Shown: one piece after another, positions 1-64,000 of the stretch
Position numbering within the stretch: the stretch's first letter is position 1
Layout: the number at the start of each line of letters is the position of its first letter
Assembly: GCA_020891255.1 (NCBI GenBank)
Contig: BQFW01000002.1
Coordinates: 3,038,001-3,102,000 of the forward strand
Reading direction: 5' to 3'
Source of the DNA: Entomortierella parvispora E1425
Lineage: Eukaryota; Fungi; Mortierellomycota
DNA length: 64,000 nt
Notes under the pieces: generated by a model
Told to the model about the DNA's origin: nothing
Databases searched by the model: none
What the model saw: the letters and a program-made list of their open reading frames with translations, nothing else
Translations under genes and position numbers: made by a program

Positions 1-105
1 TTTTTGACCGAAGCATGTTTTCCCTCTTTGAAACAAGCTTTTCTTTGGAGCCATACCCGTCCACGTAAACTTTCCACAGTCCTGGCAAGTTATTCGTTTG
101 CACAT
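1..105 (-). CDS. Small Cys-rich protein, first exon (57-105); gene continues beyond the window start
   Basis: ATG at 105 reads MCKRITCQDCGKFTWT-G, followed by a GTATGG donor at 56. It resembles, from recall, the uncharacterised small MCxxxxCxxCxKxTWxGCGxH proteins. Too short for the ORF track. Confidence 0.65.
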   Translation of the reverse strand, partial: MCKRITCQDCGKFTWTGMAPKKSLFQRGKTCFGQK

Positions 106-1505
106 GATTACTTGTCGTTGTTGTTTGCAAGGCTGGTACAAGAGATGAGATGATGGTAATGGTGTCTTTGTTTCCAGGGGGCGACGGGAAGGGAATGAGC
201 AAATGAATGTCAACAGAGAATGATGGGTGGATGGATGGGAAGTGAAAAAAGGGTCTGTCAGCCCTTCTCAGGACCAGGAGGGTAGGTTGGGTCACTATTT
301 CCTGGCAATGTCCGAGAACGCTATTTCCGAGCAAATAAAAATCACGTGCTGGCTTTCTTTTTGGGCGATCTGATCGCCACCTCTTCATGATTTGAAAAAG
401 ATATCTGACCATGCCGGTCTTAAGAGCAAGAACACAACAGCAACAGGGTAAAGAAGAGCCTCAGACTCAGTAGCGGTGGGGAAACGGGCCCTCAAGGGAC
501 CTTGCATTGTGCGATTCTGCGGAGTCAAAAGTGTGCAGGGCAGCATGCACGACGAGTACTTTGAGAGCAACTCTTATCGTCAAGTTTCCATGGGAGACAT
601 TGTTCTAGAGCGATGCTTATGTGAAGCATCTTGTTCTTTGAGAATTGGCTGGGTGTAGGCGAGGGGTTCATTGCGGAAGGCAACAGGGTAACAGAATTCA
701 ACATCTTTGTTGCCCGGCTCTTACGACCCGTATTCCTTTTCACGCGTTCGTGGAGGTGCCCCTGATTGGGTGGGCCGTTGTTCTCAGGCAACAAACGATT
801 CGCTCTTCTTCATGGGGACTCATCCATAACAGCAATTGACAACCAAAGGTTTTGCCGGGAGTGCCCAAGTTGACAAAAGGTCCAGCCAATGAACTGGCAG
901 AATAGTGTCCTTCTTGTTGAGAAAAAGAAAAACGAGAGCCACGGGCAAAACGCGCGGACTTCACGGGAATGCATGGGGCCGTCATTTTTTTTTGTTTTTG
1001 ATCGATTTTGGCATTTTCTGTCCTCTCGCTCTACCCACTAAAAACGCAATTATTCCTAATATGGGCTCAAACGCAGATGGTGCAAACCTTTTGGTTCTTG
1101 CTGCTATCCAAGCGCTACTCAAAATGACCGTTGTCTGTCCACAGCGGACCCCGCCATGTGTATTTTATTGGCTGTCAGTGCACCCGACTCCTGTGAGGCT
1201 CTTCTTGCACACCGTTGCACACCGTACCTGGAGAGAAATACGCTCCGACTCGTATTCTCCAAGTTCTCTCCATGGGAATGGAAATCAACTGTGAGCACAA
1301 CCGTGGGCAAACAGGTGCATCAACGTGCAAAAGCAACAACGCTTTTCTTGGCTGCCTCACCCAGCATCCACTTGATTAGAGTCGGACTCCATGCTGGAAA
1401 GGGATATAAAAAGACCATCACTTCCCACCAGCCTTCTTTCTTCTCTTTTTCTCTCCCTTGTCTTCCAACCCCCTTACTCTTTTCTCCCCAACTGACCTAA
1501 TCACC

Positions 1506-4035
1506 ATGCGTTATTTGACGCTTTTGCCCGTCCTGGCTATTGCCGTGGCCGCACATGGAACCTTTGAGAAGCGTGCCCAGCCGGGCGTCCCCCAGCCTGT
1601 CCCCGTCGACCTCCGTCCTTTGACTTGGGGAGACGTGAACATCATCCAAACAACTGGTAAGAATTAGCCCGAGAACAGCCGAACCAGATCCCCGGATAAT
1701 GTTGCTGAACTCTCCATCCTCTCTTTTTATTCTCGGTAGACACTCACGGATGGTTGGAAGGGTAAATTTTTGGCTGAAACCTTGGATGACCTGAGAGGAT
1801 CTCCTGCCATTAAAGGATCACAACTCATCCTCCCCTCTCTTTTTCTTTATTTCAGTCACATCCAGGAGGCCTCCTACTCGGCCGACTTTGGTGACTTTGC
1901 TTCGTTCCTGTACCACATGCGCCAGCAGGCCGACCACCGTCGCAAGGATCTTATGGTTGTCGATTCTGGAGGTAGGGTAGAAATCGGTCTTTTCTTGGCC
2001 GGTTGATTTTGATCCAGAAACTGCTTTCGATACGTAATCTCTGACCTCGTACCGTTCTACTTTTTTTTTCTACAAACAGATTTGCATGACGGAAACGGCC
2101 TTTCGGATGCCACTCCTTTGGATGCCTCGGCCTCGAACCCTCTTTTCGAAAAGGTATGGCAATTGTATCCAGCTTACCAATTCTGGATACTGGGAGTCAT
2201 GGAGAAATGAGGCAATTGGCCATCATCCATGACCTGTGAATTATTTTGTTCATGTTATCTAACAGACTCGTCTTCACTTTTTTTTGTCTTCTGTCTGTCT
2301 TGGTCGAATAGGTCAACTGTAAGAAAGCATACCGTGCTTGGCTCATCTGCAATTGCTCTGACTGGCCTCTTGTGGTCACTCGGGATGACGCTATCACACT
2401 TCATTGAGAGCCACTGAGTTGCAACTAATCATCTCTCTCTCTCTCTTGTAATCGACCAGACGATGCGCTCTCCATTGGAAACCACGAGCTGTATTTGAAC
2501 GACGTTGCTGAGGACACGTACAAGGTACGAATCATGGTCTTTCTCATTTCACAATGCCTGCTTGACTTTTCTTATCTGACAACCTTTCTTGTTAATGTTC
2601 TCCTGATAGAACTTTGCACCCAAATGGGGCAGACGTTACTTGACCTCGAACGTCTTCATCAAGGACGCCCTCACTAACAAGACCGTCCCCATCGGCAACC
2701 TTTACAACAAGTTCCGTCTGAAGTATGGAACCAAGGTCATGAGCTACGGATTCCTCTACAACTTTGACGGTGCCGCCAACAACACTGTTATTGAGCCCTC
2801 GAGCACCACCGTCACCCTTCCTTGGTTCAAGAAGTCCCTTGAGGAGGATGTGGATATGTACTTGATTGTCGGGCACATCCCCGTTCGTTGGGCCGAGGCC
2901 AAAACCGTTGTCAAAGCTATCCGTAAAGCCCACCCCTCCAAGCCTATTATTCTCATGGGTGGTCACTTGCACGTCCGCGACTTCACCGTCTATGACCCCC
3001 GTGCTGTGGGAATGTCGGCTGGTCGTTACCTCGAGACCGTCGGTTGGATGTCGGTCGATGGTGTTCATGATAAGGCCTGCAAGGTTGAGGCCGACTGTGT
3101 TGGCAAGCACTTGAAGGTCACCCGTCGTTACCTCGACAACAACGTTTACACTTACAAGACCCACGGGTTGGCTCACCCCAAGCAGAAGTTTGATACCTGG
3201 AAAGGTCGTCAGATCACGACCGAGATCACTCAGTTGCGAAAGACCTTGAACCTCGCGGAGACTTTGGGATGTGCCCCCCAGGATTACTATTTGAGCCAAT
3301 ACGCTTACACCGACAGCCGCTCGCTCTTGAACTTGATCGCTAACGAGGTCTTGCCCGTTGCTGTCATCAATGCTACGCGCCCTAACCCTGGTTACGCTAT
3401 CGTCAACTCTGGATCTCAGCGCTTTGATCTCTTCAAGGGTCCCTTCACCTACGACGATACCTTCATTGTCAGCCCTTTCCATGATGACTTTGTCTATGTC
3501 ACCGTCCCATACAGTGTAAGTCCTTCTCTCCGTTATCAGATGGGTAGGATGACCCCAATTCTCGCTCACAGTTCATATCACTGGCCTTTATCTCCTTGAC
3601 AATTTGATTTCCGAACCAACCAAAAAAAAAAAAAAAAAAAAATAGGTCGCCAAGAATGTTCTTAGCGAGTTGAACAATGCTCCTTACCAAAAACGCGATC
3701 TCGGTGAGGAACTTACCCATGCTTCCAACGCGACCTTGACCCCCGGCTATGTCACCAAGGATGACTATGGTTACGGTGGAGATGACTGGCCTCACAGCCC
3801 CATCCCCTATGTCAACGCTCCCAACTACATTGCCTCGCCTCTGCCCACTGGTTTGGCCGACACGGATTTGGTCGATGTGATTTGGTTGTCGTTCTTCTCC
3901 GACTTGATGGACCCCATCATTAAGAAGTTGGATCCCACCCACACCTACGTGGATCAATCTTACCGCAATGACATTGATACCAACACCATGCTCTCTGCCT
4001 TTGTCAAGGCCAAGTGGAGCGGAACTACTTGCTAA
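1506..4035 (+). CDS. Secreted/vacuolar calcineurin-like metallophosphoesterase, 5'-nucleotidase family (YHR202W-like), multi-exon
   Basis: Signal peptide MRYLTLLPVLAIAVAA. Spliced motifs: IIQTT-DTHGW (intron 1657-1739), VDSG-DLHDGNGLSD, IGNHELY, ILMGGHLHVRD, and C-terminal NSGSQRFDLFKGPF. Confidence 0.88.
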
Positions 4036-4358
4036 AAAACGACTCCCAGTTTAACAAAATAAAGAAGCCCTGGCAGAGTGCCAGCATCATGCAGATGCGG
4101 ATAGGAGGAAGTGAAAGAGTTGCAGGCTATCGGAGAATATGTTCGACTCGTTAGAACGCGTGTTCACAATGCGCGTCCCAGCAGCTGTGAAACAAAACAA
4201 AAAAAAATACAGTTAGAACCACATTTAGGTTGTTGAACACGTCCATTGCAGCCACACAAAATCCACAAGTGCCGTACGAAGGACAGCGACGCTCAATTGT
4301 ACCGTACTTTTAGTATTTTTTTATTTTATTTTATTTTGTTATGACTAAGGCGGGGGAC

Positions 4359-5202
4359 CTACGGGTTCCAAAACTCATCGAGTGGTTGTTTCGGGTCTTT
4401 ACTCAAGGATTTCCTTGTGTCAGCGGTACTCGATGACGCATTCAATCCACTGTGGAGCAGCAATACACCGGCTCGTTTTTGTCTCCTCTTGTGGTATGTA
4501 TCATAGGCCTCTTTGAACGTGGGTACCCTTTTGACCACTGGTTTTTCTTGTTGGAGTATTTGCTGGAGGTATCGATCTTCTTCTTGCCAGTGTCTTGCCT
4601 GTCTTCTTCGACGGAGGATCACAATCGCGACAGTCACGAGGACCAGAGCTACCGCACTAGCCACAGAGATCAAAATGGTCTTTATAGAAGTCTTGCTGGG
4701 AGGTGAACTGTTAGACCCAGCGTCACTAGAGTCTAAACGAGGACTGTCGGGATTGGGAGATTCTTTTTCGGACAATGTTGACGGACGGAAAAGAGAGCGT
4801 TAGAGAAAAAACCACAATGAGGACATTCGGGCCATTTCAAAGAGTGTATACGATGCTGTAGCCTGTACCTGTCGCTTGAGCAATGGAAGATGTCGGCCAA
4901 GGAACAAATCTCAAACTGCTACCGCCACCGCTGCCTTCCGCAGGTCGAGGTTGTTCAGGAATCATCATGGTGGTCGAAGATGGCGGTGGGTTCACAGCTG
5001 GAAGAGCTGCAGAGCTGGTAGGATGAGTTTTTGCCGTCGTTTTCTTGCCTCCGCCTCCATTCATGGGGGCCGGGGGTGTGGTAGTGTCAATGAGTGGCCC
5101 AGGAGGACCACCGCCACCACCACCGGACAAAGACAGGCGAGCCACGTCAGCGGCCATTACTGCAGAAATCGAAAAGAAAAGCAAGGTCGAGGAGAATAGC
5201 AT
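4359..5202 (-). CDS. Type I membrane protein: signal peptide, Pro/Ser/Thr-rich ectodomain, one TM helix, basic tail
   Basis: ATG at 5202 (MLFSSTLLFFSISAVMAA). Intron 4868-4763 (GTACAG..CTAAC..AAG) joins the two track ORFs in frame (QAT-E-SPNP). TM segment ILISVASAVALVLVTVAIVIL is followed by RRRR. Confidence 0.72.
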
Positions 5203-6574
5203 GGAGGTCGGAGACCTTGACCAGGTAGGAACAAGACGTGATGATGGTATCGACCGAAGAGCAAAATCTGGACTATATACAAAAGTGTTGCCGTAGCAAG
5301 TCCCAGGGTGGCGATGGACAACTGCCTGCAGGAAGCTTAAAGCTGGTGTGGAGAGCGTGAACAGGAAGAGAGCGATGAGTCTCAAAAGACCCAGGGAGGG
5401 TCGAGAGTTTACAATTGAAGAGAGCATCATCGGGTCATTAGGTGGAAGAAGGCATCGGGTATTGGTATGAGGTCAAGAAGGGACAGAGAGAGAAAAGAGA
5501 AAAACAACACTACTTTTTTTTTCTGAAGGAAGCTGTGATTTGGTTCCTACGGGCAGTGCAGGAACCTTCGGTTCCCTGCGCATGGTCCAAGCGCCATCGT
5601 GTTCAAAACAGTTTGCCACAGTTTGCTTTTACCTCACAAGGTCAAGGACTTTCCCTTGCTTCCCTCCCTTTTGCTCTTTGCGCGGGCTTGTTCCAAGGCA
5701 GAATGCACATGGACGTTCAGTTTGGAAAAACAACCCCCATCCCTGTGTCGTCTGCACCGCCCTTTTTCTTCTGCATGAGGACGACTTTTTCTCTCGCTCG
5801 AGTTGTGAACAAATAAGCAGTCTTCATCCACAGGCACAAAGAGAGCAAGGAGGTAGATCGAAACGGTGAGCCTGAATCCCATCAAGCAAGAATGGCGTCT
5901 GTTTTACGCCCTTGTAAAAGGCCCAGGCGTTATTAGACGAGCATTCCTAGGGCGGTGAAGGGTGCCACATGTCCTGTTTTTTCTCCAAAACAAAATGCCC
6001 CGACCTGCTACGCTCTTCAATCTGTGCGGATCAGGGAAAGCAAGAAGATTGGTGGTCTATAGGCTGTTTTTGTGTCTTGATATCATCGTCAGTGCAGCCG
6101 CTTAGTGCTACTCGCTCCTCCTTCCCTTCAGCTAAACAGGCTCTTACAGCAATACCATCTTATTTCGTTGGTTTTTGCTAAAAAGAGGTTCAAATAAAAC
6201 CGTGCTTCTCTTCCCACGTCAACGTTCTGGACGCGAGTGTGTTGCCCCATGTGCGCAGTCAGTGCCCGCCCGCACTCTTGAGGATGATCAAGGTAGATCA
6301 TCCCTGGTTTACCTTCTTTCCCACCAACAGAAATTCAACACCAGCAGACGCGCCGCGCAAAGAATGGGCCGAAAATGGAGGCAAGGACAAACACGTCTGC
6401 TCCAATTTGCCACCGCAGAATAACGCGCCGCAGTGAAACTCTTGTTTTTGGTGGCAATATACTGAATTATGAAGTGGTGGCGACCTTGGTCGAGTTATTA
6501 TTATACATGTGCAGGTTTCTAAAGAATATATGCTAATCTACAGTGTGCGAGCTCCTGCAAGTCTCTGATTTTTT

Positions 6575-7882
6575 TTAAACAAGCTGGGAGTCGGGAGGGG
6601 AGGGTATGTTGGAAGAAGAGAGATCTGAGAGGGACTTTGTAAGCGCAGGAATACTGATTTCCTCTCTTCCAGGGGATCCACGCTCCAAAGTTCGGGAAGG
6701 GGATGGAGAGCGCTCCAGCATCTCTGGAGCCGTTACCAAGAACGAGGCATGGGAAGCCTCACGCTTCAGGGTTGATGGAAATCGGACTGTTGCTGGGCGA
6801 GAAAACAGATTGGTGGTGTCTCGAGGTCGCCTTGGGACAAAGCCTGACTTTTCTTGAGAGGAGGAAGAGGTGGAGGAGGAGGCAGGTTCCGAGGCTGCCG
6901 CTGTAGGCGAGAATCGGTTGGTCGTGTCTCGAGGACGTCTAGGCACAAAACGAGGCTTTTCTTCTTGCACCACGGGTGTTGCAGGGGGAGGTGTTGTAGA
7001 ACTAAAGATGGGCTTGTGTGCAAGCTGCATTGACACGTCCTCGTCCTGATCTTCACCATCATCCTCGGCAGTCTCATCGTCGCTCATAGCAGGAGACCAG
7101 GAGGAAGACAGAGAAGAAGCAGGTGGTGGCGAGTAAGAAAAGAACATCCTTTTGGCGGGCACAGGAGAGATGGACCTGAAGTTGAAAGAACGTGTGGGCG
7201 AATAGGACCCTTGGGAGCTGGGAGGTGACATGGAAAAGTTGTTTTCTTGAGAATAGTTGCTGCCACCGCCATAGAGGCGATTGAGAGACTGGGCAAAGTC
7301 CAAAACTTGAGGAGAAGAAGTCAAATCCGCGAGTTCTTGGTCGGGGTCGTCTAGACAAATAACTTCGGGGCTACTGGGCAGACTACCAGAGCTGTCGTAG
7401 ACATGTGTGCAGTTCCGGGACAAGTCAAAGCGCACGCGTTTTTCACTGTGACGAGACTCGGCGCCAGGGCTGAGTCTGATACGCTTGGCCATCTTGTCTG
7501 CTTGGATGGCAAATGTGGGTGAAACTGACCGCGTTCGGGGCAAGACAGTGTACTGAAAAACTGGGGAGGAAGATCGAGTAAGGTCGATAACACCAATGTC
7601 CGTGCGACCCTTGTGTTCCTTGTCTTCGTCATCATCATCCTGGTGGTCGTGGTCGTTGTTTTCTTGATCGTTGTCCTCTTCATCCGCATCATTTGAGTCC
7701 TGACTTGAGCTGCCAATTTGGAAGAGAGAAGGAAGAGGCGTCTGGGAGCGAGCGAGACGAGCGGTGAAGGAAGAAGTTGTGGCGGCAGTGGTGTCGTTTG
7801 AGGAGGTAGTGGCGCGTGAGGATGATGCTACTGGAAAGTTGAAGGTTGAGTCGTCGCTGCTGTTGTTGAAGAAGGATGCCAT
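6575..7882 (-). CDS. Hypothetical low-complexity Ser/Pro/acidic protein (435 aa), probably disordered
   Basis: Intronless 435-aa ORF with a true ATG after a pyrimidine-rich leader. Internal repeat FVPRRPRDTTN occurs twice. No recognisable domain. Confidence 0.7.
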   Translation of the reverse strand: MASFFNNSSDDSTFNFPVASSSRATTSSNDTTAATTSSFTARLARSQTPLPSLFQIGSSSQDSNDADEEDNDQENNDHDHQDDDDEDKEHKGRTDIGVIDLTRSSSPVFQYTVLPRTRSVSPTFAIQADKMAKRIRLSPGAESRHSEKRVRFDLSRNCTHVYDSSGSLPSSPEVICLDDPDQELADLTSSPQVLDFAQSLNRLYGGGSNYSQENNFSMSPPSSQGSYSPTRSFNFRSISPVPAKRMFFSYSPPPASSLSSSWSPAMSDDETAEDDGEDQDEDVSMQLAHKPIFSSTTPPPATPVVQEEKPRFVPRRPRDTTNRFSPTAAASEPASSSTSSSSQEKSGFVPRRPRDTTNLFSRPATVRFPSTLKREASHASFLVTAPEMLERSPSPSRTLERGSPGREEISIPALTKSLSDLSSSNIPSPPDSQLV

Positions 7883-8808
7883 TGTATGGATGCCGACCAG
7901 CCAGTGAATGAATGCGCTTTGTTTCTTTTCGCTGTTACTGGCAAGAGAGGTCTTTGGTCCAGGCGGCGTTTTGATTGTGTGTCTTGCTGGGATGAGAAGT
8001 TCTGATGGCAGTGAAGAGATGGATTGAGCGATGTAAAGGAGGTGGGAAAGGACAAAACTGAGAGAAGGTGATTTGTCTATGAATCAAAAGACGAGAGAGA
8101 AAGAAAAAGACTTTTGACAAGTAGCTGAGAAGTATGGGAATGAAGAAAGAATGGAGATGGAGCACAAGGGCCGAATGCGCCGAAGGGTTTTTATCCAGAG
8201 AGAGAGCAAGAGGCAATGAAGGGTCAATCCAGATGGACCGCCACCATCGTCAAACGAGGTGGGACGGGGTTGGGCATGCTCAGCATGCAAGGGGGGCTGT
8301 GCATGTGTGTTTTGTGTGTGCCTGACTTGCTCCTCTGAGTCTTACTCTTGTCTCACTGCCGATCGACACGTGACCGCTTCGCAGTGGCCTTGCATTTAGA
8401 GAGAGCAGTCAATAAGGAAGGGCGCTGATTCCCACCATCGCACACCCACACTCACCCCGCACACAATGTCACAATCACAAAAAAGCAGAGGATCAGAGAC
8501 AAAAAGAACGGGCGAGTCGTTGGTGTGCAATTGTTTCGTCTTTTTTTTTTTCTTTTCCTCCCTTGACGCCGTTCCTTCTCTTCTCTTCCCCTCCCTCTCT
8601 TACTTCGCTCCCTCTCCTCTCTCTCTTTCCCCCCTCTTTCTCCTCTCCTCTTCTCTTCCTTCTCCCGCCTCCCCTGTCGCTTTCTGCTCTCTGGCCAAAA
8701 CCACAACTCACCATCACCACCAGCTACCCCACCACTCACGGTCCACTTCGACTTGAGCTCTGAGCACGCCGCAACGTCTCGATCCAGCCTGCACCTGCAC
8801 CCTTCGTC

Positions 8809-11800
8809 ATGAAGTTTTCACATCAGCTGCAGTTCAACATCGTGCCCGAATGGGCCGACTACTACCTTGCGTAAGAACAGAATCAGTGTTGCCAAAAGGA
8901 AGAAAAAGAAGAAACAAAAAAACAGTTGCCAGCTGTTCCGCCTGCCACACGAAATGTCGCGGATCAGTGGTGGCCGGACATGAGCTGATCATCTTGAATC
9001 ACTCCACTCACCTGTTCAGCGACGTACCTTGTCTCTGCTCTACTCTAGCTACGACAACCTGAAAAAGATTATTTACCAGGTTGAGAAGGACCTTGTCGCC
9101 TGTGGTGCTGCCTCGAGCAATGATCTTGAATCAGGAGCGGGATCTCAGGAGCCAAATGAACGCACTGGTCTCCTCACTTCTGGTGCGCGCGCAACAGCCA
9201 AGGCAAAGGCCAACAACATGTTCCTGCCCGCCCTCGACAAGGAACTGGAGAAAATCGTCACTTTCTACTACAAGAAGGAGCGTGAGCTCTATGCCGAGGT
9301 GGAGGCTTTGTCCTCTGATGTCGAGTTTGTCGAGAACTTTGATCCCGCCGTTACCACACGCATGGCTGGCTCTGGTCATATCGTTGGGGGCCCTAAAGCT
9401 CTAGCTCACGGTAGTGTACGCAGGACTAGGACTAGGAACAACAGCCGGGCCAGTCGCGGATCGACTCTGGGTCGCTCTGGAAGCTGGCGATATGACGAAG
9501 CTCTGGCCTTGGCCAATGCGGCAGCACTCAAGACGGGTGAAGAAGTCACTAAAAGTGCAGATCACGTTCCTAACCCGGCTTCGACATTGAACGGACACGG
9601 CCCAGGATCATCCTCCGAGGCAACCGCCATCAACAACTTGGATCCACAGCACGATGAGGACGATGACGACGAAAACGATCAGGACGATGACGACGGCAAG
9701 AGCCTTTGGTTTGACCCCGAGATGGAGCAAGAGCGTATGCGCTTCCGTCACAATTGCATCGAGATGTTTGTCAACCTGTCTGAGCTTCAGGCTTATGCCA
9801 AACTCAACAACACCGGATTCTCAAAGATTTTGAAAAAATACGACAAGGTCTCTGAGAACAACACTAAGAAAGTCTACATGAACCAGGTCGTTCTGCTGGC
9901 TTACCCCTTCAAACAGGAAACCACTACGAAGCTTCAGGAGCACATTGATCGAGTTAGCGCCATCTATGCAAAAATCTTCACCAACGGCGATGACGAGGTT
10001 GCCAAGCGCTCATTGCGGATGCATCTCAAGGAGCACATGGTCTGGGAGCGCAACACCATCTGGAGAGACATGATTGGAATTGAACGCAAGAGTCAGGCTG
10101 TTGGAGTTCGCCCATCTTCCGCATTGAAAACCGGGCCCATTGTTGTTCGGACACCCTTGGGCGATATTCAACTCCCCGAGTTCTTCACACGAAATGCCCT
10201 TGTGTTGTTGGCATGCTGCGCCGTCTTTGCAGTGTTGCTAAACATTGAGCTTTTTGAGGGACCCGAGCAACAGAATTGTTTTGCCATTCTCATCTTTGCG
10301 TCACTTCTTTGGGCAACAGAGGTCAGTCCTCCCATTCCTTGCTGTTTTTGCCCGCGCAATTCTCTGTGCCCAATGCTTTGTGTCACCACGAGATCGGACG
10401 AATGAAAGTGCACTGACGAGATGTGCATGCCTTTTTTAACTTTCTGATAGGCCATGCCCCTCTTTGTCACCTCATTATTGGTTCCTCTATTGGTTGTCAT
10501 GTTACGTGTCATGCGCGACGATGACAAGGATCATACGCGCCTCGACTCGCATGCGGCTGCGAAAAAGATCTTCATGCTCATGTTCTCACCCGTGATCATG
10601 TTGTTGCTTGGAGGTTTTGCCGTGGCCGCCGCCATGAGCAAGTTCCACATTGCCAAGGCAATGGCCACTGTTGTTCTATCCAAGGCTGGAACTCGTCCTA
10701 GTGCCGTGTTGCTCGCCAACATGCTGGTCGCTACTGTGGCAAGTATGTGGATCAGTAACGTTGCCGCCCCTGTCCTTTGCTTCTCTTTGATCCAGGTAAG
10801 TTTGAATCCAGGGATTGCAATTATAGAGGATGCCTTGACTGCTCAGCACAACGCAGTAACACCTTTGTATTTCCTTTTATTTTCCAGCCGATTCTCCGAA
10901 CGCTTCCTCCAGGATCCTCATTCTCAAAGTGTCTTATTCTCGGAATTGCGCTGGCTTCGAATGTCGGCGGTATGGCCTCGCCCATCAGCTCCCCACAAAA
11001 TATTATCGCCATTGAGTACATGAAACCAGCACCCAGTTGGCTCGAGTGGTTCGTGATTGCTCTCCCAATCTGCCTCGTATGCGATCTGGCCATTTGGGCT
11101 CTGCTGCTCTGGACCTATGAGCCTTCCACTAATACCCCAACCATCAGCACCATTCGTTCGACCAAAGACCCCATCACCGGCACTCAGATCTTTGTCTGCG
11201 GCGTGACCGTTGTGACCATTATTCTCTGGTGCTTTGAACACCGTTTGGAGTGGTTGTTCGGGGATATGGGCTTGATCGCCATCATCCCTTTGTTGGCGTT
11301 CTTCGGCACCGGTATTTTAACCAAGGAAGATTTCAACAACTTTTTGTGGACAGTCATTATTCTGGCCATGGGAGGCATTGCCCTAGGCAAGGCTGTCGAA
11401 TCTTCAGGATTGCTGCACATGATCGCAGTCGAGGTGCAGCATTACGTCAAGGACATGTCTGCGTTCGCTGTCTGCTGCGTCTTTGCGTCAATGGTTCTGG
11501 TGATCGCCACGTTTATTTCGCATACCGTTGGTGCTCTTATCATTCTTCCCATCGTTGCTCAAGTCGGTGCGACATTGCCTGACCCCCATCCCCGTCTTTT
11601 GGTTATGGTACGAGAACCGAGAAAAGCGTCTGGTATAGTTGCTAATTGCTGTTGTTGCGTCCAGCTGACATTCTCCTCGTTTTATTTTCCATTTTTCTTA
11701 GTCGGCCGCTTTGATGTGCTCTGGCGCCATGGGTCTTCCAGTGTCTGGATTCCCCAACATGAACGCGATTATGATGGAAAACGACATGGGTCAACCTTAC

Positions 11801-11905
11801 TTGGCCACGTCTGACTTCATCAAAGTCGGTATTCCATCCAGTGTGGTGGCATGCATGACCATTGTCACTCTCGGATACGGGTTGATGACTCTTCTTGGAT
11901 GGTAG
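8809..11905 (+). CDS. SPX-domain low-affinity phosphate transporter, Pho87/Pho90/Pho91 family (DASS/SLC13-type permease), multi-exon
   Basis: N-terminus MKFSHQLQFNIVPEWADYYLAY (SPX). Also LNNTGFSKILKKYDK, MWISNVAAPVLC, LASNVGGMASPISSPQN and MGLPVSGFPNMNA. Confidence 0.93.
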
Positions 11906-12167
11906 TAATATGTTCTTCATGGACCCTTCTTTGGCCCTTTCTTGATTTGCTTGCTTTTGTGTTGTCTTGTTTATTTCTTGTTTCCTGCTTCGTTTTCGTC
12001 CTTTTTTTCTTTCTTTCTTCGTCAGGGCCTCTGGCTAAAAGTGTCGTATGTAGAGTTGTTTGTTAGAGGAGGTGAATCGGTTCCTCAATATCACCCTTTC
12101 ACTGTTTTATTTATCCCCCCCCCCCCCCTCTCCCCTCTCCCCTCCCATTAAAGAATATGCCCATTAT

Positions 12168-13200
12168 TTATGTGACAAAACCAGGTACAATAGTACCGGG
12201 TGTGAATGGTATTAAAAACTCGTGCTCAAGAAGGATGAAGAAAGCTGCTTGATTGACACACCTGTCGTCCTTCTCGGCCATACCTGACTGGGGGAGATCC
12301 CAGAGCACATAGACTAGGCCGCGAAGGTGGTCACTGATCTCATCGGACAGTCCAATTACACTTTCATCACATCGATAAAACGTCAACTTGTTTGTTTGGA
12401 TTAATTGTCAGTATGAGATTCGACCTTGATGCAACGATCGTTACAGTGCTGAGGTAGGATTTGGAACAGCAGCGACTTCATACACACGAAGTTTTTTTTC
12501 AACTCCCTATCATACTTTCTGAACCCTCCCCCGTTGCTTGGAGAGGTGAATTTTGGAAAGAGGATTCTGACACGCTCTTTTCTAGTTTCGCCATAGCGCT
12601 CCTCCTCTTAGTCCATGAAGCGACTACCCAAAAGGACTCCTCGAACAAGGGTGAATTGTATACAAATACGTAGAGGCATCGTTATATATCCCACGGCTCG
12701 AGAGGCTTCGCAAATGGAGCAGAACTATATTTGGATTCGAAACGGATATGGAAAGCTTCCCGTAATCTCTTATTAGAAAGTCCATGCGCAGGAGAAAGCG
12801 GTTGCGAGAGGCATCCTGGCAACGGCCATGGGCACTCTACTTTGTTGGATTGTATCGTCTCCGTCAACTTGGTACCATGCCGGTACCTATGCATCGCTCA
12901 CACTTTCTCAAGAGGCAGCCAGCAGCAGTTCTCATGGCGTTGAAGTTTACCTTGCACGCTCAAGAGGAAAGGGTCAGAAGATCACTGGCCCCTATCCCTG
13001 ACGAGGATCTTCTTAAATACTGCGACGATATCTTTAAAACAAGGCAAACACCACCCAGGCCAAGAAGAGACGATCCAGCTGATCTTTTAGACTCAAGACC
13101 ATTCTTTTTCCAGCAGCACTCTCAAAAATGAGAGATGGCAGGTAAACTGAACGAGCAATAACAATAAAGTCCAAGCGGATATCTTCAACGTTTTGGTGAT
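12168..13200 (-). pseudogene. Possible degraded gene of unknown family
   Basis: Protein-like minus-strand segments at 13034-13200, 12682-12894 and 12168-12386. The last is preceded by a CTGAC..AAG acceptor, with a GTATGA donor near 12512. An in-frame stop and mismatched splice phases prevent a clean gene model. Confidence 0.25.
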
Positions 13201-14034
13201 GAATGGGAGGGGATGAAAAAAAAAGGAAGGAAAGAGGCAGAGAATCTACGGCGCGGACTATTCCGCGCCATTGGACACATGTCGGTGGAGAAGAGATTGT
13301 AGGACCTAGACACAAACTCGGAAGACGCTCGTAAGAGGCAGTCAAGCCCGTAAAGCATCGCGCGCTAGATCGTCCATTCTTTCTTTTTTTTTCCTTTCTT
13401 CGCCTCTAATGGTACCCTTTTGCTACTCGTGAAAATCCCTCACGTCTGCTGCCCCTCACCCTCATCCGTTTGGTTACAACTTTTATGCCTCAATTGATAT
13501 TTGATTTCATGCAGGCCAGAGAATTCCCATAGTTGATTTAACGAGGGGGCGCAGAGCAGGAACTGGTGTTCAATTGGAGATATGAACAGAACTAAGCCAG
13601 AGACCATTCCATTGGAATACAATGGAGCAACAAAAAGAGATTAGAAAAGCGCTCAAGCAACATAAGAAAAACAAAAATAATTTACCCCGGGTTCTCTTGG
13701 CAACATGGGACGCTGTGAGTGGGTCCTGGGTCCAAGATCTGGATCCAGAGGGTGGAACCCGCAAATCAGCGTGCACGAGATGCGTCAAATTGAAGACAGC
13801 TACAGGAGCAAGAGAGACGCTCAGGCCAGGACTGCCCGATCCGATTTGCCAAGGGGAGCAAGAAGAGAAAAGGTCAAAGAAGGGCAAGTAAAAATAGATC
13901 CCACACGACTGGCACCAATGACGCCCGCCATTTGTCACCCGCACGGAAACATGGCCGCAGCCATCGTGCGCGAATTCCAGCTCAGCGGCTAAAAAAATTG
14001 ATCTTTGTCAAAATTGCCGCATTCCCTGCCACCA

Positions 14035-14041
14035 TATAAAA
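14035..14041 (+). promoter_or_regulatory. Candidate TATA box of the ODC gene
   Basis: TATAAAA about 600 nt upstream of the ODC ATG, followed by a pyrimidine-rich stretch. Confidence 0.5.
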
Positions 14042-14331
14042 GGAGGGACGAGCCCGTTCCTGCTTCCCTCATTCCCACCATCACTTCTTTGTTCATCATC
14101 CCCAACATCCACCAACTCAACAAGCCAAGTCCACTCAAGCTCACTTACCCAGCTCTCCTCGATACATCCCTCCTCCCCTTTACAAGAACCTCGATATCCC
14201 ATTTAGGACAGCAGCCACTTCTCGCTTTCTTTCACCGTTCGACTCTCACTCTTCCTCCACTTCTCCCTGAAAAGAGACCCCGGGCTTCCACCCATTTCCC
14301 ATCTTGGCAGGCCGTTTTCCTTCGGTTTGCT

Positions 14332-14421
14332 ATTAACATCACGGCGCTAAACAACACCTCAAAGTCAGCGAATCTTCGGCGATCGCCTCCTTGGCTTCCC
14401 GAATCCCAAGGACTCGTCTGA
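14332..14421 (+). promoter_or_regulatory. Non-AUG uORF (uCC-like, PPW motif) in the ODC 5' leader
   Basis: In-frame ATT (14332) or ACG (14341; A at -3, G at +4) start. Peptide (I)NITALNNTSKSANLRRSPPWLPESQGLV*, with PPW at 14386-14394 and stop at 14419-14421. No ATG occurs between the TATA box and the ODC start. Confidence 0.75.
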
Positions 14422-14641
14422 TTCTGCAGAATCGCCCACCGCCCTTTCAACATTATATTTTCTTGGCAAAGGCCTTGACCTTTTCGCCTTTCAGCGCTTT
14501 TTTTAATCGCCTTTCTCGGCTAAACCACGCTCAGTTTCCGCAGCAAGCAAAGCAATCACTGAAGCAGCAGTAGCAGTAGCAGCAATAGCACTGTCTTTCG
14601 CCCCCCAGACAATCTCTACCGATAACTCCTCGACTATCACA

Positions 14642-16146
14642 ATGATCGACATCTCTTTCCAGCAGGATCAGTACGACATCGTGCCCACTTTGGTGCAGTC
14701 CCCTTTGATCGAGACCCTCAAGGCCCGCGCGAAGGCTGAGATGGCTCGTGGCAACTCTGCTACCGCTTTCCCCAAGGTCCATGAGTTGCCCATTGACCAC
14801 ATGTTCCACGCACGTCTCGCCTCGTTCGATCCCGAGAGCGAGGACGCAGAGGCTGAGAATGCCTTTTATGTGGCCGACCTCGGTGAGGTCTACCGCCAGC
14901 ACCAGAGATGGAAGGCTCTTCTCCCTCGTATTGAGCCATTCTTTGGTAAGACATTCGGAAAACGACAACTCGATGACGTTCCATGAACTTTTTTGATTTT
15001 AGCATCCTGGACTTTGGTGCTAACCGTATCAATGACGTTTTGTTCTGGTGGTTTCTAGCTATGAAGTGCAACCCCGATCCCATGGTGATGCGCCTTTTGG
15101 CCTCTCTCGGCACCGGATTTGATTGTGCTTCCAAGAACGAGATCCAGTCTGTGCTGGACATGGGTGTGGACCCTTCCCGTATCATCTATGCCAACCCTTG
15201 CAAGCAAAACTCGTTTGTGAAGTATGCTTACCAGAACAAGGTCCGCATGATGACCTTTGATAACGCGGAAGAGCTTTACAAGATCAAGAAGTTCCACCCC
15301 GAGGCTCAGTTGGTCCTCCGTATCCTGACCGATGACTCCAAGTCGTTGTGCAAGCTCGGACTGAAGTTTGGAGCGCCCTTGGACACTACTGGATCGTTGT
15401 TGGAGACCGCTCAGGCATTGGGACTGGATGTGATCGGGATCAGCTTCCACGTGGGCAGTGGATGCTTTGACGCCAACGCTTTCGGTGAGGCTGTCATTCG
15501 CGCTCGTCGCGTCTTTGACCAGGCCAAGAGCTACGGATTCGATTTCAAGTTCTTGGACGTTGGTGGCGGATTCCCTTCGGCTCATGTGACCGAGGGTATC
15601 ACCTTTGAGAAGGTGGCTTCGATCTTGGGATCCACCGTCGATGCTCTCTTTGAGCCCGATGTGCGTGTGATTGCTGAGCCTGGTCGTTACTATGTCGGTT
15701 CGGCCTTCACCTTGGCCACCCAGGTGATTGCCCGCCGCACCATTCAGCGTGATTTGACCGAGGAGATCCTTGCTCAGGAGAACCAGAACCCCTCCCACAT
15801 GTACTACATTAACGATGGCATGTACGGATCGTTCAACTGCATCATGTTTGATCACCAGATCTGCGAACCCAAGGTCCTTCTTAAGGACGGCGAGTTTGCC
15901 TACAAGGATTCGTCGCTCAGTGTCAACAACGAGCCCCTTGGTATCGCCTCAGTCTGGGGACCTACCTGCGACAGCATTGATTGCATCTCTGCCAAGGCGG
16001 CTTTGCCCCTGATGGAGACTGGAGACTGGCTCTACTTTGACAACATGGGCGCCTACACCATCACGGCCGCCAGCCAGTTCAACGGTTTCCGCAAGAGTGA
16101 GATCCTCTACACCACCACTGAACCCGAGGTCTCGTTCCACTTTTAA
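14642..16146 (+). CDS. SPE1: Ornithine decarboxylase
   Basis: PLP-lysine motif PFF-AMKCN across intron 14946-15058. Also FDCASKNEI, SFHVGSG, LDVGGGFP, AEPGRYY, WGPTCDSID and MGAYT. Confidence 0.97.
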
Positions 16147-16533
16147 GGCCTCACCCTTTTTTTTCGGTCGTTCGACCCTGCGACCTTTTTTTTTTTCCCA
16201 ACCTCAAAAAAACTTATCAATAAATTTCATGTGAACAATAATATTCGTCTGCCATTGAAAAACACAAGTGGTTTTATCTTTAATGATCTTTGCTGCTCTA
16301 ATGCTCAATGCCGTGAGGAATGTGGTTCAATTGGTTTGTGTTAGAGTTCGAAACGGGCAACAATAGAGATCATGATTGAAAAAAAAAAGATGTTATTGTA
16401 TAGTACAGGGGTGCGGGGCCAGAGAACAGGCATTAGGCTTCTATGGTTTGTTGGGTGCTTGGTCTGGTGAAGGGTATCGAAAAAAAAGAGAGAATGAGGT
16501 GTGGTCATGAAAGGATATCTGCTTGCGGTTTTT

Positions 16534-18138
16534 TTAAGCAGCGGTTGGTTGTACAGGGGACGCAACTGGAGGTGGCGTCGGGGTGGGGGTCGTGGGCCTA
16601 GAACGTCTGGGCGATGAAGTTCTGGATCTGGGACGTTCCTGAGAAGTGGATTGGTAATGATGATGGTGATGATGGTAATGGTGGTGGTGATGATGTTGCT
16701 CTTGCTGCTGCTGACTTGACGGCTGGCCTTGCTGTTGACTCTGCTGCTGTTGCTGCTGCTGATCCTGCTGTTGCTTTTCATCTGCGCGAGCATGCCGCCA
16801 ATCCTTGACGCTCTTTCGGAGCTCTTCCTCTGTCACCATGCCCGTCATAACACCGCCTGTAGTTGTCTTCCAGACAGCCCAGCCCTCCTTCAGGTCCTCA
16901 CGCCAGACCACGCCCTGGTATTGGAAGGTCCAGAAGCTCCACCAGCACATGAGAATGAGTCCCATGACCAAGTTGGAGACGATCATAGGCCAGAAGCGAA
17001 ACTCAAGCACATCAGTCCTATAACGGACCACGACCGCTGCTCCATGGAGCAATGATTGACTGTTCATCCCCCCCACTGATCCAGCGGCATGTGCAGCCTC
17101 CAACAGCTCCAGACAGGACTTGCCCGCGGAGGCGTACCGACAGAACGTGGGATCGCCCATGGGCATGAAGGGGACATGGAACCACCATCGACAAAACTTC
17201 CAAGCTACGGCCCATCCGGCGCCCACGCCCATCAGACACCAAGCCCGATAGTACTTGAGTTGTCCAATCTGGTCCATGCGAGTCAGATGCTCCCAGGAGA
17301 TCAGGCCCCAGAGGTTTCTTCGGAACATGAGTAAACCCAAGAATGTGGCCACGGGCATGTAGAGGATATACCAATTGCTATACTTTCTCACGAACGGTGC
17401 CAGGGGCAACAGGTTGTGCACGTTGCTGGGATCGACTTGGTTATGAGGGCTCTTGAGGGGATAGTTGGGCAAGTTTTTGTGCAATTGCTGACCGTACTCG
17501 ATTCCGAACGCAGCGCGATGTTCCTGCTGATGAATCTCCATGTCTGGATCCGAGAGCCAGATCGCAAGACCCCAACCGATCCAGACCACCCAGGTCCCGT
17601 AAATAACAGTGATCCGCTCCAGCTTTGGAAATCGAAGGAGATGCCAAGCCAGGGAAAAGATGTGGAAGGCTGTATCGGTCAAATAGACAAGATGGGTGAA
17701 AGAGACAAGTTGAAAAGGCGAAGGCGTGCCCAAGAGCATGATCATTCGGTAAAGAATTAGTCCGATATGGCCGACGAGGGATAGAGGGGTATATGTAGTG
17801 TGACTAAAAATACAAAAAAGCAATGGATGTCCGTCAGTATACCATTGGGTTTGGTGGCCAAAAGAGGCCTTCTTCCTAGGGGGCCACAAAACACAATGCC
17901 GATGCTCTTGGTAAACTTACATGCGCTGAGTGTTCTTCAGGTATTGCCGAGCATGTCGTCGGTCGCCATAGTAGGATCGCTTGGACCGAGGGGAAGAAGG
18001 AGGAGTATTTCGTTTCCGTCCGCTGTTAGAGCCATTGCCGCTACTGTTGCCAGAGCCGGGTCTTTTAGACTCATCTGGACTGGACCAAAAGCCCCCTTGG
18101 GATGAGTAGCCGCCCTGACTCGAGTAACCGTCATCCAT
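16534..18138 (-). CDS. Multi-pass membrane protein of unknown function with polyQ/polyH C-terminal tail
   Basis: First exon MDDGYSSQGG..TQR-M with a GTAAGT donor at 17920 and acceptor at 17876 is in phase with the 451-aa ORF. Several Trp-rich hydrophobic helices; CAG/CAT tracts near the C-terminus. Confidence 0.7.
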
Positions 18139-19052
18139 GGCCGAATGCATTCTCCCTGTCCTCGTCTATGGCCGATAAGAGGAGTGCTGTGTGGTGTCCT
18201 TAGGCCGGCTTGAGTCTGCAGGACTCGATCGTGGGAATGATTGCAAGCGAGTAAAAGGAGGAGGAGGGGAAAGGTGCGATTTGTCTACAGATGTGATGGG
18301 AAAGTGAAGATCGCTTGTTTTTTTTTCTTTGGGGGAAAGGAGAGCTCTCGCTTTTGTCGGTTCGAGTGTCGTTTAAAAGGGTCACTGTGAATTTTCAGGT
18401 GGAATCAACTGGAGGAAAGAGCAGGAGCTGAGTAGGAAAGCGAGGATGAGGATGAGTAATGGGATGGACCGGGAAGTGAATGTGAAGAAGAAAGGACAAA
18501 AGGAATGAAGGCAAAGCGTGAAGGCAAAGCGAAGTTGTGATAAGACATGAGAAAAGGAGGGATCATGTTTTTGCACGTGCAGGAAGTGCCTGTCGATTCG
18601 CACGCGCAAATTGTGTGATAAGGGGGGGGGAGATCCAAAAAAGTTTCTTTTCTGATCTCTGCTTCCTGGTGCGTGCGTTGCACGAGCTTCTTTCCCTTCC
18701 GACTTTCATATCACGACTTTGGATCGCACGGCAGCCAGAGAAGTGACAGGCAAGATGCATGCCAGTCTCCCCGTTACACAGGCGATGACAGATCGTACTA
18801 TGATGTCAGACTTGCCCAAAAAAGTGGGCATCGTCAATTACATGTATTTGCTGCCGTGTGCAATTACAGAGGGCGTTTCGTTTCTTTTGCGCCTTTCTAA
18901 CAAATCCTCGCCTCTGCCCTCTTGACCTGATCGTTTCTTCATCAACGTCTGTCTGTTGCCGTCCTGCCCGTCCCGCGAGCGCTCCCGCGAGCTCGCTCGC
19001 TGGTCAAGGGCCGGACCAGCCTTCAACCACCCCCCGCGATGGATCCAGCGGG

Positions 19053-19060
19053 TATAAAAG
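19053..19060 (+). promoter_or_regulatory. Candidate TATA box for the small gene at 19911
   Basis: TATAAAAG preceded by GC-rich CCCGCGAGC repeats and followed by a long pyrimidine-rich stretch. Confidence 0.5.
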
Positions 19061-19910
19061 GGTTGCCGTCGTTCTCCCCTCCATCCTTCCTTCTTTCTCT
19101 CTTCTTTTCCTCTTCTTTCTCTTCACCCTTCACCACTTCCATTTTCCACTCCACAAAAATCCACCGATCCCTCTCCACACGCTTCCGGTCCTCAAGAAGA
19201 AACCCAAGCCAAACCCAAACCAAGTTCAAGTTCCAAGTCAAGTCAAGCCAAGCCAAGCTCTGTCGTTCGTTTTCTTCAAGCATCCCTCGGTCCAACTCAA
19301 GTCTCCTGCCGCAAGGTCAAGAATAATTTCCATCAAGTCGTCCACCCCTGGTCCCCCCAAAAGACAAGAACGTTCGTCCATCCCCCTCTCTTTGTCCAAC
19401 CCAAGAATTTTCTCAAGAAGCGCAAGCCATCAGCAGGATCTTACTCGTCCATCTCCAGGTAATGGATCCTACATCCTCAAAGATGTTCCCTGGGCTCTAT
19501 TCACTCATTTCCCTCGTGAGCGAAAAGCAAGCAAGCACTCGGCCATTTTTTTCTGTTGGCGTTTGTGATTAGTGACAGGACCTTTTTTAATCCACCGACA
19601 ATCCAACCACCTTGGGCGACAGGACACCTTGGACTGTCTCCCCTCCATTCCTCTCGACCCTGCTGTGTTTTTGTCCGGTGGAGGGGAGGCGGTGCGATAA
19701 TGCGGCTCTGCAGGAGGTTCTGTCTCTGAGCCAAAAGAGAAAGATTCACACAGGTTACACCAAACCGTATGCATACACCTCTCACCCTGACTGACCCTTT
19801 TGTCTTTCTTTATTCACTCTCGGGTTTTCTCTCTTTAGTCGAAAAGCCGTTGCGACCTCCTACTTTCAACCACTCGCCCAAACCAATCTATTATACCGCT
19901 CAAAAACAAC

Positions 19911-20153
19911 ATGTCGTCACTCCAGTACAACCAGCCCGACAGCATGGTCTCGCTTGAAGATTCTCCCAGGAGCCTCGCCCCACGATCCGCCATGTCCATG
20001 GAAGAAATGATGGCGATGCTTTCAGGATCTCAATTCTCGAACGACTCTGCTGCGGCCAGCGCTGCTATGTCCAGGAGCTGGAGACAAGGAGATGCCAATT
20101 ATATCACCTCAACAGTTGCTACCACAGGAGGACACCGACGCAACCACGAGTGA
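19911..20153 (+). CDS. Small (80 aa) Ser/Met-rich protein of unknown function
   Basis: Strong start context (AAAAACAAC-ATG-TCG). The upstream leader has splice signals: GTAATG donor at about 19459 and CTGAC..TTTAG acceptor at 19838. Confidence 0.55.
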   Translation: MSSLQYNQPDSMVSLEDSPRSLAPRSAMSMEEMMAMLSGSQFSNDSAAASAAMSRSWRQGDANYITSTVATTGGHRRNHE

Positions 20154-21579
20154 TCGCAACACAAAAACGTCGAACACAACAAACACCAAACATCACAACT
20201 TCACCACACCACACCCGCAACGCAACGCAACGCAACACAAAAGAAAAAATTGATTCAATGGGAAACGAACTGGGGGGTGGGGGTGGGGGACAGGACAGGA
20301 CAAGAAGGAGGAAGACGAAGACCAAAAAAAACATTTCGACTGGAAAAAAAAAGAGCGGGAGAACAACCTTGATCTTTGCGGACTCAAACAACTCACTCTC
20401 ACCACCCCCAACCGACCAAAAAAAAAAGGCGTACTCTTCGGATTCCAGTTTCTTTTCATTTTCCTTCCACCCCCCATCCTACCCCTCACCCTTACTCCCC
20501 TCACTCCCCTATCTGCACCAAAATCGTCTTTTTTCCCTCTCATTCTCTTTTTTTTTTCACGGTCGTCTGGGCGTCTTTTGTTGACGCCCACTGTACAGTT
20601 ACGTCCTTTTAATGCTTAGCTAGTTATACCCTTTCTCTTTTCCATTTTTTCAGCTTCTTTTTTTCCCACCTTTTTTTTCGACTTGTTGTACCTTTTGCCC
20701 ACCTTTTTCCCTTGTCCTTTTATACTTTTTCGGGCCTTGCACACAAAAAACACCATTCAATACCTTTGGTTCAATTCAAAAAAAAAAGAAAAACACAAAA
20801 AAAGAAAACACACAGCAATGGATCATGTTCAAGATTTGCCTCTCTTCTCAAAAAAGACAAAGAAGATACAGCGGAAAATAAAAATGATGAATTTTTGACA
20901 ATTATCCATGCGCCATGGTCGCACCATGCAGAGGAATGTGGTTCTATTTTTTTTTTTTTTTTTTTTTCAATTGCGGAATGAAAAATGGTGGCAAAAAAAA
21001 AGTTAAAGGGGGATAGAGAAGGGGGATTGGCTGAGTTGATTAGGGACGGGAGAGATGAGAGAGAGAAAAGAAGGGACGAAAAAAAATGATGCGAGAGGAA
21101 TGTTGAAATGGTTGGGTAACCAAGAAAGCAGATTGTAATGCAAAAAAAAAAAATCTATGCACAATGCAAAAAAAAAAAAAGAACGCAACACAAAACAAAC
21201 AAATCTATGGGAGAATCTGGTAACTGAGGCCAGCCAATGCCGCGTGTTGCATTGTCTATGTCTAAATGCAATATGCAAATTGAGAACCACACCGGGATAG
21301 GGGGCGCGCGGGGGGAGGATAGGGCGAAGTAACTAAATGGATACAAGGGCAGGCAAAGGTGGCGCGAACACAAAAAAACACACAAATGCCTTGTTGGATA
21401 AGGAATGGATAGCTGGGTAGACCCAGGGGGGCGCCCCTCTTTTCGTTCCTCTTTTTTTCCCTGTTGTGGTCAATGCCATTGGTCCCTGCTCCCAAGAGGT
21501 GGTTTGGGGTAAGGGGACGGAAAAAAAACTCCGTGCCCCGACTCCTCGGCGAAAAGGAAGGAGGAGGAGGAGGAGGGGC

Positions 21580-22946
21580 TTATTGCTGCTGTTGTTGTTG
21601 AAGCCATTGGCCAATTGCCGAGATATGTCCATCCAGGAGTGTTTGTTGCACAAAAGCTGGTGCTGCAGCCATTGTGGTTTTAGCCGAGCTACTAGATGAG
21701 GTTCGGGAGTGCCGTGGGGTAGTGTGAATGGACGACGACGACGATGGTGCTCTTTTCTCTTGGGTGGTGTGGAAATGAAAATCCCGAGGAGATTCGTCCT
21801 CCACGAGGAATCCGGAGTATTGTTGACAAGACGTTGAAGAGCCCGTCGCGTGCAATGGCCGTTTGTGATGCAAGCAAGAGACGTGGGGACAACTCAGGAC
21901 CGTTGAAAGAGGACTGCATGCGATCCTGGATCGGTGATGGATATAAAAGGGACCATCCGGGACAGACGGGTGAATCGAGGATGACGGCGAGGGCTTTTTT
22001 TGTGGTATGATGTGGGAGGGCGAAGCAGCAAAAAAACACAGTTAGTGACCACGAACTAAACCACCAAACTGGCCACAGGAAAGAAAAAAAATCGAGCCAT
22101 GACGATGGGGGTTGCCGGGAGAGAAAAGCAAATGGGGGAGAGAGCGAGTTGAGCGGAGTGTTCTGCGCGTTCAACTTATCTCTCTCTCTCTCGTTTGGCT
22201 CGTTTGGCTCGTTTGGCTCGTTTGGGACAAGGTCCGGGAGATTAAATATGGGCTTTGACAAACAAATGAACGCACAAAAAAAATCATGGCTGCTGCAAGA
22301 GGGGAGGACAGACTCACAGAGATAAACAAACAAACAAACAAACAAATAGGAATCTTACGGCAGCAGCGCCCGTGGTCGTAGACTGGGAGACGGGAGGAGT
22401 CATGATCTCGATAGATCGGTGCATGGTCCGGTAGTTTAGCAAGAACGACGACATGTCAATAGGGCCTTTGGTCACCAATGGGGACTCGGTGTGGATAGGG
22501 ACCGAGAACTGTTGTTGGAGTAACATGCAAGGGAGGGAGGGCAGAAAAAAAATTAACGATTAGTTCCCCCTTTTCTGCTCCTGCTTTGCCGATGGACGAC
22601 TGGGAAGACGAATTGACTATCCAACGGACAAAAAAACATGGGAACAAAAGACAACATGGGAACAAAAGACAAGAGAGACACAAGAAAGCAGACACCAGAA
22701 AGGGTGCGTGCGTTCGGCGGCAGTGTTGTCCCACAACAAACGAATGGACGGCAAAAGAGACCAATTGACACAAACCTCGTCGTCTGGATCGGACCAGAGT
22801 TGTTTCCGTCGACGGGCTTCGTTCTTGAGGCTCTGGATATCATTGTTGGATGGGGTGTTTGTGGACGAGGGTCCGTTGAAGTAGAGACTGTCGTCGGCAA
22901 CGAAGGTCAAATCTGATGTCGTGGTGGGTGAAATGACACTTGGCAT
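21580..22946 (-). CDS. Three-exon hypothetical protein (~244 aa), Ser/Thr-rich with polyQ C-terminus
   Basis: Exons 22946-22776, 22508-22359 and 21993-21580 are each a multiple of 3 and join by phase-0 GT..AG introns (second intron has a CACTAAC branch site). The joined frame has no internal stop. Confidence 0.7.
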
Positions 22947-23424
22947 GTTGAATGAGGAGCGATGATTGTGGAATGAATGAATGCAGAACTGCAGAGTGGG
23001 GGAAACAGGGAGTGAAGGAAGAGGGAAAAGAAGAAAAAAAGCTGCGTATTTAAAGTACAGCAGTGGCCGTGTTTCTGACCCCGCCTGGCTCGGGCGGCCA
23101 TGCGATGGATGGCAATCACGATTTGTCTGACAGATATCTGGGGATGTGGGCGGAGACTGACGGAGAAGGAGGGAAACGGCTACCCGCGTTCCTCCTTGGC
23201 GCGTTGGCTTAAGGGGTCATCCGAAGATATCTGGCTTATTGGAGTGGACTGACCAATGGTTGGCGCCTGGCTGCGGTGGTGGTGACTCAGCCAGGGGTTT
23301 TCTCTTTGCGCCCATCGTCCTACGTCTTCCCCGTTATTGTCAGTGGGCACTCAGTCGTTGCGCCTCTCTCTCGTTCTCTCTCCCTTTCCCTCTCGTCATC
23401 CTAGTCCTTAGAACTCATTGCATC

Positions 23425-23943
23425 ATGTCAAACATGACTCTCCGGCGAGCGACCACAAATGATGCCGCTGTGCTGTGCGAGTTGGGTGCTCTCACATTCA
23501 CCAAAACCTTCGGACACATGTACTCATCCGAGAACCTGCAGCATTTCCTCGATGACACGTACACCATCGAGAAACATCTTCAGCCATTGAATAATCCTCG
23601 GGAATCCTTTTGGCTGCTGGAAGATGAAAATCACAAGGCCCTGGCTTTTGGTCAAGCAGGTGCGTGCAAGCTCCCGGTAAAGAACTTGGAACCGAAGGCG
23701 GGCGAGATCAAGCGGATCTACTGCCACCCAGATCAGCTGGGCAAGGGCTACGGCACTCAGATCTTCGAGAAGATGCTTGAATGGTTGGATCAAGTCGGCT
23801 ATGGTCCTCTCTATATCGGTGTCTGGTCAGAGAACTATGGTGCGCATCGTTTCTACCAACGCCATGGATTCGAGCATTTCTCCGAATACGAGTTCGAGAT
23901 TCATGAGCATCGTGATCGCGAGTTCATTTTCAAGCGTGCCTGA
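23425..23943 (+). CDS. GNAT-family N-acetyltransferase, intronless, resembling the bacterial PaiA/spermidine-acetyltransferase type
   Basis: MTLRRAT..DA..L..LG..TF..TF N-terminus, acetyl-CoA motif A (EIKRIYCHPDQLGKGYG) and motif B (LYIGVWSENYGAHRFYQRHGF). Confidence 0.9.
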   Translation: MSNMTLRRATTNDAAVLCELGALTFTKTFGHMYSSENLQHFLDDTYTIEKHLQPLNNPRESFWLLEDENHKALAFGQAGACKLPVKNLEPKAGEIKRIYCHPDQLGKGYGTQIFEKMLEWLDQVGYGPLYIGVWSENYGAHRFYQRHGFEHFSEYEFEIHEHRDREFIFKRA

Positions 23944-24235
23944 ATCACATTCCGCCCTTTGAGTAGAATGAGTGTGCATGCAACGCCCCACTCCTTTATA
24001 CCTTCATAGACTCTAGTAACATCCCCACTCTTCACGGCTTTACTGGGATTGTCTCAAAGTCCTGATTGGTGTTCACTGGGCTTGTCGCGTCCGCACAACT
24101 TTGTTTCCGTAAATAACGGTGGTGATTTTTTTTTTTTGAACCCCTGAGCATTGAAACACCATGAGTGAAAAAAACGCATCAAGACACAGACACACACTGC
24201 GTACTACAAAATTAAAATATTATTTACATGTCATG

Positions 24236-25705
24236 CTACAGCTTCATCTCCGAGACGCTGGTCTTGTCTCCCTGTAGAGCCGCAACTCCCTTTTCCTCGC
24301 CATCGATGGCACCAGCAACAGTGACTTTTTGACTTGTCTCCTCCATATTATCTGTATCTCCCTGGAAATCCTTTCCGTCCGAGGCCATAAAGTCCTTTCC
24401 TCGCTCCTCGGTTCCTATCATGCACAAGAAAATGACGACGGCGAAAACAACCCCCATGAGGATCATTTGCACAGTGGCGTAGTCGGGCTTTCCATTAGGG
24501 AGCGAATGGTGGGCACCTGCGACCGCTTCAATTTGTGAAGCCGAGGCAGAAATAAGGTTTCCGAGCTGATAGGCCAGGCCGGGGAATGTTGACCGGAATC
24601 CTGGTGGGGACAACTCTGCGAGATGCACTGGGATCACACCCCAAGCGCCTTGGACACAAAACTGCATGAAGAACGCTCCAGTGACCAATGGAGCATAGTT
24701 GGTAGGGAGCATCCAGAGTGGCAAAAAGCAAAGACCCAAGACCGAGGACCAAATAATCATGGTACGGCGACCGTAGTACTCTGAAAGATACCCGACAATT
24801 AATCCTCCGATGATCGCTCCGATGTTCATGACGACTGTTGCAACCGTTACTTGAGAGGCCGTGTACCCCAGTTGGGCTTTGAGGAAGGTCGGGTACAGAT
24901 CCTGGGAGCCATGTGACATGAAATTGAATCCGGCCATAAGCAAAATGGCATAGATGCATCTGCGCCAATGTTGCTTGAGCATCTCCACTGTCAATTGGTA
25001 GAGGCGCTTGTGATTATCAATTGAATGAGCCCGATTCTGCTTCCAAACGTCCGTCTCTGGCACAAAGTAAACGAGGACCAATGCGATCAAGGCAGGAATA
25101 ATGGAGATCCAGTAGAGAGATCTCCAGCCGAGGTGTGGAACCGCTGCGTAGTAGATGAGCGCTGCCACGAGATACCCAGCTGCGTAGCCCTCCTGCAAGA
25201 TGCCCGAAAAGATACCACGGGAGTCATGGGGAAGGGACTCCATAGCCAAGGCGCTGGCAAGACCCCAGGCGCCTCCCATACAGATTCCAAAGACTCCGCG
25301 CAATCCAATAAACATGGGGAGACTTGTAGAAAATCCTGTGGCAATCTCCACGACAGTGAACAGAGCCAAGTCAATCATCAGAGGGATTCGACGGCCATAA
25401 CGGTCAGCAACGACACCAAAGATGAGGGCACCAATGGATCGAAGCATGAGTGTAGTCGTGATGGCGCTGGTGACGTCCGCCAGTGGTCTGTCAAAGGCTG
25501 TTGAAACTTCGTATGCTGAGAGTGACACGGTGAAAAAGTCAACAGCATCGACCATCCAGGCCATGAAGGCGGCAGCAAAAGTGAGCCGCTGCTGGTGATT
25601 AAGGCCAGTGAGAAGCGCGATGGGGTTCTTGGGCTTGTTTTCAATTTTTGGTACAAAGGTGTCGTAAAGGTACGCCTTGACAGAGGCGGAGGTAAGGGAC
25701 GGCAT
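24236..25705 (-). CDS. JEN1: MFS carboxylate:H+ symporter, Jen1/SHS family, intronless
   Basis: AFMAWMVDAVDFF, LRSIGALIFGVVADRYGRR, GILQEGYAAGYL, NFMSHGSQDLYPTFL, HLAELSPPGFR and YQLGNLIS. Confidence 0.9.
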   Translation of the reverse strand: MPSLTSASVKAYLYDTFVPKIENKPKNPIALLTGLNHQQRLTFAAAFMAWMVDAVDFFTVSLSAYEVSTAFDRPLADVTSAITTTLMLRSIGALIFGVVADRYGRRIPLMIDLALFTVVEIATGFSTSLPMFIGLRGVFGICMGGAWGLASALAMESLPHDSRGIFSGILQEGYAAGYLVAALIYYAAVPHLGWRSLYWISIIPALIALVLVYFVPETDVWKQNRAHSIDNHKRLYQLTVEMLKQHWRRCIYAILLMAGFNFMSHGSQDLYPTFLKAQLGYTASQVTVATVVMNIGAIIGGLIVGYLSEYYGRRTMIIWSSVLGLCFLPLWMLPTNYAPLVTGAFFMQFCVQGAWGVIPVHLAELSPPGFRSTFPGLAYQLGNLISASASQIEAVAGAHHSLPNGKPDYATVQMILMGVVFAVVIFLCMIGTEERGKDFMASDGKDFQGDTDNMEETSQKVTVAGAIDGEEKGVAALQGDKTSVSEMKL

Positions 25706-27349
25706 CAGGTCAGGAAAACGGGGGTGATGCAGGAAAAGGTCGTAAGGATGACGGGAAGAGAGGAGGAAAGAAAAGAAAAAGAGAAAAAAAGAGAGGAGGG
25801 GGGGATTAAAAGAGAGGAAAAAATAGAAAGACGGGTCAATGGACAGGGGTTTAACCCAGGTCCTCTCCACACCAATCTAACTACGACCGAATCCCTCCCT
25901 GGCGGTTTTCCCTTCTGTGAAAGGAGAGCGTGCATGCAGCAGCACGCTTCTTTCTTCTTTTGGGCGAATACAAAGTTTTTTAGCTCGCCTCACTGCTTCC
26001 ACAATGCCTTTTCGCCGTTGAGGTCAAATTTTGGGTGGGGATACCAGCAAATACCTCCGCCACCTGACAACTTTCACCAACAGAGAACTTTTGTTGTTGT
26101 TATTGTTTCTGGTGTTATCGTTGTCGTTTTCACTGACCACTGTCTATGTTCTCATCTCTTCGCATCGGAGAAAAAATATCACTATTATCGACAAAAAAGT
26201 GATGTGGAGAACGAGAAGATATCCGCGGGATAGATGACCTTGGGCATATTTTTTTTTTTGAAAGTAATACTCTCACGCCCTGCGCATCCATTCAAACAAC
26301 TCGCTGGGGCACCACATGGTTACGGCCTTTCGCCTGAGGCTTCTGGTCAGCTGTTGGGTGTCCCCGGAGCAGTATGTACATGTACTTTTTTTTGAGGTCG
26401 GCGATAGGAATCTTAAATCCAAAACATTGGGCGCCGGAGGGCTGGCAGGCGATGTGGGGTGCTCATTGTTTTCTCGTTTTTCAATTGGTCCTTGATTTCC
26501 AAGCACTTCCCCTTTCTCCTGGCGCAAAACTACGCGACGCGCGCTGGTTCTGCATCCATTCCTCATTCGTCGCCACAGCCTCAATTGCAATCTGACCTGA
26601 CTCATCCCTTCTGACCTGACTCATCCCTCGAACCTTGACCAGTGATTCACTACACCTTTTTAACATTGCCCTTGGCAGGCTCGCACCGTGCTCCTTGCAT
26701 GCAACCTGATGCCATTCCATTTACCTTTTCAAACTTCGTGTCGCTCATCGAAGGCCACCATTGATCTCCTTCGGACCACTGTATCTAACCTTATCATGGA
26801 TTGCATCTCGTTCTGGAGCTCAGTAGGATGAGAACTGCGCTAGTGTTTGCACTGAAGTCGCCTGATCGACGCAAAATAGTTCTTTTGCCTGGGCCACAAG
26901 ATTTCTGTTCTCATCGCTAGCGGGTGTTCTGCAGAAAATATTGTCGCTGTTGGATATCATGGAACAGGGATACCGAAAAGGAGAGAGTGAAGATATACCG
27001 ACACAAAAGGATCCATAGGAGATGGGTAGTAGCTTATCAACGAGGAAACTCACAACAAAAACAAGTGCAAATAACCAACTTATTCACCAACAAATATTCA
27101 GACAGAAATGGGATTTCTGACAACGATGTCCTATGCAAATGATGAGGCGTCAAAAAAAAAAAAAAAAAAAGATCTCGTTAATGATGACACAAACTACAGT
27201 GGCCGTAGCGCTCATTAGGATCTAGGATCGTCTTTCGGTGGATTACTGTGCATCTTAATACATCCTTCCTGTCCAAATAACACGGCTTCATTATCAATAA
27301 TCATTCCATTTTTTTTATTATTAAATGTTGTACAACACGCTACATGTCT

Positions 27350-29248
27350 TTAAGAGTACACTGGATGCTCTACAAAGGTATGGCTGCCATATGGAGGGTG
27401 TGGAGGGTACTGATGATGGTGTGATCTAGAAGAGGCGGCAGCAGCAGACGCGGCTGTGGGGGACAGCTCCCCAGCGATAACTGGCGATCTCGTCGAAAGA
27501 GTGTGAATTGGAGGCAAATGAACCCTGTTGTTTGGTGAATCTCGTGAGCCTTGAGGGGTCGAGGACACTCCGGGAGCTGCTCCATTGGGGGGCAAGGCGG
27601 CTGTACCTGGCGTGGACGAGGTCGCTGATGTAGAAGCTCTTGGGGACGTTGGTGTCTGGGGTCCTCTTGCTGGCTCATGGGCTGCGGCAGCATGGGATTC
27701 TGGCGGAGAGAATGGGTGAGGAGGGGAAAAATTGCCACCATCGCTACGCTGTGATGACATTGACGGTGTCCGACTATGGTAGCGCTCTGGATATCCTCGG
27801 TGATGTGGAGGAGGGTGAGGATGGTGGGGCATGTAATCCATCTCGTGATCATTCATATGGACGGGCGAGAACCCATGTCGTTGTGCTGGATCCCGAAATT
27901 TGTGCGAGCCACTCAAATGGGGGATGTGATGATGAGGGGGCATGGAAGGATGACCAGACGTGGGAGGTGGAGGAGGAGGATAGGGGAGGTGACTATATAC
28001 ATCGGGAGAAGCGCCGCCGAGATGTGGCATTGAGTGACCGTAGTAGTCTGGGGGAGATCCACCAGGGTAATGATAGCCGCGATCATGGGAGGAACGGTGT
28101 CGATAGTGGGGGTGGTGACCGGAACCAGAGCTAGACCGATGACGCGAATGTTCGTGAGATCTTGAGCTGTGGCCTGAGGAAGATCGAACAGGGATATCCT
28201 TCGGAAGTGACCCGTGACTTGGCCGAGGATAGCTTGGATGTTCATGGTGTCGAGCCATGTAATCGTAATAAGGATCACGGTGCCTTGAAGCATGGTACCG
28301 ATGATATTCATCATAGTAACCCTCCACTGCGTATGGATGGTGGCGTGGCCGCGAAGGGGCAGAGTCTTGACCCACGAACGATCCAGGCGAAGATGGAGGT
28401 GTACGCTCTGTTGGTTCCATAGAGGAGTAGCGGGTCTTGACAGGTCTGGGCCTCACGGAAGAGGAAATAGGTCTATGGCTTCCACCAGACGATGACTTTG
28501 GACGCTTGGAAGAATGGGTAGGTGGCGATGCATCACTGTCGCTGTGCTCTGCCTCATGGCTGGAAGGTGGTGGGCTGTGCATGGGGCTGTGATCCTCCGT
28601 GTGGTCAACAGACACAGGCCGCTTGGGTTTGACATGGTGGTCTTTACGGATACGGATACGGACCCCTTGGTCAGAGAAGCTGCGGGACAAGAATGTGGAC
28701 TCTGACATACCAGGGAAAGTCTTGCTTGAGTGGACAATCATAGGATTCGACGTGATGGACATGACATGGACGACTTGCCCCTCAATCAACTCGAACAGTG
28801 TGAAGCGCAGACGGAAGTGGCCCTCAATTCTTGCAGACATATCACCAAAAACAAAGAAACCACCGTCAGAGTTGTCGACGTCTTTGAGCCTGTTGAGGGA
28901 GGACACGACAGTGCCAGCCAAGGCGCGATGTGCGGGAGCAACAATTTCACCCGAAGCATCGTTGGCGTGGACGAGGTTGCAGCACATGAACAGATAGGGG
29001 CTTTGAAGATAATCCCTGGGGAAGGATAGAGAATCGAGATGTGGTTAAGAGGATTGAATATACTGCTCGCAACACAAGTGTCGTGCTGAGGAGTGTGTCC
29101 ATTATCTTACTTGTTTCTATCAGAAGACGGCTCTGCAAGTTTGATCTGGACAATTGGAGGCGGGTCGATAGGGCGACGATCGCGCTCCTTCAGGCCACAG
29201 ACCTTGGCTTTCTGAGGCTGTTGGCGGATATGGAGGACATATTTTGAA
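27350..29248 (-). CDS. Velvet-domain transcription factor (VosA/VelC-like) with long His/Pro/Ser-rich C-terminus; N-terminal exon unresolved
   Basis: YVLHIRQQPQKAKVCGLKERDRRPIDPPPIVQI, intron 29110-29016, then LAGTVVSSLNRLKDVDNSDGGFFVFGDMSARIEGHFRLRFTLF and FPGMSESTFLSRSFSDQGVRIRIRK. Confidence 0.92.
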
Positions 29249-32217
29249 CTAGAAACAATGATGATGGTACAAACATAGTCAGTGATTGCCAAAAAAAAAA
29301 AAAAAAAAAAAAAAAAGCGTTTGGGTGAGGTGTTTGCGACTGTGGTTTCCCCCCCTTCTACTGCCCTGCGCATCTGCATCCCGTTCTGACTCTGACGGAA
29401 AGAGTGCCGCAGACCAGTGAGAGGGTGCAGAGTGGACATTTATCCGGGGAATAACAATTTTCAAGGGCCTTTCCAAATAAAGGGACACAGAAAATTGTTG
29501 CGGGGAATGGCTCACTTACGACGTGGATGGCTTGGATCGGTCGGATTGACCACTGACGAAACAGTATGGGGTGGTGGTCGACGACTTGACCATGGTGTAT
29601 GATAATGATAGTATGTGTTTTCGGGGAAGACTATGAAGTAGGAGTGTGCGCCAGAGGCGAAGGGCTGGCTGAGTTGATTAACGTGAAACGAGGTCTCGGA
29701 ACAAGGGACCGAGCGAGAAGAGTCGACAGAGAAGGTGGAGAAAAGAAGGCAAAGAATGGAGCCTGCGAGTTGGGGAAATGAAGGAATGGAGTGTCAATGA
29801 GGTTGAATCGTCAGAAGTTAAGAGGAAGCAGACAGTGTTAAAGAGTGGAGAGAGCAGCGCTGATGGGTGGAGGAGGAGAGAAGGGCACAAAAGAGAGAGA
29901 AGGGCACAAAAGAGAGATAAACGTCCAAGGAGAGAGAGAGAGAGAAAGGAGTGTGGGGGGGAGGAATGAAGGCAAAATGAGAATGAAAAAGAAAGAAGAG
30001 GAAAGAAAGACAGAAGAAGAAGAGGTGAAAGTGAGGTGAAGATGATGGCAAGAGCGAGTCCAGCAGGACACTGCGACAGTTCTGCCCCTTTTTGTCCAGC
30101 AGACCCATGTGTGTTCTGGACACCGTGTGCGCTCTGGAATAATACCGAGATTTCGAGCCTCTGGTCTGGGTAAATGGACTATTGAGGACCGTTTCCTTGC
30201 AAATCAACCGTTCCAAAGCGAAAGGAAGCAGGGGCAGCGACTGGCCAGAGGAGCGAGCAACACTGAGAGCACTCACTCGCCCAGTCCAATCCCCTCGCCT
30301 CACTCGCTCATCTCGCTCAGTTCATGAATTTTGTTTTTCCCTACTTTTTGATTCGAAGGCTCGGATCAAGGTCGTACCTTCCCTCCGTCGGGTCAAAGAA
30401 AAACAACAAAGAGATGCTTCCAGGCACTCAAAACAGTTAATTCCAGACAGGGTCACTGTACCTGTGCGGGATTTTCAATTCTGCCCTTCTGACTGAAAAA
30501 CCAACGGAACCGTCTCTTTGTCATGATCAATCCTCCAGGCACCCCGGGGAGGAGGTTCGATCGTGAACATCACTCCCTTCCTCGCAACACTGCGCTGGCG
30601 GGTGATTATATGTATAATGGAAATATAGAACCAACTCTCTTGCTGTTCGCCCATCCTTGCACAAAATGGAAACAAAAATCCGAGGGCACAGGGTCAAAAA
30701 AAAGAGCGGTCGATTTACCCGACCCATTTTGGTCAATCTCAACCCTAAAACAGGAAGATCTGTGGTGTTGGACATTTCACTTTTTAGTGCTCTCGTTCAA
30801 ACCCAACAAAGACTAGGTACCTACTGCACCCTTCCCTGAAGCTTCAGTCTTTTTTTTTTTTTTTGTCACGGCTCTTACTCGCTAATTCGTCCTCTCTCTC
30901 GGATTCCCGCTGCATCTTGATCAGCGCCCCACGTCCCCTAGTTATTCCTTTTTTCCTCGGATATATTTCTCTCCTACGAACAAACAGCCGTCAAATGGGG
31001 GTCGTCCGTGATTAATTGCCGCAAGGCGTCAACAACTTGATGAATGACAAAGCTTCCTTGCTTGCGTTGGTTGTTCCTGAACTTCCAAATCAGTTCAACC
31101 TTCACAACTCTATATTTTTGATAAATGGAAGTGTTTGAGCTGCTAGACCCTGCCTCTTCGCTTGTGAAGGAGGAGCAAATAGTCATCAATGTGAAGAGTG
31201 GGTGCTGCTGATTCTCATGCATTTCCATGAGTTTCACACTCAAGAATAAAAGATACACTTGAGGTTGAGCAGGTACAATAGAAGTGAGCCTTGGCTTTGG
31301 GAGAATGAGGGGGGAAGGGGACAGGGGGGAGAGAAGTCGCTTTTTTTGTTCAAACCCCCGGATATTTGTTGATCCCCTGCGTGGCCCTAAAAACAGTCGT
31401 CCCTCTCTCATCAAGGGAAAAAAAGAGAGTTAGTCTACTATTATTCTTGAAAGGAATTGACATGGATAGGGACCACATCTGGTGGTACGAAGGCCATGTG
31501 GACACAAACGAAAGGCGACAAATAGAGCAAGCTCTGAACCAGGGTTCAGCATGGTTCAACGGAGTCCGGAACAACACTGAGTCGCAAAATTAGCTGCCTC
31601 TCCAACCCAGATAGCCTTGGAACTTGTAGGGTAATTAGCCAGCAACCCCTACTCGAGTACAGACCTCGGCTGCCATCATAGTTTGATACTCTAATACGGA
31701 CCCTTGTTCCAAACCTTTTTCATTCCTGTGGGCGCGGGCGACGAGATGTATCACGTGATATATATAGCATTTGCGATTGTCGACGCTTCCTTTGTTTTTT
31801 TGACAATGGCTGTGGGGTTGAAAAACGACCATGCATGCATGCACCACCCTCATTGCATCTTCCACCCTTAAGCCACAAAGGTAAGAGAGAGACCAAAAGA
31901 CGGAACCCTTTAGTTTCTGGGATGGATGTGCTGGAGTCATTGCAAAAAACTGAAGCAGTTGAGCCCTGCTGTGAAAGTAAAGGGAATGGCACCGCCGTAC
32001 CGTTTGGCCGTTGAAAATTCTGCTATCCACACAGTGCTTCCTCTGAGTGAGCGATAGCTAGAGAAGAGTTTGACCCGCAGGGACTCCTGTGGAACCTGTT
32101 CTGTTTGCCTCGGCCTGTCCTCTAAACTGGTGCTCTTATCAACCTGTGTTCTTAAATGTAGCATCCTCGGTTTGACCTTTACAGCGCGCAGTCACACGAA
32201 GTCAACGCGACCCTACC

Positions 32218-35047
32218 ATGGAACACAAAAAGTCAAAAAGAAAACTGAAGACTGACGACGACCTGAATGAAGGTTCATTCAAGAAGGCTCTCGTGACCCC
32301 ATCATCCACGGCGTTTGGAGGCAGTTTGGATGATTTAGCAATGGTGGACTCGGCCTCTGATAACTCGGATTCCTCGGACGACGAAGCCTCTGAGCAGATG
32401 AAGAAATCTTCGTCAAAAAAGACTGGTGTGAGCGAAGATGTCGTTAGGATGCAACAGCAGTTACAGCGCCAGATCCCCCTTGAATCTCCTGCCGTTGCTG
32501 GCACAGGCTTGACGCAGGAGCAGATCATGGCCTCTCTTTCTGGACTGCCAGGAATGGAAATGCTCCTGCAAGGCAACACCAATAACCACACTTCACAGGA
32601 TGCGACCTCAATTTTGATGAGCTTGAGCGACCCTTCGATACTCGCCACTGTCAGTAGCACGACAGGAACCCATATTCAACCCGCCCTTACGAGCCATGCA
32701 GCCGTCGCCAGCACTGACTCCAATAGTAAAAAATCAAAATCAAAAAAGGACAAGGAGACCAAGAAGCCTAAGGGTGGTCGTACACCTATCGTAGATCACC
32801 CACCGGTTCGAACTTTAGAGGAACAGCTGGCGTACGATACTGCCGGAGGAGAAAATGAGCTGCATACTAAGTGGCTGATGGCAACAGCATTGAAAGAGAA
32901 GGGTAAGGCAGAGTACTTTGGTCTTTAACATTGGCGCTCCCAGAACCAGCAGCGTGAATTAATATCTCTTTATCATATCAACTGAATAGGTATCAAATAC
33001 AGGACTGGTACCTTCAGTGAAAATGAGGACCAGTTGATCAGACAGACCATCCGGGAATACCTTGTTCGCAACAGTATGCCCGCCGACGCAATTGAACTTT
33101 GGTTCCAAAACGGCGATGCACGTAATAACGTCGGCAAGGAGGAGCTCAAACCATTGTGGGTTGAGATTGGTAGGGATCGATTCTTTTTCTGTGACTTTCA
33201 TGCTTCGGATCAATGTTCATTGTACTGATTAGTTGGTCAAAACTATTTTTTCTTATTCAGCCCGGCGCCTGGAGACACGGCCATTGCTCAACATCTACTT
33301 GCACGTACGACGCATGTTCCATCCTCAGAACAACATTGGAGTGTGGACTAAAGAGGACGATAACAAGTTGGTCGAGCTTTTCGCAAAACACAAGGGTCAA
33401 TGGACCAATATTGGTTTGGAGTTGGGACGGATGGCGGATAGCTGTCGTGACCGCTATCGCAACAACCTCAAAGATCGGAACACAATGGTCTCTGGCAGCT
33501 GGAAGCCCTACGAGGACCGCTTGATGTTGTCGATCATGCAGGAGATCGCCCTCAAGCAAAAGAAGTCGTCTATTCTGGAGTCGTCTCTTATGTGGACGGC
33601 CATCTCGGAAAAGATGGGAGGCTCTCGAAGTCGCCATCAGTGTCGCCATCGATACAACCAGACGTTACAGGCTAAAATTGAGCGTGGCGAGTGGAAAGGA
33701 GAGACAAACCTCGCTGACGCTACCAAGGCAGTGCAAGCTGCTATGGCTGCCGCTGCAGGTCAAGTTACCCCATTGGAGCCAACAATATCTTCTGCAAGCT
33801 CCCCAGTCTTCGATAAGCCAGTCGATGATGCTTCCGACGCAGGCCAGAAAATTCTCGACGCTCTCCAGGGTTACTCTGGCACACCCACGAACTACAATGT
33901 GGACGATGCCGCTGCATTCACGGCTGCCATTACGTCTGCATCATCAATGTCCAACCCGCCAGAAGAAGAGAATGTGTTCCCTCACCGTGATGACATTTTG
34001 CAGCAAATCTTGGATGCGACTTTCATCATTCAAAACTCTGGGGAGACGGATCGGGCTTCTATCGACTGGGCACCCATTACCGAGAAGTTGAAGGAAAAGC
34101 ATTTGGAAGTTATGGAGGAGATCTCAACCAAGATCGTCAAAGCACAGGAGGTCGTGGAATCCTTGGTTCAGAAAAAAGAACCCGAAGGGGAGGTGGTCCA
34201 AACTGCTGCTGCCGCTGCTGCTCAAGCGATAAATGAAGCGGCGACGGTCGTCAAGCATACCATAGAGGGTAAAATGTATCCAGTACCTGCGCCTAGCCAA
34301 CTCCAGAGAGGTTTTTACTTGAACTGGACTCGAATCGAGAACCACAGCAACATGCAACTGGCAGAATTACTTGATGCTCTTATCAAGCGACTCCAGCACA
34401 AGATCGAAAGAAAAAACGAGGTCGATATCGCCGCCCAGTTCAAAGAGGACGCTTCCAAAAAACAAAAGAAGCGAGCCAAGGCGTACAAGGGCGACTGGTC
34501 ATGTTATGGACTCTACCTCAAGCGCTGCTTGACGGATCTCACTGCCCAAGCTGCTCTGGCTGCACTCAAAGCCCCGTTCCCTGAAGCTTCGACACACAAG
34601 CCTCTCAAGCGTATTCTCAGGGCCATTTCGCACAAGAGTTCCAAAAAGAAGAAGAAATCAACGACTGACAGCAGTAGCTCTGACAGCTCTGACGATGATG
34701 ATGACGATAACAACGATACCGGTGGCGCCCGTACAGACAGCCAGGCCCCATCTGCTGGTGGGTTAACTGTAGCATCGCCAATGGACAAGGAGAACTCGTT
34801 GATCCTTTTGGAGGAGACACTTAAGGTTCTTCATGGGACATCATCGGGATCTTCAAGACTGCAAAGCACGCAAATGACGCGAGATCTTGCAGAACTGATG
34901 GTATCTGGCGCCTTGGTCGAGGCGGACATGGTCTCGACTCAAGCTATCAAGCGCCGGTTCCCCAAGATCAGGATCCCTAAAGCACCAGAAGTTAAATCTT
35001 CAGAGCTAGTGGTCGACTCGGACTTCTCTTCCGACGATTCAGATTGA
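32218..35047 (+). CDS. Myb/SANT DNA-binding protein, Reb1/Nsi1/TTF-1-like, multi-exon
   Basis: GTFSENEDQLIRQTIREYL; tandem Myb repeats GVWTKEDDNKL..QWTNIGLELGRMADSCRDRYRN and GSWKPYEDRLM..WTAISEKMGGSRSRHQCRHRY. Confidence 0.82.
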
Positions 35048-35222
35048 AAATGACCCTTGAGATATTCCACCATATTCCATTCGATTCAAATAAAAAATAA
35101 CAATAATACAGCAAGTAATTTAGAGGGACATGCATCCCGTGTATGGTTTATGGTAATGTCAATAATAAGAGCTGAGAGAGAGGGTGGAAGAGTGGGTAAA
35201 GCCTTGCGCAAAGACAAGAAAT

Positions 35223-36261
35223 CTAGACGAGCTTGGAGAAGTATTTTGGCACAGCCTACAAATAGAAGAGTCGATAGATCTGTTAGTGTCTTTTGCACAA
35301 GCTTATCAAGGGTGAATGTCCAGAAATCCAGACGGATCGCGTCGGGCTCCATCGCCATATCCTTTGCATTCTAATGGGGAAACGCTCGAGAGGGGAGTGT
35401 GGATGATCCGCACTTAGGACAAATGGAGATCATACAACCGATCTTCCTCTTATTTGCCTTTCCAAGAAAAAGAGAAAAGAAAAAAAAGGATCCTATCATG
35501 GAGTTGAAGTGATTATAGAGAAATAAGAATTGACTTACGCATTCGTTGACGCAGTGCAAGAAGTGGTAGAGCTCCTCAGTGCAGTCCTCGTGGGCACCCT
35601 CCTCCTGGACACGGCGGGTGCACTCCTCCAAGTGGTGCTTCAAGGGAGCGCAGGCAGCAGTCTCACCGCAAGCTAAAAAGAAATAAAAGAGAACCAAATG
35701 TCAGCCACATATTGTCTATCAGATCGAAGAGACCAGGGGAGGAGTGGGTACTGTTCCTGAATAAAGAAAGTAATCAATCGCGCTCGGAATATGGAGTGCA
35801 GACTTAGAAAATTGCCAGGAGCTGTGGGATGATCAAGGTGTTGTCCCTGGCAATGCCATGCAAGTCATGTCGACAGCAGCATCCGCGTCAACGAAGTCCT
35901 TGCATGCGAGTCTTCGGCAGATCTCGTAGTCGGTGTGCCTTTCCCCTCTCTAATCCTGTCCTCCGGAATCCAATCAAGGTCTCAATCGCGCCCATTCCTG
36001 AGGCTGGCCTACGAGGCGGCCTAATATGACAGCATTCTGGCGAAATAGCGACACAAAGTCTTTCCGACGCGAGCATAGATCAGATTAACGACGCCAGATC
36101 TGCTTACCCTCCTCAATCTCGGGCTTGTCATCTTCGGGCTCCTCCTCCTCCTCAGCAGCGGGGGCAGGGGCGGGGGCAGCCTCCTCCTCCTCGACAGGGG
36201 TCTCCTCGTGCTTCTCTTCGGCGTAGACGGTGGGGAAAAGGTCGGTGATGAAGCTCAACAT
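35223..36261 (-). CDS. QCR6: Cytochrome bc1 complex subunit 6 (hinge protein), three exons
   Basis: Acidic N-terminal exon (MLSFITDLFPTVYAEE..EDDKPEIEE), middle exon CGETAACAPLKHHLEECTRRV..EDCTEELYHFLHCVNEC, and last exon AVPKYFSKLV* (35255-35223) after CTAAC..TAG. Confidence 0.93.
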
Positions 36262-37252
36262 GGTGGAAGTGACGGGATGAGATGAAAGGGTCAGTGATGT
36301 TCGAAATGATGCAACAACGGCTTTTGAATCGATCGGAAAGACCAGACCACAGAAATCCGAGAAATGCTACACACACCGCTTCAATTCAATTCGGTGACGT
36401 CACGGTATTTTGTGGCGAGTAGGCTGCGACGCCACATGCATTGGTAAAGTCCTCGACTGCCACCCACACTTCAACACACCAACAAGAGAACCTTCACGTA
36501 CCTACTATACATTCAATCATTTTACAAGCTGGACTTCGTTAGCTATTTTGTCAGCGCACTGATGAATTCGGAGGTGCTCATGGAATGATAGTCGTTGTGT
36601 AGCTTGAAAACCTGTTTTCTCCACAGTGGTTGGCGAGGGGGACGAAGAGAGTGCTTACTTTTTTCTCCAGGAAGGTGGATGCAATAGGGGTGTACAGTAC
36701 TTGCCGTGAGAATAGGAAAACAAAAAAAAGGTCGAAAAGCAGGACGTGCATCCCAGTGAAGTACCGCGCTGAGTTTGTGGCCTGATTTCTCCTCTCGCTG
36801 GTTGCACAAGGAGTGCCATCATTTTTTGCTCGTCTGCGTCTGCGGGCAGGGGAAGGGTGACCCAAACGAGAGGACATGTAAATGAACAAACGAAAGAACG
36901 AGTAAATGAATGAAGTGCTTGGGAATGTCACCAATGAAAAGGTGGAAGGGGGAAGGAGGGAACAGCGGGAGGTGCGGCAGCCTCGAGGTCAGCGCTGCCG
37001 CCGCAAGTCTGGACCAAGAACAAAGGGAGCGAGCGCAACTCGAGCAGGTCTTTGTTCGCTCTCTTTCTTCTCTCCATTCAATCCTTTCCATCTTCCCTTT
37101 CCTCCACATTCCTCGCATCTGCACCTCAGTCTCTTTCATTTGAACCCCTCACTTCCAACAACGCCTCATACTTGCCGAGACCCACCGTTGGATCGACGTC
37201 GACTCTCAGCAAGAACTCTTATTCCACTGCCGTCTATCCATACCCTACTCGC

Positions 37253-39615
37253 ATGACTCTGATCCCAGAATCAACCTCACCTTTGACACCGCCACCACTC
37301 TCAAGCCACGGCGAGAACATCGCTCCAAGTACCTCTCCTCCATATCCACTACTTGGCACCGGCACAACCTGTTGCCGTATCTGTCTAGACGATGATCCTC
37401 ACGGCCTCTACTCGCCGTGTCGTTGTAAAGGATCGATCAAGTTTGTACATAGTCATTGCCTAACTCGATGGTAAGACTATAAACACTGCCTTGCTATTCT
37501 TGAAGAGATCATCTCAGGAGGCAATTGGAACAAGAGAGGGTCAAGGCGGCCCAATGTGACCATGTGATAGCAACCGACTAAAGCGGAGCTGAGAACTTTC
37601 ATCTTTGGACTCCCGAGAGACGATTCGATCGGACGAACCTGGACCACCGACAATGAGAACAAAGAACCACAAAGTCTACCCTGGATTTGTCCCAAAAAGA
37701 CAGCCGTCCGTCCTTTGTTACCCCCTTGTGTGCACGGATGGGAGGTATTTTTATCTTGTTCTTTCGTCCAAGTGGATTGTCTTAACCTTTCGTGTGTTTC
37801 ATTTTGCGTTCATAGGAGAAAGAGTCTTATGGCTCATGGACGTGATGAGTCCGCAAACTCTTGCACCATGTGCGGCTTTAACTACGTTCTCAAGAAGCGT
37901 GCCCGGTTTTACGAACTGATCTCATATAGAGGTAAGCCCCAACTGCTCGAATTTTTACCCCTTTACCCCTCCCAGGTGGTCTTGACACAGGAAACAGGCT
38001 TACTCGAGCTCAGAAGCTGACATTATTGACAGCGAGTCAGTCCGAGAGAATGAGCGATCGAAGAAAAGAGGGGAGGAAGAGATGCACGCTCGCTGAGTGG
38101 TTGCGGTACCCCGCTGTGTTCACATGTGAACTTGGTTCTCCACAGAAGACCCAACTTTAATTTGTCTAATATTTTTCTTGTTCAATTTCCCCTCTTCTGT
38201 GCTGGCCGACAGGAATCCGGATTGCCATCACGGTGCTCGTGGTCCTGGTCATGCTCTTCCCCTCTGGATACCTGATGAAGGCCTGTGTCCTTCTCTCAGG
38301 CTACAACGACAGCCCGGATGTCACGCCCGTTGGGTACCTTCACACCCTCCGCCATCTCTCGACCAACATGGAGGACATGACTATCTTTCCTATCTGCAAT
38401 GCCAACAGCAACAGGAACCAGCGTATGAGACATGTGGCCCTCACACCCCCAAAATCGGTTTCGCCAATGGACGCTGTGCCGGAGAAGGACGCAACAGGAA
38501 AGGATACAAACACACCCATGGTCACCTCCAGCCCGATGGCCATGGCCACGCCAATGCACTTTGTGTCGATTTTCCCCGGACCCTTTGCCCCCCATATCTC
38601 CAACTCTAATATCCTTTCCACTGGTCATCATTCACAACGGGACCAACCTCAGGCCAGTCCATCTGAGAGCATTGGTCACCAGCAGCAACAGCAGCAACAG
38701 CAACAGCAACGGCAGCCAGGACAGGGCAACAATGGATCAGGAGAACCATCTGTACTTCAAAACTCCTGGGCATGGGTCTCTGCAGGGATCGATGTTGTGG
38801 GCTCGAGTCATTTGGCAAGCTTGTTGCTATACCCATTTATCAATGATCGGATTTGGTTCTTTTTGCTTTGCCGCCTTCAACATCTTCACCTAGGATTTTT
38901 CTTGTTGGGTTCTGCAAGCAATGTCTACATGGCATGTCAGATGCTATCAGATATGTACGATCTCGTAATGATGCCGTCCAACTCACATCAGCATCTCCAG
39001 CAGCCACATCTCCAACCGAGCCGTATCAAGAAGGTTTTCTTGGCGTTGACCTCAGTCTTTGTGATCTGGTTTTGGTTTTCTTACAATCTGATGGCCTTCC
39101 GAGTCTCGACGACAGAGGAAGAGTTCATGAGTGAGCTCCCTCTTTGGGCCCTGCGATGGATCAATGTGGGCGTGGCGATCGTGGATTTGAGTTATCGCAG
39201 AATCTATAACCGACTGGGTCGTCTGAAGGTCGAGGAAGAACTGTTGGATATCTCGGATGTGGAAAAAGTGGAGGAGATGCAGCAAAAAGCCTGGCTCCAT
39301 CAGCAACAACGGTTCTTGCAATATGGACAGGAACAAGGACAGTATCTTCTGGGACAGTTCAAGGCATTCGAGGTCAAGCAATCATTCTTGAACGGTGCCA
39401 ATGCAGCCGTCGACGCCGTGTCAGATGCCTACTCAAAGACCAATATTCCATCTTTCCCGCCAATCCCAACTTCCTTTGCATCGGCTGTCACTATGATGTC
39501 GACATCCACGTCTGCCTCTTCATCTTTTCCTTCGGATAGCGAACCGGACAACGACAAAGATTCTAGTAGACACTCTTCCTCGGAGCCGGTGGCAAGCGAC
39601 GAGCTATCAAGCTAA
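37253..39615 (+). CDS. RING-CH (RINGv/MARCH-type) membrane E3 ubiquitin ligase, multi-exon
   Basis: CRICLDDD..SPCRCKGSIKFVHSHCLTR-W..CTMC (C4HC3), spliced across an intron at about 37470-37815, followed by several TM segments. Confidence 0.85.
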
Positions 39616-39865
39616 ACAAAACAAAAAAAATCCTGCTTTTCACTGACCCCGTAACATAGTCAATGTGATCCATATACCTTAGACAGTCAAACGCTCCAGC
39701 CCATAAAAAAACACGCGTCGACTCTCTTTGCGTGATGTTGGATGTTGACATTGTTACAACACTGCTGGATCAACTTTATTTTTTCAAGGCGATCAAGGGA
39801 CCGAGGACGTCTCATTACCAAGCAGTCGTCAGTAGATAAGGGAGCTTTCAGCGTCAATCGAGAGT

Positions 39866-42702
39866 ATGGACTTGGATACGGTGCCCGCATCGTCTTCTCA
39901 TAACGATCTCAACGTTGTCACTCCTCAAATCGAAGGCATTCCCAAACAGATGCGACTCAGGAATGCCAAACAAAAGAAGTGGTCCCAATCACGGTAAGTA
40001 ACACTTGTCATCGCCGAGTTTTCTATGCCATTCCCTTCACTACTCGATTTACTTACGATCTGACCATATTCTCTTGTCTACCAAGGTTCAAGTCCAGAAC
40101 AGACAATCAACAGAGATACGCTGTTAGGACTATCACCATCTCGAACGACCCACTCGTCGATGAAAAAGAGCTTGCGAAAATGACTATAGCCAAACCTCGC
40201 CCAAAGCAAACGACATCAGCAGCTTCCGACGACGGATCGAGGCTGCTGTCAACACAATGGCTGAACCTCGTAGGTTTGTCGAGATCGTGATCCTTGACGA
40301 GCTGCTGCGGTCACAGATGAGGTGATGCCATATGCATTGGAGGATAATACCTTCAATGTGCTTGATCTAATTTTGGAAAAAGCAGCGGGAACTGCCATCG
40401 TCAAGCATCTCTTCTCGTTGATCCTCAATGGCCATATCCAGGAAATTGGTCCCAAGACCGTTAAGGAGTCCAAAGCGGCCAAGGACATAACGATAAATGC
40501 CTTTGAGCTCCTGAAGATCCTTCCTGGATTTGTGCCTGTAAACAAAGGGACACCATAAGCCTAGGACGACTGGCTGTTGACGCAGCAGCCGAAATCAGCA
40601 TGCAGTTGCGCAAGCATTTTAAGGGCATACATTTTACAGTTGGAGGAAGGGTACGTGGTACCTTTATATTTGTTTCGTTGGCTATGGTCGGTATTCAAAT
40701 ACTAACCTCAATCATTATTGTTAGATGAAAAGCTGTGTATGGGCCGAGAGTGATATCCCCCCTGACGCACTGAAGGACCCTAACGCTCAAGAAGCACAGG
40801 AGAGTGAGAAGGCAGATGTGAACGACGATATCAACCCTGTCGACAATGGCGCTGAGGAGGATGATGAGGATGGCGAGAACGAGAAAGTTAAGAGCGATTT
40901 GAATACGGGCATCTTCGACGTTGGTGGACGGAGGCTGCTCGGCTCCCCTTGCGTACGAGGCCCGTGTTCTGCCTCCGACACAAGTTCAAGGATCCTTTTA
41001 TCACTTTTGAAGAGCAGGCTCTCCATCAGATTCTGTGGGGAACGACAAAAAAGCACCCAAATCCTGTCTCGACTGTGGCCAGCAAAATCATGTCAGCAAA
41101 GGAAGCGTCAGTAGTTGCTGAGCAGAGACACGGGGAACTCATCAGAATTCTTTTTTACCGGGAGTGGAGATGAGGAAGTCGTCTTCAGCGAAGCAGACAC
41201 CCTACGGGCGACGGTCCACAACTATGGAATCCCTTGCTCAAAATCATGAGTTCTTCAGCTCCACGGTATTGCACGCGTACATCGATGCCAAATTCGCACA
41301 CATCGCCAAAGCAACGGAGTGCAAAGAAGAGGGCACAGTCTGCGAAGATACCCTTCCACCACTGCCAACAACATGTCTTCCAGATGATCCCAAACGGCGA
41401 CCACCACGTTTTGCTATAAGCAACATGCTTGCTACGAACGGGAAGGAGCTCCACGTCAACTGCTCCAACACCATGAAACCTTACCGGAGCAAGCACGCCT
41501 TTGTCCCCATCTATTGCATCGAGAATAGATTCCCCACTCTGCAGTCGATTTTTGACGAGTTCAGTGTGAGTTCGGTTGACGACATCGATGTGTGGGGAAT
41601 AGATCCAGGCAAAGTGAATACGGCGGCGTTCTACAGAATCTTCCGGGATAGCCTCGCTTCAATTTTTGACGACCCAGGAGGTCAGGGCCTGTCAGACATC
41701 ACTACAAGCAAACGGATTCTCCTTCAGGGCGTGGAGGCCAAGAATCCGGTTGTGAACCGCAAGTCCCTCTACCAACCCGTTTTTTCCCATTGTCAAAAGA
41801 TGGGGGAGCTCAAAAGCAGGTCAACTCACGTCAGTAAGGATGATCGTATACAGGGTGACCTTTGGGCTCGCCCGGAAGGTTCTATTCGCGAAGGAGGGGA
41901 TATTTTACCAAGTATCGGTGATATGAACTCTCTGGTTCCTCTCCAGCAGCACGAACTGACGGGGATCATTGATAGCCATGGAATAACTCTGCCGAGCATC
42001 AATGACATGCAGAACTTCTTGCCCACGCATCAGTACGAATCTGTTGAGGATGTAGAGACGTCGACTGTACGTTTCAGCCAAGTTCAACGACTCCTGCACG
42101 AGTTCTATGGATCCAAGAGGGTAAAGACAATGGAATGGGAGTTGAAAAAGGCGAAGAAGGCAGAGATAATCGACGCTATTCTCTTGCAGTGCACCTCTAA
42201 AACCTTGTTTTGCTATGCCAATGGTTCCTTCCACGCGGGCATCATTCTCCCCCTCCCCCCCCCCCCACGAAACATACAACTTTTTACACTAAGGGTAAGA
42301 TTTTTTCTTCTTTTTTCTTGATGCTTTCCCCGTTCTACAACAGACAGATATGCCTCTATTATTTTATGATGAATTTAGGCTGTTAGTGCAGGACACGTCG
42401 TTGTGTTGGTGGACGAGCACCTCACCTCCAACATGTGCCCTACCTACCTCGAGTCCGGCGACTCATGCAGACTTGCAAAATCCACAGTGAGGTCATGCGC
42501 ATGCTTGGTATGTGGCAGGTGGGTTCACAGGGACATAGTCGGTGCCCACAACATTGCTGCAGCTGGCGACGTTTGGATCAGGACGTTGACCAGACCGCTG
42601 GCCCTGCGCCGCAAGTCCACCACCCCAAGCCAAACAACCCAATCAAACACCTGCGCCGAAACCGCAGCCACCACTTATCCCGTGGCTATTTCAACAGTCT
42701 AA
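39866..42702 (+). pseudogene. Fanzor (eukaryotic TnpB/IS200-IS605-family RuvC nuclease) gene with three introns and about five frameshifts
   Basis: RuvC-I VWGIDPG (D at 41602), RuvC-II GHVVVLVDEHLTSNMCP (E at 42415), zinc-ribbon CACLVC, RuvC-III HRDIVGAHNI (D at 42532), C-terminal RPLAL and upstream ATNG (TDG-like). Introns 39994-40085, 40651-40724 and 42295-42378 are canonical and in phase. Confidence 0.85.
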
Positions 42703-42867
42703 GGGATGTCCTGTGTACAATAATAAACTCCCATTCCAATTGCTGTCAGTCAAAGGAGCAAATATGCCCTTTGCCGTTTATTTTCCTTAATGAAGGTGGT
42801 GAGAAACATTGAAACGCACAGGCAAGGAGTAAGGATTGGAGGTTAGGCGAAAATGGTGAAGTATGAT
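42703..42867 (+). ncRNA. Candidate Fanzor omegaRNA / element right-end region
   Basis: Lies immediately 3' of the Fanzor stop, where omegaRNAs are typically encoded. Contains hairpin CAAAGG-A-GCA-AATA-TGC-CCTTTG (42751-42773) and a small CCTT-AATG-AAGG stem (42785-42796). It also overlaps the VMA4 3' UTR on the other strand. Confidence 0.3.
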
Positions 42868-44330
42868 CTAGTTGAAGAACTTGCGGTTGGGGGAGGGACC
42901 GAACAACATGTTCCTAACATCAGGAAGCATCTATAGAATAAAAAAACGGGTGAGTATTGGATGATGAGCTCGATATCAGAACAGTCCCTACAGCTCTACA
43001 AACAATATATCGTACATCTTCCTCAAGGATAGAGAGACGAGCCTCTGGGGTATTGTTGCACTTGGTCTTTCCACCGTTTCCAGCCACGATGACACCTCCG
43101 GCACTATAAGCAGATAAAAATAAGAGTACTCAGCATACAGAACCAGAAATAGAAGTTAAAAGGAGCAACATTGAAATGGAGGTTAAATTGTACCTGTCGG
43201 CAGCGAGGTATTCATCCAAAATCACGACCTTGATCGCTGACTTGGTAGCCTCCTCATAACGAGCTTGGACAGAGGGCAAGAGACCCTCGACGACAGCCTT
43301 ATCAGCCTTGCGCAATTGAACAGTGACCTCGGGCTCCAAGAGACGGAAGAAAGCCTAGAACATATAAAGATCCAATTAGAATATCGTCTCTACATTTTGT
43401 GCCATAAAGTTATCACGGCACTTGTGGGAAAAGCAAGACGCACCTGAACCAGTGAATCGGCCAAGAACTTCTCGTAACGGGTCTTATCCTTGGAAACCTC
43501 CAAAAGCTGGTTCCTTGATTCAGCGAACAGATCGTCCAACATTTGCTGACGAGTCACCAACAGAGTCATGCGGGACTTGTTGATGTTGTTAGACTGAGCA
43601 CTAAAAAAATAGGAAGGACAGAGGTAGATGGGTCGGTCATCTGGGACAAAAAATATCGTCACGGGCAGCATCCTCAAGCAATCACCCCACTGGTGACTGC
43701 ATTGAATGATAATGGCGTGGCAAGATCAAATTTGAAGTGCTTTCTGTACATGCGACGTTGGACATCAGCTTGCTTGACCTTGCGCTGGAAGGCAGCGTCA
43801 ATATTGATCGATTCCTGACGAACAAGCTTGGCCTAAAGGTAACAATAAACGCGGGATCAGATCCCCAGTATCTCGGTTCGAATCGATTACCCTCTTTTCC
43901 ATGAGATCTGCTAACTGCTCCATCGTGCTTTGACTTTGCTCCTAACCTTCTCAATGTTGAACTCTTCGTCGGCCTAGCAGCAAACAAATTGTAGCAATTG
44001 TTAGTAGAGTCCTCTATCTCTCGGCATTAAGGTGCAGTTAGTGCAGTTTATAGGCTGCCGTTCAGGTTTGCCACATTTCGCGCATGCTCGTAGGGATACC
44101 TTGACTTTGATTTCTCTGGCCTTCTCGAGCGCCTCCTGCTTAATGAACGCGACCTATGACACAAAAGAAAAGGAGAATCAGCATGGAGGTCATTACGGAT
44201 CGAGGTCTGCTTCCGAGGACTAAATGTCATTCCGAGGAAAGGCTGGAACAATGGAGAGAGGATGCATCTGTACCATCTTTCTCATTTCAGAGACGACTTC
44301 GTCATCGTTCAGAGCTTTGTTGAATGACAT
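42868..44330 (-). CDS. VMA4: V-type H+-ATPase subunit E, multi-exon
   Basis: [53 protein letters not shown], with C-terminus LFGPSPNRKFFN*. The introns I checked are GT..AG and in phase. Confidence 0.96.
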
Positions 44331-45040
44331 GATTATGAATTGCGGGGTCTAATGCGGAGAAGGATTCGCTTTGGTCAGATAGAATTCAAGCACAAATGGA
44401 GAAGCAGCTGACGAGCAAAGGGGCAATGCATTCGAATGCAGGGCTCAATTTGTTCATTACAGGATGAAGAGTCGAGTGGGGTAAGGGAGTGAGACGAATG
44501 AACAAGGCGAATGCACTCCTCTTCGACTTTCATGCGATGCTCCTCCCTGTCGCGGTCACGCTTGGACTGTGCCTGGTCTTGACAGAGTGCCCCTAGTAGT
44601 CCAAACGTCACCTGTGCTTAAGGGGCGAGGCTCGTTTTCCTTTGTCTCTTGAACAGTGTGCGCGAAGATCCAGCCTCTTGCAAGCTGCTGGAGGACCTCC
44701 TGGTGGTCGCTGTGCTTGTTCGTGGAGCACCAGTATATCGAGAGGTCTTCGTAAAATGTCATCTTGGGGCACAGTGACTCGACGACCACGTTCAAAGAGT
44801 TGCACAGCCAACAACGAAGACAAGATCCGCCACGTGACGCGAATGCGGACAAAATCTCTCGCTGTCTTTCCTTCTTTGTCTCTGTCGCATGTTGCACCGT
44901 CTTCCTTCTACTGTACATTCATTCCCATTGGGTCCTTCCCACGGCCGACACCGACTAGACAAAACGTAGAGACAGAAGCTGCGAGAGACGACAACGGTTC
45001 CACCTAGTAACTTAGAGAACACTGCTTGGACAATTCGAGG

Positions 45041-47685
45041 ATGAACATCAACGCCCCTTCGTTTGCTCCGCAAGGCGCTGGCAGCGACAAACCTGCTGGG
45101 AACTCGTCCAACTTTCGATCGTCTGCCGCAGGCTCGTCGAATCAACGTGCGCCTGCTCCGCCGGTCCATTCCAAGTTTTCTGCCGAGCAGCAGCAACGTA
45201 TGTCTGCAATTCTTTTTGTTCCTTTTTTCAATCGTCGCTTTGCACTCCGAGTGTTTCGTGAGGCCATGAGAAACTGTAGTTTTCATTCACTGAACTCTTT
45301 TTCTCCTGCCTCTTTTTTTATTTTTTGTGCTCCCATGGACCCCTATACTGCGCCAGGCCCTCAGCCAGGTCGGGGAAAGAACCAACGACAGAGCAACTCC
45401 AAGAGAAACGGATACGAACGGGAGCAGGGACGGGTCAGCGGGAGTGGCGGAAAGCCCCCCTCTGCTGCGGATTCATTAGCAACCACCATGAGCCAGCTGA
45501 GCATGAATGACAAGACAGGCAAAGGCAACAACAAGAAGAACCAGGTGTCACTCAACCATCTCCTCAACTTCTCGTTCCCTGTACGAGAGGAACCTCAGAA
45601 TGTGGCCCCTATCCGGAGACGTCGAAATGCGAATTATCAGCCGTTTGACAAAGACAAGTTCATTAATGCAAAGTATGATATTGTGTGCTACTGCGTCGGC
45701 TGCTTTGGTTTCAGTCCATTTTTCGCTTGAACTCAACGTTTTTTGTTTATCCTCCAACTGCAGCTTTCGATTTTTGATGCACCCCCGGAGCGACTACGCC
45801 GTCTTCACCATGGACGCGGATGTTCGAGTACAATGGGAAGATATTGAACAGGTTCTGATTGCCGTTCCCCAGTCCTGTCCAATCTGCTTGCAGCCACCTG
45901 TGGCCGCTAGAGTCACGAAATGTGGACATGTTTACTGCTTCTCGTGCATTCTTCATTACCTGGCTCTGAGCGACAACAACAAAGCCTGGCGGAAGTGCCC
46001 TATCTGCTGGGATGCTATTTACGAGAAGGATCTCAAGAGCGTACGAACTACCCAGGACGAAAATGACATTTACGACCAGGGCGAGAAGGAGATTGCCAAA
46101 AAGATTGCTTCAAAGCAGGAAGTCCATGTTGAAATGAGGCTGATTCAGCGATCGTTGGTAAGATACTCCCTCTTCCTTGACGAAGGCAAGGTTTTTGATG
46201 AATTACTCGTCATTAACGCTCTGAATAATAACACACAAATAGAACTCCACTGTTGCGCTTCCTCGCTCAAATACCTTTCCTCTTCCTGCAAATGTGCTGC
46301 CAGAGGAACTTCAGGGTCAGCCACCACTCGATTTTTATCCAGATGCGATGCTTTTCAGTCGACTTATGATCACTACAATGGACCGAATGGTATCGGAACT
46401 GGATCGGGACATCCTGTCGATTGAGTGCGGCATGGAGGAGGCAAAAAGCTATGATGCTAATTCACATTCGGAGGAAATTGTGTTTTTCGAAATGGCCATG
46501 AACAAGATCCAGGAAAGGAAGGAAAAGATCAAGGACGACGCGAAATTCTTGCCCAAATTGGCTCTGGAACGCGAAAGGATTCTGCGCCGACACCTCGAAC
46601 ATACTGCAGTGCCTGGGGCTGTTGAGTCTGCATCAGAGACTCATGGCGAGACAGAATCGGCAAAACCAACTCTGACATACAGCGAAACAGGACCCGAGGC
46701 GTACGAATTTTCTAGGGCCACGGACACGTCAACACCTACTTCAACACTGGATGACTCCACTGATCCTCAAAGTGGAGGCGAACTTGTACCAGAAATGGAA
46801 AAGGGCAAAGCCATGGCGACCAGGGTTCCCAATCAATTGACGACCATGTACTTTTTCTATCAAGCATCCAACGGCCTCCATCTCTACCTCCAGCCGCTGG
46901 ACATTCGTATTCTCAAGCAGCATTTTGAAACCTATGACCGATTCCCGGACACAATCACGGTCAAGGTACTGGGCATTGAGGAGACCAGCTTGACGGAGGA
47001 GGTGCGGAAGAAATGTAAATATTTGGGTCATTTGCCTCTTGGCTGCGAGGTCTCTTTCTTGGATGTTGCGCTGGAGGACGTTGTTGGTGCGGAAGGCGTT
47101 AAGCCGTTTGAAGCCGAGCTGCGATTGCGAAGGACGAAACGCCGAGAAAAAGAAGCCAAGGAGGAACGCGAACGTTTAGAACGAGAGCACAAGCTTAACC
47201 CTCCGAAACCCAAGCGTGATGACTTATTTGTTAACGACCCCTTCTTCCATGCGCCAGCTGGATATGAGGGTCAGAGTACTGGTCCTCGTAGAACGAGTGA
47301 TGCCGAGCTGCAGGAGGCTCTTCGATTGTCTGCTCAGAGTGCTCTGGATGAAATGCCAACCTTGAGCGAGGCCAATTCTAGACATGGACGGCGAACTTCA
47401 ATACCCAGCTCAGTTGAATCTTCTAGAAGTATACCTGGAGCGGATTCGAGCAGCACTAGCGGTTCGCATCAAGATGTCTGGGGTAGCAGCTACGAGTCCA
47501 ACAATGGAGGCCATACTGGTTCTTCGACCGTGTGGGGCACCCCATCAGTACCTGTCAGCCGTCATCACGACGAGTACGATGACTACTATGACGATGAACA
47601 TGACTATGAACCAGACGTGGTGGTGAAGCGTGGCAAGAAAAAAGTGGCCGTGCTGATGTCCAATAACAGTCGCAGGATCAGGTGA
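45041..47685 (+). CDS. RING E3 ubiquitin ligase, RNF10/Mag2 family, multi-exon
   Basis: QVSLNHLLNFSF, FDKDKFINA, CPICLQPPVAARVTKCGHVYCFSCILHYL..WRKCPICW, YFFYQASNGLHLYLQPLDIRIL and C-terminal GKKKVAVLMS. Confidence 0.9.
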
Positions 47686-48346
47686 ATGGCCTTTGTACTC
47701 TCCACCCTGCCAATGCAAGTCCGCCGTCAAATGCACGGCCAAGCGCGCTCTGGCGAGTCGGGTCCTCAAGAAGAAAAGAAGGAAAAAACATACACAGACA
47801 CAGACACAGACACCCTAAACACATACATATTTTTTTTTCTCTGCGAACTGTTCAACTCTCTCGCGAGCATGCGCGCCTCTGGCAGATCCAGGCTGGTCCA
47901 CTCGGTCTGCTGATCCTTTCGCTTTGCTGCAGCCATGATGCCTGAGCTCGACTATATTCCCACCGCACATACATACACGCACAATCTTTTTTTTTTTTGC
48001 CCACGGATGCAATACCAATAAAGCCAGCAAAGCAGCAGACCTTTGAACCAAACAGCAGGTGAAGATAGAAAGGGACGAATGAAAGACACAGTGATGAGAT
48101 CCTGACTCGCAGCAGAACCCAGAACCTGCCAAATCGGGCCTGGCCGAGTCACGTTCGATTGACCGTCGCCACCATGGATAACGAGTGGAACAAATGGCTT
48201 TTTTCGCCCTCTCCTTTGCTTCCTTCTCACCCACTCATCTACTCCCTCATTATCTCTCTCTGCTTCCTCTTGCTTGCCAGTCAGCTTGTCCAAAAACATT
48301 ACTTCGTTCAGCTTTCACCGCCTCACAATCCACATACGAATCTGCC

Positions 48347-49497
48347 ATGGACAACAACCTCGCGTTCTCACGCACCTCTCCTCCACCTCTGATCCTGCCA
48401 AGAAGGGTCTCCTTCCACAGCAATACCCGCTCTACCAACCACCCAAAAATGAGGCAATACCATATCCCCTCGTCACCGCCGGCCTCGCCCGAGAGTCAGG
48501 GCATCAGTGGCAACAATAATCTCGCGCACTACTATTATTACCCGTCCGGATCCAGCGGTGCCGACCTGTCATCTTCCTACACAGACCCGTCCATGACTGG
48601 CTTGAGCGACCTCGGTCAGAGTAGGATAGTAGTGTCTGTGCCAACTTTATCTACCTATTCTTCTTCTGCTTCCACTTCTTTTGGTGGCAATCGATCAGGG
48701 ATGATCCGCCGTCATTCGGTCGCGAATGGCTCCCCTTGGTCGGCCATCCCGCCGAAACACGCTCTGCATATGCCGGTCATGAAGGTGGACCCGACTGTTT
48801 GGCGGAACGAACACCACCAACAACAGATCTATCGTTTGATGCATGAAGGCCGGAAAGAAGAAGTGATGCGACGAAGAAAGATCAAGAGTGTAATGGATAC
48901 AAGCGAGGAAGGGGACGATGATAACGAAATGGACGATGTTGTCTTGGACATTGACCTTGGTGGATTCAAGGCTGCAGAGAACCGTGCCAAGGTAAAAACA
49001 AAAAAAGAAAACTGGTGAAAGAACTCACAAAAAAAAAAAAAAAAAGACGAGTAGGTCAGAGCGTACTTGCATTGGACCCCCAAAGATTAATGTTCTATCT
49101 CTTCTTTGGTTAGGAGGAAGCTCGTCAGCAGGTTTTGCAGGAATGGACCCAACAGATTGAACGGCAACAAAGACAGAAAGAGGTGGAGGAGAACTTTCGA
49201 CGCCGATTGAACTCGTGGCCAAAACAACTCGAGACACTGCGTGTTCATTTTTTAGACCCGAATCAAGTGCTTCATCCCAACAATGGCCAAGAAGAACAGC
49301 AGATGCAGCAATCACTGCAACAGATACCATCACAACTTCCAGTTCCGGGACAGCAATTGGGTCGCACCATGATGATGACGACGGGACCCCTGTCAAATCC
49401 ATCTGCTTGGTCTGCATCACCAGCATTCATGATAACCAATAGTATGGGCAGTGTTGTCGATACTCGACGCCCTGCATTTGCTGCATACCGTGGATGA
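48347..49497 (+). CDS. Hypothetical low-complexity protein with a central coiled coil, two exons
   Basis: ATG at 48347. A GTAAAA donor at about 48992 and a GTTAG acceptor at about 49093 join ENRAK-EEARQQVLQEW in frame. Confidence 0.65.
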
Positions 49498-51572
49498 ACG
49501 AGGTTCATCGCGCGACCTTTTTCCGTGTACATATATATTATCCCCACCTTCTTACAAGTTCTCCACTACCTTTTTGTTTTGTGCACTGTTGCTCTTGAAT
49601 TGCAATAAAAGAAACGATGATGATGTTTGGAATCCGGTAAATTCGCTCTGTGATCACTGATGAATATGATTCAAATTGCTGAGGCTGTCTACTCGTAGTT
49701 GATTCAACAAACATAGCCATCTAGTTTCCACCCAACTGTCGGTAAGGTGAATAAAAGGATGTATCGTCTTGCTGCTGTCGCCCCTGCTGCTGCTGCCGCC
49801 CTTTCTTTCCAAGAGAGCAAAAAAAGCTTATCGAGGTGGACTGTGTCACCTCTACACGCCTATCGGACAGAACAAGAAAATGAGACGAGACAAAAGAAAA
49901 TTGCTCATTGAAAGCATGTCTGTTCTCCTCTCGCGTTGATGAGAGCCTGCACATGGTGTTAAAGCCATTTGCTGGACAATCCATGCGGACACAAACGCGC
50001 TTTTTTAATTGATTGTCCTGGCGTGGCATTGTGCTGGAGAGTTGCAGGTTTGGAACTAGAGTCTAATGACCGCTCTCTGGCTTAACACCACTGGCCGAAT
50101 ATTCCCAAGCTAAAAGAAAACCAGTCGACTTGTCAGCTCGGAGGTGGACACGACCGTATCTGCATTCTCTTCTGTCCTCAATCACTTTTTGTTTCTTGTC
50201 TCGTTCTCTTTTTCCGTTTCCTCTCTCTCTCCCCTTTTGACTCTTTGTCTATTCATGGGACGATGTCCCAGATGGACTTTCCAGTCATTATTATTTTTGC
50301 TCCCGCCCTCCAGTTGTTGGTTGTTTACTGCTTTCCTTTGTGTCCACAACCATGTGCAACCGTAATAATAATGAGAGAGAGCCAGATGGTTGATAGATAG
50401 CTATAACGACAAATAACAAAAGAAGGGCTAACGGTCGTCCGGTTCGTTGCTGCTGGAAGAGGGGGTAAAAAACAATCGAACAAGACCCTGCTTCAGCAGG
50501 CAGAACAGTGAAGTGCCCCTGCCGCCATCTGCAATTGGTTGCCGTTCTGGACTGGTCCCCCTAGCCAGTGGGCGTCGAGAGGGTTAATTCGTCTGTTGGA
50601 CAATTATGGTTTTCTACGTCGTCTGTCGGACCCACGACTGGAAATCATAATAACACTAACTTCTAATGAAAAGGAGGGATGACAGTAAGAACAAAAGGAA
50701 GCAAGGAAAAGGAGAGGAGTGAGAATGCGACCGCAACGCCCATGCTCGATGGTGTCTGCCGACAATCGGCAGCAGTTGATGATCTCTCCAGTAGCGCAAA
50801 GGAAGGACCCCATCAGGACCGATGCTGCCGTGCCTGACCCGTCCGTTCTGGTGCGCTGGCTTACTGCGTTCCGCTGCTAGCCTTTGGCCCAGCCTAGCCC
50901 ATAAAGTGTCTTCCTGTGTTTCTACGCTCTTTTTTTTTTCCAAGTCTTCCTTCCTTCCTTCTATCCTCTTGCCTGCTCTCGTTTTTCTTCTCCAGCTTTT
51001 TTTTTCTTTTCTTTTCTCTTCCTTCTTCTCCTCCACCTTCTCGTCCTCCTCCATCTCCATCTCCATCTCCATCCGACCTACTGTCGGTTGTCATTCCCCT
51101 CCTTCCCCCTTTTCATCACTTTCTTCTCGTTGTCATCACCACTCGACTCGTCTCTCTCACTCTCACCTTTTACGACCCTGCTGCCCTGCCTACTCTTCAG
51201 CACCTCCACAACAGCAACAACTATTCTCTAGCAGTGTCTGCTCATCCACTCCCACCGACCAACCCCTCTCCGTCATAATAACAATCGTCCTAATCGCACG
51301 ACCACCAACCTCATCTCCCCCCGTTGCTGCTCAAACACAAACAATCCTCTTTTCCCTTTCCTCCTCATTCTCCTCCTCACTCTTGCTTTCACACTCTCTC
51401 TTCGATACCTCGGCAGCAGCATCGTTTCGACTTTACCAGAAGCAGCCTCCTCATCCACTCAACTTGGACCAACCTCGCCCCTCCTCCACCCCTGCTCGTT
51501 TTGTTCCAATTTCCCCGCCAAAAAAAGCACATCAGGAACAACCTTCTTTATTCTTGGAATTCAGGAACCGAA

Positions 51573-53740
51573 ATGACCCCTTCAACATCCTCACAACCTC
51601 AACATCGACCAGTTCGCTGGCTGGTCCGGACCCTGATCGTCGCTACCGCGCTGGCCACTAGTGCTCAGGCCCTCTGTGTCTCGCTCGCCAACTCGACTGC
51701 ATGTCCCTTGTTCCAGTCTTCGTACGTCGACAATAGCATTCTGTCCGACATGAACCAGTACGGCATCACCATGCAAAACTTTACGACCGTCCAGGAATTC
51801 GATGCGGCCGTCTTCAACGCCACTGGGTTCGAGACATCCGCTTACTCCTGCCCTGGCTACAACAGCACAGTGCGCATCCCTTACCAAAACACAGTGCTTT
51901 GTGCCATTGCGGTCAATGAGAACCAATCTCTTGATTGCAAAGGAACCAATACGAACAATCCCCCTGCACTGTGCACTTCTTCGTGCTCTCTTTACGAATC
52001 TGGACTCTCCGCCATGATTAGCAGCATCTGCCCCACGGACTCTACCTCCAAGGCCAACTTAGCAGCCCTGAACACAGTCTGCACGACCAACAATGCAGAC
52101 AACTGGGCGAATTTGCATGACAATAGCACGGGCTGCATCAACGCCTTGCAGAACGAGGCCGCAACTTGTGGTAAGTCATAGCCCTGATGTACTGGACAAA
52201 CTGCCACTGGGAGGGAATTTGTCTGCGCGCTAAAGTGCCTGCTCTGGTACTGATGATAAGTACAGAGTTGGTGAATGGGCAGCAGTATCAGCTTTTTTTT
52301 TTTTTTAATTCGTGTTGTATGTTCGAGAGGGTACTGCACTCAAAAAATGAAGGGGCCCCTGATATATTATCTAATTTACGCCGGGCGATCGACTCGGGGA
52401 TGTCTGGTCTGGGCATGCAGACTAACAAAATACCCCACCAGAGAAGCGGTGGATAAGTACGCACAGATGACCATGCTCTCATTGCATATCTGCTACTGCT
52501 CTTTGGCCCCCCTGCCTCATGGCCCATGATGGAGATAGCGAGAAAACAATTGGCGTGTGCGTTCTTTTTTTTTTTTTTTTTTTTTTTGCGCTGTTGATGT
52601 TTATTGTTGACTGTGCCTGAAAAAAAGGGCGGGAGAAAAGTGATCATTCAGTCGCACAGCAGCTTCCCCTTACAGACAACACCCCATATTCACGTTCATT
52701 CCTCTTTTTCCACCCCTTCTCTAGGTCTCGGGTCAGCTGCTGATCGCTGCACCTTCTGCCAGACCAACTCTACCGCTGCATGCTGTGCCGGTGCCGCTAC
52801 GACCTGCGACTACCCCACCACCGCCACCACTGCAGGTCCCTCGGCCACTTCCTCCTTCATTTCACCCCCTTCCACCACATCAACATCCCCATCAACTGGT
52901 AGCAAGACAGGACTTTCCACTGGTGCCTTGGGTGGAATCATCGGAGGCTCTGTTGCTGTTGTGCTCATTGCTCTGGTCCTGTTCCTCTGCATGCGCCGAT
53001 CCAGGAAATCGACCGGAGGAAAGGCTTCGAACCTGTCTCGTCAAATGTCCAACTCCAGCGCACGTTACAATATCTCGTCGCCAAAGATCCAGGAAGAAGG
53101 CATTTCTGCTGCCTCGACCGCGCCTATTCCTATGACCACGCTTCCCCCTATTGCTGCTGAGAATGCAAAGTTTGGAGCTGGAGCTGTCATGGCAGGAGCT
53201 ACCGCTGCTGCGATTGGACATGAGGCCACTGGAAAACAATCATACTGCCAGGCTCTTTATCCTTACCAGGCCTCGATGGCGGACGAACTGGATTTGACAC
53301 CTGGAGACATTGTGAATGTCCAGCGAGTTTTCGACGACGGTTGGGCTGTTGGTGTCAACATGAACACTTCCAATGAGGGCGCATTCCCCGTGGTCTGCGT
53401 GATGTTTGTAGACGAGAGCGCGCTGGATGATGACTTTGAGGACGTGAACATGCACTCGATGGCACCCATGACGCTCCGTGAAGAAGATGAGGGTCGCCGG
53501 TCACCCTCCGGACGCAACTCTCCTCGGTCGTCTTTGCCCTCTAGATCATCTTCGCCCGTCCATTTGCCACGACGCAACTCCTCGATTCGGGACAGCACCG
53601 TGATTGTACCTGGATCAAGCCCAATGACGAGCAGTCCACTTGCAGGAGGACTCGGTGGTGGTCGAATGACGCCACCCATCCGCGACACCATGTTGAGCGA
53701 CGCCAGCTCTATTAACCGCTGGTGGGATGGAGAGAAGTAG
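51573..53740 (+). CDS. Single-pass receptor-like protein: signal peptide, Cys-rich ectodomain, Ser/Thr stalk, TM helix, cytoplasmic SH3 domain
   Basis: Intron 52171-52724 joins TC-G-LG. TM segment GALGGIIGGSVAVVLIALVLFLCM. SH3 motif ALYPYQASMADELDLTPGDIVNVQRVFDDGWAVG..EGAFPVVCV. Confidence 0.85.
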
Positions 53741-54129
53741 AAAAGCATTGAGGATTTATATACATTAATGCGATATTTTCATTTTTTGAAAGAAAATCGG
53801 GGAAGAAAGGTGGAGGTGGATGAAAAGGTCACCCTTTGCTCAAGGAGAAAAAAAGAAGCTTGAGGTCTTTGCTTTCAACTTGACCTTCAACACTTACTTC
53901 TCGCCTTTTTTTTTGCTTTACCCTTTGCTGTCGCCAAACTGCATACAAATAAAAATTTCAAGGGACCATGGTAAAATCGAGAACTAAAAGATTATGAGAT
54001 ACTTGCTTGACATGTTGTACTACATACATCTGCCCCCTCCATTGGATTACGTTGACTTCTCATTGGGGTCATATCGATATACACAATGCTCCGCGTCTAT
54101 CGCTTTGCTTGCTCTGTCACTGGGCCTCA

Positions 54130-54219
54130 CTGCTTTGCCTTGCTGCTTTGCCTTGGTGCTTTGCCTTGCTGGTGCTTTGCCTTGCTGCTTTGCCTTGGTG
54201 CTTTGCCTTGCTGCTTTGC
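54130..54219. repeat. 13-bp tandem minisatellite (C/G)TGCTTTGCCTTG, about 7 copies
   Basis: Directly visible tandem array with one 3-nt interruption and no spacers. Confidence 0.9.
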
Positions 54220-54515
54220 TTCTCCACTTTGCCTTTCTACTTTGCTCAGTTTTTACTTTGCCATAGGCTCCATAAAATCACATCCGTTTCAAGCTTTTTA
54301 TTCCTTAGCCCCTCCTCTCCCCAACGCCAAACTAGAAGAAAAACTCTTTCACCTCGTAAAGCCAAGGCAAAACATACTCGGTAAGCTACTTCCAAACTGC
54401 ACGGTAGATCATTCGACAGTGGTGAGTACAGTGGTCTGCCCTTCCCCACTTCCCTGTCTCCCATCCTTTCTTGGTTACTTTCAACTTCTTCTGTCGCGAT
54501 TTCGCAAGGGGGGTT

Positions 54516-54551
<36 letters not shown>

Positions 54552-57500
54552 GATTGAAACGTCTCTTTGTTTTTCACTTTCCTCATTGAATTAGAACAAA
54601 AGCTATAATGGACAAGATTGTAAACGCTGTGAAGAACATTGTGACGGATGTCATGGCTCAACAGATTGAAATCGCTGAGCAAGAAAGAAAGGTTATAGAA
54701 AACAACCAATTCAATTAATCCTGACATGGGACCCCCTGGAACGGATCACGCGTTTGAAAAGGCTACACTGTTCCCCAAGGTCTCAAAGACCTCAAGGCAC
54801 CAAGGCCTCCAAAGACGCTCAAGGCACCAAGGCTCCAGCTAAACGTTCATAGAGAGACGAGGGCGAGTGATGAAATGGGAGAGGATAGAAAACGAAGAAA
54901 GAAAAGGAAAACGGCTGCCAGAAAGATCAGAAGGATTGTCGAAGCAAACATTCGGTGACAACTCTTCATGATCTTAAGTTAACTTGGAGACACCGAGTAT
55001 CAAAGAAGAAAAAAAGAAGCCTCTCTTTCGGCTGAAATTGCGGCCAACCGTGACCATGACGACCAACATTGTTCTCTAACTCTTTTAATTCATTGAAAGC
55101 ATCAAGATGATTTTGAGCCCCGACTTTGTGCCCTGCGCAATATATAAAAAGAACCGCGTTTGGAGTGTCTAATTGTTGGAGGAGGGGAGGCTAACCTGCT
55201 AGTCTATAGTGAAGTGAGGGTGGAGGGGGTCTCACCGTGACCAAGCAATGTATGTGTGAGAGAACAAAAGGTGGCTGGAATGATGTCCCTGGCAGGAAAG
55301 GACTGTACCCTAACGCAGATATTAAATGCGGAGGCTTAAAATGCGAGCGAGACTCTTTTGTTCATGCAGATTGTGCTCGGACAGCAAATCCTGAGTGCTG
55401 TGCAATCAATTGATTTGTCCTCTGATTTTCTTTGTGAGTCAAGGGGCATGTTGTTGAAAAAAGGGAGGGAAACACAAGTGGTAAGAAGAGAATTCGTTTC
55501 GGGAGGCTCCTGTGTTTTTTTTTTCTTTGGCGGGTGGGAAAAGAGTTTTTGGTAGGCGCTGTTGCTGGGCGCCACCAATTTTTACCCGCGTCTTTTTGTT
55601 TTTATTTATTTCGTTTCCAGTGGGCAAGAGCTGTCTTGCGGAGGACGGAGCGAACATAGCTGTAGCTTGCTCTTTGAGTCCCGACGGGGGATGATGGCGC
55701 GGAATGGGCAGGTTGGGCGAGTGTTTTGAGACCCAGTCTTGCTTTAGGCGCGGGTAGTTTCGATCGCTCTTTATTATTGCCGAGTTGCTCAATAGCTTTT
55801 TCCCCCATCCCCAAGAATGTCGCCGTTTGCCGTTTGGGCGACAGAGATGAAGGAATGAAGGCAAAGATGGGGGAAGGGAGGGCGATCTAATTTTCCGCTG
55901 CCACTGGCTTCATCACTATCCATCATCGTCATCATCAACAAGCACAAGTTACTAGCACTTGGCTCACAAAAAAAAACAAGAGGAAAGAAACGGGAAAGAG
56001 GGGAGAAAGAGCCATTGGGCCATTACGATAGAGGATTGAGAATTGCAAGGACAAAGAGACAAGTGCTCCCCGCGCATGGTGTTTCTCGTACATTTGAAAT
56101 GAGAGAGTGAGTGAAGGAAAAAAGATGAGAGGAGTATTTCTGAGCCATCACTGAAAGACTGAGCAAAAGGCACCATCAAACAGAAATAGAACAAAGTGGA
56201 TGTCAAAAATGCAAAAACATACATGGATCAGGGCAACAGGGACGCGCAAGGGGGACAAGGTGGGGGAGGAGAAAGAAAAAGAGGGTGAGAAACAAAGATA
56301 GCGAGATGTGGACGCGAGTGGTGGTGCAAGTAGGAGGAGGTAAGAGCAAGAGGAGAGGGTGGTGTTGAAGATGAAGATGACGATGAAGGTGGTGGTTGTG
56401 GTCTACTGCTGCCGGATGCTCCTTGCAGCGAAGAGAAGGAACAGGCGAAGGCAGAGTGAGATCAAAGGACCTTGAGGACAGAGACACAACAAACATGCAC
56501 GAGAGTGCAGAACCGCATTAGAGAGCACGTCTGTTTGGCTCTGCTGATTTGCTGCACCTTGGGCCATGGCTGTTTGCTGCTCTTGGTCCTTGGTGGGTCT
56601 TTGTCGGGGTCAAAGGGCGAGATCACGCCCGAAGGCACGGCAATGGGCGAGTGCAGTGCGGTGTCACATGCGAGCATGCATGCATGCAACCATGTCACAG
56701 ACCGGCAGCATGTCCTCCCTTGACCCATTCGCTCTCTCTTTCTCTCTTCTCTTTCCTCACTCGCGCGTTTCCCTCTCTCCCTGTTCCCATTCCCTTTTTC
56801 CATTCATTTCCCCTTCCCTTCCCTGGTCTTTCTTCCCTCCATTCCTGCATTGCTGTAACCTTCTTTTCTTCTACCCGTCCCTTTTCCTTCCCTCCTTCCC
56901 TTGCTCTTTCTCTGGCTCTCGTTCTCTCTCCCGGAGCAGACTCCCTTACCTTCTCCAGCCAGCCACCTAGCGGCCAAGCCAGTCAACCAAGCCAGCCAAC
57001 CCAGAAAAGAAAGAAAGGAAAAAAAAAAAAAAGGGAAGGAAGGAACAACCACCCCTCATTCCACCCACCCATTCCTCCCCATTCCAGCCAGCCCGACCGC
57101 GAGTCCGTGTCTCCTGCGCGCGCTGCCCACACGCCTTTCTATCTTTTTGTTTCTGTCCTGTTCGCCTTCTTTGCTTCTTCATCCCCTCTTTCTCTCTCTC
57201 CCCTGCTTTGCTTCAACTTCGACTCATACCCCCTTCGCTTCTTTTTCTTCAAATCTTCCTAAATCAAATCAAAAATAAGTGCTGCCTTGCCTGGCTCTGT
57301 TCCCTTTCCCCCTCTTCCTCCTCGTCCTCGTCCTCATTCACTACCAGCACTGCTTCCACCACCCTCCCGTCCCCTTTGTCTCCTTTTCTAGTTCGTTCAC
57401 ATTCTATCACCGTGTCCCAGGACTGAGCGCCGAAATTTTATTTCTGTAACAAAGCGAAAAGAGACCAAGCACTCTTCGCTGTTCTGCGCCTCTTACCTTC

Positions 57501-57746
57501 GCTACCATCGCCCAGCCTTTTTTCTCTTCTTCTTTCTTCTTGACTCTTGTTTCAGCAACACCGGTCTTCAGACGCAAAAACGCAAAAGAAAAGAAAAGGA
57601 AAAAAGAAAAAGACGCGTTATCAACTTTTCTCGGTCCTGAGTGTCCGATCGCCCTTTTCCTTCTCCACACACACTCCCATCTCCATTTTTGGTTTCGTTA
57701 TTTTTCTCTTCAGAACAAACAAAGCAAAAACGAAACACCGCTTGTC

Positions 57747-60700
57747 ATGCAAGTTGAAAGACCGCGCAAACTCGACAGGATCGGCTCAAAGGCCATGACC
57801 TCCACCCTCTCCCAGGCAACGGCCGATGCCATCAGCAACAACTATAGCAACAATAACAGTCGCTCCCCTGTGAGTCAAAGAGAAAAGAACAAAGACCGCA
57901 CCATGTCTCGGAGCGAGCCTTCTTCCTCCTTGATCTACATTGACAGCAGCAGTGATGACAATAACGAAAGTCAACAAAAGCCCAGCGAACGTCGGCCTGT
58001 CGCGAAGTCAAACAGACGCGGCAGCAGAAGCGACGGCAGTGGTCACAATAACAGCACCAATAGCAGCAGAAGCAGCAGCAGCCTAGGCTTCAACACGAAT
58101 GGTCAAAGTCAACTCACACGAGTACCGGATGTAGCAGTCGCATCTCCGAACGACGCTCGATCAGCGACTGAGAGGGACCTGTTCAGTGCAGCCGAGGGAA
58201 CGCGAGCATCGCCAGTGCGGTCATCCTCATCTTCAGCCTCCTTCCCTTCCCCTTCTTCAACTGCGGTACCGCAGAGGTCAACATACCATCAACAGCGACA
58301 GTCCCCTCAGCGCCACCACTCTCACCATCGCTCATCAGGAGAACAAGCGTCTGAGAGGTCCTTGGGATCGGAATCGTCTCGTGTCACCACACCTGTAACC
58401 ATTACTGCATCGGTCCATGCGCCCCCCTCTTCTTCACCACCGCCATCCTTGGCCCATGCCGGATCGACAGCGAGCTCTAGAGCGTCTAAAAACATAGCAG
58501 CGGCGTCAGAAAGGGACCATTTGGATAGGTCGGATGAGCGTCACTCGACCTCGAAGCAAAGTGGGTCAAGGGGGGTGACACGCGATTCCACGGAGGCAAG
58601 GATCTCGGAAACACCAACCAGCTCTCGTCAGCAACAACGCCATGAATCTGTTGCACCGGACTGTATCGTGGTCGACTCGGACAAGGAGCAGGATCAAGGC
58701 ACAGAGGAGGTCCTGATCACTCAACATAGGGGCTACCGTCATCCAGCTGTCACGCTACTCGATACCTCCGTCGCGTCGCCTCATCGACTGGACCCCAGAC
58801 AGCTCTTTGCAGGCGACAGGATGGCACACACGCGAAACTTTTCCTCGCCTTCCTTATTGGACTCGTTTACCTCACCCGAACCAATGCTCTCGCCCATTCA
58901 GTCATATTTCGGATCAGATCCAAACTCTCCTGCTTCTTCGTTCTCGCTTCCGAGACATGATCAATATCTGGAAGCTCCAGGGCCAGCAGCCTCCATGGAT
59001 GGCTATCACGGATTCGCCACTCACCCTTGGAGCGAGCAGAGCACTATGCCCTCTCGCGCTTTATCTCACCGCTGGACACGACGATTGAGTCATCCAGAAT
59101 CACTACCGAGTCGTAATCGCCCAAACGAACGTATGGTGAGCGACAATGGCACACAACCGCACCGGGCATCCATGTATGCTGGACCGTCTCTAGCAGAAGT
59201 TATGATGAACCAAAACTGGCAAGAGGCTCGTGTTGCTCCGGATTCGACCACTGGATTAACATCTACAACAGATGATGCTTCTGCGTGTGCCGAGTCATCA
59301 ACAGCAGAGTATATACAAGATTCTGACGATGATACGGCAATGGAAGAACCTTACGAAACGACATACGACCAGCACTACGACTACAATCACAACCTCAGAA
59401 ACTCGGATGCAGAAGATGAGATTGATGATGACGAGTGTTACCCGTACAGTTTTCAAGCTGCCAGTCTTGACGATCATGATCAAGAGCAGGGAGAGGAAGA
59501 AGACTGTGAAGAAATCGGCACACCTCATGTAGCGCCTCTAGATGAGGATGAGCTGAATCAAAGTCATGTCACGGATGATATGCTGGACGCCTTGGATTAC
59601 GAACAGGGCCAAAATGGTGGATTTCCTCGGGGATTGAACGATGGCGAAGATGAGAACGACGATTATGCAACTGAGGAGGAAAGCGAAGTGGCTCAAATAT
59701 TGGGATTTGGTCGCCGACAGAACGAAAGCGCATTCTCAACTCTTCATTCTCCTACAGATGTGAACGAGGCATCTACATCATCAGCTTCGCCCTCGCAGGC
59801 TGTCTTTTCTTCACACAATACATTGGGGAGGCAAGAAGAGTCTTTGGTAGAGTCAGATGAGTCTTTGGCACGGAGACTACAAGAGGAGGAGTTCTCGGCC
59901 TTGATAGGAGATCGAGTAAGTGTTGTGGTGCCATTACCGTCATAGATTAGTAGCTGCAATAGATATACTAATACAAGCATTTGCATATCATCTCGTCCGC
60001 ACTCCCTATTCTTTTCTCCAGTCCTTTCACTTGCACAGGAATCTGGTCGCCCAACATCAACCCCCGAGTTTACCTAGACGCTTCTCTGATCGTCAGAGAT
60101 CGCACCCTGTGACACATTCGACTGGTTACTCTACTCGGGGTCGCCTTCACTTTGCGACAGAAACCACGCCATCTGGCGAGAGTCGACATTTTCTGCCTGG
60201 AGAGTGGCCTTCAAATTGGAGACAGAGGGATGGATACCTGCCCGGCGAATGGCCCTCGAGCTGGAGACAAAGAGAAGGACAGTCCTCTGGGCAGAGCTCA
60301 AGATCGTTAGGATCAGGAACGGTGAATCCGGTTGCTCCATTGACCTCAAGTTCTGCATCCGGCCGACATGGAAGAGTAAGACGTTCAAGATCACCACCCG
60401 GACACTCGACATCATCCTCTTTAGCCGCAGAAGGTCTCTTTTTGCGACATGAGCTGAGAACTTTAACAAGAGCGTTGGAACAGGAAACACGGATTCTTGC
60501 TCGATACAACAGTCGTTCAAACCCTTTGATGGATAGCATGTGGGGTAATCCTGAGGATTACTTGGTAAGATTATTTCAAGATGCAGTCTTTTTCTCAAAA
60601 AGTGATAGCCTGCAGGCCTGTACTGACTTGGATTCTCAATTTGTTAGAATGATGATCAAGTGGATGACAGCTATGAGGGACTGTTGAGACTTGGCGAGCA

Positions 60701-61228
60701 GATTGGAGATGCAAAACCAAAGGGAATCCCTATGCACACATTGCGCAAGATGGACAAACACATTTTCGTATGGACTCCCAAAAGGCACTCTTGGTCATCC
60801 AAGGGTCTCCGACATTCCAGAAGTCAATCTCTTTTGAGTTTTGACTCTGATTACTTTGGAGCCTCAAACCCTAGTAAAGGGAAAGCAAAGGACGCGTCTG
60901 CGAGTGAATCTCTGGATGAAAAGTAAGTCATTCGCTCCATCATTATCATCAAGTTCATGATGTCTGTTACGTTGGTTTGTCGCCAGTTTTTATTTTTCCA
61001 ATTGATGACTAACCTGACTGTTTGTTTCGACCTGTTGTGAATAGCTGTACTATTTGCTTGGATGCCTACCAAACGACGGACCGACTTCGACCGCTGCCCT
61101 GCAAGCACGCCTTCCATGTAGAATGCATTGATACCTGGCTCCGAAGCAACGCGCAGTGTCCTATATGTCGACAAGAAGTATCTGCAAAGTCGGTGGAATC
61201 GATGCCAGCTGGTTCTGGAATCCCTTGA
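57747..61228 (+). CDS. Large disordered protein with a C-terminal RING-H2 E3 ligase domain, multi-exon
   Basis: ESDESLARRLQEEE, YEGLLRLGEQIGDAKPKG and CTICLDAYQTTDRLRPLPCKHAFHVECIDTWLRSNAQCPICR (C3H2C3). Confidence 0.88.
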
Positions 61229-61495
61229 ATTACCTAGGCGAAGCAGCACTGCCGTGAAGATATGGACAATAAAAGAGAGCCGACCTTCTGTCTGTTACTG
61301 GAGAAAATGGAACTTGAACCATTGGTCAAGCAGGAAAGGGACACGAACGAAGGGCTGGGCTGGGCTGGCTGGGGTTGGTCGACTTTTTTTAGGTTTGGTC
61401 CCCATCTTGAAACGGTTCCTCTCTTCCATTTTTGCATTCTCTCATCTCTGCTCCCACTCTCCTTTATCCATATTCTCACCCCTCTCCACTCTACC

Positions 61496-63064
61496 ATGGC
61501 CGCACTCGAAGCAAGTCATTCCGTCTACGGCACTCTTCCGCTTCCTCCTCGCATTGACCTTTGTAAATTGCCTAGCATCTGGACTCGACACTTCAATGTT
61601 CAAACCGTTGACATTCCACAATTAGGACTAACCAAGAATGTCTTTTGGTCCACCTCACCGTTGGTCCCCTCCTTCCTTGTTTTTGTTTGTTTTTGTTTTC
61701 TTTCTCAACAGCAAAGCCAAGATTCGATCAGTCAACGTACTTTGGCCGTGTCCGGCACTTTGTCCAGGTCACCTCTCCCCTGAACCTGTTTGTTACCAGC
61801 AAGGGACTCGAGGATGCAAAGACCTTGATTAGCGACTACAACTCTGGAAAGATTGCCGCCAACACGGACCCAGCCAAGCTCTGGCGTGCCAAGGAGAGTA
61901 CGTTCTTTTTTTTCGTGATATGATGCCATGTGGTCCTTTTTTTTTTGTTCGGTCGGACAATTTTTGTTGGATTGCAGATCGTTTTTTGTTATTGTTTTTT
62001 TTTTGTGTGTCCGTGGAAGCAGAACAAGTCTCAGTCCCCATCATTGGCGGACTCGTCATTTTATTATGATCTCCGCCTCCCCCACAACTCGACGCTTTTT
62101 CTTTACCATAGATGAATATCTAACCATCTTCATCTTGATTTCGTGAAAATAGTCTGCGACTCGACTTTGCACCCGGATACTGGCAGGCCCATCTTTTTGC
62201 CCTTCCGCATGGCCTGCTTCGTGCCCACCAACTTGTTGGTGGCCGCCGGCATGTTGATGCCCAACCCTACCGTCAAATCCATCATGTTCTGGCAGTGGGC
62301 CAATCAGTCCGTCAATGTTGCTTTCAACTACGCCAACGCCAACAAGACGATCGAGATGAACATGAAGGAGACTGCTGGTAAGAACCAAAAATAAGTGCCG
62401 ACGGAAACTTGATGGGAGTGAAAAAGCAGTTACAGGAACAAGGATGTTTTGCATGACTGACAGTTTTCCTTTTTATATCATCTCTTTTTTTTCTTTCCCA
62501 TGTTGTGAAAAACAAAAAGTGGCGTACATGTCAGCGGTGACGACTTCCTGCTTCTTGGCTGTTGGATTGAACCAATTGGTGCCACGCTTGACATCCATCT
62601 CTCCTGGACTTCGTACCATCTTGGGACGTCTCGTTCCATTTACCGCCGTGGCAGCTGCAGGAACTGTCAATGTGTTCTTGATGCGTGGCAAGGAAATCTC
62701 GGAGGGCATTGATGTTTATGATGCTGAGGGCAATTCTATGGGCAAGTCTCAAAAGGCAGGATTGTCGGCCATCTCTCAGGTGGCCATTTCCAGAATTTTG
62801 ACCAATTTCCCCGTGTTGACCATCCCTCCTTTGGTCTTGTCTCAGTGGGAGAGAACTGCTTGGTCTCAGCAATACCCCAAGGCGGTGATCCCCATCAACT
62901 TGGCTGTGATCTCGTTGTGTTTGATGACGGCCTTGCCTTTGGCCATTGCTGCTTTCCCTCAGTACGCGAACGTGGATGTAGAGACATTGGAGGAGCGGTT
63001 CTGGAACTTGAAGGACTCCAAAGGAGAGCGGATCAAGACCTTGACTTATAACAAGGGTCTTTAA
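61496..63064 (+). CDS. FSF1: Sideroflexin (mitochondrial inner-membrane carrier), multi-exon
   Basis: KPRFDQSTYFGRVRHF, DSTLHPDTGRPIFLPFRMACFVP, FWQWANQSVNVAFNYANAN, RLVPFTAVAAAGTVNVFLMR and C-terminal TYNKGL*. Confidence 0.95.
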
Positions 63065-63350
63065 AGGAGTGGAGACTATGAAGTAGAGCAATAGAGGAAC
63101 CCCACATGTATTTTATGAAAATGATATCCTATTAAAAAAGAGTAGACGTTTTTTGAAGACTTGTATCTATTGAGAGGCAGTAGCGGCATTGAATGCCATG
63201 CTATCTTTCAACATAAGAGGATAGCTTTATGATTTTGACCGCCATCCGTAGAACATTGAAAGTTATTAAAAAACAATTAGATGCCAATTTCCTTTCATAT
63301 CTGACAGTTGAGTTTTTACAAATGGATCTTTATAGGGTCCCTGGATAATT

Positions 63351-63881
63351 TCATTTGATAAGAGCGGGCTTGGGCTTTGGCATGAAGGTCTTTCTCTTGT
63401 TGCCACCACCCTGTTTACCGTACATGAGCTCGACATAGTCAGGTCTTGGCTTGGACTTGTCCAAATCCTGCTTCTTGGCCGCGGCCTTCTTGTTGGGGGC
63501 TGCCTCCTCATCCATCATGTCCTCGTCCTCCGACTCGACCTCATCGTTCAACTCGCTCAGATCCTTGACCGCCTGCTTCACGCCTCCATGCAACTGCATC
63601 TTGTACGCCAACGACGATTTGGAAGGGTGGGCCGCACCGGCAGGACCGCCAATGGTGGATTTCTTGGCGATCGTGGGGTTGGCTGTGGCAGAGAGACCGT
63701 CCTTTTTGGATTTCCTCCGACTGTTGCCGGAGGCAGCTGCTGAATCTTCATCATGGTTGTTGTGGGTGGTATCTTTTGAGGAGTGGGCGGCATCAAAGAG
63801 ACTGGTCTCGCCCTTGGTCAAGGACAGGACGGCCTTCTCCTTGCGGGTTGGGCGCTTGAAGAATTTGGCTGATTTTCCCAT
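63351..63881 (-). CDS. Small Lys-rich protein (176 aa), possibly nuclear/nucleolar, unknown function
   Basis: ATG at 63881 (MGKSAKFFKRPTRKEK); intronless; basic termini around an acidic patch; C-terminal PDYVELMYGK. Confidence 0.7.
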   Translation of the reverse strand: MGKSAKFFKRPTRKEKAVLSLTKGETSLFDAAHSSKDTTHNNHDEDSAAASGNSRRKSKKDGLSATANPTIAKKSTIGGPAGAAHPSKSSLAYKMQLHGGVKQAVKDLSELNDEVESEDEDMMDEEAAPNKKAAAKKQDLDKSKPRPDYVELMYGKQGGGNKRKTFMPKPKPALIK

Positions 63882-64000
63882 TGTTATTGTTGTATATATA
63901 TATAGGTAGGATAAAGAAGCAAATGGAAAAGGGGTGCCTTCACGGGTGCTTTGGCGATGGGGTAAGGATGCAAGGGAATGAAGTTTACGAATGAACAAGC

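Follow-up and report, generated by a model that had tools for sequence, protein, structure and literature searches.

Upstream conserved coding regions (uCCs) are found in the mRNAs of ornithine decarboxylase (ODC) homologues of animals, Pezizomycotina, Basidiomycota, and Zygomycota, where they combine non-AUG starts (AUU, ACG, and UUG) with adjacent prolines near the C terminus of the encoded peptide (PMC2811004). The "Zygomycota" ODC uCCs were published by Ivanov, Loughran, and Atkins in 2008, according to a review (PMC2811004). They can be as short as 22 codons, ACG is among the putative uCC starts, and the animal and zygomycete uCCs are regarded as independent in origin (PMC2811004). Repression by the uCC of AZIN1 is boosted by spermidine and depends on the peptide sequence (PMC2811004). 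As three later papers summarize the AZIN1 mechanism shown by Ivanov et al. in 2018, high polyamine levels interfere with eIF5A and ribosomes stall at Pro-Pro-Trp (PPW); a queue of scanning ribosomes then extends back to the weak start, the uCC is initiated more often, and the main open reading frame (ORF) is translated less (PMC9082881, PMC11058473, PMC10855120).

A frame of this kind precedes the ODC gene of Entomortierella parvispora in a 64-kb stretch of genomic DNA (the window), in which all features described below lie on the + strand. An earlier note, made from the sequence alone, had described a frame with PPW whose stop codon lies 220 nt before the ODC AUG, and this is what the sequence contains. 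The C-terminal end of the frame reads RRSPPWLPESQGLV, followed by the stop codon TGA at 14419-14421, and exactly 220 nt (14422-14641) separate this stop from the ODC AUG at 14642. Two near-cognate codons, ATT at 14332-14334 and ACG at 14341-14343, lie in frame with the PPW codons CCT CCT TGG at 14386-14394, the inferred ribosome stall site. Counted from the ACG, the uCC (14341-14421) has 26 sense codons, TALNNTSKSANLRRSPPWLPESQGLV, and counted from the ATT it has 29. The frame is unmarked in genome annotations.

The identity of the downstream gene as ODC is firm. The gene occupies 14642-16146 and consists of exon 1 (14642-14945), a single GT..AG intron (14946-15058), and exon 2 (15059-16146, stop codon included); a cDNA contig from a close relative (L014) joins position 14945 to 15058/15059. 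The exons, which were searched and translated one by one rather than as a joined sequence, sum to 463 codons, the length of the annotated E. parvispora ODC. The Pfam domains Orn_Arg_deC_N (1.4e-76) and Orn_DAP_Arg_deC (1.5e-25) were matched, and the product of exon 2 is 100% identical to the annotated 463-amino-acid protein.

The frame resembles the Zygomycota ODC uCCs, as far as the review summarizes them (PMC2811004), in its location in the ODC 5' leader, the lack of an AUG, a putative ACG-type start in good context, its very short length, the adjacent prolines, and conservation toward the C terminus. In addition, the frames of Mucor, Rhizopus, and Phycomyces are clearly orthologous to it. 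With the mammalian AZIN1 uCC it shares a near-cognate start, PPW near the end, a position upstream of an ODC-family main ORF, and, by analogy, the proposed logic in which a stall leads to a queue and the queue to more uCC initiation. The two differ in that the AZIN1 start is AUU, lies ~30 codons upstream of PPW, and opens a peptide ending in PPWxxPS, whereas the fungal frame starts at ACG, 15 to 19 codons upstream of PPW, and ends in PPWLPESQGLV. Of the marks of an animal-type uCC, the terminal PPWxxPS is absent from the window frame, and the ATT that would correspond to the AUU start is not conserved. This ending and the unconserved ATT therefore assign the E. parvispora frame, on sequence grounds, to the Zygomycota group of ODC uCCs and not to the animal group. 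The AdoMetDC upstream ORFs (uORFs) of plants and animals are likewise short, peptide-dependent, and located in the mRNA of a polyamine biosynthesis enzyme, where they act as polyamine sensors, but they start at AUG, encode other peptides, precede another gene, and stall ribosomes at or near termination (PMC2811004). Among the animal and fungal uCCs compared here, function has been demonstrated for AZIN1 only, and the fungal frame is known from sequence. We consider it likely that the E. parvispora ODC leader contains a translated uCC, orthologous to the Zygomycota ODC uCC, which exerts stall-and-queue control. Translation, stalling, dependence on polyamines and eIF5A, and a role of the hairpin described below are what we infer, the sensing of polyamines and eIF5A by analogy with mammalian AZIN1.

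The nearest ATG upstream of the ODC start codon lies at 13951 and is followed by an AUG-free stretch (13954-14641) that is probably a long 5' leader; the 691 nt before the ODC AUG contain 0 ATG, in frame with the uCC or otherwise, compared with 6.5 expected from composition. AUG-free stretches of 437 to 919 nt precede the ODC AUG in 10/10 genomic loci, where 4 to 9 ATG are expected, and this fits long leaders that are scanned without interruption by an AUG. An upstream ATG near the uCC occurs solely in the leader of Lobosporangium transversale (L005:2064-2130); the resulting uORF of ~21 codons runs through the upstream motif described below and the hairpin and ends at a TAG just before AAC ATC ACG.

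In relatives, transcript-derived sequences place the uCC within the ODC mRNA, which for E. parvispora is consistent though indirect evidence. Contig L014 (SRR10953326), from a close relative with 92% ODC identity, is spliced; it lacks the ODC intron and is therefore transcript-derived. Its leader of 312 nt is devoid of ATG, and both the hairpin and the uCC are present. Two Mucor contigs (L015 and L016) lack the 57-nt ODC intron seen in the genomic locus L008, and their uCCs lie in AUG-free leaders of 571 and 576 nt. The earlier note had named a transcription start downstream of the uCC as an observation that would tell against its proposal; the uCC is instead inside the spliced ODC mRNA of both a close relative and Mucor. 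The L014 contig begins exactly at the hairpin, just after the motif CCCCGGGCTTCCACCCATTTCCC, and transcription may start near 14306, which would still keep the uCC within the mRNA. A TATA-like box (TATAAA, 14035-14040), a putative core promoter, lies 306 nt upstream of the ACG, and a TATA-like box is also present 289 to 419 nt upstream of the ACG in four other loci (L003, L005, L006, and L007).

The window contains a single copy of the motif CCCCGGGCTTCCACCCATTTCCC (14279-14301), ~5 nt before the hairpin. In the alignments it is conserved in all Mortierellaceae and restricted to them, with the block present in L001, L002, L003, L005, L006, L007, L018, and L019 and absent from the Mucorales. 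The motif is non-coding, because it is shifted in frame relative to the uCC in M. alpina and separated from it by an in-frame TGA in A. wolfii; the upstream block "PRASTHFP" was rejected as part of the uCC frame on the same two observations. Pairing of the motif with the PPW region was also rejected, as the two form a direct repeat rather than complementary sequences (by eye) and no helix is predicted between them. Because the L014 cDNA begins just after it, the motif could be a core-promoter or start-site element or an RNA element of the leader.

ODC loci for comparison were obtained by exact protein look-up and by an ODC-based metagenome scan that was blind to the leader, and the conservation set comprised the ODC leaders of nine Mortierellaceae, Mucor, Rhizopus, and Phycomyces, plus Gigaspora. 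The frame was found in every fetched Mucoromycota ODC leader having enough upstream DNA, including every Mortierellaceae ODC locus fetched. Conservation of the PPW frame in Mortierellaceae and Mucorales, with divergence that is mostly synonymous, bears out the check proposed in the earlier note. The peptide read from the ACG is TALNN(T/N)SKSANLRRSPPWLPESQGLV (26 sense codons) in the window and the L014 cDNA, and it follows the pattern TAL..(LF)RRxPPWLPExQGLV (26 to 27 codons) in E. beljakovae, M. alpina, A. wolfii, Lobosporangium, Linnemannia, Podila, and the metagenome loci L017-L020 and L046. The Mucorales frames are shorter, with 22 codons each: TAxETRLVDSLFDRRGFPPWLS in Mucor and Rhizopus and, counted from the ACG, TSSEKRLLNSLFNRRGFPPWHA in Phycomyces. 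Mortierellaceae thus have 8 residues after PPW (LPExQGLV) and Mucorales 2. Peptide conservation is concentrated near the C terminus, around RRxPPW with its two adjacent prolines, and PPW is present in 15/16 leaders, the sole exception being a Podila locus (L007) with PLW. The leader outside the uCC block is unalignable between genera, while ATC ACG, the position of the stop codon, and PPW stay conserved. Between the window and L014, the uCC block is 96% identical in nucleotide sequence, compared with 86-87% for the ODC coding sequence, and blastn found no match between the two over the remaining leader, including the poorly conserved AUG-free spacer of 220 nt (14422-14641).

Several local features accompany this pattern. 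E. parvispora and its L014 relative have in common a 3-nt deletion (window 14374-14379) that removes the conserved Phe codon of LFRR, which accounts for their 26 codons instead of 27 and sets them apart from the Zygomycota uCC. Inspection by eye showed a small inverted repeat, GGGAAG..CUUCC, between the uCC and the ODC AUG in several Mortierellaceae (L001, L002, L005, and L007; alignment A1, columns ~550-590), with no obvious equivalent in the window. Two metagenome contigs with ODC-like products at 58% and 33% identity carry short upstream frames ending in DPPWNQ (L022:38-55) and APPWDQGPPF (L040:1235-1264), which may be uCCs of other lineages. Many genomes have two ODC genes, and the Mortierellaceae relationships form an open polytomy in the ODC paralogue tree.

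Selection acts at the peptide level in the uCC frame. When ten Mortierellaceae sequences are compared over their 13 final sense codons, the uCC frame has a pN/pS of 0.26, and the other two frames have values of 2.75 and 1.80. The invariant tail residues Gly, Leu, and Val are encoded by 3, 4, and 2 different codons, respectively, and the Leu by both CTN and TTG. Insertions and deletions within the frame are multiples of three, which those in the loop of the upstream hairpin are not, and the position of the stop codon is fixed across leaders.

The same peptide-level selection would be expected if a conserved uORF peptide repressed ODC while sensing a signal other than polyamines, such as general eIF5A/hypusine status or proline supply, or while acting constitutively, for example by triggering mRNA decay; the selection observed has in itself no tie to polyamines. 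The Podila verticillata copy with PLW (L007:2136-2219, protein P0046; CCT to CTT) is relevant to this alternative. It retains hairpin, ACG, frame, and tail. Retention of the frame thus does not strictly depend on PPW, and the remainder of the peptide, in particular the invariant GLV tail beyond PPW, is suggested to matter. Stalling at this copy may be weakened or altered; P. verticillata also has a second ODC gene (P0025). Against a non-polyamine or constitutive role stand the nature of the host gene, which encodes the rate-limiting polyamine enzyme, the polyamine responsiveness of the same motif class in AZIN1, and the presence of independent uORF sensors in most mRNAs of the polyamine pathway (PMC2811004). 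We therefore regard such a role as unlikely and retain the polyamine-responsive uCC as the preferred reading.

The earlier note had proposed ATT or ACG as the start of the frame, and the comparison upholds the ACG but not the ATT. No Mortierellaceae or Mucorales leader departs from ATC ACG, which Gigaspora has as well; the ACG has A at -3, and G at +4 everywhere but in Phycomyces (T). A start at the ATT has in its favor that ATT is the verified start of mammalian AZIN1 and that the codon is found in E. parvispora, E. beljakovae, M. alpina, Podila, and the metagenome locus L018. The position is nevertheless TTT in A. wolfii, GTT in Lobosporangium, and ATC in Linnemannia, and ATT 14332 was rejected as a conserved start on account of this variation; in addition, pairing in the hairpin extends as far as the first base of this codon. 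In Phycomyces, a TAG two codons upstream of ATC closes the frame, so initiation there must occur at or after CCC-ATC-ACG. The likely uCC start is ACG 14341, given the invariance of ATC ACG, the variable position of ATT within the hairpin stem, and the count of 22 codons from the ACG in Phycomyces, the length quoted for the Zygomycota uCC (PMC2811004). Initiation at ATT 14332 instead of the ACG is distinctly improbable, and the adjacent ATC may serve as a minor start or co-start.

Directly upstream of the ACG, an RNA hairpin is predicted at 14305-14332, with a core 8-bp stem (14307-14314 with 14323-14330), a loop at 14315-14322, and 10 nt between the stem and the ACG (-14.3 kcal/mol, z -2.7). 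A hairpin is predicted at this place in 10/10 species folded (-9.9 to -18.9 kcal/mol; z -1.4 to -3.7), and in all three subphyla 9 to 12 nt separate its 3' edge from the ACG. The arms are conserved, and the loops vary in sequence and length. The Mucorales stem, CGGACUG/CAGUCCG, differs in sequence from that of the Mortierellaceae yet aligns with it in register; two pairs are changed on both sides, and other changes convert GU to AU or GC. When 14 distinct sequences are aligned to a model, 92% of cells pair, compared with 17 to 52% when the 3' partner is slid, and three pairs show double changes; these counts represent few independent events in an alignment fitted to the model and lend support without amounting to proof. 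In a search of ~205 kb, a covariance model of the hairpin together with the start region matched nothing but ODC leaders of Mortierellaceae and Mucorales at E <= 1e-6, with scores that are partly due to the invariant ATCACGGC. The only other match at E <= 0.02 was the Gigaspora locus L013 (E = 0.015), and the ODC-like metagenome loci at 33 to 60% identity gave no match at E <= 1. A search of 13950-14700 against Rfam likewise returned no family match at E <= 1. On the folding and covariance models, the hairpin is a structurally conserved element. It is the part of the system that may be new, being absent from Rfam and from the literature examined, which comprised a 2010 review and later summaries of the primary papers.

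Structure can assist the selection of a start codon, as in the Kozak-type arrangement in which a hairpin lies downstream of a weak start. Stem-loop-induced ribosome queuing has also been described for ATF4 (PMC11058473). The fungal hairpin resembles these cases in its fixed short distance from a weak start, which presumably alters the dwell time of scanning ribosomes. Unlike the Kozak-type hairpin, it precedes the start (3' edge at -9 to -12) and therefore could not form a forward roadblock for a complex positioned on the ACG.

The conserved hairpin raises the question of whether the leader is a purely RNA-level element, composed of the upstream motif, the hairpin, and a second hairpin predicted within the frame, that regulates scanning or binds a factor while the frame is incidental. 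The first Pro codon and its neighbors are more conserved in nucleotide sequence than synonymous drift would lead one to expect, so some RNA-level constraint overlaps the coding constraint here. The predictions also include a second helix, in which UUCGG pairs with CCGAA around PPW (window 14374-14405; alignment A4, columns 127-155); it has one double change, G-C to C-G, in the metagenome locus L019 and may explain the extra conservation of these codons. The nucleotide identity of the uCC block, which exceeds that of the ODC coding sequence, points in the same direction. The low pN/pS is nevertheless confined to the uCC frame, codons turn over synonymously at invariant residues, indels keep the frame, the stop position is invariant, and Mucorales and Mortierellaceae have the peptide pattern LF.RR..PPW in common despite wide nucleotide divergence. 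These observations make a purely RNA-level element very improbable. A chance open frame in the C/T-rich leader, where 138 codons from 14005 onward are open in this frame with no AUG among them and long open frames arise by composition, is effectively refuted by conservation across three subphyla with a signature of coding selection and by the pattern ATCACGGC-N36-50-CCNCCNTGG, which occurs once in the 64-kb window and in 0 of 100 shuffles.

The third subphylum is represented by Gigaspora margarita (L013:1843-2470), where the uCC appears to be split by a putative leader intron of ~500 nt (GT 1925, AG 2428). The first piece, from ACG 1874 to CAG 1924, encodes TALQKQAVKLIVFRGHQ and is followed by GTAAAG; the second, after TTGCAG, spans 2429-2470 and encodes RSPPWQSCSLGIP followed by the stop codon, which lies 30 nt before the annotated ODC AUG. 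The splice was deduced only from the GT..AG boundaries and frame continuity, and the two pieces were translated separately. In the putative spliced form, the frame opens with TAL and continues to RSPPW plus 8 residues. A hairpin precedes ATC ACG by 9 nt; its 9-bp stem is of unrelated sequence, and its loop is UUCG. Provided that the splice is correct, both uCC and hairpin would be older than the divergence of Glomeromycotina, Mortierellomycotina, and Mucoromycotina. The long tail after PPW, which the earlier note had taken for a possible lineage variant, is not peculiar to the Mortierellaceae, as Gigaspora also has 8 residues; the 2-residue tail of the Mucorales may therefore be derived, and the 8-residue tail would be ancestral if the Gigaspora splice is right.

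These features suggest the following course of events for the polyamine-responsive uCC. Scanning ribosomes would mostly leak past ACG 14341, a weak start in good context, and translate ODC, and the few that initiate at the ACG would produce a 26-residue peptide. When polyamines are high and eIF5A action becomes limiting, the latter ribosomes would stall at Pro-Pro-Trp, 48 nt after the ACG, and trailing ribosomes would queue behind them, with approximately the third particle held near the ACG. The queue would increase initiation at the uCC and reduce the number of ribosomes reaching the ODC AUG 220 nt downstream. With a 40S subunit positioned on the ACG, the hairpin would have its 3' edge about where the mRNA emerges from the subunit, and there the refolded stem might act as a backstop, limiting backward movement of the queued complex, or as a pacing element for arrival at the ACG.

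The spacing of the elements is consistent with this scheme. From the ACG to the second Pro codon there are 48 nt in the window, 51 nt in most Mortierellaceae, and 54 nt in the Mucorales, and 60 nt in the putative spliced frame of Gigaspora, while 8, 8, 2, and 8 residues, respectively, follow PPW. A ribosome covers ~28 to 30 nt of mRNA. A start-to-stall distance of 48 to 60 nt thus corresponds to ~two footprints, which would place approximately a third queued particle near the ACG. It is the start-to-PPW spacing that stays constant and not the length of the tail, a pattern in the compared sequences that fits a queue of fixed length.

More tentatively, and with somewhat more doubt than confidence, the leader may hold an undescribed composite switch of RNA and peptide, made up of a hairpin 9 to 12 nt before the ACG and PPW 48 to 60 nt after it. 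The hairpin would cage the queued complex between the queue ahead and the refolded stem behind, or would itself respond to polyamines, and the unit would be older than the split of the three subphyla and would have survived the Gigaspora intron. The stem sequences of the hairpin differ between Mortierellomycotina, Mucoromycotina, and Glomeromycotina.

The kind of element described here is already known, and our analysis extends the ODC/AZIN1 uCC, a textbook example of translational control by a metabolite, to the Mortierellomycotina and probably to the Glomeromycotina, with the start pinned to an invariant ACG. The distance of ~50 nt from start to stall and the hairpin at the exit position of the 40S subunit would make this leader a minimal natural system for the ribosome-queuing model, for which Mucor lusitanicus and Mortierella alpina offer genetically tractable hosts. 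In oleaginous Mortierella strains, the expression of ODC may depend on the uCC frame.

Follow-up and report, generated by a model that had tools for sequence, protein, structure and literature searches.

The segment at 39680–42708 of the window (the whole 64,000-nt stretch of Entomortierella parvispora E1425 contig BQFW01000002.1 that was analysed) is best explained as a decayed, front-less copy of a ~5.2-kb Mortierellaceae mobile element that encodes a fusion of a FEN1/EXO1-like with a Fanzor1-like nuclease, a reading to which we give a probability of about 0.85. An initial annotation had taken 39866–42702 for an intron-containing gene for a large Fanzor1-type RNA-guided nuclease with an intact RuvC D-E-D triad. 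The motifs and the family assignment that it described are real, but the gene is not intact: the locus holds a dead, ~3-kb copy that lacks the FEN1-like part. What is new from the window is a pair of filled and empty insertion sites together with a precisely bounded, conserved block at the right end of the element. The coordinates of the features are collected in Table 1.

Table 1. Features of the element copy in the window (positions are those of the window; slashes mark splice junctions).
Feature	Position	Strand	Remarks
Inserted element copy, whole (~3.03 kb)	39680–42708	+	Missing from strains X5 and X6
Possible left end of the element	39676–39736	+	Recurs elsewhere in this genome
Remnant of the basic inter-domain linker	39866–39993	+	Includes KQMRLRNAKQKKW at 39944–39982
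Intron 1 (92 nt)	39994–40085	+	GTAAGT..AAG, phase 2; same position in L001
Exon 2 remnant, REC/WED-like part	40086–40650	+	From tblastn frames, frameshift-aware alignment and three-frame view against P0010
Frame break 1	40210–40229	+	Frame 1 to 0
Frame break 2	40308–40339	+	Frame 0 to 2
Frame break 3	40553–40558	+	Frame 2 to 1, TAA at 40556
Intron 2 (74 nt)	40651–40724	+	GTACGT..TAG, phase 0; TVGGR/MKSCVW versus TIGQR/MLKCGW
Exon 3 remnant	40725–42294	+	RuvC-I GIDPGK at 41596–41613; YANGSF at 42214–42231
Frame break 4	~40890–40895	+	Frame 0 to 2
Frame break 5	~41160–41167	+	Frame 2 to 1
Intron 3 (84 nt)	42295–42378	+	GTAAGA..TAG; conserved; junction .../AVSAGHVVVLVDE
Last exon	42379–42702	+	Glu 42415, CPTY, CACLVC, RuvC-III Asp 42532, stop 42700; from Pfam and alignment to L001 and P0009
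Conserved right-end block, two hairpins	42651–42708	+	Ends exactly at the insertion boundary

The three catalytic motifs were all recovered with the active-site residue at the codon that had been claimed for it, namely GIDPG at 41596–41610 (Asp codon 41602), VDEHLTS at 42409–42429 (Glu codon 42415) and HRDIVGAHNI at 42526–42555 (Asp codon 42532), and the set as a whole lies well past chance expectation. In an alignment of 14 family sequences the RuvC-I Asp column is invariant, within V-W-G-x-D-P-G-E; Y-G-N-G occupies the canonical RuvC-II position and is followed ~39 residues on by a conserved D-E-x-L-T-S, and CPxC...CxCxxxC and R-D-x-x-G-A-H-N are also found. The window copy has the same arrangement, with YANGSF at canonical RuvC-II and the Glu codon ~39 codons later, and HRDIVGAHNI places the RuvC-III Asp in an RD..GAHN motif after the zinc ribbon. 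Fanzors possess a rearranged active site in which Gly or Pro stands at canonical RuvC-II and an alternative Glu lies ~45 residues downstream (PMC10530073); the window fits this published arrangement, and the assignment of the D-E-D triad is thus right. The zinc-ribbon ‘half-site’ that had been described is also real, CPTY standing at 42436–42447 where all homologues have CPTC or CPRC, and the second half of the ribbon, CACLVC, is found at 42496–42513. The window therefore lacks a complete four-Cys ribbon, its first pair being CPTY, though the TNB domain is still recognised: in a profile search Pfam Cas12f1-like_TNB (PF07282) matches 42403–42699 at E 3e-6, with a score of 27.7 bits against a curated cut-off of 26.3.

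The 385-aa ORF at 41164–42318 finds Mortierellaceae homologues at E 1e-122 and is matched by 66 cluster representatives in a library of 1.8 billion proteins, and the region’s nearest proteins are those of Mortierella, Dissophora, Haplosporangium and Benniella. The proposal of a TnpB/Fanzor-type sequence from an uncharacterised, lineage-specific family is supported, the lineage being the Mortierellaceae, and the window itself, with ~49% G+C and short GT..AG introns, has a fungal look. Neither a single Fanzor-half sequence nor the 14-sequence profile found any TnpB, Fanzor or Cas12 chain in the PDB, and for this reason a fold search was run on P0009, a 463-aa homologue of the window’s C-terminal half that was modelled with AF2 in place of the broken window protein. 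The best Foldseek matches of this model (pLDDT 85.4) in the PDB are the fungal and algal Fanzor1 structures SpuFz, PpFz and GtFz (E ~1e-6, probability 1.0; TM ~0.45 over ~380 columns), and the next are Cas12j, Cas12f, Fanzor2 and TnpB. Fanzor1 takes ranks 1–5, 7 and 9 and mimivirus Fanzor2 rank 18, which is a ranking of folds and not a phylogeny. An intact homologue of the window sequence thus folds like the solved fungal Fanzor1 structures.

Full-length relatives in the Mortierellaceae are ~1,200 to 1,400 aa long (1,166–1,246 residues, and one single frame of 1,377 codons) and possess an N-terminal FEN1/EXO1-like domain of ~460 residues, which is present in P0015, P0023, P0047, L001, L002 and L008. 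These proteins start with the motifs M-G-x-T-x-L, H-V-D-G-x-P-S-x-x-K, Q-A-D-T, T-x-D-S-D-L and T-x-N-D-Y. Pfam matches to the domain are near noise (XPG_I at E 0.21 and 5_3_exonuc_N at E 0.14) and a PDB sequence search gives weak matches to RAD2, XPG, FEN1 and EXO1 (E 0.01–0.16), so that the FEN1/EXO1-like identity follows from the fold search, which was decisive where these searches were weak: for a model of P0015 residues 1–400 (pLDDT 65), EXO1, FEN1, Rad2/XPG and GEN1 fill all of the top 50 PDB matches, the best at E 5e-6. In this family a FEN1/EXO1-like nuclease and a Fanzor1-like nuclease are joined in one protein, and no such fusion family was found in the literature searched. In the window, tblastn gave no match to the FEN1-like domain across the 64 kb, and none in the 4 kb upstream of the copy even at E 50. 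The ‘large N-terminal region’ noted earlier is what remains of a much larger protein, whose first ~460, FEN1/EXO1-like residues are absent from the window.

The exon structure of the remnant was read against L001, a full-length copy found on a contig of a different Mortierellaceae sample, which served as the reference for intron positions. Three GT..AG introns occur at the L001 positions, but only the third is divisible by three, and the earlier description of three in-phase introns is thus correct for the introns and not for their phase. Intron 3 is read through in the P0001 gene model, and P0003 and P0009 join AQK/AV. At the left of the remnant, the linker sequence KKWSQSR/FKSRTD matches P0015 near residue 460 and the KYKQWRQSQ/FKSRTD of L001, and in the ancestral long protein the Met encoded by the ATG at 39866 was probably an internal one. 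The stretch KQMRLRNAKQKKW, which had been called NLS-like and placed near the N-terminus, is basic and corresponds to the basic linker between the domains of the full-length relatives.

The expectation that the introns would join the ORFs into one frame was not borne out, as five further frame changes remain after splicing. In tblastn with five homologues, the homology blocks of the window lie in frames 1, 0, 2, 1, (intron), 0, 2, 1, (intron), 1, and the positions of the breaks were obtained by frameshift-aware alignment and three-frame reading. At the first break ~100 codons have been lost, including the conserved segment T-F-A-x-S-T-Q-T-x-G-S-x-x-G-C-x-R-R-A. At the last three, residues homologous to L001 or P0010 abut on both sides; lineage-specific introns were considered as the source of the frame changes and rejected, since the flanking homologous residues at these three breaks are contiguous. 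Logan contigs of run X1, which may share its sample with the window’s assembly and so tests the assembler and not the biology, agree with the window letter for letter over 38721–42007 and 42107–44400 (zero differences, zero gaps), and so slips of the window’s assembler do not explain the breaks.

Other lesions leave the frame open. DNA comparison with L001 5150–5204 reveals a compensated shift at 42247–42294, +7 in a poly-C run and −4 near the donor site, which restores the frame and puts PLPPPPRNIQLFTLR in place of the conserved family helix ASPHEAFKAVFAQK. Relative to the family, the window has CPTY for CPTC, DPGK for DPGE and YANG for YGNG, and ~24 extra in-frame codons are located around 41902–41985. 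A likeness between LPSIGDMNS and LPSINDMQN in the 41902–42039 region is visible at the protein level only, and a tandem duplication there at the DNA level was unsupported by Tandem Repeats Finder. The lesions show that the window copy is unable to make a working nuclease; in place of the intact intron-containing gene that had been proposed, the locus holds a pseudogene fragment with five frame breaks, an internal deletion and a damaged zinc ribbon.

Two other strains, X5 and X6, whose species label is shared with the window’s strain, both skip the segment. The X5 contig joins 39668 to 42734 via 36 letters that align to 39669–39679 and 42709–42733, and the insertion therefore corresponds to 39680–42708; identity of the flanks to the window is ~95% in X5 and below 90% in X6. 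On these alignments the segment reads as a polymorphic insertion of ~3.0 kb between two convergent genes, starting 65 nt past the stop codon of the upstream ORF (38233–39615, plus strand) and followed by the 3′ end of a minus-strand gene for V-ATPase subunit E. The right limit agrees with the point at which six family copies diverge and also with a paralogous contig that departs from the window at 42707, and the comparison of filled and empty sites sets the right terminus of the element to within a base or two. L001 478–5671 and L008 116–5283 align in one piece at 78% identity, with the alignment ending at GGGATA, and the full element is therefore ~5.2 kb. On the left, a second X1 contig matches 39705–39736 and its 30 preceding letters align to 39676–39706 (25 of 30 paired letters identical, one gap), a repeat that, with one paralogous contig behind it, hints at the true left end. 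A cross-species match of left ends was rejected, since the leftmost 200 nt of the window copy resemble the left ends of L001 and L008 no more than shuffles do, and a search of L001 and L006 for terminal inverted repeats gave none.

The right-end block is common to L001, L003, L006, L008, L010 and the window, and beyond it every copy differs; it is kept both as coding sequence (L001 and the window) and as 3′ UTR (L003). It consists of a hairpin, CTGCG-N7-CGCAG, and then an outer stem, TATCCC/GGGATA, around a variable inner stem, the outer stem of the window being TATCCC..inner stem..GGGATG. Structure prediction on five sequences gave the two-hairpin fold for four, among them that of the window, which keeps it despite ~ten substitutions; the block of L010 has a different predicted fold, with a z-score near zero. 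Of the cells, 94% are paired versus 26–47% in slid controls, and covariation is weak, as double changes are confined to two pairs and 54 of 500 shuffles perform equally well. A search of Rfam over 39600–42900 gave no family match. A two-hairpin structure is plausible, not proven. By analogy, the block would most likely be involved in end recognition and form a candidate omega-RNA scaffold region, and as in TnpB and Fanzor the guide would be read from the flank beyond 42708.

Could the locus nevertheless be active? That 39866–42702 is an intact, intron-containing large Fanzor1 gene encoding an active RNA-guided nuclease is hardly credible, even though D, E and D are present at the expected motifs, the three introns are conserved and the TNB domain scores above the Pfam cut-off. 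Such a gene would have to accommodate five frame changes, the last three with contiguous flanking homology, a ~100-codon deletion that takes out a conserved motif, the scrambling of the helix that precedes intron 3, the CPTY of the zinc ribbon and the absence of the family’s N-terminal domain, all in a sequence that a second assembly confirms. It is also very unlikely that the 3′ ORFs yield a ‘mini-Fanzor’ of ~490 aa, from Met ~41170 to 42702 and spliced at 42295–42378, with some RuvC activity left. With intron 3 spliced out, the open stretches 41164–42321 and 42379–42702 share one frame, the 3′ part that they form contains all three catalytic residues and P0009-like ORFs of 463 aa are called in other species; against this, the product would be without the upstream REC/WED region found in all full-length relatives and would carry the scrambled PLPPPPRNIQLFTLR as well as CPTY, DPGK and YANG, and the 463-aa ORF of P0009 is only what follows an in-frame TAG within one 1,377-codon frame. 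The protein may be dead and the right-end RNA (~42550–42708 plus flank) nonetheless transcribed, guiding intact paralogous FEN1-Fanzor proteins in trans to the empty site. This is improbable: the predicted two-hairpin fold is retained despite the substitutions and the block stops exactly at the insertion boundary, but no Rfam family is matched, covariation is weak and the sequence that would hold the scaffold upstream of the block is decayed.

On the preferred reading, that of a decayed, front-less copy, the full-form element has a single spliced gene in which a FEN1/EXO1-like nuclease is joined to a Fanzor1-like RuvC nuclease. Of this gene the window copy retains the linker, the REC/WED part in damaged form, the RuvC and zinc-ribbon region and three introns of ancestral origin, and it also keeps the element’s authentic right end; it has lost the FEN1-like domain and ~100 further codons, with five frame breaks and damaging substitutions in what is left. 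Insertion most likely took place after the X5 and X6 strains had split off, and the copy may either have been shortened already and been moved in trans by full-length copies, or have been whole on arrival and then eroded. The data fit a copy that kept both ends and was internally deleted, and equally one that is simply 5′-truncated; precise loss from X5 and X6, instead of gain in the window’s strain, may also account for the polymorphism. More tentatively, the copy could be a non-autonomous deletion derivative that kept both ends and moved in trans after the strains diverged, with its right end a candidate omega-RNA scaffold of a new Fanzor lineage. Were this possibility true, the filled site and the empty site of X5 would together give the exact target site, and the guide and TAM of the new lineage would be directly predictable.

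The locus is not a usable nuclease gene, and a TAM screen run on the window copy would therefore fail. The right terminus carries a two-hairpin block that is conserved across species and coding status, and for work on intact paralogues this block indicates the expected end of the candidate guide RNA and the expected start of the guide. The polymorphism also shows that the FEN1-Fanzor family was either mobile or lost during the divergence of strains that stand under one species label.

Among known systems, the fungal Fanzor1 proteins of Spizellomyces punctatus (SpuFz, 8GKH/9CEY) and Parasitella parasitica (PpFz, 9CF0) share with the window family the RuvC fold with its TNB/zinc-ribbon insert and an active site rearranged so that Gly stands at canonical RuvC-II and the Glu lies downstream; both also have introns and a basic stretch resembling an NLS, and both occur in a transposon setting. 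Identity to them is only 10–12%, however, with no sequence or profile match in the PDB, and full-length members of the window family are about twice as long and have the FEN1/EXO1-like N-terminal domain, whereas the window copy is a broken fragment. With the full-length FEN1/EXO1-like-Fanzor elements of the Mortierellaceae the window shares the three intron positions (L001) and the right-end block, but it is without the FEN1-like part and measures ~3.0 kb and not ~5.2 kb. It resembles non-autonomous, internally deleted DNA transposons in being a shortened copy with an authentic right end that is present in one strain and absent from others, and in having a left-terminal stretch that recurs in the genome, the left end being putative and mobility in trans conjectural. 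Bacterial TnpB of the IS200/IS605 elements (ISDra2 TnpB, 8H1J) differs from the window family, which is eukaryotic, spliced and much larger, has a rearranged Glu, is accompanied by no TnpA that was seen and has an omega-RNA that is a candidate one. The two are nevertheless alike in that a RuvC D-E-D gene reaches the right end of the element, in the lack of terminal inverted repeats found (here in L001 or L006), and in that a conserved block, here with a predicted structure, lies over or after the stop codon and stops at the element boundary, in the manner of a right-end RNA scaffold.

The insertion begins 65 nt past the stop codon of an upstream ORF. This ORF contains a poly-Gln run, returned zero matches in a Pfam search and is kept in X5 and X6, the two other strains under the same species label that lack the inserted segment. 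On the opposite side, a V-type ATPase subunit E gene faces the insertion, and the two flanking genes are convergent.

Genes flanking the insertion in the window
Feature	Position	Strand	Remarks
ORF, 460 aa	38233-39615	+	upstream of insertion; poly-Gln run
V-type ATPase subunit E gene exons	43133-43677	-	Pfam vATP-synt_E

The depth of words from contigs of X1, the run that repeats the window sequence letter for letter over 38721-42007 and 42107-44400, is raised ∼1.4- to 2-fold relative to the remainder at 41849-42242 and 42440-42833, because additional contigs, 88-95% alike, align there. Judged by this similarity, closer paralogues covering parts of the window copy exist in the same genome. Further pieces of the family were seen on other contigs. 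On L007, the full-length P0015 gene is preceded, ∼7.6 kb upstream, by a second, partial Fanzor tail (953-1048; CGVWLNRDSSGSHNL...). L010 carries the 5′ part of an additional copy (5951-6673), which resembles positions 731-1488 of the full-length L001 copy and is found in inverted orientation on the downstream side of the P0006 copy. The gene model P0035 (752 aa) fuses a RabGAP-TBC domain with a Fanzor C-terminal piece whose TNB match is weak, and is probably a chimeric call spanning an insertion beside a RabGAP gene.

In contigs of four runs (L002, L003, L004, and L005; SRR6256856-60), the FEN1-like and Fanzor parts lie within a single 1,377-codon frame (L002:207-4502), which is broken once, by a TAG in place of the first Trp of the family H-W-W. 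These contigs look like spliced transcripts, since introns are missing from all three conserved positions.

The probable left terminus of the window copy (39680-39695) reads TTAGACAGTCAAACG and its right sub-terminus (42688-42702) TCAACAGTCTAAGGG, the L001 counterpart of the latter being TTGACAGCCGAAGGG. Terminal inverted repeats were found in neither L001 nor L006, the two contigs searched. The two window sequences share an ACAG-Y-C-x-AA core in direct rather than inverted orientation, which may be a chance likeness; a similar arrangement of direct-orientation ends characterizes IS200/IS605-type elements.
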